Part shown: piece by piece, positions 1 through 64,000 of the stretch | Layout of the letters: each line of letters starts with the position of its first letter | How positions within the stretch are numbered: the stretch's first letter is position 1 | DNA from: Raja brachyura | Taxonomy: Eukaryota | Direction: 5' to 3' | Assembly: GCA_963514005.1 (NCBI GenBank) | Contig: OY740794.1 | Coordinates: 38,316,001-38,380,000 of the forward strand | Length of the DNA stretch: 64,000 nt | Translations under genes and position numbers: made by a program | Notes under the pieces: generated by a model | The model's input: the letters and a program-made list of their open reading frames with translations, nothing else | Database searches by the model: none | What the model was told of the DNA's origin: nothing

Positions 1-819
1 CATTCCTCTCACTACATTCTGCCTATTTTTTTCCAAATTCCACACGCGCCACTGATCATTCCCCAGGCTACATACCTTGTATTGTTCACTTCTCCCCATG
101 CACACTGTACTGGCCGTCCCATGCAGCGCACCACGTACTGTGTGGTTGGTGCTTCTCCTGCTCCTCAGCTTGTACAGCCCACCCATTATCAATGGTACAT
201 CTTCCACCTGTTTTAGGGGATGAGCTTGTTGTGTAACAGCTGTAATGTTTAGACAAGCGGGTTAATTATGTGCAACTTACGGAATTGTTTCTTGCCCAGA
301 TAAAGAGAAATTCCTCCTGATGCAGAGAGCGATGTAAATAAGTGGTGAATAATGCACTTGTAGCAGTGTCATATTGTGATATCCCTATGAAACGATTGCT
401 ATTGTTTGTAACATTTCTTGATATACTATTATACTTCCTCTGCATTTCATTTGAAGATACTGAATATTGAAAGTTTTTTTTGGTAATCTTGCTCTGGGTA
501 TCCACTTCACCGATCAATCCATGTGCTGGCTGATTCAGATTTCCACCCATAAATACAGCCAGCCTTGGCTGAAACAGCGTGTGCATCAGAAGAACGAGCA
601 GGCCAGGTTAACATTGAATGAGGGCAAGTGAATGCTGACGCATGGGACAATGTACTGATTGCTAAACAAAAATCTGTTTTTGATTCTCCTATTGGTATCC
701 AACTTAAAATAGCAATTAACTGGTTTTGAAAGGGGTTGAGATGTGGTCCTGCGGTCAGTAGCTATAAAATCCAGTTGTCCACAGCTTAGATTAGTCCCGA
801 ACGTGCATCCTCATCGTGT

Positions 820-1135
820 AATAACATAGAAGGAGGCCCCTCGGGCCAACAGATCTATGCTGGCTCCCAGGAGAACATCCCAGTATTCTCCTTCTCCCTC
901 TGTTCATTTCCCAGCAGTCCTGCAACTATCCTCTCTGGCACATGGCCATCAACTCCACTTTGAGTCTTTTTGCCATAAACCTACATGAAAGGGTAATTTT
1001 CAATAGCCAACTGGCACATCTTTGGGATGTGGAAGGAAACCAGAGCATCCAGGTGACGCCCATGCTGTTGCATGAAAACTACATGCAGTCAACACCCGAG
1101 GCCAGGATAAAACCTGGGTTCCTGCAGCTATGATT
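820..1135 (-). mobile_element. Degenerate SINE, antisense
   Basis: catctttgggatgtggaaggaaaccagagcatccagg is the reverse of the SINE core. Confidence 0.6.
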
Positions 1136-2107
1136 CCATTAAATGGCCACTCCATAAATACTCGTTCACTCGGTGGGCAGCGAAGGGTGGAGAGAGTGTA
1201 TTATTTACTAATTAGTTTACTAGATACATAGTATCTGTTTACTGAAAATGTTCACCTGAATATTGCCTTTAGCGAAATAAACTGAGAAGGATGAGACTAT
1301 TTATCAATACAAATTTGTCATGACCTGATAGCCCTGTATAAATGGTAGCAAAAGAAGAATCAGGTGACAATTGGATATATACTTAAAACAGAGCAACGCC
1401 ACAGTGAATGGAAGGGTGGTCGTACTGTGGTTATTTCATTGAGTAGGGGCATGAACTAAGGGGCAGAGGAAGAAAACACGGTGATGGCCAGGCCATGTGA
1501 CGATCCGTTGAGGTGGATGCCAAGCGCAAGGTCTGCTGTGTGAAGTGCTCTAACGGGGTAAAGGATCAGATTATGGTGTTCTGAAGCTGGCCCTCTGATC
1601 TGTGAAATCAGTAAGAAATTGGTCAGAAGTGGTCATGGGTCACTGCAGTGTCTGGGACAGGGGTAGGGTATCTTCTGATCTTGTGGCAGTGTTGTAGAGC
1701 TCATTGGTAAAGTAACAATATCAGGAAGTGGTACCATCTAGAACCTTAAGACCAACACTTTGTTTGGCTGCTTTTAACTTGTATAACTATTCTATGCAAT
1801 TTATCTCTCATTATTCTTTTAAAAACTCAAATATCTATTGCTATTTCAACTGTGACCTGAATGAGGTGAATATTCCCTTTGAGCCTGCCCTATGCGTGAA
1901 TGTTGTGCCCATTGGCAGCCTGATACATGTATTTTTGACAGCAGATCTTTAAGAGGGAAACACCTTCTGACCAAAGCTTGCTGATTTCAGGTTTCTGTGG
2001 AGCAGATTTATCAGAATCTTGATGATAGGTGTCAGTCAGAGAGTTTCTGGCCTATTGTTGAATGATGAGTTTTTTTTTAACATGTCTTTGTCTTGTACTA
2101 ACCCTAG

Positions 2108-2413
2108 TTCCCCTGTCTCTGGCTGTACTAGTACTCCCATTTTCAACACTTGCATGACTGAGCGCATGGCTGATCTCACCCCCTCCCCCACCTTCTCGAA
2201 CCCTGACTCTGACATCACTGAGCTCGCAGACGAGCGCCATGATGGAAACGAGGAGGAGGAGGAGGATGAGGATGAGGATGAGGAGGAGCTGGACGATGAA
2301 ATCTTTCTGGATGATCCCTTTTCTGACCTGGGGGGAGACGAAGGGTACCAGTTCCACCATGATGGCCAGGACCCGTTTTACGACCGCTCACCCTGGTTCA
2401 GTTTAGTGGGAAG
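2108..2413 (+). CDS. KIF1A: KIF1A acidic cassette exon (exon 25b-like), 306 nt, phase 2-2
   Basis: ctag|TTCCCC acceptor, GGAAG|gttggt donor. Encodes SPVSGCTSTPIFNTCMTERMADLTPSPTFSNPDSD...EEEEEDEDEDEEEL...DPFYDRSPWFSLVG. Length divisible by 3. Confidence 0.88.
2250..2288 (+). repeat. Coding (GAG/GAT)n trinucleotide tract, poly-Glu/Asp
   Basis: gaggaggaggaggaggatgaggatgaggatgaggaggag. Confidence 0.9.
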
Positions 2414-5400
2414 GTTGGTGAGGTCTCTAGAGCATGAAGGGAAGGGACTAGCTCTTTCACACTGAGAAGAGTAACCCCAGTGGCAAATGGCCACAACAGA
2501 TCTTAATGCTGGAGTCATTATCCATTCTCCATAAGCCCCAGATTTGCCTCATTGGCCGCTGGTTCACACTGATGGAGATTTTATTCACGATGTGGACTGT
2601 GATACTGTGCAACAGTTGCGTTATCACTATCTAGAAAAAAAAGAGAAAACAAATACATTGCAAGTGCCAAGACAAAATTCATGTTGTCAGATAGAGTGGA
2701 ATCCTACAGTATGCAACAAATTGGTAAAAGTCATCCCAAAGTTATCTGGGATTGCTGAAGGTTAAGTATTCACATTAATCTGTTGACACTCTGTTATTTG
2801 GGGTAATGAGTTTCCAAGCCTGGTAAATTAAGTTATGCTCTGTCTTCTGCTCAACATGAGAAAGGTGAGACTGAGCAGATATTTCTGCAAACAATTTCCT
2901 CAGCTTACTCATTCTCAGCACATGATTTACCGCCTGTTGGCTGATAGGGTGCAGGATGCCCAGTGGATCCCCCTGTTGTCAGCACTGGATTTGGCCTTTT
3001 AAACCCAACGACTGGATAGCCAAAATGGATGCAGCTAAATTGGTTAAATTTCTGTGCCTTTGTTTACATCACACTTGTATACATATGGATTCCATTGTAT
3101 CTCACAGAGGAAGGCAGCTTTTGCTGTGGTTTCTAGCATGGTTGACAATCGGGCACTGCAGTGAGACTTGCATTAATGCACAATTTACTACACCTTTTTG
3201 TTAATTTTTTTTTAAAGAAGGATTGTGCAACTTTTTTGATTTGGAAATTGTTACCTCTTACCAGGAAAACATTTGATATGCAGTTGATAGAACTAGAGCT
3301 TTCAAGGAAAGCAGGAGACATCTAGTCCTTAAATAGAGTTGTCCAGTGCTTGTGTTTAATCTCAGAACACTAACAACAAGCAGCAATTAAATATACCCTT
3401 TACCATCTGACCATATTGTGTTCCAACAAGGAACAAGTAAACTCTTAAATAGGAGAGAGCAGGGTTTCTGATCTAAGTGAAAGGGTGCGAAATAAAAGCA
3501 AGTGAATGACCAGTTTAGTGGGAAGAAAAGCATTGAAGAAGAACAATTCGGGGCAGAGAGAAAGGCCGATGTACATAACATCTCTGCAACTGATGGAGGG
3601 CTGAAAGGTGGCATAGCATGTGACAAATTTATAAAGTTAGTTGTGGGTAAGGCCGTTGGGAGAATTGCAAAACTAAGTATTTGATGAATTCATGGAGTTG
3701 GAGAAATCAGATGAATGGAGATGGGTAAGGGCAAGGGTGGGTTCACCCTAATCCAGGGTTAAGATGCAAGGAATCCTGCTCCAACATAGTTCAAATTCAG
3801 GAGGCCAACAGTAAACAACTTGGTAAACAAATTCTTGTGACATTACAAGCAAGATGAATTGGGCCAGGGATGGTTGTAAAAGATGTTGAAGATAGGCAGG
3901 AAGCACCGATGAGTGTGTGTCACTATGCCTACTCTTCACAGCTCATGTAGGTGATGGTCACTCTACTCACTACTCACAGTTGCAGGCATTTGTTAATCTC
4001 GACCCACTCCTCGGTTTTCTTGGGAAAGATTATCCTTCTTGAGTGTCTACTGAACAGCTAGATGGTATTATGTAAAGGTAACAAAATCTCCAGACCAATA
4101 TTAAATATATTAAAAATACATTTAATGAATATGCACTGTGTTGCTTCTGGTTTAGAAGTGTTTGTTTGAATTATAATGTTTTGAATGTAAACCTCTATAT
4201 TAACTAGGAGGTTTAGTCCAGGTGTCAATGCAGTTGCCTTGTCAGTCTTACAATTCATAGCCCATTGATATCTGAGATCTTTTTTCACAGCTTTGAATCC
4301 TACAGTTCTCCCGATGAAAGAGCTTGTCCCATTACCAGCTCATCTCAGTAGGGCATGCCAGACTTGCTGAGTAGGTCATGCCAAGGCATCGCAACAAGGC
4401 ATGCCAAGGCATTCAGTTTCCAAACATGTTTCAGTTTATCTCAATTGGCCATCCCAGCACAGCGGTTTTGGAAAAATAATAAAATAGTTTTCTCACTGTG
4501 CACGCACGTTGGCACTACTGTTTTGCTACCTGCTGTGCAGCCATTTTGAAAACCGCTGCGCAAGATGCTGGGTACCTTCTGTTAATGTTACAGGCGCTAC
4601 AACAGAAGCTGGCTCTACCAATGTTTAGCCAATGTTTTCTTTCAACTGACTTTCTTCATTTCCTTATTTCTTGTGTTGAAAGCTTTGTGTTCTGAGCATG
4701 CCACCTTTGCACCTCACCAATCTTGTTACCAGCTCCTTTGCATTGGCCACTGTATATTCAGTCTGCTTCAAGTGTCTTGCCATGTTCAGGGTTTCTCTTT
4801 GTGATTGTCGCATGAGTCACACAGATGTTTTTTTATTCCTGTTTATCATGTTTTAGATTAAAGCTGTGCTGAACTGAATTGGTACCACATTATCACATTA
4901 CCCTGGAGCTAGTTGGACAAGGAGGGGGATTAACTTTGTTAAGAACCTTGCAATTTCTTTTCATTACGAATGCATTTAATGAAATATGTTTCCTTGATGA
5001 TTTCTGTGGCTGCAGACTCAATATTCTATTTAAAATTATTTTCACTATGTTCAGAAACAGATGTTAGCAATAAATAGAATTATATTTCATGACAAGCACC
5101 CAGGAAAAAATATATAACATTCCTTCTAGATGCCCAAAGCTCACCAGATAAATCATTTAATGTTGGCGGATCGTTTTGGAGAGTATCTGATACAGTTATA
5201 ATAAAAACAAAATATTTTGTAACACAGAGAAACTCAGGCAACATTTGTGGAAAGAGAAACAATTAATGCTTCCTATCCAAGACCCTTCATCAGAGATATC
5301 AATGGGTGCTCACCGAGCAAGACCCAGGAATCACCGTTGGTGAAAAATTGATGGGATCTTACTGATAGCATCCCTGAGAATATGTTGATTTTAAACTTCT

Positions 5401-8400
5401 ATGTGTATACAGTAGATGGAATCTTCCGCTATCCTAGACTGGGCTCTTCATGGTGTCTATGTTATGAAATCTTGTAAAATGAAAATATGAGAATTGATGG
5501 ACATAGAAATGAAATGGTATACCATCACCATCAGAGGCACTATGGAAACTGAGCAGAGTGAGCTACATTCTGGTAATACGTGCAAGATATTGTGTATTGA
5601 TAGAATGGCATACGGAACATTTATGTGTGTGTCATTTCTAGCCATGTCCACCTGAAAAATTCCCTGGCCAGAAATGCAAAAACGTATGATTAGAATGTTT
5701 AGGCTTCTTGGATTGGTAGGTCATTAACAAAATCCCACCTTTCATCCCCCATGTCTGACCTCTTCCCCCACCCCCACCACCGCCATCCTCCAATTTACCA
5801 TTATGTCCTCAGACTGAGGTGAAAGGAGCAACTAACCAAACGTCTGCATTAAGTCATTGAAATTAAGATTTCAGGATACTCAATGTATTTCACTGATTTT
5901 AATCAAATGGTGTGCTGGCCACCAAGTGTTGGGAGGCAGGCTAGTGTTTCTTTCATTCAGCCAACCCTAATTCCAAGCTAATAGAACTCTAAACTTTGTT
6001 CACTATGAACATCACCATAAAAGTTAAATGTCGTAATGGAGTTTCAGGATAGCTATGCCCCAATTCATCTGGTGTATCTTGACATTGAGCTCACTACTGC
6101 TAATACTTCGCATCAAAAGGTTCCTGACAATTTTCCAGGAGTATAAAGAACATAATACTGATTACACTGCGACCCTGTTTTTCAAAGGTGAGCTGACTTG
6201 TTAATCACATGATATTTTGCAGTGGTAAATGAAAGTGTAGTGAACTGAACCAATACAACATCAGTATTGGTGTTTATTTTACAACAAAAAGCTTAAACAA
6301 TTGATTACAAAAGTCTTTGCTCTTCACTATTCTGGAGATGACTAAGTGTCAGCTTCTGGGCAGTGGATGTCACACAACCAGTGAATAAACAATTTATCTA
6401 ATATTTTTGGAAATATTAAATTCCCCCAGATTATATCTGCAGGATGCATTGGATAGGTAAATTGTACAGAAGCTTTGGATCTGATTACCCCTCTACGGAT
6501 TTGGATTTGCAATAAACGTACGTTTACAGTTTGCATTATTGTAAATATTCCTAAAATTGCAAAAACAGCAGAAGACAGACCCTACAATATAAGAAGAAAT
6601 AATCTGTGGATACACCTGAAGCTAGTGAGTGATCAAGCTTCAACCTATGAAGGTCACACTTTAGACACCTGGTAATATCCTACTGCATTTAGAAGTCCTA
6701 AACAATGATAAAATTCATGCTATTGGCATTTTTTAATTATAAATGCCAAATGTTATTTATTGCCTATGCATCTGGCTATCATATGCTATTCCCTTGGGTA
6801 ATGCAGGCAGCAATTGTACATAATCCCAGTATAATATCCAGGAAGGATAAAGATATAAGAGAACTTTGAATCTTGGTGACTGTGGTTAGTTGCCAGAGAT
6901 GATCTAGCTCACACTGAAAAATGCCCTTGAAATACAATAATGGCTACACACAGCAGACTGCCCTGATATATCACACTCAAATGAACAGAACATTGCCTGC
7001 TCTACCTTTCTCCATTTGTCACTGTTTATGAAACTTTTGACAAAAAAAAGTTGAAGTGCCTGATAAATGTTTTGCAATTAAGCAGTTGAGCTCATGAGAA
7101 GTTTTAAACTTCTGCGTACTATATTCCTTTTTTTTTGTGGAAAATTTACAGATTAGGCAATGGAAACTGGGTGTTTGTCCCATTCGGATTTTGTTTCCTC
7201 TTGAAGCAGACTGAATCCACTGGATCCAGTATGGTTGCTCATATTTAATGCTACTGAATATCTTTTTTCTTTATGTTCTTTTTATTACAGATGTTTTTAT
7301 GTCTACAAAGTTTGCTTGATTGCAAGGCAGCAGTGATTCCCGCCCCTCCGTGCTAATTGTGACTTGTTGATGAATCTTTTGGTGGTACATGTGTGGTTGT
7401 CTCCAGTTTCTCACTGGCTGGCTTTGGCTGGCTTTTGATGCTGCTTTGTTTTGCTGCTTTGCTTCCTGGCACTGTGGCGTGCTGTATATGTTGGATGAAG
7501 ATTGCAGGTGGTTCCACTTCGATCACTCAGGGACTTTACACTTTATTCCCTTTCCCACACTTGAATACAACCTCATCAATGGAATCCTTTCTGCCAGTGG
7601 CCAATCACAGGGCCATCTTCACAAATTCAATAGCCTTTTCCTAAAACCTAGTGAGTGCGTAATTCACTTTTCCTGTCACATTAAGTACCCATTTACTGGG
7701 ATGCTTTGTCAGTTCCCTACTCAGGTTTATGGATTTTGAAAAGTTTTCTCTATTATAAACTGTTGCAAGATATCCGGTCATCACGAGGAATCCGACCAGC
7801 TCTGCCTTCAAGAATTCATTAATGGTTAAACCATTTGAGAATGTCCAGCATTTTGTGGTGCCTGCAACTTAAAGTTATAGAGGCTGCTGGAAGGAAGAGA
7901 GGTTATTGTGGTGCCTATATATGTCTCAGTCAAAGAGTACATCTTTGACACATCACCTGATGGTGGAGATGAGTCCAGAAGCCTGTTTCATGAATAAATC
8001 ACGATTGGAGATGGTTTCAGAACTGGATGAAATACTTCCTAAAATAACAGAGTTCAAGTTCTGACAACTGTAAAGGCATCAAACAAGAGTCACCAGTTAA
8101 CACCACATCAATGTCATCTCGCGAAGGCACTTTGAAGAAAAGCAATCCAGTTCATTGTTAGTATTGATTAAAGAAATGTGAGATGGTTATTTCTGACATT
8201 AACAGGCCAACAGACAGAACAGCAGATTGCAGATCAATGTTTTTTACAGAAAAATAAATGCCCCGTTTCTTACCTGTGTTATCGAAGGAGGGTGTGGTTC
8301 TCATGGAAAGAAGTTGGTTGATCCATATACGAAAGATACTTTGGAAACAATTCTAATCAACCCTTATAATTCTTATCAATATATTGCTCTCCACCTGAGT

Positions 8401-9214
8401 TTCCATTTCAGTTCGTGGGACTTCTGGATAGCCACCAGTCTAAGGAATCCTGTCAAATCAGCACAAAATGTCTTCATTTCTCAGGTCTGAAATTTGATTT
8501 GGAGTTAACGTAGATTCTCCAAGATCTACCAAGAACTGCAACAGATGACAATCTAGTCAAAGAACATCAATAATTTCCTTTTCCTGTCACTCTTGTTCTG
8601 TCAGTTTCCTGGTCAGGCTTATGTCTGTTGAAAATGTTCTCTGCCTCACCAGTGATCCAGACCACTTCTCGATTGATGCTGCAGGTTGTCCTGTGAACAC
8701 AAGGAGTCATACCACTGCTTCCAAGAGGTCACCAACATAAGGCTCACTGCTGCCTCCCCTAGTCTACTCCATCCAAAACACTTTAGAGATGCAGGCTTTT
8801 TCTTCTTGGCAGATTTTGCTGGGACCCACATGTAATAGCTCTCTTTCAGGTACCAGCATATAAGGTTTGGTCTTATCTCTTTCTTTCTCCTTTCATATAT
8901 TCTTTGAATTCTCCCTTACTCTGACTCATTTTCCTGGGTCAGGAATCTTTAATGATCAATGGAGCATTACCTTTTGGCAGTGAAACTCCACTGTGTGTCA
9001 GTGTTGGCCAATTATGCAGGGATTGAGGGGTTGGTGGAAAATTTGCCCCACTAGAATTCTGCCCTAAGAGGAAGATATATTGTCACAATTGGACCGATCA
9101 ACACAATGTGATCACCTTTACCTCCTCTTTGAGAAGAAATAAACAATGGGGTGGGGGCAACAGTTAAAAATAAATATATTGATTCATATACTGATTTTGC
9201 CTATAATTAATTCC

Positions 9215-9450
9215 CATAGAGGACATTGGAGGGCAAATTTGTTTACCCAGAGGTTGGTTGGAATCCAGTGGGGGCAGATAGTGGGGGCAGTTACACTCAC
9301 ATTTAGGAAGTATCATGATGACCACTTGAATTTCCACTGCACAGTAGGCTTTAGATCAAGTGCTGCTAAATGTCATTAGTATAGAAAAGTACTTGATGGT
9401 CAGATGATAGGCTGAAGGGCCCATTTCTATGCAGTATGATTTTATTACTC
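9215..9450 (+). mobile_element. Degenerate CR1 3' end
   Basis: tttacccagagg..ggttggaat and ggctgaagggcccatttctatgcagtat motifs. Confidence 0.55.
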
Positions 9451-10843
9451 CATGTTAGGAACTAAGATCTCTTAGTTAATTGTCAATGGTGGTTCCGTCA
9501 TTGCCACTCTTGTCGTTGAGTCGAACGTTTGTATGTTTAGGCCTCTTTGGAAACTCCAATAATGTGAGGAAGAACTGCAGCATTGAAATGCTCTGTGATG
9601 AACCAGAAGATAGTCCATATGAAGTTGGATGATTTACCTTCACCCAGAAGCATGGACCATTCATGTACCATCATGGCTTGGAAAATGTGATTCATTTTAA
9701 TTGAAGAATGTGACTGTTGCAAAAGCATCACTTGGTTGGCCCGTATTAGGCATCCTGTTAGAAAATTGCATCTCATGGCAGTTTTCCTTAAATGAAAAAT
9801 GTCATACCAGTTACTATCTTTGAGCATCCAAAAGTAAGAGCTGTATTTACAGAAGAAGCGGGAGGATAGCCCAAGCTAAAAGGCAGAGGTGGTGTTGGAT
9901 GTAGAACCACTTTTGTTAACTAAATACAGTCACAAAGTGAGCCAACTGCTAGTGCATGACCGCTACATTCAGTGTTGTTAGATCTGTAATTGAATGTCAA
10001 GTCCTCACAGTATCTGAGAAAGAGTGATGAACAACATCACCAGCTAAGGCTCCAAATCAAGCCAGTATGCCTTGGTGGGCAGAGCAAACTATTCCAATTG
10101 CGCAAACTATCAACTATACATGGCCAGTCCAAAAATCAGCTGAATACTCATTACTACACTACTGCCCCTCCCTACCCCTCTGTTTCAGTATCTGCCAGGA
10201 GGAGGCACCTTCTCCATGTGGAAAGCAGATTAGAATTTGCCATGAATGTTTCTAAGCCGGCATAAATCCAGATCTGATGAGTTAATACACCGTATGATTT
10301 CAATGGTGGAGGCAAAGTGAACAGCAGTCCTCACCGCCATTCTGGACATTGGGACAATCTGACTGAACTCAATACTCAAATGAACAGTGCAACCAAAAAC
10401 GGTGACATGCGGACACAAAGATTTAGGGATACTTGCTATGAAACCTTTTCGCTGCTACCAGCCTTTTGAGTTGACACATGATGACTAGAAAGAGAAAAGA
10501 ACATTTGGGCTAATCAAGTCGGTGGCTTCTGTGGGCCATCTATTCAGTTTATGTGGAGAAAGAGAAAACACCCATTAACACTGACTACCAGCAAACTGGA
10601 GCATCTTTAAATGAAGTCAGCACCAGATCACATCTGTTAAAAAATATTGGACAGGCAAAAATCAAATCCAAACCTTCAGTCATTCATATTCACCATGTCC
10701 ATTCTTTCTCACAAACCTGTGCAGTGGGCTCTGTCTTCAAAAAATATTGTCTTAAGTAATTCCAGCTGCAAGAAAAACAAATCAACAATGCCATGTTCTA
10801 ACAATCCCAGCTGTGAAGTCCCTGAGCCACCAAGGAAGTGTAG

Positions 10844-11032
<189 letters not shown>

Positions 11033-11076
11033 TGAGAAAGTGTGAGAAAAATAAACATCAGAATGAGGTATGTTTA

Positions 11077-11248
11077 AGAAGGAACTGCAATTGCTGGATA
11101 ATCGAAGGTAGACAAAAATGCTGGAGAAACTCAGCGGGTGAGGCAGTATCTATGGAGCGAAGGGAATAGACTCGAAACTTTGCCTATTTCCTTCGCTCCA
11201 TAGATGCTGCCTCGCCCCGCTGAGTTTCTCCCGCATTTTTGTCTACCA
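11077..11248. repeat. Fold-back (inverted) pair of the pLTR-type repeat
   Basis: Arms at about 11107-11170 and 11183-11248 are reverse complements. Confidence 0.8.
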
Positions 11249-11361
11249 TCATAATGAGGTATAGTGGACACACATTCTCCTTTCACTCACTGGGAATGAG
11301 TCGTACAGAGGGTCACACACTGTACTGCCACACATCGGAAGACATTTAGGAGCATTTAGTA

Positions 11362-11488
11362 CTAAGAAACATTTAGACAGGTACATGGATAGGACAGGTT
11401 TAGAGGAATATGGGCCAAATGCAGGCAGGTGGTTCTTGTAGATGGAACATGTTGGCCTGTGTGGGCAAGTTGGCCAAAGGGCCTGATT
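11362..11488 (+). mobile_element. CR1 3'-end fragment, tail-to-tail with the previous element
   Basis: catttagacaggtacatggataggacaggtttagaggaatatgggccaaatgcaggcagg. Confidence 0.7.
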
Positions 11489-11489
11489 T

Positions 11490-12409
11490 ATAGACAATAG
11501 ACAATAGGACAATAGGCCATTCAGCCCTTCGAGCCAGCACCGCCATTCAATGTGATCATGGCTGATCATCCCCAATCAGTACCCCGTTCCTGCCTTCTCC
11601 CCATATCCCCTGGCTCCACTATTTTTAAGAGCCCTATCTAGCTCTCTCTTGAAAGCATCCAGAGAGTCTGCCTCCACCGCCCTCTGAGGCAGAGAATTCC
11701 ACAGACTCACCACTCTCTGTGAGAAAAAGTGTTTCCTCGTCTCCGTTCTAAATGGCTTACTCCTTATTCTTAAACTGTGGCCCCTGGTTCTGGACTCCCC
11801 CAACATCGGGAACATGTTTCCTGCCTCTAGCGTGTCCAAACCCTTAATAATCTTCTATGTTTCTATGAAATCCCCTCTCATCCTTCTAAACTCCTGAGTG
11901 TACAAGCCCAGCTGCTCCATTCTCTCAGCATATGGCAGTCCTGCCATCCCGGGAATTAACCTTTTAAACCTACGCTGCACTCCCTCAATAGCAAGAATGT
12001 CCTTCCTCAAATTAGAGGACCAAAACTGCACACAATACTCCAGGTGTGGTCTCACTAGGGCTCTGTACAACAGCAGAAGGACCTATTTGCTCCTATATTC
12101 AATTCCTCTTGTTATAAAGGCCAACATGCCATTCACTTTCTTCACTGCCTGCTGTACCTGGATGCTTACTTTCATAGACTGATGTACAAGGACCCCCAGT
12201 TCCCGTTGTACTCCCCCATTTCCCAACTTGACGCCATTTAGATAGTAATCTGCCTTCCTGTTTTTGCTATCAAAGTGGATAACCTCACATTTATCCGGAT
12301 TAAACTTCATCTGCCATGCATCTTCCCACTCCCCCAACCTGTCCAAGTCACCCTGCATTCTCATAACATCCTCCTCACAGTTCACACTGCCACCCAGCTT
12401 TGTGTCATC
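11490..12409 (-). mobile_element. CR1 LINE 3' fragment (truncated at DDTKL) with ATAGACA-type tail
   Basis: Frameshifted ORF pieces MQGDLDRL..WQMKFNPDKC, LVRPHLEYCVQFW, TRGHSLR. Confidence 0.92.
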
Positions 12410-12850
12410 ATTTCACATTACAAAACTCTATGCCCCTCGGGGTTACAACGTGTCTTTCACTCTGGAATGTATTAGCATCATCAGAAAAGGAAAGAATTGT
12501 ATGAAATAAGTGTGGTTGTCCTGGAATTAAATCTGTCCGTAGTCAGTAGCAAAGAAAATTAATTTGAATGAGGTGCTGATTTACAATTACCCGTTTATGC
12601 TTCTGCCCAGCACAATCTTATCTCAGTGTGGAAACTAAACCAAGACAAGTGATTATTCCAATCCTTTAATGTTTTACTTGACGTGAGGTTAAAATGGTGT
12701 CATGTGACTTGTGCCTTAATACATGCTGTCATGATTTTAACATGCACCAAATTACATCACATTGGATCAGATATTCAGATATGAAGCACTCCTATAAAGA
12801 AAATACAGGAATTATCAACAATTCTCCATGTTAATTGTGAAATATTGTGA

Positions 12851-13276
<426 letters not shown>

Positions 13277-13499
13277 TAGACTCAGAATAGATTGAATAAA
13301 TAATTTACCAGCAACATAAACTGTGAGGATAAGTGCGTGGTAAGACATCCTGAATACCCAATGTAATGTAATAATTCAGAGAAAGGCCTAACCTTGAGAA
13401 TCTCTCCCTCACCCCCAAAATACCTTCAAACCCTGAAGCACCCATACGAACAACTAAAACTGAGAATGTCCAAGAATGTTCAAAAGAACCTCTGATCCT

Positions 13500-13805
13500 G
13501 AGATCCCAAAGACATGTGGTTTTGTAAGTTAATAAATCACTGTAAATTGCTGCTGGTGTGCAGGTGCGTTGTAGATTCCCGTGGGTGCAATGGGTTGACA
13601 GGAATGTGGGGAAAGTAAAAATGGAATTAGTTTAGGATTATACAATTGGGTGCTTGATGCTCGACATAATTTACCAGCAACATAATTGCACTTATGTGTA
13701 ATGCAATTACAGATTGCACTTATGTGTAATGACAATAAAAGATATTATTATTATTATTATAAAATCAATGGGCTGAAGGGCCTATTTCTCGGCTGTATAA
13801 CTTTG
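13500..13805 (+). mobile_element. 5'-truncated SINE with an inserted (TTA)n-tailed LINE 3' end
   Basis: atcccaaagacatgtgg..tgtaaattgc.., interrupted at about 13680-13760, resumes gggctgaagggcctatttc. Confidence 0.6.
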
Positions 13806-14276
13806 ACTAGCATAAAACATTGATTCAGTAAAATAGCTGCGAATGGCAAATGAAAATAACAATATGAGACCTGAGATTCTAGAATAATTTCTACGGGAGC
13901 AAAGAAGGTCAAGAGGTAACTCAATGGAAAATATTAACATCTTAAAACATGAACATAACATCAGACTCTCCTTTGATGGGGATTCAGCAATGACCGGCAA
14001 TTATATTAATATTTTAGGTAAGGGTGGGAAGTTATATTGGAAGGCATTTTGTCACAGGTTGAATTGTACAATGCCTTGCCACCCACAGTGATGAAAAAAG
14101 TGATCAAGTACATGGAGCAGAGGACAGTACAAGACCTTAGACTATGTGGCTGGGTTAGCTGCACTATAGGCTAAAATGGTCTTTATTGTTAGACACATCA
14201 CTAGTTTGATTAACGTTCTCAAAGATTCTTACAAGGATTTTTGATGTCGCTCTGTGATGCTCTCTGCTGTGTTTAG

Positions 14277-14412
14277 TTTCAGTCGGACTGCTGTACAACT
14301 GGAATGTCTCGCTCAGGCACGTCACAGGAGGAGCTGCGCATTGTTGAAGGACAAGGTCAGTCGAGCGACTCAGGTCCTTCAGCCGACGAGGTTAACAACA
14401 ACACCTGTATAG
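14277..14412 (+). CDS. KIF1A: KIF1A exon [45 protein letters not shown], 136 nt
   Basis: gtttag|TTT acceptor; ATAG|gtatgt donor. Confidence 0.93.
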
Positions 14413-15442
14413 GTATGTACTGGCCGATCAAACCCACGTCGCTGTATGTTACCTGGTTTGAATTGTCTGGGATGTGGATGTGGATGCTTCAGGTCAGGAG
14501 CTATTTGGAAAAAGAAGATCTAATATACTTGGGATATCTAAGTGGGATATCCAGAAGGTTATATGTTCACATCTGGTTTCTTCCCAGCAAAGTGGGACAG
14601 GTTTATTTCTAAACCTGTTGACTGTACAGCAATAGTGTACAGGTTACTTGCCATGTATAAAAGATTATCAACATGTTACACGAGTCATTTAGTTTGGAAA
14701 GAGATGAAGTAATTAAATCACAATCTCGAGAAACTTACAATACAGGCAAATTCTCATACCCACTCCAGAATATCGCTTGTGGGTGAGCATTTACAATAGA
14801 CATTATTGATTCAGTCATACCTTTTCCAATATAGTACAATTTTACTTGAACTGTACAAAGGCCAGTGTTTGATTTGGGATCATCCATCTCTTTTGTTGAA
14901 AAGCTCCCAGAAACCTTATTTTGATGAATTAGCTCCTGAGCTCTCAAACCTGTGGTTGTGTTCCTTGGGGAAAGGAAGTGAATTATTTTTTTATGTAACA
15001 AACTGTTAGTATCCAGAATACACAACCTGAAGCCAAAGTATTAACCTCCAAAATGTAATTGGTCAAGTATCATTTTAAAACAAAATATATAGCCCTGTGG
15101 CAAAATATCAGGATAGTGAGACAAATTGAGTAGCTCGGTGGAAGGCTGACACTGATATAGTGGGCTGAATGGATTGCTTCCATGCTTCAGATTTTTTAAT
15201 ACCCTTTCTTGATTCCTCTTTTGATTGTGGTACATGGACAACAAATAAGGGAAGGGTCACATTTAGATATGATCTGGATTCACAGATCTAGAAATTGCTC
15301 CATGCCATTCTTAGCTGTAAAATACTGCCTTTGGGTTACCTTGACCTTGTCTGTGTAAGTTGCATAAAGAGCGTGAACTTCAGCAATGAGATTCACAGTC
15401 ACCATTGTCAGGTTTCCCTGTGTAACACAGCATTGTGACACT

Positions 15443-16120
15443 AATAGAGTCATACAGTGTGGAAATAGGCCTCTCGGCCCAAATGTCCACGCCGACCAAC
15501 ATGCCTCATCTAAACCAGTCCCACCTTCCTGCATTTGCCCATATCCTTCTAAACCTATCCTATCCATGTACCTGAGCAAATGTCTTTTAAAAGCTGTGAT
15601 AGTACCTGCCTCAACTACGTCCACTGGCAGCTTGTTCCATACACCCACCATCCTCTGTAAAAAAAAATTTGCCCTCTTAAATCTTTCACACCTCACCTAT
15701 GTCCACTGGTTCTTGATTCTTGTACTCTGGCTAAAAGACTGTGAATTTGCCCTATCTAATCTCCTCATGATCTTATACACCTTTATAAGATCACCCCTCA
15801 CCCTCCTGCGTCCTATTCTGCTCAACCTTTCCATATGGCTCAGGCCCTCGAGTCTTGGCAACATCCTCGTAAATCTTCTCTGTACGCTTTCCAGCTTAAC
15901 AATATCTTTCCTATGGCAGGGTGACAAAAACTGAACACAGTATTCCAAATGTGGCCTCACCAATGTCTTGTACAACTGTAACATAGTCCCAACTTCTATA
16001 CTCAATACTCTAACTGATAAAGGCCTATGTGCCAAAAGCCTTCATGACCACCCTATCTATCTGTGACGCCACTTTGAAGGAGCTATATACCTGCACTCCA
16101 AGATCCTTCTGCTCTACAAC
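15443..16120 (-). mobile_element. CR1 LINE 3' fragment
   Basis: LYKTLVRPHLEYCVQF, LESVQRRFTRMLP, FFLQRMVGVWNKLP. Confidence 0.9.
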
Positions 16121-16220
16121 AGAGCATACCATTCATGCTTTGTAAGTACTCAAAGGTAGCATAGTTGTCCTACAGGTGGGACAGTGCAGCCAGTCCTCAA
16201 AGGATCTGACCACCATTCAG

Positions 16221-17258
16221 AAGGTATGTTACAAAACTTATCTTGGGCGGCGTTGCAGTTCTGCCACTCCCCGTGTGCACGACTTTGGCGCCTTTCAGAG
16301 GGGGGTGGGTTTAAAATGCCGTTTTTTTCACCAGACAGTTCAAATCGATCCATCTTACGGGATTTCGTCGCTAAAGAGAAATCGCTCCGACATTTGTTTT
16401 ATGAAGGTATTTTTGAACTACACTAGATCATTTATTAGCTAGAGTAATTTAAAAATCATCTTCTAAAGCCATGAGCGCCGACAACGAGAAAGGATTTTAC
16501 GTAGGGGAGAAAAGAAGGTACACAGTTTATTTTTACATAAAAACGTGGTTCTTAGGAACCCTTTAATCAAATTTTCATGTTGCGAAAAGGGGAGAAAATA
16601 AAAAAACGAACCGGCAGTGTTTTTCCTGCCGACTGTGGGTTAAATTCACTGCAAACCGCAACGTTCCAATCCACCGCATTTCACTAAAACCCACTCACAA
16701 GTTGATTTAAATGGCCATTAATTTACGGGAATTAAACACTAAATTCCTTTCAATAAATTAATGAAATGAGATTTAAAAATCATGTTATATTGTGAATTAT
16801 TGTGTGAATGTTATTTGGACAATTAGGCAATTTAAAAATGTTTATCATTTCTTAAGAAATGGATAGATGTTTAGATCTAGTAATTGAATTTTGTAATTAG
16901 CTACAATTAGGTAACTAACTAATTATATGCTTTAATTTCAGGTCATCCAAGTAAGATTGTTTCATATTTGTTTCAGAATGCTTCAATCCATAATAACTGA
17001 AAATTTCATTGAGTTCTCTTCATTTTTAAGAAGGTTATAGGCTTTTGACTGTCCTAGATCACAGCTTTTGAGTTAAGTCAATGGAAAGGAAATGGGGAAC
17101 AAGATGCTAATTTCCGAGTATGAAAATGGCCATAACTTTTTTAATACTGAAGATATGAAAGTAAATTAGGTGTCAAATTAAACTTATTTTTATGCTTTAT
17201 CCGATGGGATAAATTGCAAACTTGATTTTTTAAATCTCAAAATTTTGTAACATTGCTA
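16221..17258. mobile_element. Non-autonomous TIR DNA transposon (~1.04 kb)
   Basis: Imperfect TIR aaggtATGTTACAAAA / TTTTGTAACATtgcta; direct repeat cattcag at 16214-16220 and 17259-17265; no transposase ORF. Confidence 0.72.
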
Positions 17259-17529
17259 CATTCAGGCAGCACTTTTCCAACTGAAGGACAATGTTATAAC
17301 TGAATGAATGGGTATTGCAATGATGAGAAGGTAATTAGGGTTAGGGTTTGCAGAGAATCAGGGGGATCAGATTGGGCTGGTGAAGAAGGGGAACATTCTT
17401 TGTGCATGGGGACACATGAAGCTCCCCCACCACCGCTCCATCACCACCATCCTACACAGGTCTTGAGTTCGTGCGGGATTGGGGGTAAATAACTCAATGA
17501 ATGTTTGTGGTTTTGTCTTTATTCTGCAG

Positions 17530-17692
17530 CCACCCAGGAGGATCTGGAGAGTCCATTGAAGTCACCAGTCGATGCACAGATAGATGGGCTAGTAGAGCAT
17601 CTCAGGATCGGCAGCAACTTCACTTTCAGGGTGACTGTCTTACAGGCATCAAGCATTTCCGCTGAATATGCCGATATCTTCTGCCAGTTCAA
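17530..17692 (+). CDS. KIF1A: KIF1A exon (A)TQEDLESP...[31 protein letters not shown](N), 163 nt
   Basis: ttctgcag|CC acceptor; TTCAA|gtaagc donor. Confidence 0.93.
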
Positions 17693-18077
17693 GTAAGCGA
17701 GCCGTTCCCAACTGTATTTACTCATTACCATGCACATGGAATGCATAATGTTTCCACACTACACTGTGGGGCCATGCTATATTCACCAATGTCACAGTGC
17801 CATCTTTTATCCACACCCCATCCCCATGTTCCCAAACAAATCTCGAGAGTTTCTGCTGGCAAGATGAGAAGAGGTGTAATATAGCTCATTATGTGGGTTT
17901 GCCTATATTCTGCAGCCCCCAGTGAGTCTAATGTATTGACCCAGTACTATGATTGAATAACACTTTATATATGTAGACTTTAGCAGTTCCACTGAATTAA
18001 TATAAAATAAGCAAAAGCAGGTAAGGAACTTCGAACCAGGGTCTAGCTGTGATTGTCTTTCTTTATTTCTCTTATAG

Positions 18078-18168
18078 TTTCATCCATCGCCAAGAAGAAG
18101 CCTTTTCTACAGAGCCATTAAAGAACACAGGCCGAGGACCCCCACTGGGTTTTTACCATGTGCAGAAT
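18078..18168 (+). CDS. KIF1A: KIF1A exon [30 protein letters not shown], 91 nt
   Basis: cttatag|T acceptor; AAT|gtgagt donor. Confidence 0.95.
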
Positions 18169-18714
18169 GTGAGTTGATATTGGGGATACAGCAGTGATTA
18201 GACAGAGCCAGATAGTTTGCCCTGGCATTACTCTACCACACAGATTGCAGAGGATCAGGAAGGTGGTAAAAAGATGATAATGAATGTTGATCTTGCTGCA
18301 ATGTCGATATCCCATGGATGGAGAAAATATTCTGATATAATATTAATATTTAAAAGTGTGTTTGGGCATCTTGTGTTGCACTATGTTGATGACAATACAG
18401 TACTGATCTTGGTGTCTGATGTTGCCAGTTTGGTGTCTGTGTTGTAGTAGTAGATGTGATTCCACGGGACAGTAATGTTGTTTCCTACCATGCAGATGCA
18501 GAGGGAGAGCAGATTTATAGGAAGTGAGTGAGTCTGGAAAAGGAAAAAGCAGATATGTGGAAAAATGACACCACAAAATGGCTTACTTGTTTATTCCACG
18601 ACTGCTCAGATGTCTGTCTAAATATATTTTATTTGCTGCTATTTTATCTGCTTTCACCGTCTCCCCTGGCAATGCATTCTGTTACTGGAGGAGATTCTGG
18701 GAGACAGGATCTAT

Positions 18715-19100
18715 CTGCATTTGGAAAGACAAGGATTGATTAGGGATAATCAGCCCAACTTTGTGCAGAAGATAATAGTGGAGTGTCCCTTTTCAAATTG
18801 GAGCCCGTGACCAAATGGTGTGTTGCCGTGTCCATTTTTGTTTTATGTTAACAATTTGGATGAGAATGTAGTGACATGACTGGTGAGTTCGTATTTGACA
18901 CCAAAATTGGCAGTGGAATGTAGCTTGTCAAAGATTACAACACCATCCAGATGAAATGGGAGAGTGAGCAAAGGGATGGCGGATGGAAATTAACTCAGAC
19001 GTGTCTTTTGGGAAGTTAAACCAGGGTAGAATGGCATAGGTTTAAGGGGAGAGAGGGTGAGTTGTGCCAATGGGCCTGCATCTGTGCTGTATGGTTCTGA
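18715..19100 (+). mobile_element. Degenerate, internally deleted CR1 RT fragment
   Basis: Remnants of GLIRDNQ..F, W..VT.GV, INNLDE, DTKIG, plus the gggcctg..tctgtgctgta tail. Confidence 0.6.
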
Positions 19101-20039
19101 GTTTTTAACATTTTATCCCTCTAGTCCTCTAACACTGCCAAGGGGCAGTGGAAAATGGTGTGCGGTTTCTTCCCTTGCAGTGTTCATTAACCTGGCAAGA
19201 ATTTCATCCAAACCACTTTGCAAACACTTGCAATGTACTATCCAATTGTCACATCTGCTCCAATATTGTTACATGGGCAACACCCTCTCAAGTGGTTCCA
19301 GATGTGATGTGCTGATTTAACACCATACCCAGCCCTCTGCTTCTTTGAGAATTTTGGTCATGGCTCAAAATTGGTCATTCATTCTTTGACACCCCTTTTT
19401 GTTACTAATTTCATTTAACCAAGCACAGTTTATCACTCTCTTGTTTGACGCCTCCAAACAGTGTTTACTCAAGCACACCCTTCAATGGGTCCCGATCTGC
19501 AATTCCTCTGGTCCACTAGACCACAGTCTATATACGCATGTAGCCCTCAACTGAACTTCGAAACCTACACCCTCCTTGTCCGACCCCCTAAAGAAAGCAA
19601 TGCATGCAAAGCTAAGCATAAAATCAAAGAATACATATGGTGCACTCTGTTATGGACTTGTTGCATGGTGCATGCACTAATGGCCTGCTGCACCAAATCT
19701 TAGTAGTATCTCAGGCCCAGGGTTGCTTATCTGCTATTGCACCATGGAGGGAATTCAGGGATTGAAAGGTCAGGAGCTCAGAGGGCTGGGCTGATCATAG
19801 ATTGTGAGTAATGGGGTTGAGGAGTTTGACCAATTGTTGCAGGAGCAAACAGGGTTTGAAGGAGTTGAGGGCAGGTTCACTCTCAAGTAAAACAAGACTT
19901 CTTCAGCTCTAAAACCTCCTTACTTTCAATATTGCTACGACTCCGCAGCAACCTGTACATAGCAGTATGTCCTACCACATGTCCTGTTAATGGCTGCAGC
20001 AGTCTGGAAACTTGTCTTTTTTTTAATCTTAAAATGTAA

Positions 20040-20183
<144 letters not shown>

Positions 20184-20876
20184 TAACCTCTCCTGCTATA
20201 TGTTGTTTACAGCCACATTACTCAGTCTTTTCTGAGATAGCTCAGAAAATCTCAAAGATATCTCACTCTTCATAGCGTTAGAGGTTCTGCAACCATCTTT
20301 AGTTCCATTGGTATTGGCGTGGGTGGGAAGCATCTAGGATAAGTCAGACTATTGGTGGACATTGTACAACACATGAAGGTGAAAATGCTAGTTATGAGCA
20401 CAAAATCTAATTGAAAGAGAATTACTTTAGCCATGTCTATTGTTGGTGTACAAATTGGCACCCAGAATTTATATTCCTGTCCCATGAATTTCACAGAGGC
20501 CCAATAGTGGCACAATAGTTAAGATGATCAGAAGGAACATTACCTCAGGTTGGATCTGTCACATCCTTTCATATGAATAACTCAAGAGAGGAATGGGATT
20601 AGTTGAGTGAAATTGTAACCATGTCCCCAACTTCAACCCCTCGCTGATCACCTAAGGAAGAAGAAAACACTTGAGGGAGGAAATTAAAATACACGTATTG
20701 AGCTAGTTGGAGTGGTTGTTTTGCACATCAAGAACACTCAATTGCAGCCAGTTTACAGTTCAGAGACCTGGGAAAGACAAGCAAATAAGCGTTGCATTAC
20801 ACATGCACACTTATCTGAAATGGCAATGGTCTCCTGCCTGTCTTATTCCAACTTAGAAGGAGGCCATTCTGCCCAG

Positions 20877-21080
20877 CATAGAACCATAGAAAATGGGTGC
20901 AGGAGTAGGCCATTTGGCCCTTCGAGCCAGCACCACCATTCAATATAATCTTGGCTGATCATCCAAAATCGGTACCCCCTTCCTGCTTTTTCCCCCATAT
21001 CCATTGGTTTCCTTTAGCCCGAAGAGCTAATCTGACTCTCTTGAAAACATCCAGTGAATTGGCCTCCACTGTCTTCTGTG
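20877..21080 (-). mobile_element. CR1 3' end
   Basis: catagaaccatagaaa tail and 3' UTR similar to 29023-29230. Confidence 0.8.
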
Positions 21081-21409
21081 GACTGGAGGGCCATGCCAGC
21101 ACCCAGGAGCCCCCTCTCCTTATTTTGTATTCTTACATTATTCTCTCACACACACCCATCAAAACCATTTGACTCTTTTTACCATTAATCACTCTAAAGG
21201 ATAAGTTATCAGTTAACCCACCAGCACGTCTTTGAGCGTAAGGAGAAACCAGAGCATCATGAGAATATGGGGGATAATGAAAAGATGGTCTGGTGTGAAT
21301 GAATGGGACAGCATTGGTGATATTTTTCCAGACCCTTCAAGTGGCTGCGGTGTGTTGTCCTGGTACACATAACCCTAGTTTACATGACAGCTGGCATACC
21401 TGATTCTGT

Positions 21410-21870
21410 ATTGTGCACTATAATCTAGAAGGATATGTTCAGCTTGGAGCAATGGCTAAAATCCCAGAAGGCCAGTTGTGAGAATAGGTTGCAGAAACTA
21501 AAGTTTGTATTCACTAGAACTTAGAATTGACTGAAATGTTCAAGACATTAAGAAAATCTGATAGAGGGGATAGAGATAAATGTTTCCCACAGGTTGGCAA
21601 TCAGGTAACCACATAACCAAAACATATAACCAAAAGAACTGTCAGAGCTATAAGGAGGGAAGTTAGGACATTTCTGCATGGAAGTTGGTAAAAGTTTTTT
21701 CCTCTCTTCTGGAAATTCAGTTCAGCTATCAATCATTAATCAGAGATTGATACTTTGTGTTCATAAAGTTATCAAGGATTGGGGGCAAAAGTGTGATATT
21801 GGTCAGCCAAGTTCCCATTAAATGGTGTAATAGGCTTAAGGGACTGTATGCTTTTCTCCTGCTCATATGA
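21410..21870 (+). mobile_element. Degenerate CR1 3' fragment
   Basis: Remnants of Y.NRL..L..YSLE and D.EKCFP.VG; aaatggtgtaataggcttaagggactg tail. Confidence 0.5.
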
Positions 21871-22097
21871 CAATGGTTAGTTGCCATGCCCTGGTGATAG
21901 CCTTCATTCCAAGATAAATCATTTTTTTTACATTTTATCAGACCCTGCACTTAACAACTAAACTAGGAATTTCACTGTGCAAACAAAATGAATTATCTAT
22001 TTATGGTGTAACCAGTGATCTGCTTTTCAAAAGCACCCAACTACATTGTATTTTCTAAGTGGTTTTCACTTGATCTTTTCTCTTTCTCTGTACTCAG

Positions 22098-22153
22098 TCC
22101 TTTAAGACCTTCTCGCCGGCAGTTCCCTCGGGTGATGCCCTTGAGTAAACCAG
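22098..22153 (+). CDS. KIF1A: KIF1A exon PLRPSRRQFPRVMPLSKP(V), 56 nt
   Basis: tactcag|T acceptor; CCAG|gtgaga donor. Confidence 0.94.
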
Positions 22154-25100
22154 GTGAGACAATTGAACGCTTTATGCTTTATTGATTAACTGGGAAACAG
22201 CAAAAAGCAGTCACTTATCGCATACAATATCCTTTACCCAATTTATTGGTGAAGATGAATTTTCAGATATCTCAGATGATATTAGGTCCCTTATAGTTGT
22301 AAATTAGAACGTCAATTTAATTGCAGTCACCAACAGTGACTGATGATGAGTTGCAGGTGCTGGTCCTGCTATAGCTGAGTCCTATGCCGGACCTGTGCTC
22401 AGTCCACTAGTCCCTCAGGCCAGAGAGTAGCAGGTCACCTGAGGGAAACCATCAAACTGGAGCAAGAGACAGCAATTTCAGGGTAGTAGAGAAAGAAGGA
22501 GGCAAGAGTAATGCAAAGATCTTGATGGACATGCTCAGAAATTTAGTGTGTACATATCAGATTGAAAATGGGCAAACATTCTCTCTATAACATCAGTGAG
22601 TGGCATTGCCTGTTTCAGACATAATCAAGGCTTCCCATCCACTCTCCCTCTCACTCAGCCGCTTAACTGCCATACCCTCTACATTGACAAAGACCTTCAC
22701 TCTGAAGTTACCACCACATTCATCAGTGCCAATCTCTGACCTCAGGCTTTCTACTGATTGAAACCAGGCTAGAGTGGAGAGGTTGGGTTTCCAAGTATTA
22801 ACCTTAAAGCTTAACCTGGTATCAATATCAGCCTCAGTCTGTCTCGATCAGTCCATGGGAAACTTTTAACTTCATCCTGTGATCATTGTAGTAACCCTGA
22901 TCTTCATCCTTGGTGCCCTGCACTGTTCTAACATCAACACTTCCATTAGCATGGTGGTATGCCATTAGATTTGTCATCCAAAAACTTGGACTTAATAATG
23001 CAGACATGAGTTCATCTTCCTCCACAATAGATAGCATTGTCATCTTAAGTTAGTTAAACACATTTGGAACGAGGAGCTTATCAATAATGAAGACCGTAAA
23101 AACCACACTGGAAAATAATCTGAGCCCAGAACTAGATTTGTCAATTTTCGGTGCACAGGCATTTGTCATGCTTTGGGCTTGTACCAGATTAGGACTTACT
23201 CAAAAAAAAGAGAAAGTTGAAAAAACATTTTTGAAGCTAGCTTAGGCTGGTGATCCCCCTGAAGCGGGATCTATGTGGATCTTGATGGAATCAGACTCGG
23301 GTTAATGTAGTCTACTTGCTGAGCAAGAGAAAATAGAAGTATCAGGGTTTAGAGACACATTGTCATGGCCACCAGGCAATGACAACAGGCACCATGGAGA
23401 TGGGAGAGAGTTCCAGTTTTGATCAGAAGTCCTGACTCCCTCAGGAAAGGAAATGACTTGTGTTTCCCAGATACGTGATATTCTTCTTGTGTTCACAAAG
23501 CTTGCATATGGAGGAAGTAGAAACTTTTCCTATTAATAAAACAGTCCAGGTTATTCAAGGGAGCTCTACATGAAGTGTGAGTGCAGCGCATAATCACCTG
23601 CATTGGTGCCACCTTCTCGCCAAAAACAAGAGATTAAACAATTTCTATGTGAATAGATAGTCTCTCTACTCCACAATGAGCTAAATTAAGAGGGTTGGCA
23701 ATGCTTAAGAAATGATACATTGTCAGAAAACTAAGAAACATGACCGATCAGTGAACAACACGGTCTAGACATGAGCATAGCTGAAGGTCTTTCTGTTTTC
23801 AGTGACAATAGCCATGGAAACCTAAGCTGACATGTACATTGTTCTCTGGGAGGACCATGTATTTTGGCATCTCAAAGACTCGCTGGGAATTGTCCCTACT
23901 AATGAACTTCTCCTGAGATCTGACCCATCCTGAATGGCCAGCATGACTGTAATTAAGCCTCCAGCAACAGTATCCATGGATCTCTGGAGTTGTCTGCACG
24001 GATGAACATGGCTTCATCTTTAAGGCCAGCCATGGCTGTAATGATGCCTATGGCAACGGTATGCTGCCAGCAGTCATACCATGTTTACCCTTTGAATTGG
24101 TATCTCAGAAGCTGAATGCTGAGAGAAACATTCCCTGTTAGTTCAAGAGCGTTGACTTTGGAGGGTGCCTGTGCTGTTTGTTGTTAATTTTGAAGGTGTC
24201 TAGTCAATTCCCCCGATGCCGGCTGTGAGAACAATACCTAGACAAGCACAATGTGTTCCAGTTTTTAGGGAGTTTTCCACAAGAGCCACAATGTGGAGTT
24301 TTAAGTTCCAATTGATGTCAGCGTGGGCAATAACAGCCCTGGCGTGAATAGTGACATCAATAGGCATGCACCTGATGCCAGGAAAAAGTCATTAATCTGG
24401 ATCTACAAAAACCATTTACGAGACTGGCGCAAATCCACCCAGATAAGATCTCGAACATGATCTATTCTCATAAAATCAACCTTTGAGCACGTCGCATCTG
24501 AGAAATAGTCTCACTGGATCCAGTTGCCAGATACTGCTTGGAGGACTTAATTGTCGGATTGGTGACAGCAGCACATGATATTATCTGTTCATTAATCTAC
24601 AATGCCACCTAAAGCAAGCTGCATTGTTTTACTGAGTATTGCAGGCAAAGAAATGGGTATAGATAGGTCAGGTCTCAGTTATCGGAAGTTAAAGCATCTG
24701 AAATCAGATAAGCGTCCCAGGGCTAGACAATATCCAACGACAGCATTCAAGTTTTCTCTCGCACACTCTAACCTGCAGCAATTGTCTGGTCTTGGTGGGG
24801 AAGTGGATGGGGACTGGGAATACTAACACGTTTCTTTCTTCATTAGGCAGCCTGTTGGAGTTGGTGTAATGTTATGATTTCTGTTATTTTCTGTTCCCAT
24901 GTCACACTTTGCAGAGAATGAGAAAGCACTTATTTTAATTAAACACCTGATGCCTGATGGGTTGAACCTCCCATTCCTGGACTCGCTGTCCATGCACGCC
25001 GTGTCTGCTGCTAGTGTTGCTGTTTCCTATCTCTCCGAGGAGGAGGATTATGTCCACTTGCCCCTTCCCTCTTCCCTTGGCTGTGCTGTCATGAAAGCCC

Positions 25101-26016
25101 AGACACATGGTTCGTAGCAAAGGAGCCTGTTGGAAGTCACTTCAATTGGATACTTTAACCAAAAAAAGCTCCACATATTATTGCCAAATTCATTACCCAT
25201 TTCTTAAACTATAAGTGTGTTCACCTTACTTAGTTGTGTGCTCCATCTACTCAACTCTTTGTATTACTGGATGCTTCAACACTCTCCTCCTGTATGTTTC
25301 ACCTGTAAAACCCTGTATGGTCAACTGATTATTCTCCCACACATGTTATACATGAAACTTCACAGGACAATGTGGTAATCCAGCATCCTCAGTACAATCT
25401 GGTATCAAACTGCAGAGTTCCCACTTTATTGGATATTTACTCCAGCACACTTTTAATTCACTTTTTTAAATAAACATACGTGTTAAAAATGAAGTATTAA
25501 ATTTCCATAAGTTTAAAGGGAGCAGGAATAGAACTCTAGCAAGTTTAAAGGTCGCACAAGAAACAGGAGCTAATAAGTTTCAGCTTTTCGAAAATCAAAA
25601 CAAGCTGACACGTTCGAGCACCCCAGACCCTGGATCCAGCCACAAAACTACCCTCATGCCCCTGACCCGAGACATTCCACACCCTGAGCAGGACTCCGGC
25701 CACACACCCAGCCTATGCATTAAAAACGACACAGATAACCTCACAAGCATCTGGATGGTACATTATGTAATAGTAATTCCATGGATACTGAAGATTTAAT
25801 ACACAAATGATTGAGGCAGATGCTGAACAAAACCATAGGGGTTTCCAAATAACTGGATAACAGATTTTTGGAGATTTACTGTGCCTGATTCAGTTCAGTG
25901 ATCTGTCTCCAGGCACAGTTGGGTATCTCACCTTCCCCACTTTCTGTCTTATATGAATGTGAAATTTACCCCAGAACTATTTTCTGACCATTTTCCTTCA
26001 CACTCAACATACATTG

Positions 26017-26107
26017 AGAAGGGTCTCGACCCGAAACGTCGCCTATTTCCTTCGCTCCTTAGATGCTGCTTCACCCGCTGAGTTTCTCCAGCTTTTTGTG
26101 TAACCCC
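26017..26107 (+). mobile_element. 91-bp Penelope-pLTR-type insert with a 9-bp flanking direct repeat; hammerhead core 5'-clipped
   Basis: catacattg at 26008-26016 and 26108-26116; agaagggtctcgacccgaaacgtcgcc. Confidence 0.8.
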
Positions 26108-28203
26108 CATACATTGCAGTGGTGAGTGGCTGGACTCTTAAAGGTCTTGGATATTCTATTTTCCTTACTTTTGTTTTCATTCTATAATTTGATTTTGGGA
26201 TAATCAAAAAAAAAATAATGTTTAACTGATGGAATCTCAGTCGATAAATTTCTGCATCCTTCCTGAAGATGCTGATTCCATGTTTTATTCCCCTCACTTC
26301 TCTTGCTCCTGGTGATATACCCAATTTAAAGTGATTTCCCACAGGATGCAGCAGTGTGTCATTTCTCAGTCCTGTGCCCTTGTGTCTCACTCAGTAACAT
26401 ACAACAGTGGACAAGAGTGTGCAACTAAATTGAAAATAGATGTGACTACAGAATAACTTTGAAATATTTGATATTGATGCCAATATTTGTGATTCACGTA
26501 CATTTTGGAAGTTGAAACTGCTTGGTGAAGTCTAAGATGAAAGGTTCCTCCAAGGTAGATAGAAGGACCGAATCAATTTGGTGATGATGTGAAGTTAAGG
26601 TTTATATTTTAATTATATGGACAACAGAAGGTAGTAGAGGAGTCCTCAGTAGCTCTTCTCAATGGAGAGCAAGACTGAAGTGATTATAAGAAGGCACCGT
26701 TTGCAATTGACAAACCAAAACCTGATTCATAATTGAGCTGCTTGATGGCCAATGCAATTTGTAAACTATGCACACTTAGTCCATTGCTGTTATTCAATCA
26801 CACCCCAACAGGTGCCCTTTTGTTTAATTTTTACATGTTAATTATAATTCAAGAAAGTAACATTGAGCCACAGAGTGCTCTTGGCCCATTGAACAGTGAC
26901 ATTTTGATGGTGATCAGAGTACTCGTTCCAATCAGATTTTGGTGTGATTGAATCTGTCATTGTGTTTGCAAATCTTTGGAAGGCGACTAGATCCTTTCAG
27001 AAGAGAACATAAAGCTGCAGGGAAATGTACAGATTTGCATTGTAATGTAAGAAGGAATGAATTCTTAGGCGTGGGATTTCCATTTTGGTTTTCTAACTGA
27101 GAAAGACAGGTCCAAGAGTGAAAGTTGAAATTTACTGGAAGATGCACATTTCCTGAATTAAATCCTGCGCAGCAAAGCAGGAGCTGGAGAGATAGGTGGT
27201 GTGCGATGCCACAAAGATATGCTGCTACAAAAAAAACATTTTTATTACTAAATTAGATTTTTTGAAGGATAATTCAACACATAAACGAGTGGAGCAGAGA
27301 ACATCTCAGGTTTCATGGCCCTTCTGAGGAAAATCAAGTTCTGCCCCAGCTGGTCAATACATGTGTGAAAAAGAATGAACACATTTAGAAAGATGAAACA
27401 GGAGTGGGATCGGTCAATGCAGTGTGCTGTGTGTTCTTTACTCTTAATTCTTCTGAGTGTCTGCTGTGTTTTGTGTCATTTTTATCTTGCGTAAGAAATT
27501 GTGATTTTGTTTGTCAGCTTTAGTGTGGTAAGAGTCTTTCAGCCCACTGTGAATCTAATCTCTAAACTGCTGCAAAGTCCAGAGACTCCTTGAGCTGCCC
27601 AATTATCTTAGAAAGTATGGAGCAGAAATCCACTTATCTGAGCATCTTCATGCACATAGACTTAAGGTGAAATTTTCTCTCCCAATCCTAATCCTTGGCC
27701 CTGCACCTACCTCAGGTAGTCATCCAGGCAATGTTTAAATGAGGGCTCTGCCTCCAACACCCTTCCAGACAGTAAATTTCAGATCCCTAACACTTGAATT
27801 TGTTTTTGTAACTCCCCTAATCCAATTAACAAACCACCCCCTTTGTTTCTAAACTCCCTGCTAAGATTATTTCAGTTCACGCCACCCATGATTTTAAACA
27901 GCAATTAAATTGCCCTCCAGTTACTCTCTTGTTCCAAGAAAATAATCCCAGCCAAGCTTACTCTTCCTGGTCCCATTGTGAAAAAGAATTATTGCACAAT
28001 TGTAGAACTGAACCTCTCACAATCCGCATTTTGAAACATAAAGTGAAGATTGGTTCATATTTTGCATGCCAATTTTGCCACTTAACAAAGCAGCAGCTTT
28101 TTGAACAGTTAATGTTGCAAGCTAGTGACAGAACCAGTTGCAAGATTTGCAATCACGCTTGGGCTCCTTCCATTGCCCTGACTAATGATTATTGTCCTTA
28201 CAG

Positions 28204-28312
28204 TGCCAGCGACCAAGTTGAGCACCATGAGCCGCCCCACTGCAGGGCAGTGTCAGGGCAAATATGACCTGCTGGTGTTCTTTGAGATCTGTGAGTTGGA
28301 GGCTACTGGAGA
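28204..28312 (+). CDS. KIF1A: KIF1A exon [35 protein letters not shown](E), 109 nt
   Basis: ccttacag|TG acceptor; GGAGA|gtaagt donor. Confidence 0.95.
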
Positions 28313-28344
28313 GTAAGTACTGTTACCCTTCCTGTTCACTATCT

Positions 28345-28532
28345 ACATATCGGACTGAGACTGAGACTGACTCCTCCCCCCCCCCCCCGGCCCCAATCTT
28401 TGCACATCCTCAATCCTTTCCACTCGTCACTTTAATTTCATGTATTTTGTGTTTTTATGACCCTTGGCAGATCAATTTCCCTCCTGGGATAAATAAAGTT
28501 CTATCATTATTGTACTATCGTATTGTACTATC
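28345..28532 (+). mobile_element. Short LINE 3'-end fragment with microsatellite tail
   Basis: aatttccctcctgggataaataaagttctatc followed by a repeated tattgtactatc. Confidence 0.55.
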
Positions 28533-28708
28533 ACTCATTATTGTATAACCTGAAAAATATCAATGACCAGCTCTTCTTGGGCTCATGTTCAGGCGGTAAA
28601 AGACACTCATCATACCTGATTTACAGGCTAAACATTTCCTTCGGTGTTTGTTAGATTTACCTAAATTGCAGACTAGAGGACATATAGTGTCTCCCTTTCC
28701 TTCTGCAG

Positions 28709-28775
28709 GTATATTCCCGCTGTAGTCGACCATAGAGGTGGAATGCCCTGTCATGGAACTTTCCTACTGCACCAG
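28709..28775 (+). CDS. KIF1A: KIF1A exon [22 protein letters not shown], 67 nt
   Basis: ttctgcag|G acceptor; CAG|gtactg donor. Confidence 0.95.
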
Positions 28776-28935
28776 GTACTGCTGCATAAACAATCTCAAA
28801 CTGGATTCTTATGTTCTGCCTGTTGTCTCTGATAAAAATGTTCAATCTGTTACGCATGTCTCTCCTTCAGCAGCTTTTGGCTTTGGTTAAAGAATATTCA
28901 GTGTTAAAAGAGGCATGTTAAGCTATTGGTATTGC

Positions 28936-29024
28936 TATATTTAAGAGGGAGTTAGATGTGGCCCTTGTGGCTAAAGGGATCATGGGGTATGGAGAGAAGG
29001 CAGGTACAGGATACTGATTTGGAT
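28936..29024 (+). mobile_element. 5' half of a short + strand CR1 3'-end copy, split by the antisense LINE
   Basis: atttaagagggagttagatg...caggtacaggatactgatttggat is the inverse of about 29115-29200, with a few mismatches. Confidence 0.85.
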
Positions 29025-31591
29025 AGAAACATAGAAACATAGAAATTAGGTGCAGGAATAGGCCATTCGGCCCTTCGAGCCTGCACCGCCATTCAATATG
29101 ATCATGGCTGATCATCCAACTCAGTATCCCGTACCTGCCTTCTCTCCATACCCTCTAATCCCCTTAGCCACAAGGGCCACATCTAACTCCCTCTTAAATA
29201 TATCCAATGAACTGGCCTCAACTACCCTCTGTGGCAGAGAGTTCCAGAAACCCACCACTCTCTGTGTGAAAAAATTCCTTCTCATCTCGGTCCTAAAGGA
29301 TTTCCTCCTTATCCTTAAGCTGTGACCCCTTGTCCTGGACCTCCCCAACATCGGGAACAATCTTCCTGCATCTAGCCTGTCCAACCCCTTAAGAATCTTG
29401 TAAGTTTCTATAAGATCCCCTCTCAATCTCCTAAATTCTAGAGAGTATAAACCGAGTCTATGCAGTCTTTGTTCATAAGACAGTCTGACATCCCAGGAAT
29501 CAGTCTGGTGAACCTTCGCTGCACTCCCTCTATGGCAATAATGTCCTTCCTCAGATTTGGAGACCAGAACTGTACGCAATACTCCAGGTGTGGCCTCACC
29601 AAGACCCTATACAACTGAAGTAGAACCTCCCTGCTCCTATACTCAAATCCTTTTGCTATGAAAGCTAACATACCATTGGCTTTCTTCACTGCCTGCTGTA
29701 CCTGCATGCCTACTTTCAATGACTGGTGTACCATGACACCCAGGTCGCGCTGCATCTCCCCTTTTCCTAATCGGCCACCATTTAGATAGTAGTCGGTTTT
29801 CCTATTTTTGCCACCAAAGTGGATAACCTCACATTTATCCACATTATACTGCATCTGCCAAACATTTGCCCACTCACCCAGCCTATCCAAGTCACCTTGC
29901 ATTCTCCTAGCATCATCCTCACAGCTAACACTGCCACCCAGCTTAGTGTCATCCGCAAACTTGGAGATATTGCCTTCAATTCCCTCATCCAGATCATTTA
30001 TGTATATTGTAAATAGCTGGGGTCCCAGCACTGAGCCTTGCGGTACCCCACTAGTCACTGCCTGCCATTGTGAAAACGACCCGTTAACTCCTACTCTTTG
30101 CTTCCTGTTTGCCAGCCAGTTCTCTATCCACATCAATACTGAACCCCCAATGCCATATGCTTTAAGTTTATATACTAATCGCTTATGTGGGACCTTGTCG
30201 AAAGCCTTCTGGAAGTCCAGATACAGCACATCCACTGGTTCTCCCCCATCCACGCTACTAGTTACATCCTCGAAAAATTCCACAAGATTCGTCAGACATG
30301 ATTTACCTTTCGTAAATCCATGCTGACTTTGTCCAATGATTTCACCACTTTCCAAATGTGCTGCTATCCCATCTTTAATAACTGACTCTAGCAGTTTCCC
30401 CACTACCGATGTTAGACTAACTGGTCTGTAATTCCCCGTTTTCTCTCTCCCCCCCTTCTTAAAAAGAGGGGTTACGTTTGCTACCCGCCAATCCTCAGGA
30501 ACTACTCCAGAATCTAAAGAGTTTTGAAAGATTATCACTAATGCATCCACTATTTCCGGAGCTACTTCCTTAAGTACTCTGGGATGCAGCCTATCTGGCC
30601 CTGGGGATTTATCGGCCTTTAATCCATTCAATTTACCCAACACCACTTCCCGACTGACCTGGATTTCACTCAAGTACTCCTTTGACCTGCGGTCCCCTGC
30701 TATTTCCGGCAGATTATTTATGTCTTCCTTAGTGAAGACGGAACCAAAGTAGTTATTCAATTGGTCCGCCATATCCTTGTTCCCCATGATCAACTCACCT
30801 GTTTCTGACTGCAAGGGACCTACATTTGTTTTAACTAATCTCTTTCTCTTCACATATCTATAAAAACTTTTGCAGTCAGTTTTTATGTTCTCTGCCAGTT
30901 TTCTTTCATAATCTATTTTTCCTTTCCTAATCAAGCCCTTTGTCCTTCTCTGCTGGTCTCTGAATTTCTCCCAGTCCTCTGCTATGCTGCTTTTTCTGGC
31001 TACTTTGTACGCATCATCCTTTGCTTTGATACTATCCCTGATTTCCCTTGTTATCCACGGATGCACTACCTTCCCTGATCTATTCTTTTGCCAAATTGGG
31101 ATGAACAATTTTTGTAGTTCATCCATGCAGTCTTTAAATGTCTTCCATTGCGTATCCACCGTCAACCCTTTTAGAATTGATTGCCAGTCAATCTTGGCCA
31201 ATTCACGTCTCATACCCTCAAAGTTACCTTTCCTTAAGTTCAGAACCATTGTTTCTGAATTAACAATGTCACTCTCCATCCTAATGAAGAACTCGACCAT
31301 ATTATGGTCACTCTTGCCCAAGGGGGCACGCACAATAAGACTGCTAACTAACCCTTCCTCATTACTCAATACCCAGTCTAAAATAGCCTGCTCTCTCGTT
31401 GGTTCCTCTACATGTTGATTTAGATAACTATCCCTCATACTTTCCAAAAAATCCTCTTCCTCAGCGCCCCTGCCAATTTGATTCACCCAATCTATATGTA
31501 GATTGAAGTCACCCATTATAACTGTTTTGCCTTTGTCGCACGCATTTCTAATTTCCTGTTTTATACCATCCCCAACTTCACTACTACTGTT
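29023..31591 (-). mobile_element. CR1-clade LINE, 5'-truncated (~2.6 kb): APE endonuclease C-terminus, RT, 3' UTR and (TTTCTATG)n tail
   Basis: ORF 29438..31612 has GDFN, ILD, SDH, GNYRPVSLTS, YLDFQKAFDKV, GVPQGSVLGP and FADD. One frameshift near 29485 leads into the 29121..29579 frame (C-terminus GYGEKAGTGY). Confidence 0.95.
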
Positions 31592-31592
31592 A

Positions 31593-31680
31593 GGATGATC
31601 AGCCATGATCATATTGAATGGTGGTGCAGGCTCAAAGGGCCGAATAGCCTACTCCTGCACCTATTTTCTATGTTTCTATT
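31593..31680 (+). mobile_element. 3' half of the split CR1 3'-end copy, with tail
   Basis: ggatgatcagccatgatcatattgaatgg...ttttctatgtttcta continues where the 28936-29024 piece stops. Confidence 0.85.
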
Positions 31681-32170
31681 ATTCTTATGTGTACTGAGAT
31701 ACAGTGAAATTATTTGTTTATGTGCTGTCCAGTCAAATCATACTATACACAAGTGCAATCAGGTCCAACAAGTAATGCAAAGAGAAAAAAATACCAGAGT
31801 TTACTGGTAGAGAATATAGTGTTACAGCATTATAGCATTACAGTTACAGAGAAAATGCAGATAACAAAAAAAGTACAGGGTCCACAGTGTGGCAGATTAG
31901 GAGATTGGGACCACGTCTTTAGCTGATCTAAAGGACCATTCGGTCTGATAACAGTGGGGAAGAAGCTGTTCCTGAATCTGGTGGTATGCACTTTCAGGCG
32001 TTTGTATCTTCTGCCCACCAGGGGAAGGAAGAAGAGGGAATGACCCGGGTAAACATGGTCCTTGATTATGTTGGCTGCTGTCCCAAGGCCGCATGAAATA
32101 CAGGTAGAATCAATGAGAGGATATTGGTTTGTGCGATAGACTGCACTGCATCAACAACTCTGCAATTGCT
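31670..32170 (-). mobile_element. Rex1/Babar- or L2-type LINE 3' fragment
   Basis: GRRYKRLKVHTTRFRNSFFPTVIR C-terminal motif. Confidence 0.7.
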
Positions 32171-33335
32171 ATCAGGCCACAAGTGGCCATGACTATCTCA
32201 TTTCAAGATTACATACTGAGAACGTAACTACTTTTCAACAAAATCCAGTAGGAATCATCAATAGTTCAGGTAATGTTGGAGAAAAGAGGCACACCAATAA
32301 TATTTCAGATCAATAACCTTTCATCTGGATGGGAAATGAGGAAGGTTTAGCACTTAGCAACAACATTAAGTGAACTGGATAAAGGTGTTTTGCTTGACTT
32401 TTATAAGTAGTTCTAAACTTCCTCACAATCCTGAGCAGAATATGGCCAGATCTGTTGAATGAGTAATTTCCTTCTGATCTTTCATTTATATCCTCTTCCC
32501 ACCCATTACAGTTTGTCATGTCTCTTCTTCACACAGTCAGTCTTATTGCCATCTAGGTTTTGGTCCTCCCCTCTTGCTCCAGCTAAGCTCCATATACGTA
32601 GTTAGTGGGGAGGCCACATCAGGCTCCTCCACTTCCATCTCATCCATGTTAGCCTGATCCCTGCTGCAGTATTGGACCCACTGATAAATCAGTGAAAAGT
32701 GTACTCATGGTGTTAATGAACAGAAATCTGAGAGCAGTGAATGAGGTGAACAGTGAATGGTGAGAGCAATTGTGTTTTTTTGTACTGTGGGTAAAATGAG
32801 GAAAAATCCATTGACAAATTTAGCCTTGCAGTCAAGTAAATACGAATTGGACCAGGGGCAATAAGAACTGATGACCTTGACTACTTTTATAGACACAACT
32901 GTGTTGTATTTTACATATTAGACCATGCAGCACAGAGCTTTCCCCAGTGGAAGCATAAATTACATTTTAAAATGCTGTTGAATTTTATGTTCCTAACGTA
33001 ATCTGACACATGTTATCAAGGCCAGGTGTTGTAAGGGGAGTGTGTAATTCTATGATTTTTATTAAATCAGTAGTATTGTACTTTCAAACTGTGATTAAAT
33101 CATTTTGTGATGGAAACATCCAAAAGGACAGTAACACAGATCAACTCCAGTTATTTATTCCAGGTTATAACTGCATCAAAGAGAAGTATTTTCTTTTGTG
33201 ACAATAACAACTTACATGTTCATGTATTCATCTCCCCCACTTCCCATTCCTTTTGAGTAGAGGACTTCCTTGACCAGTTGGAGATTTGTCAAAGGATGTT
33301 TGGGACTCAGGGATTTTATTTTCTGTTTTTGATAG

Positions 33336-33420
33336 GGAATCCAAAGAAGGATAACAGTTACTATTGTGCACGAGACAGGAAGTGATATACATTGGAAGGA
33401 AGTACGAGAACTGGTTGTTG
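33336..33420 (+). CDS. KIF1A: KIF1A exon [28 protein letters not shown](G), 85 nt
   Basis: tttgatag|GGA acceptor; GTTG|gtaagt donor. Confidence 0.95.
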
Positions 33421-34146
33421 GTAAGTAGGGAAGAAACCAATTACCGGTAAGGTCATTATCTAAATTTCATGTAATTCAGCTCATTGATGGGCAAGTTATC
33501 TAGGTGGCTCTGCATATCTAAAGATATAGTCTTTGGATTCCAAAGTCCCAAAAACTCATACATAATGAAGGCAGCTTGCGCTAAAGAGCATATTTAATAC
33601 AAAAAAGCATACCAAGGAACTTTGAAGAACCATCCTCAGACAAAAGTTGGCATCAAAGAAGGGGACATAATGCGAGGTGACTGAAGATGTTAATTGCACA
33701 CTGCTGTCCAGTCTCCTGCCACAGCAAGGACACTTAGCTGCCTCTTCAACTACTCTTGCCAGAAAGATCATATGTCATCAGCATTGGTCATTGGGGCAGT
33801 AATTAATGTTGCAAAACATAGTGGACAACGCCGTTCCCATCATTCAAAAGAACACCCTTCATAAACCACAAATGCACAATCACATTTTTGCAAAGTTGAT
33901 TTGATTTGTTGTCTCAAATTGATATCACAAACATACCTAAAATCATCAGAGACCACACTGCAGATTTTACTTCGGAGTCATGTGAGTGACTACGTGAAGA
34001 CCCCGCCAGCACACATGCGCGACATATCGTCGAACACATTACGAAGCGACAGGCACCAGCATAAGTTTAAAAACGGCCTGCAGGTAAGTACTTACCAGTC
34101 CTGAGGTCGTTTGTCGGCTCTGTATTGTTGTTTTTCAGAGCGCACC

Positions 34147-35385
34147 ATGGAGTCCCGGACAAAGTCCAAAAGAGCAGCTGCCAAAGTTGCTGCTGAGGAC
34201 CGCGAAGGACGCAGCCAGCAGCGGTCGAGTTCTCCTGAGCTGCTGGTTCAATCCGCAGCCCCCGACTTCACGCCGCTACAGCCCGCAGGTGCTCCTCGGA
34301 CTGGCGGCAAAACCACCCAGAAGTCGGGCAGGTCCGCTGACTCGGCTGAGTCCGGACCGGAGGACACCCCACTCGTGGGAAGCGACTGCGGTTGACTGTC
34401 CCGCATGGAGCGGATGGTGGAGCAGTTGCTCCAACGTGACCTACTGCAGCAGGGGTATGGTCACAGTGGGTCTCTTAGCAGATCCACGGCAGCATCCTTT
34501 TCAGGACTGCCAAATGTCTCACCCTCCTTGCAGGGGAGCATTAGGAGTCAGAACTGGGCTGACTCTGAAGAAGGGGGCATGGCTGAAGATACATCCATGC
34601 TAGGGGTGCCTGAAGAGGAGCTATTGGGTATGGTCACAAAATTTGCGATGCCTACCCAAAAAGGGTTGCTGTTACATCCAAAGTTGGCAGCCAGTATCAA
34701 TTACATGGCAACTAACCAACTGCAAGAGCAAGCCATGAATGACACGGCAGCAAAGTACTTAGCTCTGGAGAATTGCGTCTCCCTCAATGTGCCTGTTGTT
34801 AACAAACCCATTTGGGATAACATGAGCCCTGCCATCAGGAGCCAGGAAGTCAAACTCCAGAAGATCCTCAAACTACTGGCTGCTGGGATTACGGCCGTTG
34901 CCAGGACAGTGGATGGAGTTGAAATGCCAGAGGAGCTGCAGGACGCACTATCTCTCCTATGTAACACTCAATATGAGATCAACAGTTACAGGAAGAGCAT
35001 CATCCGGCCTGCACTCAACCCCAAGTTCACGGGGCTGTGCAGACCCAGCAGTGCACAGCCGCCAACATTGCTATTTGGGGACAACCTGCCTAAACAGGTC
35101 AAAGACCTCGATGAAGAGGCAAAGGCAATTGGCATGATTAAGGTGTCAGCTGCCACCAAGTCCCCATACCAGCGGCGGCAGCACCCCTATGCATCCACCA
35201 GCAGACAATGCTACAGCGATAGACCACCTGCTGGTGAAAGCTCGAAGGCCAGTCAACCTGCTCAACGGTCTTTTTTAGACCATGGCCTAGCACGGCCTTC
35301 TTGGAAGATGTGCCAACCCCACACCACAGCGCCTCCACATCACAAGAAACAAGGACAGAGGCAACCAATGCAGCACCGCCGGTAA
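34147..35385 (+). pseudogene. DIRS gag-like ORF1 with one in-frame TGA (34393-34395)
   Basis: ORFs 34111..34395 and 34405..35385 share a frame. LNVPVVNKPIW and LLFGDNL motifs are typical of DIRS ORF1. Confidence 0.75.
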
Positions 35386-35387
35386 AC

Positions 35388-37323
35388 ATGGAGGTAGGTG
35401 GGTCTGGTTGCCTCAGGAACATTGCATGTTTAGACTCCTCACGGGTTGGGGGACAGTTGCACTTGTTTCAGGATGCATGGAGCACTTTAACTACTGATCC
35501 TTTCATACTGGAAAGTATTCAGGGATATAAAATTGAATTTGTTCACAAACTCCCTTCCCCTGTTCAGCATACACCTAGTCGGAAGTTTGTACTTTCACAG
35601 AAAGAAAAGACAGAACATCATGCTGAACTCTTAAGACTAAATTCAAAAGGGGTAATTGAGAAAACCAAAAGAGAGTCTCATGACTGTGTATCGAACATTT
35701 TCATTAAAAATAAAAAAGGACGGCGGATGCCGCATCATTATAGATTTGACTGAACTAAATACTTTCGTGCAGTATGCCCATTTCAAAATGGAAACCTTTG
35801 TCACGGCCAAACAGCTAATTTCCAATAGGTACTTCATGGCTTGCATCGATCTAAAGGATGCATACTATTCAGTACCAATAGACAAGGATCATCACAGATA
35901 TTTGAAATTTGTCTGGATGGGGCAGCTCTGGCAGTACAAAGCACTGCCTAATGGATTATCATCAGCGCCCAGACTGTTTACCAAATTATTAAAACCAGCT
36001 TTAGCGTGTCTCAGGAAACAAAAACATATTGTTATGGCTTACCTCGATGATATTTTAATCGTGGGGAAAACTTTGGAGTTGGCCAAACTGGCCGTCTCAG
36101 CCACCGAGCACCTATTTCAAAAGCTGGGATTTATCATTCATCCAGATAAATCAAAATTGATGCCTTCTACCACACTGGACTATTTGGGTTTCACAATTGA
36201 CTCTGTTCATATGTCTGTCACTTTGCCACCGAACAAAGCGTCAGACTTGATAGAAGCTGCAACAGCCTTACTGGCATCAGGAAACCATCAATTCGGCAAG
36301 TAGCCAGGGTGATTGGGAAGCTTGTGGCTGCTTTCCCAGCCACACAATTTGGCCCACTACATTACCAAAACCTACAAAGGGCAAAAATAGCAACACTCAA
36401 GCACTTTGCGGGCCATTTTGACAGGCCGATGCAATTACCAGGGAAAGCGAAATTGGAATTACAATGGTGGATAGACAATGCTCAACATTGCTCTAACCCC
36501 ATCACAATCACAAATCCCTCGGTTATACTACAACCTGATGCCAGCGCAAAATGTTGGGGAGCAACTAATACCACCTCCAGTTGTGGTGGTAGATGGAGTG
36601 CACATGAATTAACCCTACTTCCAGCACTAGGAATTAATTATCTAGAAATGCTGGGAGCATTTCATGGACTCCGGGCTTACTGTTCGGACATGCACCATCT
36701 GCACGTACGTTTACAGATTGATAATACCACTGTGGTGGCTTATATCAATCATATGGGTGGAATAAAGTCGATATCCTGTGACGAATTGGTCAATACAATC
36801 TGGCACTGGTGCCTAGAAAGGAACATTTGGATATCAGCCACTTACCTTCCAGGTAGGCTAAATACAGTGGCGGACACCAGGTCACGCAGATTTAATGACA
36901 ACACCGAATGGATGTTGGACCGCAAAGTGTTTGCTGACATTGTAGATCGGTATGGAACACCAGATATCGACCTTTTTGCATCCAGACTCAATCACCAAAT
37001 ATCAACATATATTGCATGGGAACCAGACCCCGGGGCAGTAGCGATGGACGCTTTCTCGCTCCACTGGGGGGATTTGTTTTTCTATGCATTTCCCCCCCTT
37101 CTGCCTCATCAGTCGGGTCTTGCAAAAAATTAAACAAGACTCCGCATCGGGTATTCTCGTTGTGCCCGACTGGCCTACTCAACCATGGTTCCCTGTGGTA
37201 CTGGACATGGCCTCAGAACCATGCATCCCAATAAATAAACGGCCGAGTTTATTGGTACACCCTGTGACAGGGGAGAGTCACCCATGCCGTGACCGGATAA
37301 ACCTATTGGTTTGCAGGGTTTGA
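35388..37323 (+). pseudogene. DIRS pol: reverse transcriptase, RNase H and DNA adenine methyltransferase-like domain; three frameshifts
   Basis: VGGQL..W..GYKIEF; KKDGGCRIIIDL; HFKME; IDLKDAYYSVPI; LPNGLSSAPRLFTK; YLDD; DAS..WG, INYLE, DNTT (RNase H); DLFAS, DAF, YAFPPF, PDWPTQPW (MT-like). Shifts near 35712-35717 (A run), about 36260-36300, and 37092-37098 (C run). Confidence 0.9.
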
Positions 37324-37329
37324 AAAGGC

Positions 37330-38283
37330 CACTTCAGGATTATGGACTCTAGGACCGAACAATCAATGTCATCACAGCATCGTGCAGGGAGTCGACCAGA
37401 AGACAGTACCTCACTTACGTGAAGAAATGGGAGGCGTTCTGCACCAAAACGAACACCACATATGACACAGCCACTATCAGGGAAGTGCTGGAGTTCCTGG
37501 CAAGCCTTCATTTCGATGAAGGTTTGAGCTACAGTGCCATCAACTGTGCCAGAAGTGCCCTATCCATTTATCTCGGGCGAAGTTGCGATCACCTTACAGT
37601 GGGGTCTCACCCTTTGGTGTCAAAACTAATGAGGGGAATATTTAATTCAAATCCCCCCAGGCCTAGATATTCCCAGACCTGGGATATCGGCATTGTACTA
37701 ACCATGCTCCGAGGGTGGGCACCAATATCGTCTCTTTCATTGGACAAACTGACCTACAAAATGGTCATGCTGACGGCGCAACGGGTCCAGTCCCTACATA
37801 TGTTAAGTATGGACGCCATGGCAATAACCAACAGCAAGGTAACTTTCTTTATACAGGAGTTACTCAAGCAAGACAGGCCTGGATCATCTGGCCAAAAGTT
37901 GGATTTCCTGGCCTATCCCGTAGACTGCCGTCTATGAATCGTGACCCACATTTTACGCTACATTGAGGTCACCAAGAGTCTCAGGGGCATGGAGAGGGCT
38001 TTGCTTATAAGCCACAAACGCCCTCATCATAGAGTCACCGTGCAAACCATATCAAGATGGTTGAGGGTGGTATTGGGTGCAGCGGGGGTGGACACTAACG
38101 TGTTTAAATCTCACTCCACCAAGGCTGCATCCACATCGGCGGCAAGGATGATGGAAGTTCCAATCGACCACATCCTTGCAACGGCGGGTTGGACAAATGA
38201 AAAAATCTTTCAGCGGTTTTACAATAAACCCCGTGGCCACACCTGAGACGTTTGCTGACAAAATATTAAGTTCTGTTTTATAA
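37330..38283 (+). pseudogene. DIRS tyrosine recombinase (N-terminal core-binding and catalytic domains), disrupted
   Basis: GLSYSAINCARSALS, HPLV..LMRG, PRY..TWD, AQRVQ, HSTK (canonical HSTR), AGW, F.RFY. In-frame TGA at 37935-37937 and probable frameshift near 38230. Start coordinate is approximate. Confidence 0.88.
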
Positions 38284-38447
38284 TTTCTGTGTAGGGGTAT
38301 TATTATTTGGTATTGTGAAATAAATACCTTTTTGTTTTTCAGCACAGTTTCATGTCTGAAATACGTTAACATACTTCCTCCATTTCTCATAATGGCAGTG
38401 TGTGAGCATGGATTAGTTCCAGGGCATGAAATCACAGAGCTTTGAAA

Positions 38448-38557
38448 TCGTCACGTAGTCGCTCACGTGATTCCAAAGTAAAATAGTAAGATTAAATGAG
38501 AACTTACCAGTTTGAAGTTTGATCTTTATTTTATGAGGAGTTACGATGAGGGATTAC
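38448..38557. repeat. DIRS internal complementary region (ICR)
   Basis: 38451-38484 is the reverse complement of the left terminus 33964-33997 (30/34). 38481-38557 is the reverse complement of the right terminus 38695-38771 (75/77). Confidence 0.92.
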
Positions 38558-38661
38558 ATGCCCTCCGCTCCCAAAACTTCTATTATAAAGGTCAACTGGT
38601 TCTCTTATCTTACTATGTTAGTCAACTCTGGTATCTGCGATTTCACACCGCTGCTTTGAAG

Positions 38662-38771
38662 AATGTCACGCATGCGTGCCGTCGGGGTCTTCAAGTAATC
38701 CCTCATCGTTACTCCTCATAAAATAAAGATCAAACTTCAAACTGGTAAGTTCTCAGTTAATCTTACTATTT
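38662..38771. repeat. DIRS right ITR plus 3' extension
   Basis: atgtcacgcatgcgtgccgtcggggtcttca is an imperfect reverse complement of 33995-34025, followed by an extension complementary to the ICR. Confidence 0.88.
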
Positions 38772-39378
38772 ATTATCCATGCAGAGAAATGCTTAATGCA
38801 TTTAGCAAGTAAGTTTCCAATTAATTCATCCATCCAACTTTCTGTCAACTACATGACAGAATTTCTTGACCAATCTGTTTTCCTGTTTTGTTGGGTAAGG
38901 ATAAATATTGGTCAGGACACCAGGCAGACTTCCTGTGCACATCTCAGATCCAGAGTCGTGTGATTTTTAGTATGCATCTGAGGGGTATGATGGCGGAAGT
39001 CAGATCTTTGTTTGTCACTTCACTTGATGAAGGGCATTTCCACTGGTGCAGCACTCTCTCCAATGAACTAGATTACATGTCCAAATCAATGTAATGAGAC
39101 TTGGCCCTACATCAATAGAGCCTGAGCTGCAGGTACAGCCTCTGGAGCACTGCAGAGAAATCCAATGGAATAGCTGACCTTAACCACCTGAGTTTACATA
39201 CTGTGTCAATATATCCGATGGAATAACTATAAAGAGAAGTGACAAACATAAATTTAATCAGATGTAGGCTCATAAAGTAACAGCAGATCCTCCACTGCAC
39301 AATGTAATTGATGCAGGTGTGGGATGGGATGTGCTTTTGCTGCCCTTGTTAACCAGATGCATATTGTCTCTTCCATAG

Positions 39379-39484
39379 GTCGGATCCGGAACACACCAGA
39401 GTCTGATGATTCTATCATCGATCCCAACATCCTGTCCTTGAATATTCTAACGGCAGGCCACACACATCCATCCCTGGAGGATAG
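39379..39484 (+). CDS. KIF1A: KIF1A exon [34 protein letters not shown](R), 106 nt
   Basis: ttccatag|GT acceptor; GATAG|gtaggt donor. Confidence 0.95.
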
Positions 39485-40599
39485 GTAGGTTAGACACTGA
39501 ACATTCGGCATGAGAGTCCTTTGAGCCTAGTTTGAAGCTGCCAGCGTTTAACACACGGCAAACTAATTTTCACGTTGCTTCTCTTAGATTCCCAGTGCTC
39601 TCACTGATGGCCTTCCCCCTAACACCCCACATCTCTACCTGTGCCTCTTTATTTTCCTGTGCAGGCTGCTCATTCAGTTTAGAAGTGCCCTGTTTAAGCC
39701 ACCTCATTTGATAATTCTTGATAATTCTGACTGCTCCTCTATAAGTTACAACATAAGTTTAATTGAGTAAAGTGTTCTCTAATGTGTAAAGCATTCCCGG
39801 GATTAAAAACAGAAACTGGCTTCTTGGACAGTCGGATCGTCTCAGGTACTGGATAGATCAGAATCAGGAGATACTACAGGCAGGTACATGATAGTTGGAT
39901 ACTGACTAAACCTCTCGCTAGTATCACATCCAGATCATTTCCATATTAGATTCAACGCAATATAGAGAGCAAACTCCTTCTAACGTTTCCCTATTAAACA
40001 TTACCACTTCAGTTGTATCACGAATTAGATATAATGAAAGCTCCATACCCAACCCATGCTGTTGCTGACCTGAGATTGATGGAACAGGAATCTGATTCCA
40101 TTTAACGCCAAGTTCTTTAGTAAAGTGAACATTGCACACACAAAGTTCAAATAATGGAAAATCACTCAATATTACTTAATACAAAAAAATTATTGGCACC
40201 TTCAAACCATTATTTAATCTAAACCATTAATGTCTTTGCTTTATGAATTTACCTTAGCTTATTGATTGCAATTTAGTAGATGATTAGAATGGCTTATCTT
40301 TCTCAGCATGTAGTGGATTGGTGGCTTCTCAGTGTTTCCTTTGCAAAATTGTACAGTGCTTAATATTCTTTGGTGATGGTTAAAAAAGCAGAACAATTAT
40401 TTGACAATTAATCAGACCAAATGTGATTGAGAGCCAGTTTATCAGGCCAGGCAGCAGATTTAATTATAAATCCCATGAATTCTGTCACCCGTTGCAGGGT
40501 GCATATTCCCCTATACTATAACCGCCCCAGGAAAACAACAGGACCTCAAAGCAATCAACTCATCTCTCCTTGTGTTGTCTCAAAGTATTTGAAACTGGC

Positions 40600-40752
40600 A
40601 CAGTGCCTGCGATGCATCATGAAGTAACATCTGTGCCTGAGGGGCACCATGATATTACACATGTACCTGAGGTTCACCATCATGTTACACGTGTACCTGC
40701 AGTGCATTATCATGTTACACGTGACCCTGTGGTGCAATATCATGTCACACGT
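40600..40752. repeat. Minisatellite, 30-bp unit x5
   Basis: Consensus approximately acgtgtacctgcagtgcatcatcatgttac. Confidence 0.85.
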
Positions 40753-40764
40753 CCAAAATGCCAA

Positions 40765-41005
40765 TAAATAAACTCTGCAGGTTGGCAGCATCTGAAGAAA
40801 GGAATAAAGTTATCATTTCAGATTTAAAATTTTCATCAGAACTGCAAAGAATTTTCACTTCCTCAGTTCTTAGTTCTCTTTTTTAGTTCTGATGAAGGGT
40901 CTTCAACATGAAATGTTAACTTTGATTTTCTCTTTCTAAAGATGCTGTCGTACACTGCTGAGTTTTTCCAGTATTTTCTGATTTTTTTTAAGGTGTACAT
41001 CTGCA
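40765..41005. repeat. Degenerate fold-back pLTR-type repeat
   Basis: ttcatcagaac (40832-40842) / gttctgatgaagggtc..gaaatgtt (40886-40918). Confidence 0.55.
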
Positions 41006-42271
41006 GTTATTTTTTCAATGTCACATTTTTCATGTTATAGATCGTTTTATTTAAAATCAGAAAATTTAACATATGAGAAGTGTATTTTATAAATAAATAT
41101 GTAGTTGAAGTTGATTTGTTCCCATTGTTGGATTAATCCAACATATCATCTAATCCATTCAAATAACAGGTTTTGCCAATTATAGGTCAATTAAAAATGG
41201 CCTAGTATTTCTAATGTCTGTCCAATTGATACAGGAACATTGTGGTCACATTACTGAGCCAGCACTCAATATGTAGCACCTTGTTCCAGAATCAATTCAT
41301 GTACTTAATTCCCAGCAAGCTTACTTGAAAATTTAAAGTTAAAAAGAAAGCTGTATCACCAATGATGCTATGAAACAACAAGATAGTTTTAAGGAATTAT
41401 TTGGTTCTTTGAAGTCTTTTAGAGAAGGAAATCTCTTTACCCAGTATGTCACATGACTACCAGTATCGTTAACCTACTCCTAAGTGAGCTGGTGATTAGG
41501 GATGGGTAATAAATGCTGCCTTCACCAGTTATGTGTAATTAATTAGCTATGATCTTATGATGGAGTAGGCTTCACAGGCCTGTGGCCAATTTCTGAACAA
41601 TTACACAAAATAATGCATAATGCAATGTTCTCCCCTGCTTGCTTGTTACACCTTCAATTTTTGTTCAGATAAAATAGTTCTCCCAATGTCTTGGTCCCAG
41701 CATACTTATTTGTCACAAAGTCCCTGAGATCCAAATTGTCCTTCCTACAGCCTTGGAGGCAGAAGCACAGGGATGTGGGTAAATTAACACCTCCTTTTAG
41801 AACACCAACGCCTGTGTGAGAGATTACACACTGCTAGACTAGTAGAGTAATTAACAGTACTAATCATACCATTTGTATTGTGCAGTTTGTGGAAACATTT
41901 ATGTATAACACTTTTACCATGGCATAACTTAATATTTTCTCTTTTCCCTTTTCTCATTCACTAACTCACTTCAATCAAAATTTTAAAAATGAGTGATAAA
42001 GTGTGTGTCTGTTGAAGATCTCATAGTCATAGCTCTCTCATTTTACAAGGGTTGTGGAAAACTGATGAAATGTGATGAAATTGACTGAAAGGCTCCCTGT
42101 TCAAAAAAGATCAGCACCATGAAAGGCTTATCAATATTTAGAACCAGGTGTAAAAATAGCTGTTTTAAAAGGAACTGCAGATGCTGGAAAATCGAAGGTA
42201 GACATAGCTGGACCTGCAATGTTCTGCAAGTAGATTAATATACCTGGAACAGTGAGTCCAATATCGTCTAT

Positions 42272-42367
42272 CGTCTGAAGAAGGGTCTCGACCCGAAACG
42301 TCGCCTATCTCCTTCACTCCTTAGATGCTGCTGCACCCGCTGAGTTTCTCCAGCTTTTTGTGTAACC
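42272..42367 (+). mobile_element. 96-bp Penelope-pLTR-type insert with a 9-bp flanking direct repeat
   Basis: atcgtctat at 42263-42271 and 42368-42376. Confidence 0.8.
42273..42305 (+). ncRNA. Minimal type I hammerhead ribozyme motif, core intact, sense to the KIF1A pre-mRNA
   Basis: GT CTGAAGA A GGGTC TC GACCC GAAA C GTC GCC. Confidence 0.7.
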
Positions 42368-44355
42368 ATCGTCTATTTATACACTGACTGGGAGATACAG
42401 TGGGTCATACATTGTCCTCTCATACTCTGGGACTGGTTGGTATAGTTTGTTTGGAACAGCAATGGGGTCCTGAACACAATGTGTGGTTGGAAGGGTGTTT
42501 TTGTTGAGTATACATTATTTTGGTCATATGCTGAGAATTCCAGAATCTTATTTAATGCCTGTGCAAGGTTTTAATCACAAACAGAAAGCCTGATTACTTG
42601 CCCAATACCTGTCAGGTGAGGAAAAGTCTGAAGTTGAAGGCTGTGGAACAGAGAGAAGGGAGACTGGGATAGAATCGTTTGACGACTAGGGTAATATTGT
42701 GTTTGTGGGGGAGGGAGAGAGAGAGAGTGTTGTCAGGGGCATATTGTGGTTGGGGCTGAGATATTGTGGTCTGGGGTGAGATTGACTACCGTGGAGAGGG
42801 AATGCATTCAGGGACCAGCAAGAGATGATGGCTTTTCAGGTGTCGGTGATGGTGAGTGAAGTGCGTAAAACATGCTTCCCCGCGTAATACTTCTGTTTCT
42901 CAAGGCGCCCGAAACAGCAGTATCAAGGCATTTACTTTTCCTTCTGGCCTTTCTCAAGTAATTTTATCTGTAAGAAAAGGGAATCCAGAGTACATTGATC
43001 AAAAATATATAATAATCCATTTAAAAATAAAGTTCATTTTTTATCACCTATCATTTCAGACTTGATTGGTTCTCCACCTCTATTAACACTGGAAGCGAAC
43101 AGATTCACATTGTTTCATATTTTTTAAATGTTTACTTCTCACCAATATTCAATTTGTCTTGTTTGTAAAATTCACAATATCCAACCCTACGATCTATAAT
43201 AGTAGGGAAGTGAAGAGAATTAAATTCTGGAAATTGGAGATGAGCTAGTGACGCTACAGAACTGTTAATTTAATCTGCAGGATCAGCTCGATGGTTCATG
43301 AATTGTATGCCCTACCACATCTGATAAGGATGTGGCTATTAAAAGGGAATAACTGATAATTAGAAAAATAATAAATGCACAGGTAGTATGGTTTGTTTGA
43401 ATGTGTTTGGATGAATATTAATGACCATATGTGAGTAGGAGTGAGTTTGTAACTGGGAGACAGTAGAAGGGTGTGATCCTGAAATTGTGTTTGTATGCAC
43501 ACAAAAATGAATGTGTCACTTGCTACTGAAAGAAATACACAACTTATCATGAAAAGAGCAAATGGTCAAAGTTGTGTTCTGCTTTGTCCATATGGTCATA
43601 GTTTCTGCCGCAGGCATAGAAGGTCACTAAGTACTTGTGGATGGATGCAGCATCCATTACCATACACCCCTCCCAGAAGAGGATGGTTGCTTTGGGGAAA
43701 TAATCTGCCTGGGATAGGTAGGTGTCGGATTGCAATGCAGTGGTGAATTAAAACATTAAAACAGTTGTGAATTAATGCCAAAACGTATCCAAAAAGTAGC
43801 TTCCAGTGCCAAGCAGAACTCCAGGTGCAATTGGTTGATGCAATATTTGTTCTCTCAATCTATCATTGCGAAGACTAGTTTCTGAATAAGGATCCAAAAC
43901 TTTTTTAAAAGTATGTTATAAAGACGGATTGTCTCCCGCTTCACAAATCTGATTGCCGTCCACTACTTTTCTATCTCTTGAAGTGTAGAAATTAACCCCA
44001 GTCCTGACAAAGGGTGATCATCCTCAATTATGTAAGTTTATGTTCTGTGAGCATTAGACCTTTTGATCCCTGGTCTGGTCTCAATATAATATAAAATGTA
44101 AATGTTCCATCTAATTCTAGGTTGGAAAGTAATTCTTGGTGTAGTGCTGGAGAAAAAGACACAAACAAATGCAGTGTTTTGGCTTAGTAATTTGGCTGAA
44201 ATTATAATTCTAAAGGGGTAGAAATAAGAAATTATATGTAAAATGAATATTAGTGACCTTCTATCCCCTAGAACATAGCTTTGCTGTCTCATTGTGCTCA
44301 GGGTCTGCTGCTTTGCTTTACAATGTTACCGTTACCAATGATACTTTTTTGAGTC

Positions 44356-44362
44356 TACTAAC
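44356..44362 (+). promoter_or_regulatory. Consensus branch point (TACTAAC) of the 27-nt microexon
   Basis: Perfect TACTAAC, branch A about 28 nt upstream of the exon start. Confidence 0.65.
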
Positions 44363-44388
44363 AAGGTATTGTTCTTGTGTTTTTGCAG

Positions 44389-44415
44389 GCAATTTCTTGA
44401 TTCGGATATGCCTAG
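44389..44415 (+). CDS. KIF1A: KIF1A 27-nt microexon QFLDSDMP
   Basis: tttttgcag|G CAA TTT CTT GAT TCG GAT ATG CCT AG|gtattt. Phase 2-2; resembles the mammalian KIF1A insert QFLDSDIP. Confidence 0.88.
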
Positions 44416-45004
44416 GTATTTTTTTGTTTTAAATCCTTAAATTATTTATTTCTCAACAGCTTCAGGCATCGAAATCCCATCAAAACCTTGGTTTTCTTTA
44501 AATTAATATCTTGATTTATTTGTTTCTTCACTTTTCCTCTTTTCACCACATTCTGCAAAGACCTGCTAGGTATTGCCAGTTTAATTCGGCTTGAAGCCCA
44601 AATCTATGAGCTCCTCGGAGTCAAAGGTTGCATGTAGTGCTTGCAATGGCCGTGCTATACAGACTGATGTAATGCTAAGTACCAGGGAGGATGACGGGGG
44701 AGCTTTTCCACTGCTACATCCATCATTGCGTTAATTTCTTTAGTAGGGGACGGCGATGCAGGAGTTTACTGCATGTGCTAAAATGTGGCTTAGTCAACCC
44801 TTACATTTGCAGTTGTGTGGAATCTGGTATGGTGTGTTGAAGGCATTAAGCTTTTGTCAGGCATTTTAGCCTGCCAATTAAATCATAAACTCTAACGCAT
44901 TGTTACTATTGCACATGGGCAAACAAAGATCATCGCCTAACAATACTTTAAAGACATTAGAGTAATAAAATAAAATCTGGGGAGTAGTGGCTTCTTTACA
45001 TGTA

Positions 45005-45217
45005 GGAAGGAACTGCAGATGCTGGTTTAAACCGAAGATAGACACAAAATGCTGGATTAACTCAGTGGGGCTGCCAGCATCTCTGGATAGAAGGAATGAG
45101 TGACGTTTCGGGTCGAGACCCTACTTCAGAATCGGTCCCGACCTGAAACGTCACCCATTCCTTCTATCCAGAGATGTTGCCAGTCCCCCTGAGTTACTCC
45201 GACATTTTGTGTTTATC
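45005..45217. repeat. Fold-back pair of the pLTR-type repeat with hammerhead-like cores at the centre
   Basis: Arms at about 45037-45118 and 45134-45217; the minus-strand core reads CTGAAGT (mutated). Confidence 0.8.
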
Positions 45218-46044
45218 TGTGGCTTCTTTACACATTATTTGGTGCTGTGAGGATCTGGATCTCTGTTTTCTTTCCTTGAGAAACCTACAGCGAGGGTATT
45301 GAGCATATGGTGATTGTATCAGATTAATAGGGTGCATATCTTCTGTATAATGTTTGGAATTTTGATGAATCCATTGTCCATTTAGTAAAAGTTTTTTTTT
45401 AAACACAACCTGATAAAGTAACTCAGTGGGTCAGATAGCTTCTCTGGAAGACATGGAGAGGCAATGTTTCAGGTTGGTCTTCTTCTTCAGAGGAGCAGGA
45501 AGGGGAAGAAAGCTGCAAAAGAATTGGGGACAAGACAAAGCCTGGCAAAGAAAGGTAGATTCAGGTGTGGGGGGTTTAATTTGAAGATGGGTGGGCAAAG
45601 GATAGAGATGAACAAGAGACTAAAGGGTGACTAAAAGATAAGGATTTAAGAAGAGTGAAATGTGAAGCCAGAGGAAAAGATAGAGGTGGAACGGGATAGG
45701 GAAAGGGGGTGGGGGAGGGGGAGCATAGTGGGAGAAATTAGTGAATACCCGTGTGGGAACAGGGAAGAGAGAGAGAAAGAAAGGTGGGGAGGGTGTTACC
45801 TAATATTGGAAAATTCACTCTTAATACTATTGGGTTGTAAGCAGAATATGAGGTGCTGTTCCTCCAGTTAGTGTATGGCCTCAGTCTGGCAATGGAGGAA
45901 CCCCAGGTTAGTATACGAATGGGAGGGGAGATAAAATGGTAAATGTTGGGAGTCTGCATTGACATTTCATCTACGCAGTGTAAAGGCTTAACACTATATA
46001 CCACTGGAGGTCCAGTTCAGCGAGCAGGATGAGGTTTACTTGCT

Positions 46045-46368
46045 GTGTGACATTATGGAGTTACTCTTTGCCCAGCAGAAAAAAGTTCCTTGTTGTATCT
46101 TTGTAGAGTTCTTGTTAACTCAGCAGGGTATGGGTACTGTTCTCTTGCATTGTAAATTCAGTAGGATATGGTATCACTTTGTCTATACAGAACTCCTACT
46201 GATACAGAGATTGTTGATCATGATCACGGTACCTACAGAGTTCCTGCTAATCTGGCAGGGTGCAGGTGTCTCAAAGCCTAGGCAGAGTTTTTTTTTGATT
46301 CACCAGGGTATGGATCTCACTCTCACTATAAAGTTGCTGTTAACTCAGCAGAGTAAGGATGTCTCTGT
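46045..46368. repeat. Degenerate ~45-48-bp tandem repeat
   Basis: Recurring gagttc.tgttaactcagcagggtatgg. Confidence 0.55.
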
Positions 46369-46387
46369 TAAATTAGTACGGTAAGGT

Positions 46388-46900
46388 CTCAAAGGCCTTT
46401 TATTGTCACATGTACCAATTAAGGTACAGTGTTATGCGAAGTACCAAACAGCCACACAAAAAAAAACAAGACACACAACTACATAAAAGTTAACATAAAC
46501 ATCCACCACAGCGGATTCCTCACTGTGATGGAAGGCAATAAAGTCCAATCTTCTTCCTCTTTATTCTCCCACGGTCGGGGCAGTCGAAGCTCCCGCGTCG
46601 GGGCGATCTAAGCTCCCGCATTGGGGCGATCGAAGCTCCAATGTCGGGATGGTCGAAGCTCCTGCGGCTTGGAGTTCCCGATGTCGGTCTCTAACCAGAG
46701 ACCACGAGCTCCGCGATGTTAAAGTCTGCAGGCACCTGCAGTTGGAGCCCTGAAGTCGACGTGGAGCTCATGGTGGAACTCTCGAAGTCGTCTACAGCAA
46801 AGGCCCCTTACTCCTTGATGTTAGGCCGCAGTGCGGACGGAGATGCGATACGGAACAAAATTCCATCTCCATCAAGTTAAGAGATTAGAAAAAGTTTACC
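46388..46900 (-). mobile_element. Retro-element 3' end with an internal ~22-bp GC-rich tandem repeat
   Basis: ttttattgtcacatgtacc tail; (gggcgatcgaagctcccgc..)x4-5 at 46575-46680. Confidence 0.55.
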
Positions 46901-48362
46901 CCAACTACCCCGACTACTTAAGAGGAATATGAAGCACTATTCTTCCATTTTGTGTGTGGCCTTACACTGGCAATGGAAGAGGCTAAGGACAGAACGGTTA
47001 GTATGGGAATGGGGAGGAGAGTTAAAATGGTTAGCAATCAGAAAGTCCAGCAGACTTTGGCAGACAGAGCACAAGTGTTTGGCGAAACGGTAACATAGTT
47101 TACGCTTGGTCACATCGATTTGGAGGACGCCAGATCAGGAGCACCAAATACAATAGACGAGATTGATAGAGGTACGTTGAATGGCTATCTCACCTGGAAG
47201 GGCTGCTGGAGTCCCTGGATCGAAGTGGGTGAGGAGGTGTTGGTGAGGTTTCTTGCAGGATATGTAATTAGCCATTTATTCTGCTGTTCAAGATTTGCCT
47301 GAGGCAGAGTTGATATTAAGAATGGAAGAATATAAAAACAGAACCATAAGATCAAGAGAGTTGATCAATTACCGAGATTGCATCTTGCCACATTCATTAA
47401 ATCTGCCTTTCTGAAATACATGAAGATCGACACAAAATGCTGGAGTAACTCAGCGGAACAGGCAGCATCACTGGATAGAAGGAATGGGTTGCGTTTTGGA
47501 TCGAAACCTTGAAATACACATTGACATGCTTATTAAATCCATGACCTTCAAATGTTCCTCAATTTATTAATTTTAGCAGTAAACTATTGACTTTACTAAT
47601 TTTCTTATTTCAGCTTTTTTTAAAATATGTTTGCTACAAGGAATAAATCCTTAAACCGCACAAATTGAGAGACCTCTTAGGCCTGAGTGCTCTGAAAGTT
47701 TATTGTTTTATCAAGAAAATGAAATTAATTTTGTGAATCTTCTCATCACTTACTAATGCCTGGAATTATCAACAAAGTAAGGTGCAGCTCCAGATTTTCT
47801 GTTTAAACAGCAGAAGTTATTCAGTACTAACTGCATACAGTTGCAGTTTATTCAGTAGAAACAACTGCACGCCTTTTAACAGTATAGGGTTGCTTTTTCT
47901 TCATCAGTGTGAGGATTAATTGCTGTTCAACTATACAGTGTGATGGCGGCTGGTGATTCAGTGTGTAATTTGGGAGCAGCCTTGATTAATTATTTAAAAC
48001 AACAGTCATTGAAAGAGATTGCAATGGTTTTTAAAGACAAGATCCAGTGACTGTTCTTCTCTTCAGCTGTACTGCCAGAAGTGTGTCCAAAGCCCCTAAA
48101 CAATTCACAGGTCTTTGCAGAATATTTTAATCCTCTTGGAGGAAACTGCACATGAGTGCTTGATAGCAGTCTCTACGGTGAAGGATGGAGTGTCTACTGT
48201 TACCTTTGCCCACATCCCTCCACTCCTTCACCATCCCCTCCCCTCTCTGTTGCTCAGGTGGGCATGACAAACATGGCATTCAACATCCTGAGGACTAAAT
48301 TTCTGACATTTTTTTCTTTTTTTTTCCTTTTGTGTTTGTCTCTGGGTTGTCTTCACTAAAAG

Positions 48363-48386
48363 CATAACACATGGAAATGACAATAG
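48363..48386 (+). CDS. KIF1A: Candidate KIF1A 24-nt microexon (S)ITHGNDN(R)
   Basis: Long pyrimidine tract, then aaaag|C ATA ACA CAT GGA AAT GAC AAT AG|gtacac. Phase 2-2, frame-preserving. GND motif resembles a recalled vertebrate KIF1A insert (VSFGNDT-like). Confidence 0.65.
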
Positions 48387-49821
48387 GTACACAGTGAACT
48401 TTTCTTTTGCTCTTTTTCTCTGCAATTTGTATCCCGTCCTTCCCATTGTTTCACTCACTGGTATCACTTGTTTTGGTTTTACTTACTCCCATGTCGGTGT
48501 CCTGTGTCTGTTAACTTACTGTTCCCCTCAATTATGTGCCTTTACGATGTCTTTATTGCAAGATTGTAATATTTCCCTTTATCAAAGGGTCAGTATTTCT
48601 TCTTATTGGCCTGCAATTAATGTCCTTTCTATTTTTTAAATTTAAATGCAGTTGAAAAAATATAATGAAGTTGGAAAATTGGAAATGGAGTCTGAGATCT
48701 AGAAAGTATACGTATATTAGCACTTTATTCCCATGAGAAGACTCTTAATGCTGCAGCAAATCTCAGTAAATTAATATGCTCCCCTTCAGTGGTGCATATT
48801 CAAGTACATTTTCTTCCAAAGATAGGAAAGATACATCAATGTTGAGGCCCTTGGTTGGTGGAGATGTGCCTTCATCTGACTGACCAAACTGAAAACAGTG
48901 GTGTGATGAACACATGATGATGTAAAATGAAAGACTTATGCCAATGCAGAAGGAGAAGTGGAGAGGGGATGGTGGAAGGTGTTCAAGTTAAAGAAAGTTA
49001 TGGTGGCAGCACTGATAGTAAAAAGCCAATTGACTTCATTCCGTGCCATGCATTATACAAGTGGGCTAGGAAAGAGCTTACATATGCTAATTACTGTCCT
49101 CAAGGGTATTGCCATGGAATTCCTAGATTTGAGAATGAAAGAACCAGGTATAAATGCAGCGTGATTTCATTTGAGAGGGGTATAATGGGGAGGTGCTAAC
49201 ATCTCCATGATGTGATGCGGCAGAAACTGACAGACAGTTGAGTCCTCCAGTTGGATGTTCCATGCAAAGGCTTCGCTGGGGAAAGATGGACATGTGAAGA
49301 GAATAACCGTATACTATTGATGCAAGAATTATCGGGTAATCCCTGTGCATAGGAATCAGGGCAAATTGGGAAAGGGCATGCAGTTCCAGGAGATTGCTGA
49401 CCATCCTGAGGTGGTGAGGAATCCCCCGTTGGAAGTAGAACCGGCTGATACCTTGGGCTAAATCTACCTTGCGGGTCAGTAAGTGTGAGGTGGACGCAGT
49501 GTTGACATGCAGGATTGTTACCAGCCCAGCATGTTTCAGGACCTATTAGCACTAATTAGTTGTTCAGATATCCAGTCGCTTACACGTTAGGCTGGGATTT
49601 GCATCTATAGGTTAAGGCATAAGGAGAGGATAAATGGATCAGGTTAATAATACATAAAGGGAACTGCAGTTGAATTGATGCAATTTGGCAGAGCAGGACA
49701 TCTGTGCTGTTATTCCCCATCTCTGATCCACTTTTCCTTTTGCAACTCCCCGAAGAGTGTTGGGTCAGGAAATTCAGATTATTATTGAGTAAAATTCTAC
49801 GTCAGAAAAAATCTATTCCCT

Positions 49822-50004
49822 CCTAAACAAAATGGCGGCGGCGCGGGCACACCGCGACGCCCTGTGTCTCCCAGGAATGGAAAAAACAGCAACAATCATT
49901 TGCTGTGTCGCTCTTCCAGGGAGATGCTAAATGCATTTCGTTGTCTCTGTACTGTACACTGACAATGACAATTAAAATTGAATCTGAATCTGAATCTGAA
50001 TCTG
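49822..50004 (+). mobile_element. Short retro-element 3' end with (TGAATC)n tail
   Basis: gcatttcgttgtctctgtactgtacactgacaatgacaattaaa followed by (tgaatc)4. Confidence 0.6.
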
Positions 50005-51103
50005 AGTTCCTTCCATTCACCGCCGTACACACTAATCCTCAACCGGAAGTGAAATCTATTGCCAATTTCTGGCTACGTCACTGAGGTTTCCAGTTTGGGT
50101 TTGACCTCCTGGGTCTACTTTTGTGCCTGCAATTTACAGATGGCTGTGAGACAGACTCAAAAGGTTACGGATATTTTCAGGGTGAAATTGGACCCAGACG
50201 GGTAGACTCAGAAGGCAGAATCATATTAGAGATCCATAATGTGGCATATTTGATAACTCTTGCAATTGAAATCAGTGGAGCTGAATATACGGAATGATGT
50301 CTAGCAGGTGATTAATGCTGTCACGCCAGTGCACCAGGCCAGCGTTTGTAGGGGGAGGTTAAATAAGTGCTGCCAAAAATAATTTAAGAATTTGGAGAAA
50401 ATGTAAAGTTCAAAGTCAAGAGCACCTTGACGAAATAGGGAGAGAAAGAATCATCCACATTATTTCATTTTGACAGATATAAAGCAGCTTTCATAGTGAG
50501 CCAGGACAGTTACTGTTGTGGAATATCGGGGTGTGGGTCAGCGCAGAAAAACAAAACAATCTGCAGCCCATCTCCTTGCAGTTTTGTGGTCAACTGGTAA
50601 GCCCACCACCCCTGGGGGACAGATCCTTATTAATTATGACAAGCCCATGTGTAGGCCTTTAAGAGCAACACTGAACCTTTGAACCTTTTGGGTTTGCTGT
50701 AGTCAATCTTGAATAATCTAGCATGCTCAAAGCTTGACCACTGCAGCCAATCCAACATTGAATCAGTCGTGAAAGTCGTGTAGTTTGAAAATCCGGGAGG
50801 TGTGCACTACAAGAGATGACGAATGAGGCAAAAGGCTTCACCCGGAAATGTTTATGTTCTGGTTCAGGCATCTAAACTAAGGAGTTGCACATCGCTAAAC
50901 ATTGATATGTTATCAGTCTTATTAATAGTATTTTTGTTAATTGTGTTTCATAAAAAGGAAATGGTTTGGTGTCATCCATTATGACCTGTATCCCCCAATT
51001 ATGGAACTAAAATTGACTGGGAGCTCTATTGAGTATTCTATTCATAACATCACAACAGGAAGTTAAGATGGTACCTGAGGGTGAAAGGTAAACTGATGTG
51101 AAA

Positions 51104-51226
51104 AAGGGGCAAAGTATTATTATCGAATAATGGTTAGAAATGAAGGGGCTTTAATTTTTCACCGTACCTGTCTCAAGGGGCAAGGTGTTATTGTCTAATA
51201 ATGGTTAGAAATGAAGGAGCTTTAAC
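51104..51226. repeat. Local direct duplication of ~50 bp
   Basis: aaggggcaa.gt.ttatt.tc.aataatggttagaaatgaagg.gctttaa occurs twice. Confidence 0.75.
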
Positions 51227-51439
51227 CTATGTCTTACATCATCACCCAGTTAAAATAGGGATGTTAGTTGAGATTGCGGAGAGATTTGTCATTTACTTAT
51301 TCATGTTTTGGCTGAGTCAGGGGTGCCAGGCAGGCAGACCAGATGAGTTGCAGTTCCTCAACTGATCCTGTGAGTGAACTGGCAGTGTGCATTCCATCCT
51401 TGCCTTTTTCTCTCTGCCTCTACTTTTCCGCTGACTGTT

Positions 51440-51625
51440 GAGAGTCAAGAGAGTTTTATTGTCATATGTCCCAGATAGATCAATGAAATTCCTTCTTGCA
51501 GCAGCACAACAGAATATGTAAACATAGTAGACTGTAAACAATATAATAACGAGAGAGAAAAAAAAAGTTCAGTTGTGTATATATACACATACTCACAAAT
51601 ACACATATATACAGATCATATATAT
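51440..51625 (-). mobile_element. LINE 3' tail fragment
   Basis: Reverse of ttctgttgtgctgctgcaag..gggacatatgacaataaaac..ttgactc. Confidence 0.6.
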
Positions 51626-52119
51626 ATCAGTTGCTTCCTCCATATCAAATCGGTTTACCACTAGAATAGCGACCCACCTCATCCAGCTTGACTTAAGTCA
51701 CATTGAACATTTTGGCTTCCTCAAACCTGAAAGTACTCCTTGGCCTTAACATTGTTTTCTATAACACTACATTCTTTATTTTCCATAGTTACATGGCCTT
51801 GGGGTCAGAACTCACAGTGCACCATGCACCCTGAGAGAGTTAAAAATCAGTTGAAAAGGTTCAGCTGAAGTTGGTGATAGGTCATTAATGGTGTTGTACA
51901 ATAATGCTCCCTTATTCATTTACCCATATTCCATATTCAGTCCTCCCAGTTACCATTGATCTTGCTATTTTGTTCTGACTTTCCCAAGGACAATTACCCT
52001 TGGATATGTTCTAATTGGTTCTGAAATTCATTAAACTGGCAGTCAGATAGGTCCCTGACATGTTGACTGACATCCCTCACACTCAGGCTCTGTCCGCCAC
52101 CTTGGGTGGAAACAAAAGC

Positions 52120-52562
52120 AGTTAACATTGGAAACACTCAGCAGGTCAGGCTGCATCTGCAAAAAGAGAAACTGAGTTAATGTGTCAGATACATGAGACT
52201 GTAGATGCTGGAATCTGGACCAACAAACAATTTGCTGGAGAAACTCAGTGGATAGAGCAGCATTACTGAAGGGGAAAGAAACTGACAACATTCTAGGTTG
52301 AAACACTTTCATCAGGACAGCGGGGTTTTTGGTGCAGTCCTGTTGCAGAGTTTTGACCCAAAACATTCACAAGTCCTTCCCCCTCCCAGCCCCACAGATG
52401 CTACTAGACCTACTGAGTTCCTCAAACATTTTTTTTTGCTTAAACATTGGTCTCTGACCTGAAACGTTAATTATTTTCTCCTTCCACAGATCCTGTCTGA
52501 CCTGTTGAGTGTTTCCAGTATTTTGTTTTTTTGTTTCAGATTTCCAGCATCTGCAGTTTTTC
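52120..52562. repeat. Nested degenerate fold-back pLTR-type repeats
   Basis: gaaacactcagcaggtcagg / cctgtctgacctgttgagtgtttc outer arms; inner gaaactcagtggatagagcagcat / atgctactagacctactgagttcc. Confidence 0.6.
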
Positions 52563-54184
52563 TTTGATTTTCATTTATGGTCTGCAAAGCTTCATTGCAG
52601 AACCATGAACACATTCTCTCTGGACTAGTCACATGTTACCAAAAATAATTAAGTCAATTTCTACCCCAGAACGTCCACTATTTGTAGCAGGTAGATATGA
52701 AGACTACAATATTCAAATTCTGCCAAATGATTTATCTATTAAATGCAATGAAGTGCAAGTCTATAATTCTAATCAAATCTGTTTCTAGTTTAAATATATG
52801 TGTGTGGGTGGAAAGGGTCTTGCTTTCTGGCACATGTAGTACCAGGAAGTGAACAGCTTGCTATGGCCCAAGGTAGTGAGATAATGAAAGTGTAACATCC
52901 TGTAAGGAGAGGAACTGTTGCTGATAGAGCCATGTGGGAGGTGAAGAGAGTGGAGATGATTTCAGCACAACACACTTACAATTGGTGGTTAGAGAAGAAC
53001 TTGCTTGCCACATCTGTCAGGAAAAGCTCTACTCAAGGGAGAAGAACCAGTTCCAAGAATTGCCTTTGAGCAAATGCCTTCTGTGAATTATTTCATGGAA
53101 ATAGAACTTCCTGTTGTGGTGTTGTGTCTCTAGCTATTGTCCCAGACTCCCATTTCCGAGAAGCCCCAACACCTCCAAATACTACGATGACAAAACAATT
53201 GTTAGGATGACCGTACACAGCAGCAAAATCTGACTGACGCGTTTCCATTGGGGGAGAAAAATCATGCATTTCCAATTTGAATTGACCACGTGCACCAACC
53301 TTACATATCATGTTGCGATGATCAGTATGATGACTAAGTGATTGTCCTCAATTTTCTATAAACCAATGCATTCTAATGATTTATTATACAATAATGCTCA
53401 AGTTGAGATGCTGGAGTTTTATTAGCAATGGCCTTTTGTATAGTAGGCCGGGGCATGTGCAGGTGGGAATCCAGCAGGGACACGGGCCCTGAAAGAATCA
53501 GTAGGCACTTTAAGGATACTCCCATTTAAATTGTAAATGGTTAAAAGTGTTTCGCTAATAAAGATTACAATTAAATTCCTGTGCACTCCCGTGGTATAGG
53601 CCCTCTACATTACTATAGTTGATTCATGAATGTGGTAGAATTGCGACTGGCTGAAAAAGCCATTGTTAAAATCTGCACAGCCCCCAAAATATTTGTCTTA
53701 TTTCAATTAAGCTTAAATATATCAGGCACCATTTGTGGTGCCACAGATGGAAGGATTCCTGAACTGTGCATGGTAGAACATTTGTCTGATATGAGTTAAT
53801 GAAAGTGATTCCCTTTTTGCACAAGCTTTCATGGTGTTGAGTATGTTGTCTTTCTGCTATCATTTGCTCAAGTCTTTTTTTTTCATCAGAGGGCACTTTG
53901 AACTCACAATCATTGTTTGAGGTATTTTTTCCATTGTTTTGTGACTGTTTCCCTCAATCAAGAAGCCAATGTAATGACAGGAAGGCACAGTCTTCTTCCT
54001 CTTAAACTGAATAAGGGTGCAGGACAAGAATGCAAACACTCCTTTTCCACGGTCTGCACAGCGGAGGAACAGTTTGATCTCAGTGATCGGAGTCCATGGC
54101 CAAGAAGCATGTAGGGACTTCAGGCACAGCCCATAAGGCCTGGCCTCACCACCTCACTTGTTTCTGCCTTTCTTTGCTGCCAAC

Positions 54185-55080
54185 TTATTCCAGGCCCTCT
54201 GTCTTAAGAATTCCAGGTATCATCCTGATGCATCTCTTCTGCACAGTTTCCAACTTAACAACATAATTCCTATAACTGGGTGATCAGAACTGCACATAGT
54301 ATTCCAAATGTAGTCACACCAACAACTTGTACGGCTGCATCATTATAGCGCCACATAGCACGGAAACAGGCTCTTCAGCTCAACGTGTCCATGCTGACCA
54401 AGTACCTCTATCCGTGTACCTGTCGAAATGTCCTTTACATTTTGTTATTGTTCCTGCCTCAGTTACTTCCTCTGGCAGCTTATTCTATATATACACCACC
54501 CTCTGTGTGGAAAAAGTTGCCCCTCGGGTTCCTATTAAATCTTTCCCCTCTCACGTTAAACCTATGCCCTCCAGTTCTTGATTCCCTTATCCTGGGAAAA
54601 ACACTGTGCATTCACCCTATCTATTCCACACCTGATATTATACACCTGATGTTAACACCAGATGTTATACACCTCTATAAAATCACCCCCAGCCTCCTGC
54701 TCTCCAAGGAATAAAGTCCTGACGTACACAACCTCTCCTTATATCTCAGGTTATCTGGACAGGCAACATCCTTGTAAATCTTCTCTGCATTCCTTCCAGC
54801 ACAATTGCATATTTCCTATAGCAGGGTGATAACAGAAAACAGAACTCAATACTCCAAGTGTGCCTCAATAATGTCTTGTACAACTATAATATAATATCCC
54901 AACTTCTATAACCAGCTACTTGACTGATGAAGGTCAACGTGCCAAAAGCCTTTGTCACCTCCCTATTTCAGAGAACTATGTACTTGCACCCTCTGCTGTA
55001 CAACACTCCCCAGGGCCCTAACATTCAATTTGAAGGATGTACCTTGGTTTGACTTTCCAAAATACACCTCACACTTATCT
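54185..55080 (-). mobile_element. Two nested or adjacent CR1 3' fragments
   Basis: aactgcacatagtattccaaatgt (HLEYCVQF antisense) occurs twice (about 54290 and 54845); a new 3' tail starts at about 54352. Confidence 0.75.
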
Positions 55081-57154
55081 GAAGCTGAGGTAAAACTATC
55101 CTTCCAAAGAAGTGTCTTGAAAAGAAAGTTAATATTGGTATTTTGAAAATAATGTGATGCACTCAGGCAACTTCTTCAGTTGAAGACCCCAAATGTTCTC
55201 CAACTCTTTAAACTAGATTTAGGATTGGGTTGGAGAGGGGCAGAATTCTTTATAACGAGGCATTACAGAAACCTCCCTTGTCCTAGTGCATGATATATTA
55301 GTTAAACCCCTTCAAGGAATAAAACACAATATTATGACTGGCTGCTAAAGTTGAAGAATTGATTAAGGTGACTAAACAGACTAACCACTGTTCACTGATG
55401 CATCATTATGCCTTAGGGCCTAATATCTCTAAGTAATTCATCAGCTACAAATAAAATTCTTAATTGTTCTGGAACTGCATTTGTAAGTTCACAGCACATC
55501 ATTTCGGGGAGAGAAAAGGCATGCATAAAATTCCAAGTGGAGCATTTCAGTCGAAGATTGCTAACCCAAACATTCCTATAACTCAGTTTTTGTAATCCAT
55601 GTGTGGTGCATTTCACCATTTTTTTTAATGCCCTTTTTATAATTCCTGGATCTTTCATGATTACTTAACTCACCAAAATTGCTGATGTCTCCTTAAAATG
55701 AGACTTGCATGTGTTCTATATGTGTGTTCCTGCCCGCTGAGTTAGACTATAGGCATCAGTGTTGTTGCTTAGTCCGGCAACCAATATACCTGTTTTTAAT
55801 TCAATCTTGGCACAAGAACCACCCCCATCCATCCCATTCCCCACTTAAAAACAAAGACAAATGCTACTGAACTGAAACGTTGGAATTAGTATAAGACTAT
55901 CATGATGTCCCTATGTTTTGCTGTTTCTTTAACTTTGTCCTCGGCTATGTGACGATTCCCTTGCATTCTATACGTCGTTTGTTCTTCATGCCTTATGGTC
56001 ACGTTTAGTGTTTTCTCCTATGTGTTCTTCACGTTGAATGCACAGTGTGTGTTTTTCCTGCACCATAATGTTACCTGCTTCACATTGTTGTGTCCTTGAC
56101 ATATTACATTCTTGTCAATGGTTGGCTTGTATTCCTTGCCTTTCACAGAATTTGTCCAGTGATAAATGAATTTATAAAACTCCAGCATTGAAATTAATAC
56201 AGACAACATGCATTTACATTGTATCAAAGATGTTTGGTGTTGTAATTGTCATCAAATTGTTTCTTGTTTTCTTCACATTCTCAGTATTCTAATTGTGGGG
56301 TTTATTGGAATTGCCTCCTTACAATTCTAGTCACTAACACCAACAGTTTTCCTACTTTTGCTATTTTGCTGCTAATAACCAATGGGCCATATTCTTCAAT
56401 TGAACTATTTTAAGTTTGCAGAATTAGGCCATCATTTTTTTCTCACTGGTCTTCGGAAAGATTGTGATTCAGGATTTACACCCCATGATTGCCTGAATCT
56501 GAGGTTACTGCCTGGCTAGTCTTGTAAGGGATAAGAGACAAGAGTCCATTTCTCTTTTAGTTAACACTTCACCATGGTCATTTTGGAAAGTTATTACAGA
56601 GTTGTGCACAATTTATTACAAACCCTGTCCCCTTCACCTTCCACCAACCATTCTCCCTGTTTCCCAACTTAGCTGATTCCCGATCTCTGTCCCGTCCCCC
56701 TTCCTCAGAACTCACTATAATAATGCTTATAAACAAATAGTCAACCAACAATATTCAGAGCAACCCATTGGACATGTTCCCAACTCCTGTCCTGCCAAGC
56801 TTCTTGAGGGGTCAACACCGTCACCAGTTGAGGTAATTGGTAGAGCTGGGTTGAGTCACCTCCCTATTCAACAGCCAACAGTTTACAGACAGCTGGGAGC
56901 TTTCCAACACCATGCAAGTTACTGAGATCTGGATCAGTCCATGGTTGCTGGATTGGTGACCGCTCTCGCTGACTGGTATTTACATGAATGGCCTTTAGAT
57001 AAGCTAAAGAGCCCCTCACTCGCAACAGGAATTCATTTGGAAAAACCACAACAATAGTAAAATCTTGCAACATGCGAAGAGTGGTGTGCAATAATTAGTA
57101 ATAAATGGAACCATGCATAGAACAACCATTTATTTATATAATGGAGTAAACAAA

Positions 57155-57600
57155 AACATTGAATGGTACAGCACAGGAACAGGCCCTTCAGCCCATAATG
57201 TACACGTCAAACGATGCCAATTAAAATAATCTCCCCTGCCAGCACATAATCTATATCTCTCCATTCTCTGTATTTGCATGTGCCTATCCAAAAGCCTCTT
57301 AAATGCCACTATTGTATGTCTCCACCACCACCTGGCAGCGCATTCAAGGCACCCACCACTATCTGTGTAAAAAACCTTTCCTCGCACATCTCTTTTAAAT
57401 ATCCTCCCTCTCACCTTAAAGCTATGCCCTCTAGCCTTTGACAGTTCCACTCTGAGAAAAAAGGTTCTGACTGTCCACCCTATTCATGCCTCTTAAAATT
57501 TAATAAACTTCTATCAGATCTACCTCAGCCTCTGATGTTCCATTAAAGTCAGTCCAAGTTGGTCCACCCTCTCCTTGCAACTATTACTTTCCAATCTGGG
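57155..57600 (-). mobile_element. CR1 3' fragment
   Basis: KARGHSFKVRGRIFKRDVRGK..AFKRLLDRHM. Confidence 0.8.
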
Positions 57601-57762
57601 GAGACATAAATGTTTAGTAGACCAGAGCCCTAATGTAGGGCTGTTGGTTGGTGTACTGTATGTCCCATTGACTCCTGTTATTTGTGGTAGAAAACAGAAA
57701 CAAAATAGCCAAGTAGTGTTTGATAAATGGCATAAGCTGACTCGATAGTGCCCTTTTTGCAG

Positions 57763-57877
57763 AACCTTTTACCGATTTGAAGCAGGCTGGGACAGCTCCA
57801 TGCATAACTCCCTGCTGCTCAACAGAGTGACCCCATATGGAGAGAAGATCTACATGACATTGTCTGCATATTTGGAG
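57763..57877 (+). CDS. KIF1A: KIF1A exon [38 protein letters not shown], 115 nt
   Basis: ttttgcag|A acceptor; GAG|gtaggg donor. Confidence 0.95.
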
Positions 57878-58570
57878 GTAGGGGTCTACTTTAATCAAAC
57901 ACATTTTGAGCTCCATAATGTTGTAATGTCATCAGTGCTAAGGGATGGAACAGTTCGCATTTTATGTGCACATTCTCAGAATCATGCACATCCAGGTCAC
58001 TCTCAGCAGAGAGTAAAGTCACTGTCAAACATTCCCAGGGGAAGAACAGTATGAATTACATTTAGAATAAAAAATCCATGAGGTCAGTTTCATTAAATAC
58101 GATCAGAAGAACTGTGAATTAAAGAAAGAATGAAAGTCTATATACACAATTTCATCAAATGCTTACTGAGTAGCAATCAATAGCTTAAACAGAAAATAAT
58201 ATACTTTCAAAATCCTCTCATTTGAAATTAGTGCAGATTCAACTCTACTACAGAGCAAATCACCTTACGGACTGTTATCAAAGCTATTTGGTCAAGATAA
58301 ATACAAAGCATGTAGTTTGTCTCACCAAATACTTCTGGGTTGCATATACTGTAAGTAAAGTTCCCTCCTCAACTGTTCAGCAACATTTCATATGAGCTCC
58401 ATTATTACCCTAGTGCAATATTTCTTAATTCACTTCACTGGACATTCTGCACTTCTCTTTTGCAAGTATTCAGGATTGTTTCTGTTATAGCTGTCTGCAG
58501 ATGAGGAATTGAATTGCTTCCCTGGACAAGCAGGACAGAGGGATGAAAGGTTGAAGCAAAAGCCAAGAAG

Positions 58571-58878
58571 GGTGGTACAATAGCGCAACTGGTAAAGTTG
58601 CTGCCTCACGGCACCAGAGACCTGGGTTCGATCCTGATCTCCGGTGCTATCTGTGTAGAGTTTACTCGTTCTCCCTGTGACCATGTTGGTTTCCTCCGGA
58701 TGCTCCAGTTTCCTCTCATATCCAAAGACATGTGGGTTTACAGGTTAATCGACCTCTGTAAATTGCCCCTCGTGTGTAGGGAATGGATGAAAAACTGGGA
58801 TAACTAATGAGCGATCGATGGTCGGCATGTGTTCAGTGGGCTGAAGAGCCTGTTTCCACGCTGTAACTTTAAACTAAA
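58571..58878 (+). mobile_element. tRNA-derived SINE (HE1/V-SINE-like)
   Basis: gggttcgatcc B-box, gagtttactcgttctccctgtgacc core, gggctgaagagcctgtttcc tail. Confidence 0.85.
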
Positions 58879-58947
58879 GGAGACAAAAATCATTCACGTG
58901 CTTATTATTTATTGGTGGACCATTTATAAATCTATTTCTTCTTGCAG

Positions 58948-59081
58948 ATGAAAGACTGCACACAGCCTGCTGTCATCACCAAAGACTTCTGCATGGTTTT
59001 CTACACCCGCGATGCCAGACTGCCAGCCTCCCGTTCCATTCGAAATCTATTTGGCAGCGGAACACTCAAAGCTTCAGAAAG
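58948..59081 (+). CDS. KIF1A: KIF1A exon [44 protein letters not shown](S), 134 nt
   Basis: cttgcag|ATG acceptor; GAAAG|gtagga donor. Confidence 0.95.
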
Positions 59082-59164
59082 GTAGGAATCTGCACTGCCA
59101 GCAACCTACAGCTGGTCTCAGGTGCCCCTACCTCTCAGAGTAAAATACATATTATGATGTGTTA

Positions 59165-59290
59165 AAGAAGGAACTGCAGATGCTGGAGATTCGAGGGTTA
59201 CACAAAAAGCTGGAGAAACTCAGCGGGTGCAGCAGCATCTGAGGAGCGAAGGAGATAGGCGACGTTTCGGGTCGAGACCCTTCTTCAGAC
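59165..59290 (-). mobile_element. 126-bp Penelope-pLTR-type insert with an 18-bp flanking direct repeat
   Basis: acatattatgatgtgtta at 59147-59164 and 59291-59308. Confidence 0.85.
59258..59290 (-). ncRNA. Minimal type I hammerhead ribozyme motif, core intact
   Basis: Minus strand: GT CTGAAGA A GGGTC TC GACCC GAAA C GTC GCC. Confidence 0.7.
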
Positions 59291-59621
59291 ACATATTATG
59301 ATGTGTTATGTGCATGGGGGAAGAGAGCTCGCATAACAGTTTTGGATTGGATTTTTCAATATTGCTATCTTTTTGGAGAAAGAAGACTGATAATGAGAAT
59401 GTGGGATTGTATTTTTGGGGTACTAATACCATTTATTAGAATTATAAATACTCACATTTAAAGGACCAGTTGAAGATGGAGTAGGTTCTACCTGACTGAC
59501 AGACCAGTTTAGGGGAAAATCACTGCAGGTCAGAAGGTACAATGAAAGATTATTTTCTATTAATTGATAAATTCACCAGATACTTTTTCACCCCAGGTGT
59601 GATGGATCCCTCATATCATCC

Positions 59622-59960
59622 CATAGAACGGAGAAGACTACAGCATAGAAACAGTACCTTCAGCCCACAATGCCAGCACTAAAAATGATGCCAAGACCAA
59701 CTCTTATCTGCCTGCACATAATCCATATCCCTCCATTCCCAGCATATCCATGTGCCTATAAAAAGTCTTGTATACCGCTATTGTATTTGACCCTGGCAGC
59801 GTTCCAGACACTCGCTACACTTTGTGTAAAAACTTGCCCTGCACATCTCTTTTAAACTTTGCCCTCGCACCTTAAAGCTGTGCTCCCTAGTATTTGATAT
59901 TTCCAAGCTGAATTCTGTCTACCCTATCTGCCTTTCATAATTTTCTATACTTCTATCCTC
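59622..59960 (-). mobile_element. CR1 3' fragment
   Basis: Same subfamily motifs as 57155-57600. Confidence 0.7.
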
Positions 59961-60459
59961 TGACTTCATATTTTATTAATCTCTCCTTCTCTCATAGGCT
60001 TTTTTCTTTTTATCATTTGCCTTTGTCCTACCATCTTCAATCGAACAACCCCCCCCCCCCCCCTCACTTGTACCTGCCTATCACTTGCCTGGTTTTGTCC
60101 TGCTCCCTCCGCTCTTTCAGCTTCTTCATCCCACTGTAAATAGTCTGAACTGGAGCCCCGAAACAAAACGTTTCCTATTCAGGTCATCCAGAGACGCTGC
60201 CAGATGTGCTGATTTATTCCAGCACCTTGTGTCTTTTTTTATAAACCAGAATCTGCAACCCCTTGTGTCTAGATGAGGTTTTTTCCTTCTTTGCTTCTGC
60301 TGTCCACCTCTATAGCCCCCAACAATGGATGGTACTCATTAGGAAAATACCGTGAGATTCCTGTGATGCATCAGATTATATAATGTTTATATTGTGCAAG
60401 GACTGGGTATCAGTTGAGTTCATTAACAAAACTGTGTCTTTTTTATTATCATTTAACAG

Positions 60460-60521
60460 TAACCGAGTGACTGGTGTGTATGAGCTGAGCCTGTGTCGGG
60501 TGGCAGATGCAGTGAGCCCAG
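60460..60521 (+). CDS. KIF1A: KIF1A exon NRVTGVYELSLCRVADAVSP(G), 62 nt
   Basis: tttaacag|T acceptor; CCAG|gtaagt donor. Confidence 0.95.
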
Positions 60522-61011
60522 GTAAGTTTGAAAAGGGAACAACTAAATGGTTACTGTTTAACTGGTTCAACTCACTAGCATGTGGCTTTGTACAGGATAT
60601 TGGGTTTGATCTCCTTTTGCTAGGGATTGTACACATGTGAATGAGTTATCTTTGCGTGGACGGTGGGGTGGGGGGTGCAGGATTGAAACAGAAACCACTC
60701 AAATTACATATTGCATTATGGACCAGCTTGGTGAGTCAATAATTATCCCTGGGACTGCTGTAGTCCCTAACATTCTCAGCATTCAGTAATTAAATTACCT
60801 CACAGTGCCAATGCTTGGAGGTGCTGCTTCACAGCTCCAGGATCCCAGGTTCATTCCCAGGTAAGTCGGCAAAAAGAAACAAAAGAAGAGTTGACAAACA
60901 TTTGACAGAGAGGCAAAGTTCCAGTGGTAGAGTGAAATAAGACCGTGATGGGACTAATGAGAGCCAGATGGATTGAATGACCTTCTTCTGTGTCCTGTGT
61001 AGGATAACCCA

Positions 61012-61559
61012 TCTCAATACTTATAAAACTCTGATCTTGGATGTGTATTTATTTGTGTGTGTGTTTGTGTGTAATCACATCTTCGCGAAAAAACTATGTG
61101 CTAACGGTAAATTTTTTACATATTCCGGTAGACATTTTTCCCCTGGAGTCCAAAATCGCCTTATCTGAAAATGTCTTGCTTTATTTCTCGAGTTATTAAT
61201 GAGAATGTTAAAAAATCTGACAAAACTTAAAACTGAATTTAAAAATGACTGCCTTTCGCTGATTACGTCACAATGGGTCTGTGTGCCTTCTTCCTCAAGC
61301 TGCGAGTGACGTCACCCCTCCCTCCTCTCCCCCCCCCCCCCCCCCCCCCATTTTTGAAAGAACAAGCAAGTCGGGCCCTGTACTGCAGCTCTCGGTCTCG
61401 GCTCCTCGGCTCGGTCTCAGCTCCTCGGGGGGTGGTTAGTGTGTGTGTGGGGGGTGTTTATTGTGTGTGTGGGGTGGTTTGTGTGTGTGTGACGCCGCAG
61501 GCAGCCCCCCACACCCACGTGTTGAAGGGACGGGACCTAATGGGTCCCACTTGGTCTAG
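61012..61559 (+). mobile_element. Non-autonomous Helitron (548 bp)
   Basis: Starts TC after host A (61011). Subterminal hairpin gggacc-taatg-ggtccc (61532-61548). Ends CTAG before host T (61560). No TSD. Confidence 0.8.
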
Positions 61560-62134
61560 TATACCATCATTTTCTATTGAAAAATACACATCGCTGAGGC
61601 AAACCCCACACCCTGAGGAACACCTATTCTTGGACTCTCAATGTGAATGCAATTTGCCACAACCACACAACCAGCTCCCAAATATCCCAACACATAACAT
61701 CAATAAAATCTGAGGATCCTTATTATCATGCCAAATATGATTGTTCCATCCACTACAATTGGTACAACATTTTGGGTGTTTGGATATTTGTCTCAAGCTG
61801 TCCAAGTTTACCCTACTCTCGGTAAGGCCAGCTGCATACAGAATGAAGGCAGTGGAGAATGTTGAAGTTAATGGTGAAAATCAGAACCCTGAGGGATGAG
61901 TGACAAACACGAGAGAGGTCAATAGTCCTGCTGCCCTCAGCTGAAACCCTAACTACTGGTGTCTTTTTCATATTGAGATAAATTGGAAGTAACTGCGGCA
62001 TCTAGTTTCCACTAATAGTAAATGCTCCCTCCATGTCATAAAGGAATATGAAACTATGAATGAGTCGCTTTCAGAATCTGTTGAAAAGGTTTATTTTATT
62101 TTATATAATTCATGGGGTTGTAAGATATGCAGCA

Positions 62135-62468
62135 TGGCAATAGGCTCTTCGGCTCACCAAATCCACATTGACAATCACCACCATGTGCACAAATCCTACA
62201 TTAATCCCAATCTTCCTATATTCTATCCACATTTCCATATTCTAGCACTAATCGATATACTCGGAACAATTTGCAGTAGTGAATTAACCTACTGATCCAC
62301 ACATTGTTGGGATGTGGGAGGAGCTCTCAGTGGAAATGTGGGAGAGCTCTCAGAGGAAACCCACAGGGAGAATGTGCCTATTCCACATAGACAACATCCG
62401 AGGTCATGGTCGAATCCCGGTCTCTGGCACTGTGAAGCAGCAAGTCTACTAGCTGTACCATTGTGCCA
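62135..62468 (-). mobile_element. tRNA-derived SINE, antisense
   Basis: Reverse strand reads tggcacaatggtacagctagtagac..cagtgccagagaccgggattcgacc. Confidence 0.7.
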
Positions 62469-62529
62469 TCCATTCCATTGTTAAAAATGAGTCCATTTTA
62501 TTGGAACATAATTTTCAAATTTTCCATTA

Positions 62530-63410
62530 CACACTACAGGAAGGATCTAATTCTGGAGAAAGCACAGTGGAATCTCACTATGTCTCTGTCCCACTCTGTG
62601 CCTCTGTGTCCATGTCTGTGCCTCTTGTGTCCCTCTCCGTGTCTCTGCCCTCTCTCTCTCTCTACCCCCCCTCCCTCTCTAGCCACGCCCAGTCACACAC
62701 ACACTTGTTTTCCCTGAACCAAAGGAAATCTGTGGGGTGACCAGATAGAAGTATGTAAAATTATTGGAGGCTTATTTGGGGTAGATAGTCCTTTCTTCAT
62801 GATAGGCTATCAAAAATGAGGCATGTGTATAAAGTGAAAGGAAAGTTCTAAAGGGGATATTATGCAAAACTTTATTTACACAGAGAGTGGTTGATATCTG
62901 TAACTCTGCTGCCAGAGGAGGCGGTGGAGTTAAATGGGGTGGCACGGTGGTGGGGTGGCACGGTGGTGCAGCGGTAGAGTTGTTGCCTTACAACGCTTGC
63001 AGCACCAGAGACCTTGGTTCAATCCCAAACGCTGTCTGTATGGAGTTTGTACGTTCTCCCTGTGACCGTGTGGGTTTTCTCTGAGATCTTTGGTTTCCTC
63101 CTACACTCCAAAGGCATATAGGCTTGGAGGTTAATTGGCTTGGTATAAGTGTAAATTTTCCTTAGTGTGTGTGTGTAAGATAGTGTGAATGTGCGAGGAT
63201 CGCTGGTCGGTGCGGACTCGGTGGGCTGAAGGGCCCATTTCTGTGCTGTATCTCTAAACTAAACTAAATACAATTATTATTTTTAAGTGACATTTTGACA
63301 GGCATTAAGATTATGGATCAGATGTGGGCAAAAAAGATTAGTATAGATGGGCAGATAGATCACCATGGACATGGTTGGGCAAATCGGTAGATTCTGTGCT
63401 GTACAACTAT
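62530..63410 (+). mobile_element. Degenerate CR1 3' fragment interrupted by a simple repeat and a SINE
   Basis: HYRKDLILEKAQW..T; gaagtatgtaaaatta; tttacacagagagtggt..tctgtaactctgctgccagag; resumes at about 63285 with the tail. Confidence 0.6.
62941..63268 (+). mobile_element. tRNA-derived SINE (HE1/V-SINE-like)
   Basis: ggtggcacggtggtgcagcggtagag A-box, ggttcaatccc B-box, tgtatggagtttgtacgttctccc core, CR1-like tail ending (taaac)n. Confidence 0.85.
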
Positions 63411-63744
63411 AACTATGACTCAAAGTTCTTGATTGGATGCTACTGGTCTAGGAGCAATAAACTAACATTCTAATGATATATGAACAACACCATTTGTATT
63501 TCTCTGTGTATCTTGACTCAACTTAACATGTTGAAATTATGTATTGGAAATTAGGTGTTTAAAACAGTGCCTCAATACTTTGCTGGACGCAGACCATATC
63601 ACATAATAAATATGTAAAAGGAGTAAAATTAGAAATTTAAGAAATCTTTACTTAATCTCTTAAAGTTGCAGTTGATTGCGAAACCCCAGTATACTGTCTA
63701 TGATAGGGATGGTTAATGGGGCTTCTTCTCTTCCTGTGGTTGGA

Positions 63745-63828
63745 TATTCTGTTGTGCTGCAGCAAGCAAGAATTTAATTGTCCTACCTGGGACACATGAC
63801 AATAAAACACTCATGACTTGACTCTTGA
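63745..63828 (+). mobile_element. LINE 3' tail fragment, same family as 51440-51625
   Basis: atattctgttgtgctgcagcaagcaagaattt..gggacacatgacaataaaacactc..ttgactcttga. Confidence 0.6.
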
Positions 63829-63935
63829 CGTCAAGCTCTGGATAAAGTTGACAGTCACAGCCCTCCATTTAACAAGCCGATTCCACCACCGTTTTGTGTC
63901 TTGGGGCAGCCTTAACGTAATGTATCTTTTTGCAG

Positions 63936-64000
63936 GCATGCAGCGAAGACGCAGGCGGATCCTCGACACCTCTGTCGCCTACGTCCGTGGGGAGGAGAAT
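63936..64000 (+). CDS. KIF1A: KIF1A exon MQRRRRRILDTSVAYVRGEEN..., runs off the window end
   Basis: tttttgcag|GC acceptor; conserved KIF1 peptide. Confidence 0.95.

Follow-up and report, generated by a model that had tools for sequence, protein, structure and literature searches.

The 64-kb stretch of DNA analysed here (the window) carries three short inserts, about 97% identical to one another and each flanked by direct repeats, and the question that it raises is what such inserts are: members of a small ribozyme-carrying retroelement family of their own, as proposed in a reading made from the sequence alone, or products of a larger element. They represent the terminal repeat of a Penelope-like element (PLE) flanked by target-site duplications, and we consider it likely that they arose as run-off cDNAs copied from two internal starts of the reverse transcriptase (RT) to the probably capped 5' end of uncut RNA.

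The repeats, 9, 9, and 18 bp long, are exact and lie flush with the inserts just where the sequence-only reading placed them, with CATACATTG on both sides of the 26017 insert, ATCGTCTAT on both sides of the 42272 insert, and an 18-mer on both sides of the 59165 insert (Table 1). Positions within the unit are numbered from the G of GTCTGAAG, taken as +1, the preceding A being 0. The inserts had also been said to begin at or just inside a hammerhead motif, which is the case for two of them, at +1, while the 26017 insert begins at +7, without CUGA, and thus contains no complete hammerhead. The first six bases of the duplication adjoining the 59165-59290 insert also match the tail at +127 to +132. 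Older relatives of the unit, at 70-85% identity, are found in the window as well, several of them back to back, and the tail end of one older related PLE copy lies at 42161-42204 (minus strand), 70 bases upstream of the 42272 insert and in the opposite orientation. The window comprises other elements, too. Broken ORFs resembling gag, RT, RNase H, and tyrosine recombinase occupy 34088-37937 (plus strand), a set that we take to be that of DIRS-type retroelements; organism E (run X13) joins 33963 to 38768, so this block is missing there. A 736-codon frame at 29438-31648 (minus strand) codes for a LINE-type RT, presumably CR1-like by its motifs.

Table 1. Inserts, flanking repeats, and related features of the 64-kb window
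Feature	Position	Strand	Remarks
Older diverged back-to-back pair, related PLE ends	11076-11245		one arm tailed, the other not; 82-84% identity to unit
Target-site duplication, left copy, 9 bp	26008-26016		right copy 26108-26116
Tail-less mini-insert	26017-26107	+	+7 to +96/97; missing in organisms C, D, and E, present in B
Direct repeat, left copy, 9 bp, probable target-site duplication	42263-42271		right copy 42368-42376
Tail-less mini-insert	42272-42367	+	42273-42367 = +1 to +95; one extra 5' base
Older diverged back-to-back pair, related PLE ends	45006-45212		76-80% identity to unit
Target-site duplication, left copy, 18 bp	59147-59164		single copy at empty site
Tailed mini-insert	59165-59290	-	+1 to +126 of element; missing in organism D
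Optional PLE tail, from +97	59165-59194	-	segment between the two 3' end classes
Minimal hammerhead core	59261-59288	-	+3 to +30; predicted cut after 59261
Target-site duplication, right copy, 18 bp	59291-59308		exact repeat; single copy at empty site

The inserts are recent, and the flanking repeats of the 59165 and 26017 inserts are duplications made by insertion. One contig of organism D (run X10) joins 59146 to 59291, skipping 59147-59290 (126 + 18 bases), and is thus devoid of the insert together with one copy of the repeat, while in organisms A, B, and C the runs enter the 59165-59290 insert from both sides. At the 26017 site, organisms C, D, and E (three of four runs) join 26007 to 26108, skipping 26008-26107 (91 + 9 bases), and the insert is present in organism B, the remaining one of the four. 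At the 42272 site, the contigs of the relatives break in the adjoining older repeat. Orthologous sites with one repeat copy, not both, at two of the three inserts bear out the proposal that the repeats stem from target-primed insertion. As to the search for duplications, a looser version of the finder was positive at 3 of 120 random boundary pairs. Since related organisms differ in whether a stub is present, the stubs can serve as phylogenetic markers.

An autonomous PLE is the source of the unit, which forms its terminal repeat and bears the hammerhead. There are 45,955 exact matches to a 29-base piece of it in the 2.7-Gb genome, and many genomic copies run upstream into an ORF. An open frame of 1,137 codons at locus L091 shows an RT followed by a GIY-YIG domain, in which YIDD and GIY-YIG-type motifs are visible (Pfam RVT_1, E=2e-4, and GIY-YIG, E=1.5e-3, both below the curated cut-offs); the suggestion that a Penelope RT/GIY-YIG enzyme was the source agrees with a parent ORF carrying both domains at this level of matching. 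The C-X4-C-X2-C linker ahead of the GIY-YIG domain is a mark of Neptune/Nematis, for which a CX2-5CxxC linker between the RT and the endonuclease is the criterion (PMC8557442). Other marks of EN+ PLEs are present as well: pseudo-LTRs at both ends, an optional tail, inverted 5' copies, and target-site duplications. In L093, a full-length copy, the unit is found at either end.

The ribozyme itself was described as a minimal type I hammerhead. Its layout is there in two inserts, the 26017 copy being without the core. Read against the features given in PMC4209133, the core at 59261-59288 consists of CUGAAGA, an extra A, helix II, and GAAA-C-GUC. Both this core and that at 42275-42302 have CUGANGA, GAAA, the NUH site, the extra base after A9, the G10.1-C11.1 pair, and a palindromic helix III. 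Helix I, by inspection, has two pairs only (U-G and G-C) rather than 4-5 bp, and an Rfam scan of the motif matched no hammerhead family. Helix II is highly uniform in the copies sampled for covariation. An AAA insertion exactly at the predicted cut occurs in four long copies with different flanks (L366, L367, L368, and L372, in C3, C18, C18, and C1334, respectively) and in none at the control position; it may reflect a jump to the A-tailed end of a cut RNA or descent from one variant source. Runs of A before +31 are not enriched (5, versus 3 and 1 at controls). In L326 (C3:35127648-35130677) a start at +31 is preceded by a run of 12 A with AATAAA upstream, and L324 and L328 have a +31 start, an A-run, and element ORF sequence upstream; these three look like template jumps onto A-tailed RNA. 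Cleavage by the predicted ribozyme in vivo is only weakly indicated by such sequences.

The ends of the copies were counted in an anchor-only sample comprising loci for 92 of the first 100 matches listed, drawn from the first 3.4 Mb of one contig, from which five duplicated arms were dropped to give 87 arms. The 3' ends, which the three inserts had suggested to be variable, form two classes at about +96 and +131: among the matches listed, 54 of the 87 arms end at +90 to +101, 29 at +128 to +137, and 4 elsewhere, and loci picked by their ORF split in the same way (15/30 and 10/30, with 5/30 others). What separates the classes, a segment of 35 bases, is the known PLE tail; two internal RT start sites bracket this tail in the anole element in vitro (PMC11167929). 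Of 114 single short arms, 59 lie between exact duplications, 9-20 bases long with a mode of 12-13, and no exact duplication of at least 9 bases was found at the other 55. Target-site logos, meant to show whether singles had been cut in the way of doubles, are AT-rich, with no clear motif. L113, L142, L200, L243, L246, and L255 are independent stubs at nearly one position in another repeat family, which suggests a target hotspot.

The 5' ends are concentrated at the first bases of the ribozyme motif. Among the matches listed in the same anchor-only sample, 42 of the 87 arms start at -2 to +3 and 51 within the wider range of -5 to +10, with 7 at +11 to +61 and 29 upstream of -10; none starts at the ribozyme cut (+28 to +33). 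Genome-wide, there are 35,267 exact matches to +3 to +33 versus 9,622 to -5 to +33. Starts at 0/+1 give 11,497 matches versus 148 at the predicted cut, +31, these patterns differing in their capture rate, and the control position +38 gives 100; real ends made up 26 of 30 sampled starts at +31 and 22 of 30 at +38. Since starts at +31 barely exceed the control and none of the 87 arms begins at the cut, the template was almost always uncut, as the earlier reading had supposed (its dimeric alternative aside). Uncut RNA is also the main substrate of the anole element in vitro (PMC11167929).

These ends bear on the proposal of a separate non-autonomous family mobilised in trans, which is not supported, the unit being the terminal repeat of an autonomous element. 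In its fullest form, an independent retrozyme-like family would supply monomers from circular or multimeric RNA to the Penelope enzyme; this is largely refuted and we regard it as very improbable. The excess of short over long units, about 2:1 (58 versus 29 of 87 arms among the matches listed), is what such a family would give, animal retrozymes are reported to be pLTR-derived and often monomeric (bioRxiv 10.64898/2026.07.22.740005), and some tandem arrays exist, namely a three-unit head-to-tail array with a period of about 190 bases (L378-L380) and a short one starting at +31 (L317-L319). However, long and short copies have the two 3' ends in common, and 190 short and 37 long arms cannot be told apart by any variant, bar one CpG site biased by locus selection. 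The leader beyond the tail has 748 exact matches (30-base piece) versus 45,955 for the unit, about 1.6%; without lineage-specific variants and without the downstream leader, an independent family is unsupported. Moreover, the cut site is not the unit boundary, as the counts at +31, +38, and 0/+1 indicate, rolling-circle copying would not break off at a single point 30 bases ahead of the cut, and the core is missing in one of the three window copies. Non-LTR retrozymes consist of tandem units, each with a full ribozyme (bioRxiv 10.64898/2026.07.22.740005); here the window copies are single, and a tandem or continuing context was seen at 1 of 30 loci in each of four classes. The sequence-only reading had named, as speaking against it, copies that are mostly broken ends of long Penelope elements with no recurrent boundary: the copies are indeed ends of a long Penelope element, while their boundaries are strongly recurrent.

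The base preceding the 5' boundary is unusually often G. Among genome-wide exact matches, G precedes A(0) 2,356 times versus 2,108 for A and T together, and precedes G(+1) 4,033 times versus 3,000 for C and T, an excess in both cases about threefold over the background G of 0.209 (15 sampled stretches). No such excess is seen at the control start +38 (34 G versus 66 A, counted by eye). Among singles bearing duplications, the junction contains non-target bases in 13 of 16 of the G(+1) class versus 6 of 16 of the C/T class (p=0.03). RTs add C opposite a cap, which would appear as such a G; terminal C addition without a cap is another possible source. Inverted junctions account for 14 of 30 G-A(0) loci and 8 of 30 G-G(+1) loci, and there the G may come from the other arm, which offers an alternative source of the excess. 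Some extra junction bases re-copy +5 to +12. The sequence CCAGTCT presumably fits the initiator consensus, with A(0) as the start. A downstream promoter element spaced to suit a start at A(0) was considered and rejected, as the match is partial only and coincides with conserved bases of the ribozyme. The Penelope of D. virilis has an internal initiator-type promoter in its pseudo-LTR (PMC2377424); the start is followed after 46 bases by an intron that runs up to ribozyme helix I (PMC2377424, PMC4209133). Since D. virilis transcription begins well ahead of the ribozyme, starting at the motif is not a general rule.

The 5' peak could also mark not an RNA end but a stall or a microhomology hotspot in ordinary 5'-truncated copies, with the palindrome around +2, a splice-acceptor-like CAG, or a bound protein as candidates, an explanation that we find unlikely. 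Severe 5' truncation is typical of PLEs (PMC8557442), and the short palindrome leaves the 5' ends ambiguous by 2-3 bases; since 1,449 perfect fold-back junctions genome-wide are centred on it, the peak may owe some of its sharpness to microhomology. A pyrimidine tract upstream, with CAG at its end, looks like a 3' splice site, which recalls the D. virilis intron ending at helix I (PMC4209133). Nevertheless, no significant structure is predicted at the boundary, the leader and the upstream repeat region folding no better than shuffles (z -0.03 and 0.28), and no fixed spliced upstream exon is joined there, with 1 of 30 loci in each of four classes continuing into the element. Direct, non-inverted stubs halt at the same point with an added G, and the sole intact full-length copy examined, L093, also starts at -5.

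The pairing of arms in back-to-back doubles follows a nearly strict rule. Among 43 head-to-head pairs, 41 comprise one short and one tailed arm, and 37 of the 43 have a duplication; with duplicated composites removed, about 39 independent events are left, 37 of them short plus tailed. One back-to-back pair with a common flank recurs at L154, L162, L168, L176, L177, and L215, and was thus duplicated within a larger unit. A new set of perfect fold-backs (35 rows minus three duplicates and five previously seen loci) gave 15 short-plus-tailed pairs out of 15 scorable ones (27 examined, 12 unscorable), and tolerant rescoring added four further short-plus-tailed pairs, with eight still unscorable. 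Minor variants are common to both arms 31 times versus 3.0 in shuffles, so both arms come from one source. These common variants, together with the palindromic junctions, fit one arm having been copied from the other, as would happen if singles were run-off cDNAs and doubles arose by snap-back self-priming of one cDNA or from an antisense template, a model published for rotifer elements (PMC3846280). We nonetheless deem self-priming extremely unlikely here. The 5' reach in 59 pairs is longer in the short arm in 19, longer in the tailed arm in 5, and equal in 35, and among the matches listed the anchor-only pairs show 9 with a longer short arm and none with a longer tailed one (n=18). With extra 5' sequence in the short arm and the tail in the other, neither arm contains the other in 19 of the 59 pairs; moreover, the short arm has the same +96 end as the single inserts. 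Later central deletion of palindromes could mimic unequal arms or contribute to them. For the doubles, two primings on opposite strands are favoured over self-priming.

On the preferred reading, that of run-off cDNAs from two internal starts, the GIY-YIG nuclease would make staggered cuts about 9-20 bases apart, and each cut strand could prime synthesis, one at +131 and the other at +96, on the same RNA or on RNAs of one source. Priming by both strands would result in doubles keeping both cDNAs and singles keeping one. Transcription would begin near A(0), the base adjoining the ribozyme motif on its 5' side, and cDNA that had reached the 5' end of the RNA would be attached to the target, in many cases together with an extra G. 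Longer copies would be formed by an enzyme that jumps to, or starts in, the downstream repeat, and the stubs, having no leader beyond the tail, would not spread alone. Leader-carrying copies may bear the trace of a further step: 24 of 29 mapped loci (L373-L402) stop at +181 to +280, and the leader is followed by a new unit from near 0 in 12 and by upstream-repeat sequence in 8 (eye count, n=29). The enzyme may thus jump back to a region shortly after the tail, the part of the RNA that the anole protein requires for binding. A more far-reaching version has all insertions as two-primer events (+131 and +96) on one uncut capped RNA starting at the first base of the ribozyme, the 5' copy of which is almost without helix I, and an enzyme tethered downstream of the tail that jumps back to +180 to +280, building partial tandems; we advance it tentatively, as somewhat short of probable. 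If true, it explains the tail, inversion, and tandem together, and the stubs, tens of thousands of them, constitute a genomic record of Penelope strong-stop intermediates.

Retroviral strong-stop DNA is likewise copied from a start within the RNA up to its 5' end, and in L1 twin priming two primers from the two cut strands lead to inversion. The present inserts differ from both in the direct integration of the short cDNA, in having two fixed starts, and in that the two arms are usually repeats of one sequence. The origin of inverted and tandem PLE structures is disputed, and the fixed ends hint at the route of insertion; the post-priming steps of Penelope transposition are stated to be unvalidated in PMC11167929. 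Precise predictions for RNA 5' ends and for an in vitro assay follow from the constant 5' boundary, the excess of G, and the almost invariable pairing of short and tailed arms. The inserts are best seen as by-products, the shortest insertion products of a known retrotransposon class, ordinary in kind and a moderately useful record of mechanism. The PLE tail, inverted copies, truncation, and dispersed minimal hammerheads are already in print, while the fixed 5' boundary with an added G and the short-plus-tailed rule were not found in a literature search that covered few subscription journals.

Among known systems, the parent element recalls the EN+ PLEs of the Neptune/Nematis type (PMC8557442), being alike in the single RT-GIY-YIG ORF, the linker, the hammerhead pseudo-LTR, 5' truncation, the inverted 5' copy, partial tandems, and a tail of 30-40 bp on one end. 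The difference is that about two-thirds of the arms here are shorter than 135 bases, with a common 5' boundary at the first bases of the ribozyme, a peak that the accessible parts of PMC8557442 do not describe. With the metazoan PLE minimal hammerheads (PMC4209133) the motif has in common the extra base between positions 9 and 10.1, the G10.1-C11.1 pair, the palindromic C-G helix III, and the occurrence of many dispersed single copies. Its helix I of 2 bp is as in D. virilis, whereas the Schistosoma consensus has 4-5 bp, and the ends of the copies do not fit the circular-RNA model proposed in the same source. Non-LTR retrozymes (bioRxiv 10.64898/2026.07.22.740005) are likewise short, non-coding, and pLTR-derived, with a type I hammerhead, whereas the units here are single or back-to-back stubs without a lineage of their own. 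Poseidon PAc of Anolis carolinensis (PMC11167929) is alike in the two RT starts bracketing the tail, the uncut RNA template, the cutting and extension of both strands, and AT-rich targets, but it belongs to another clade and its ORF begins inside the ribozyme. In vitro, the PAc start sites show no difference between the strands (PMC11167929), whereas the doubles described here almost always pair one start with the other.
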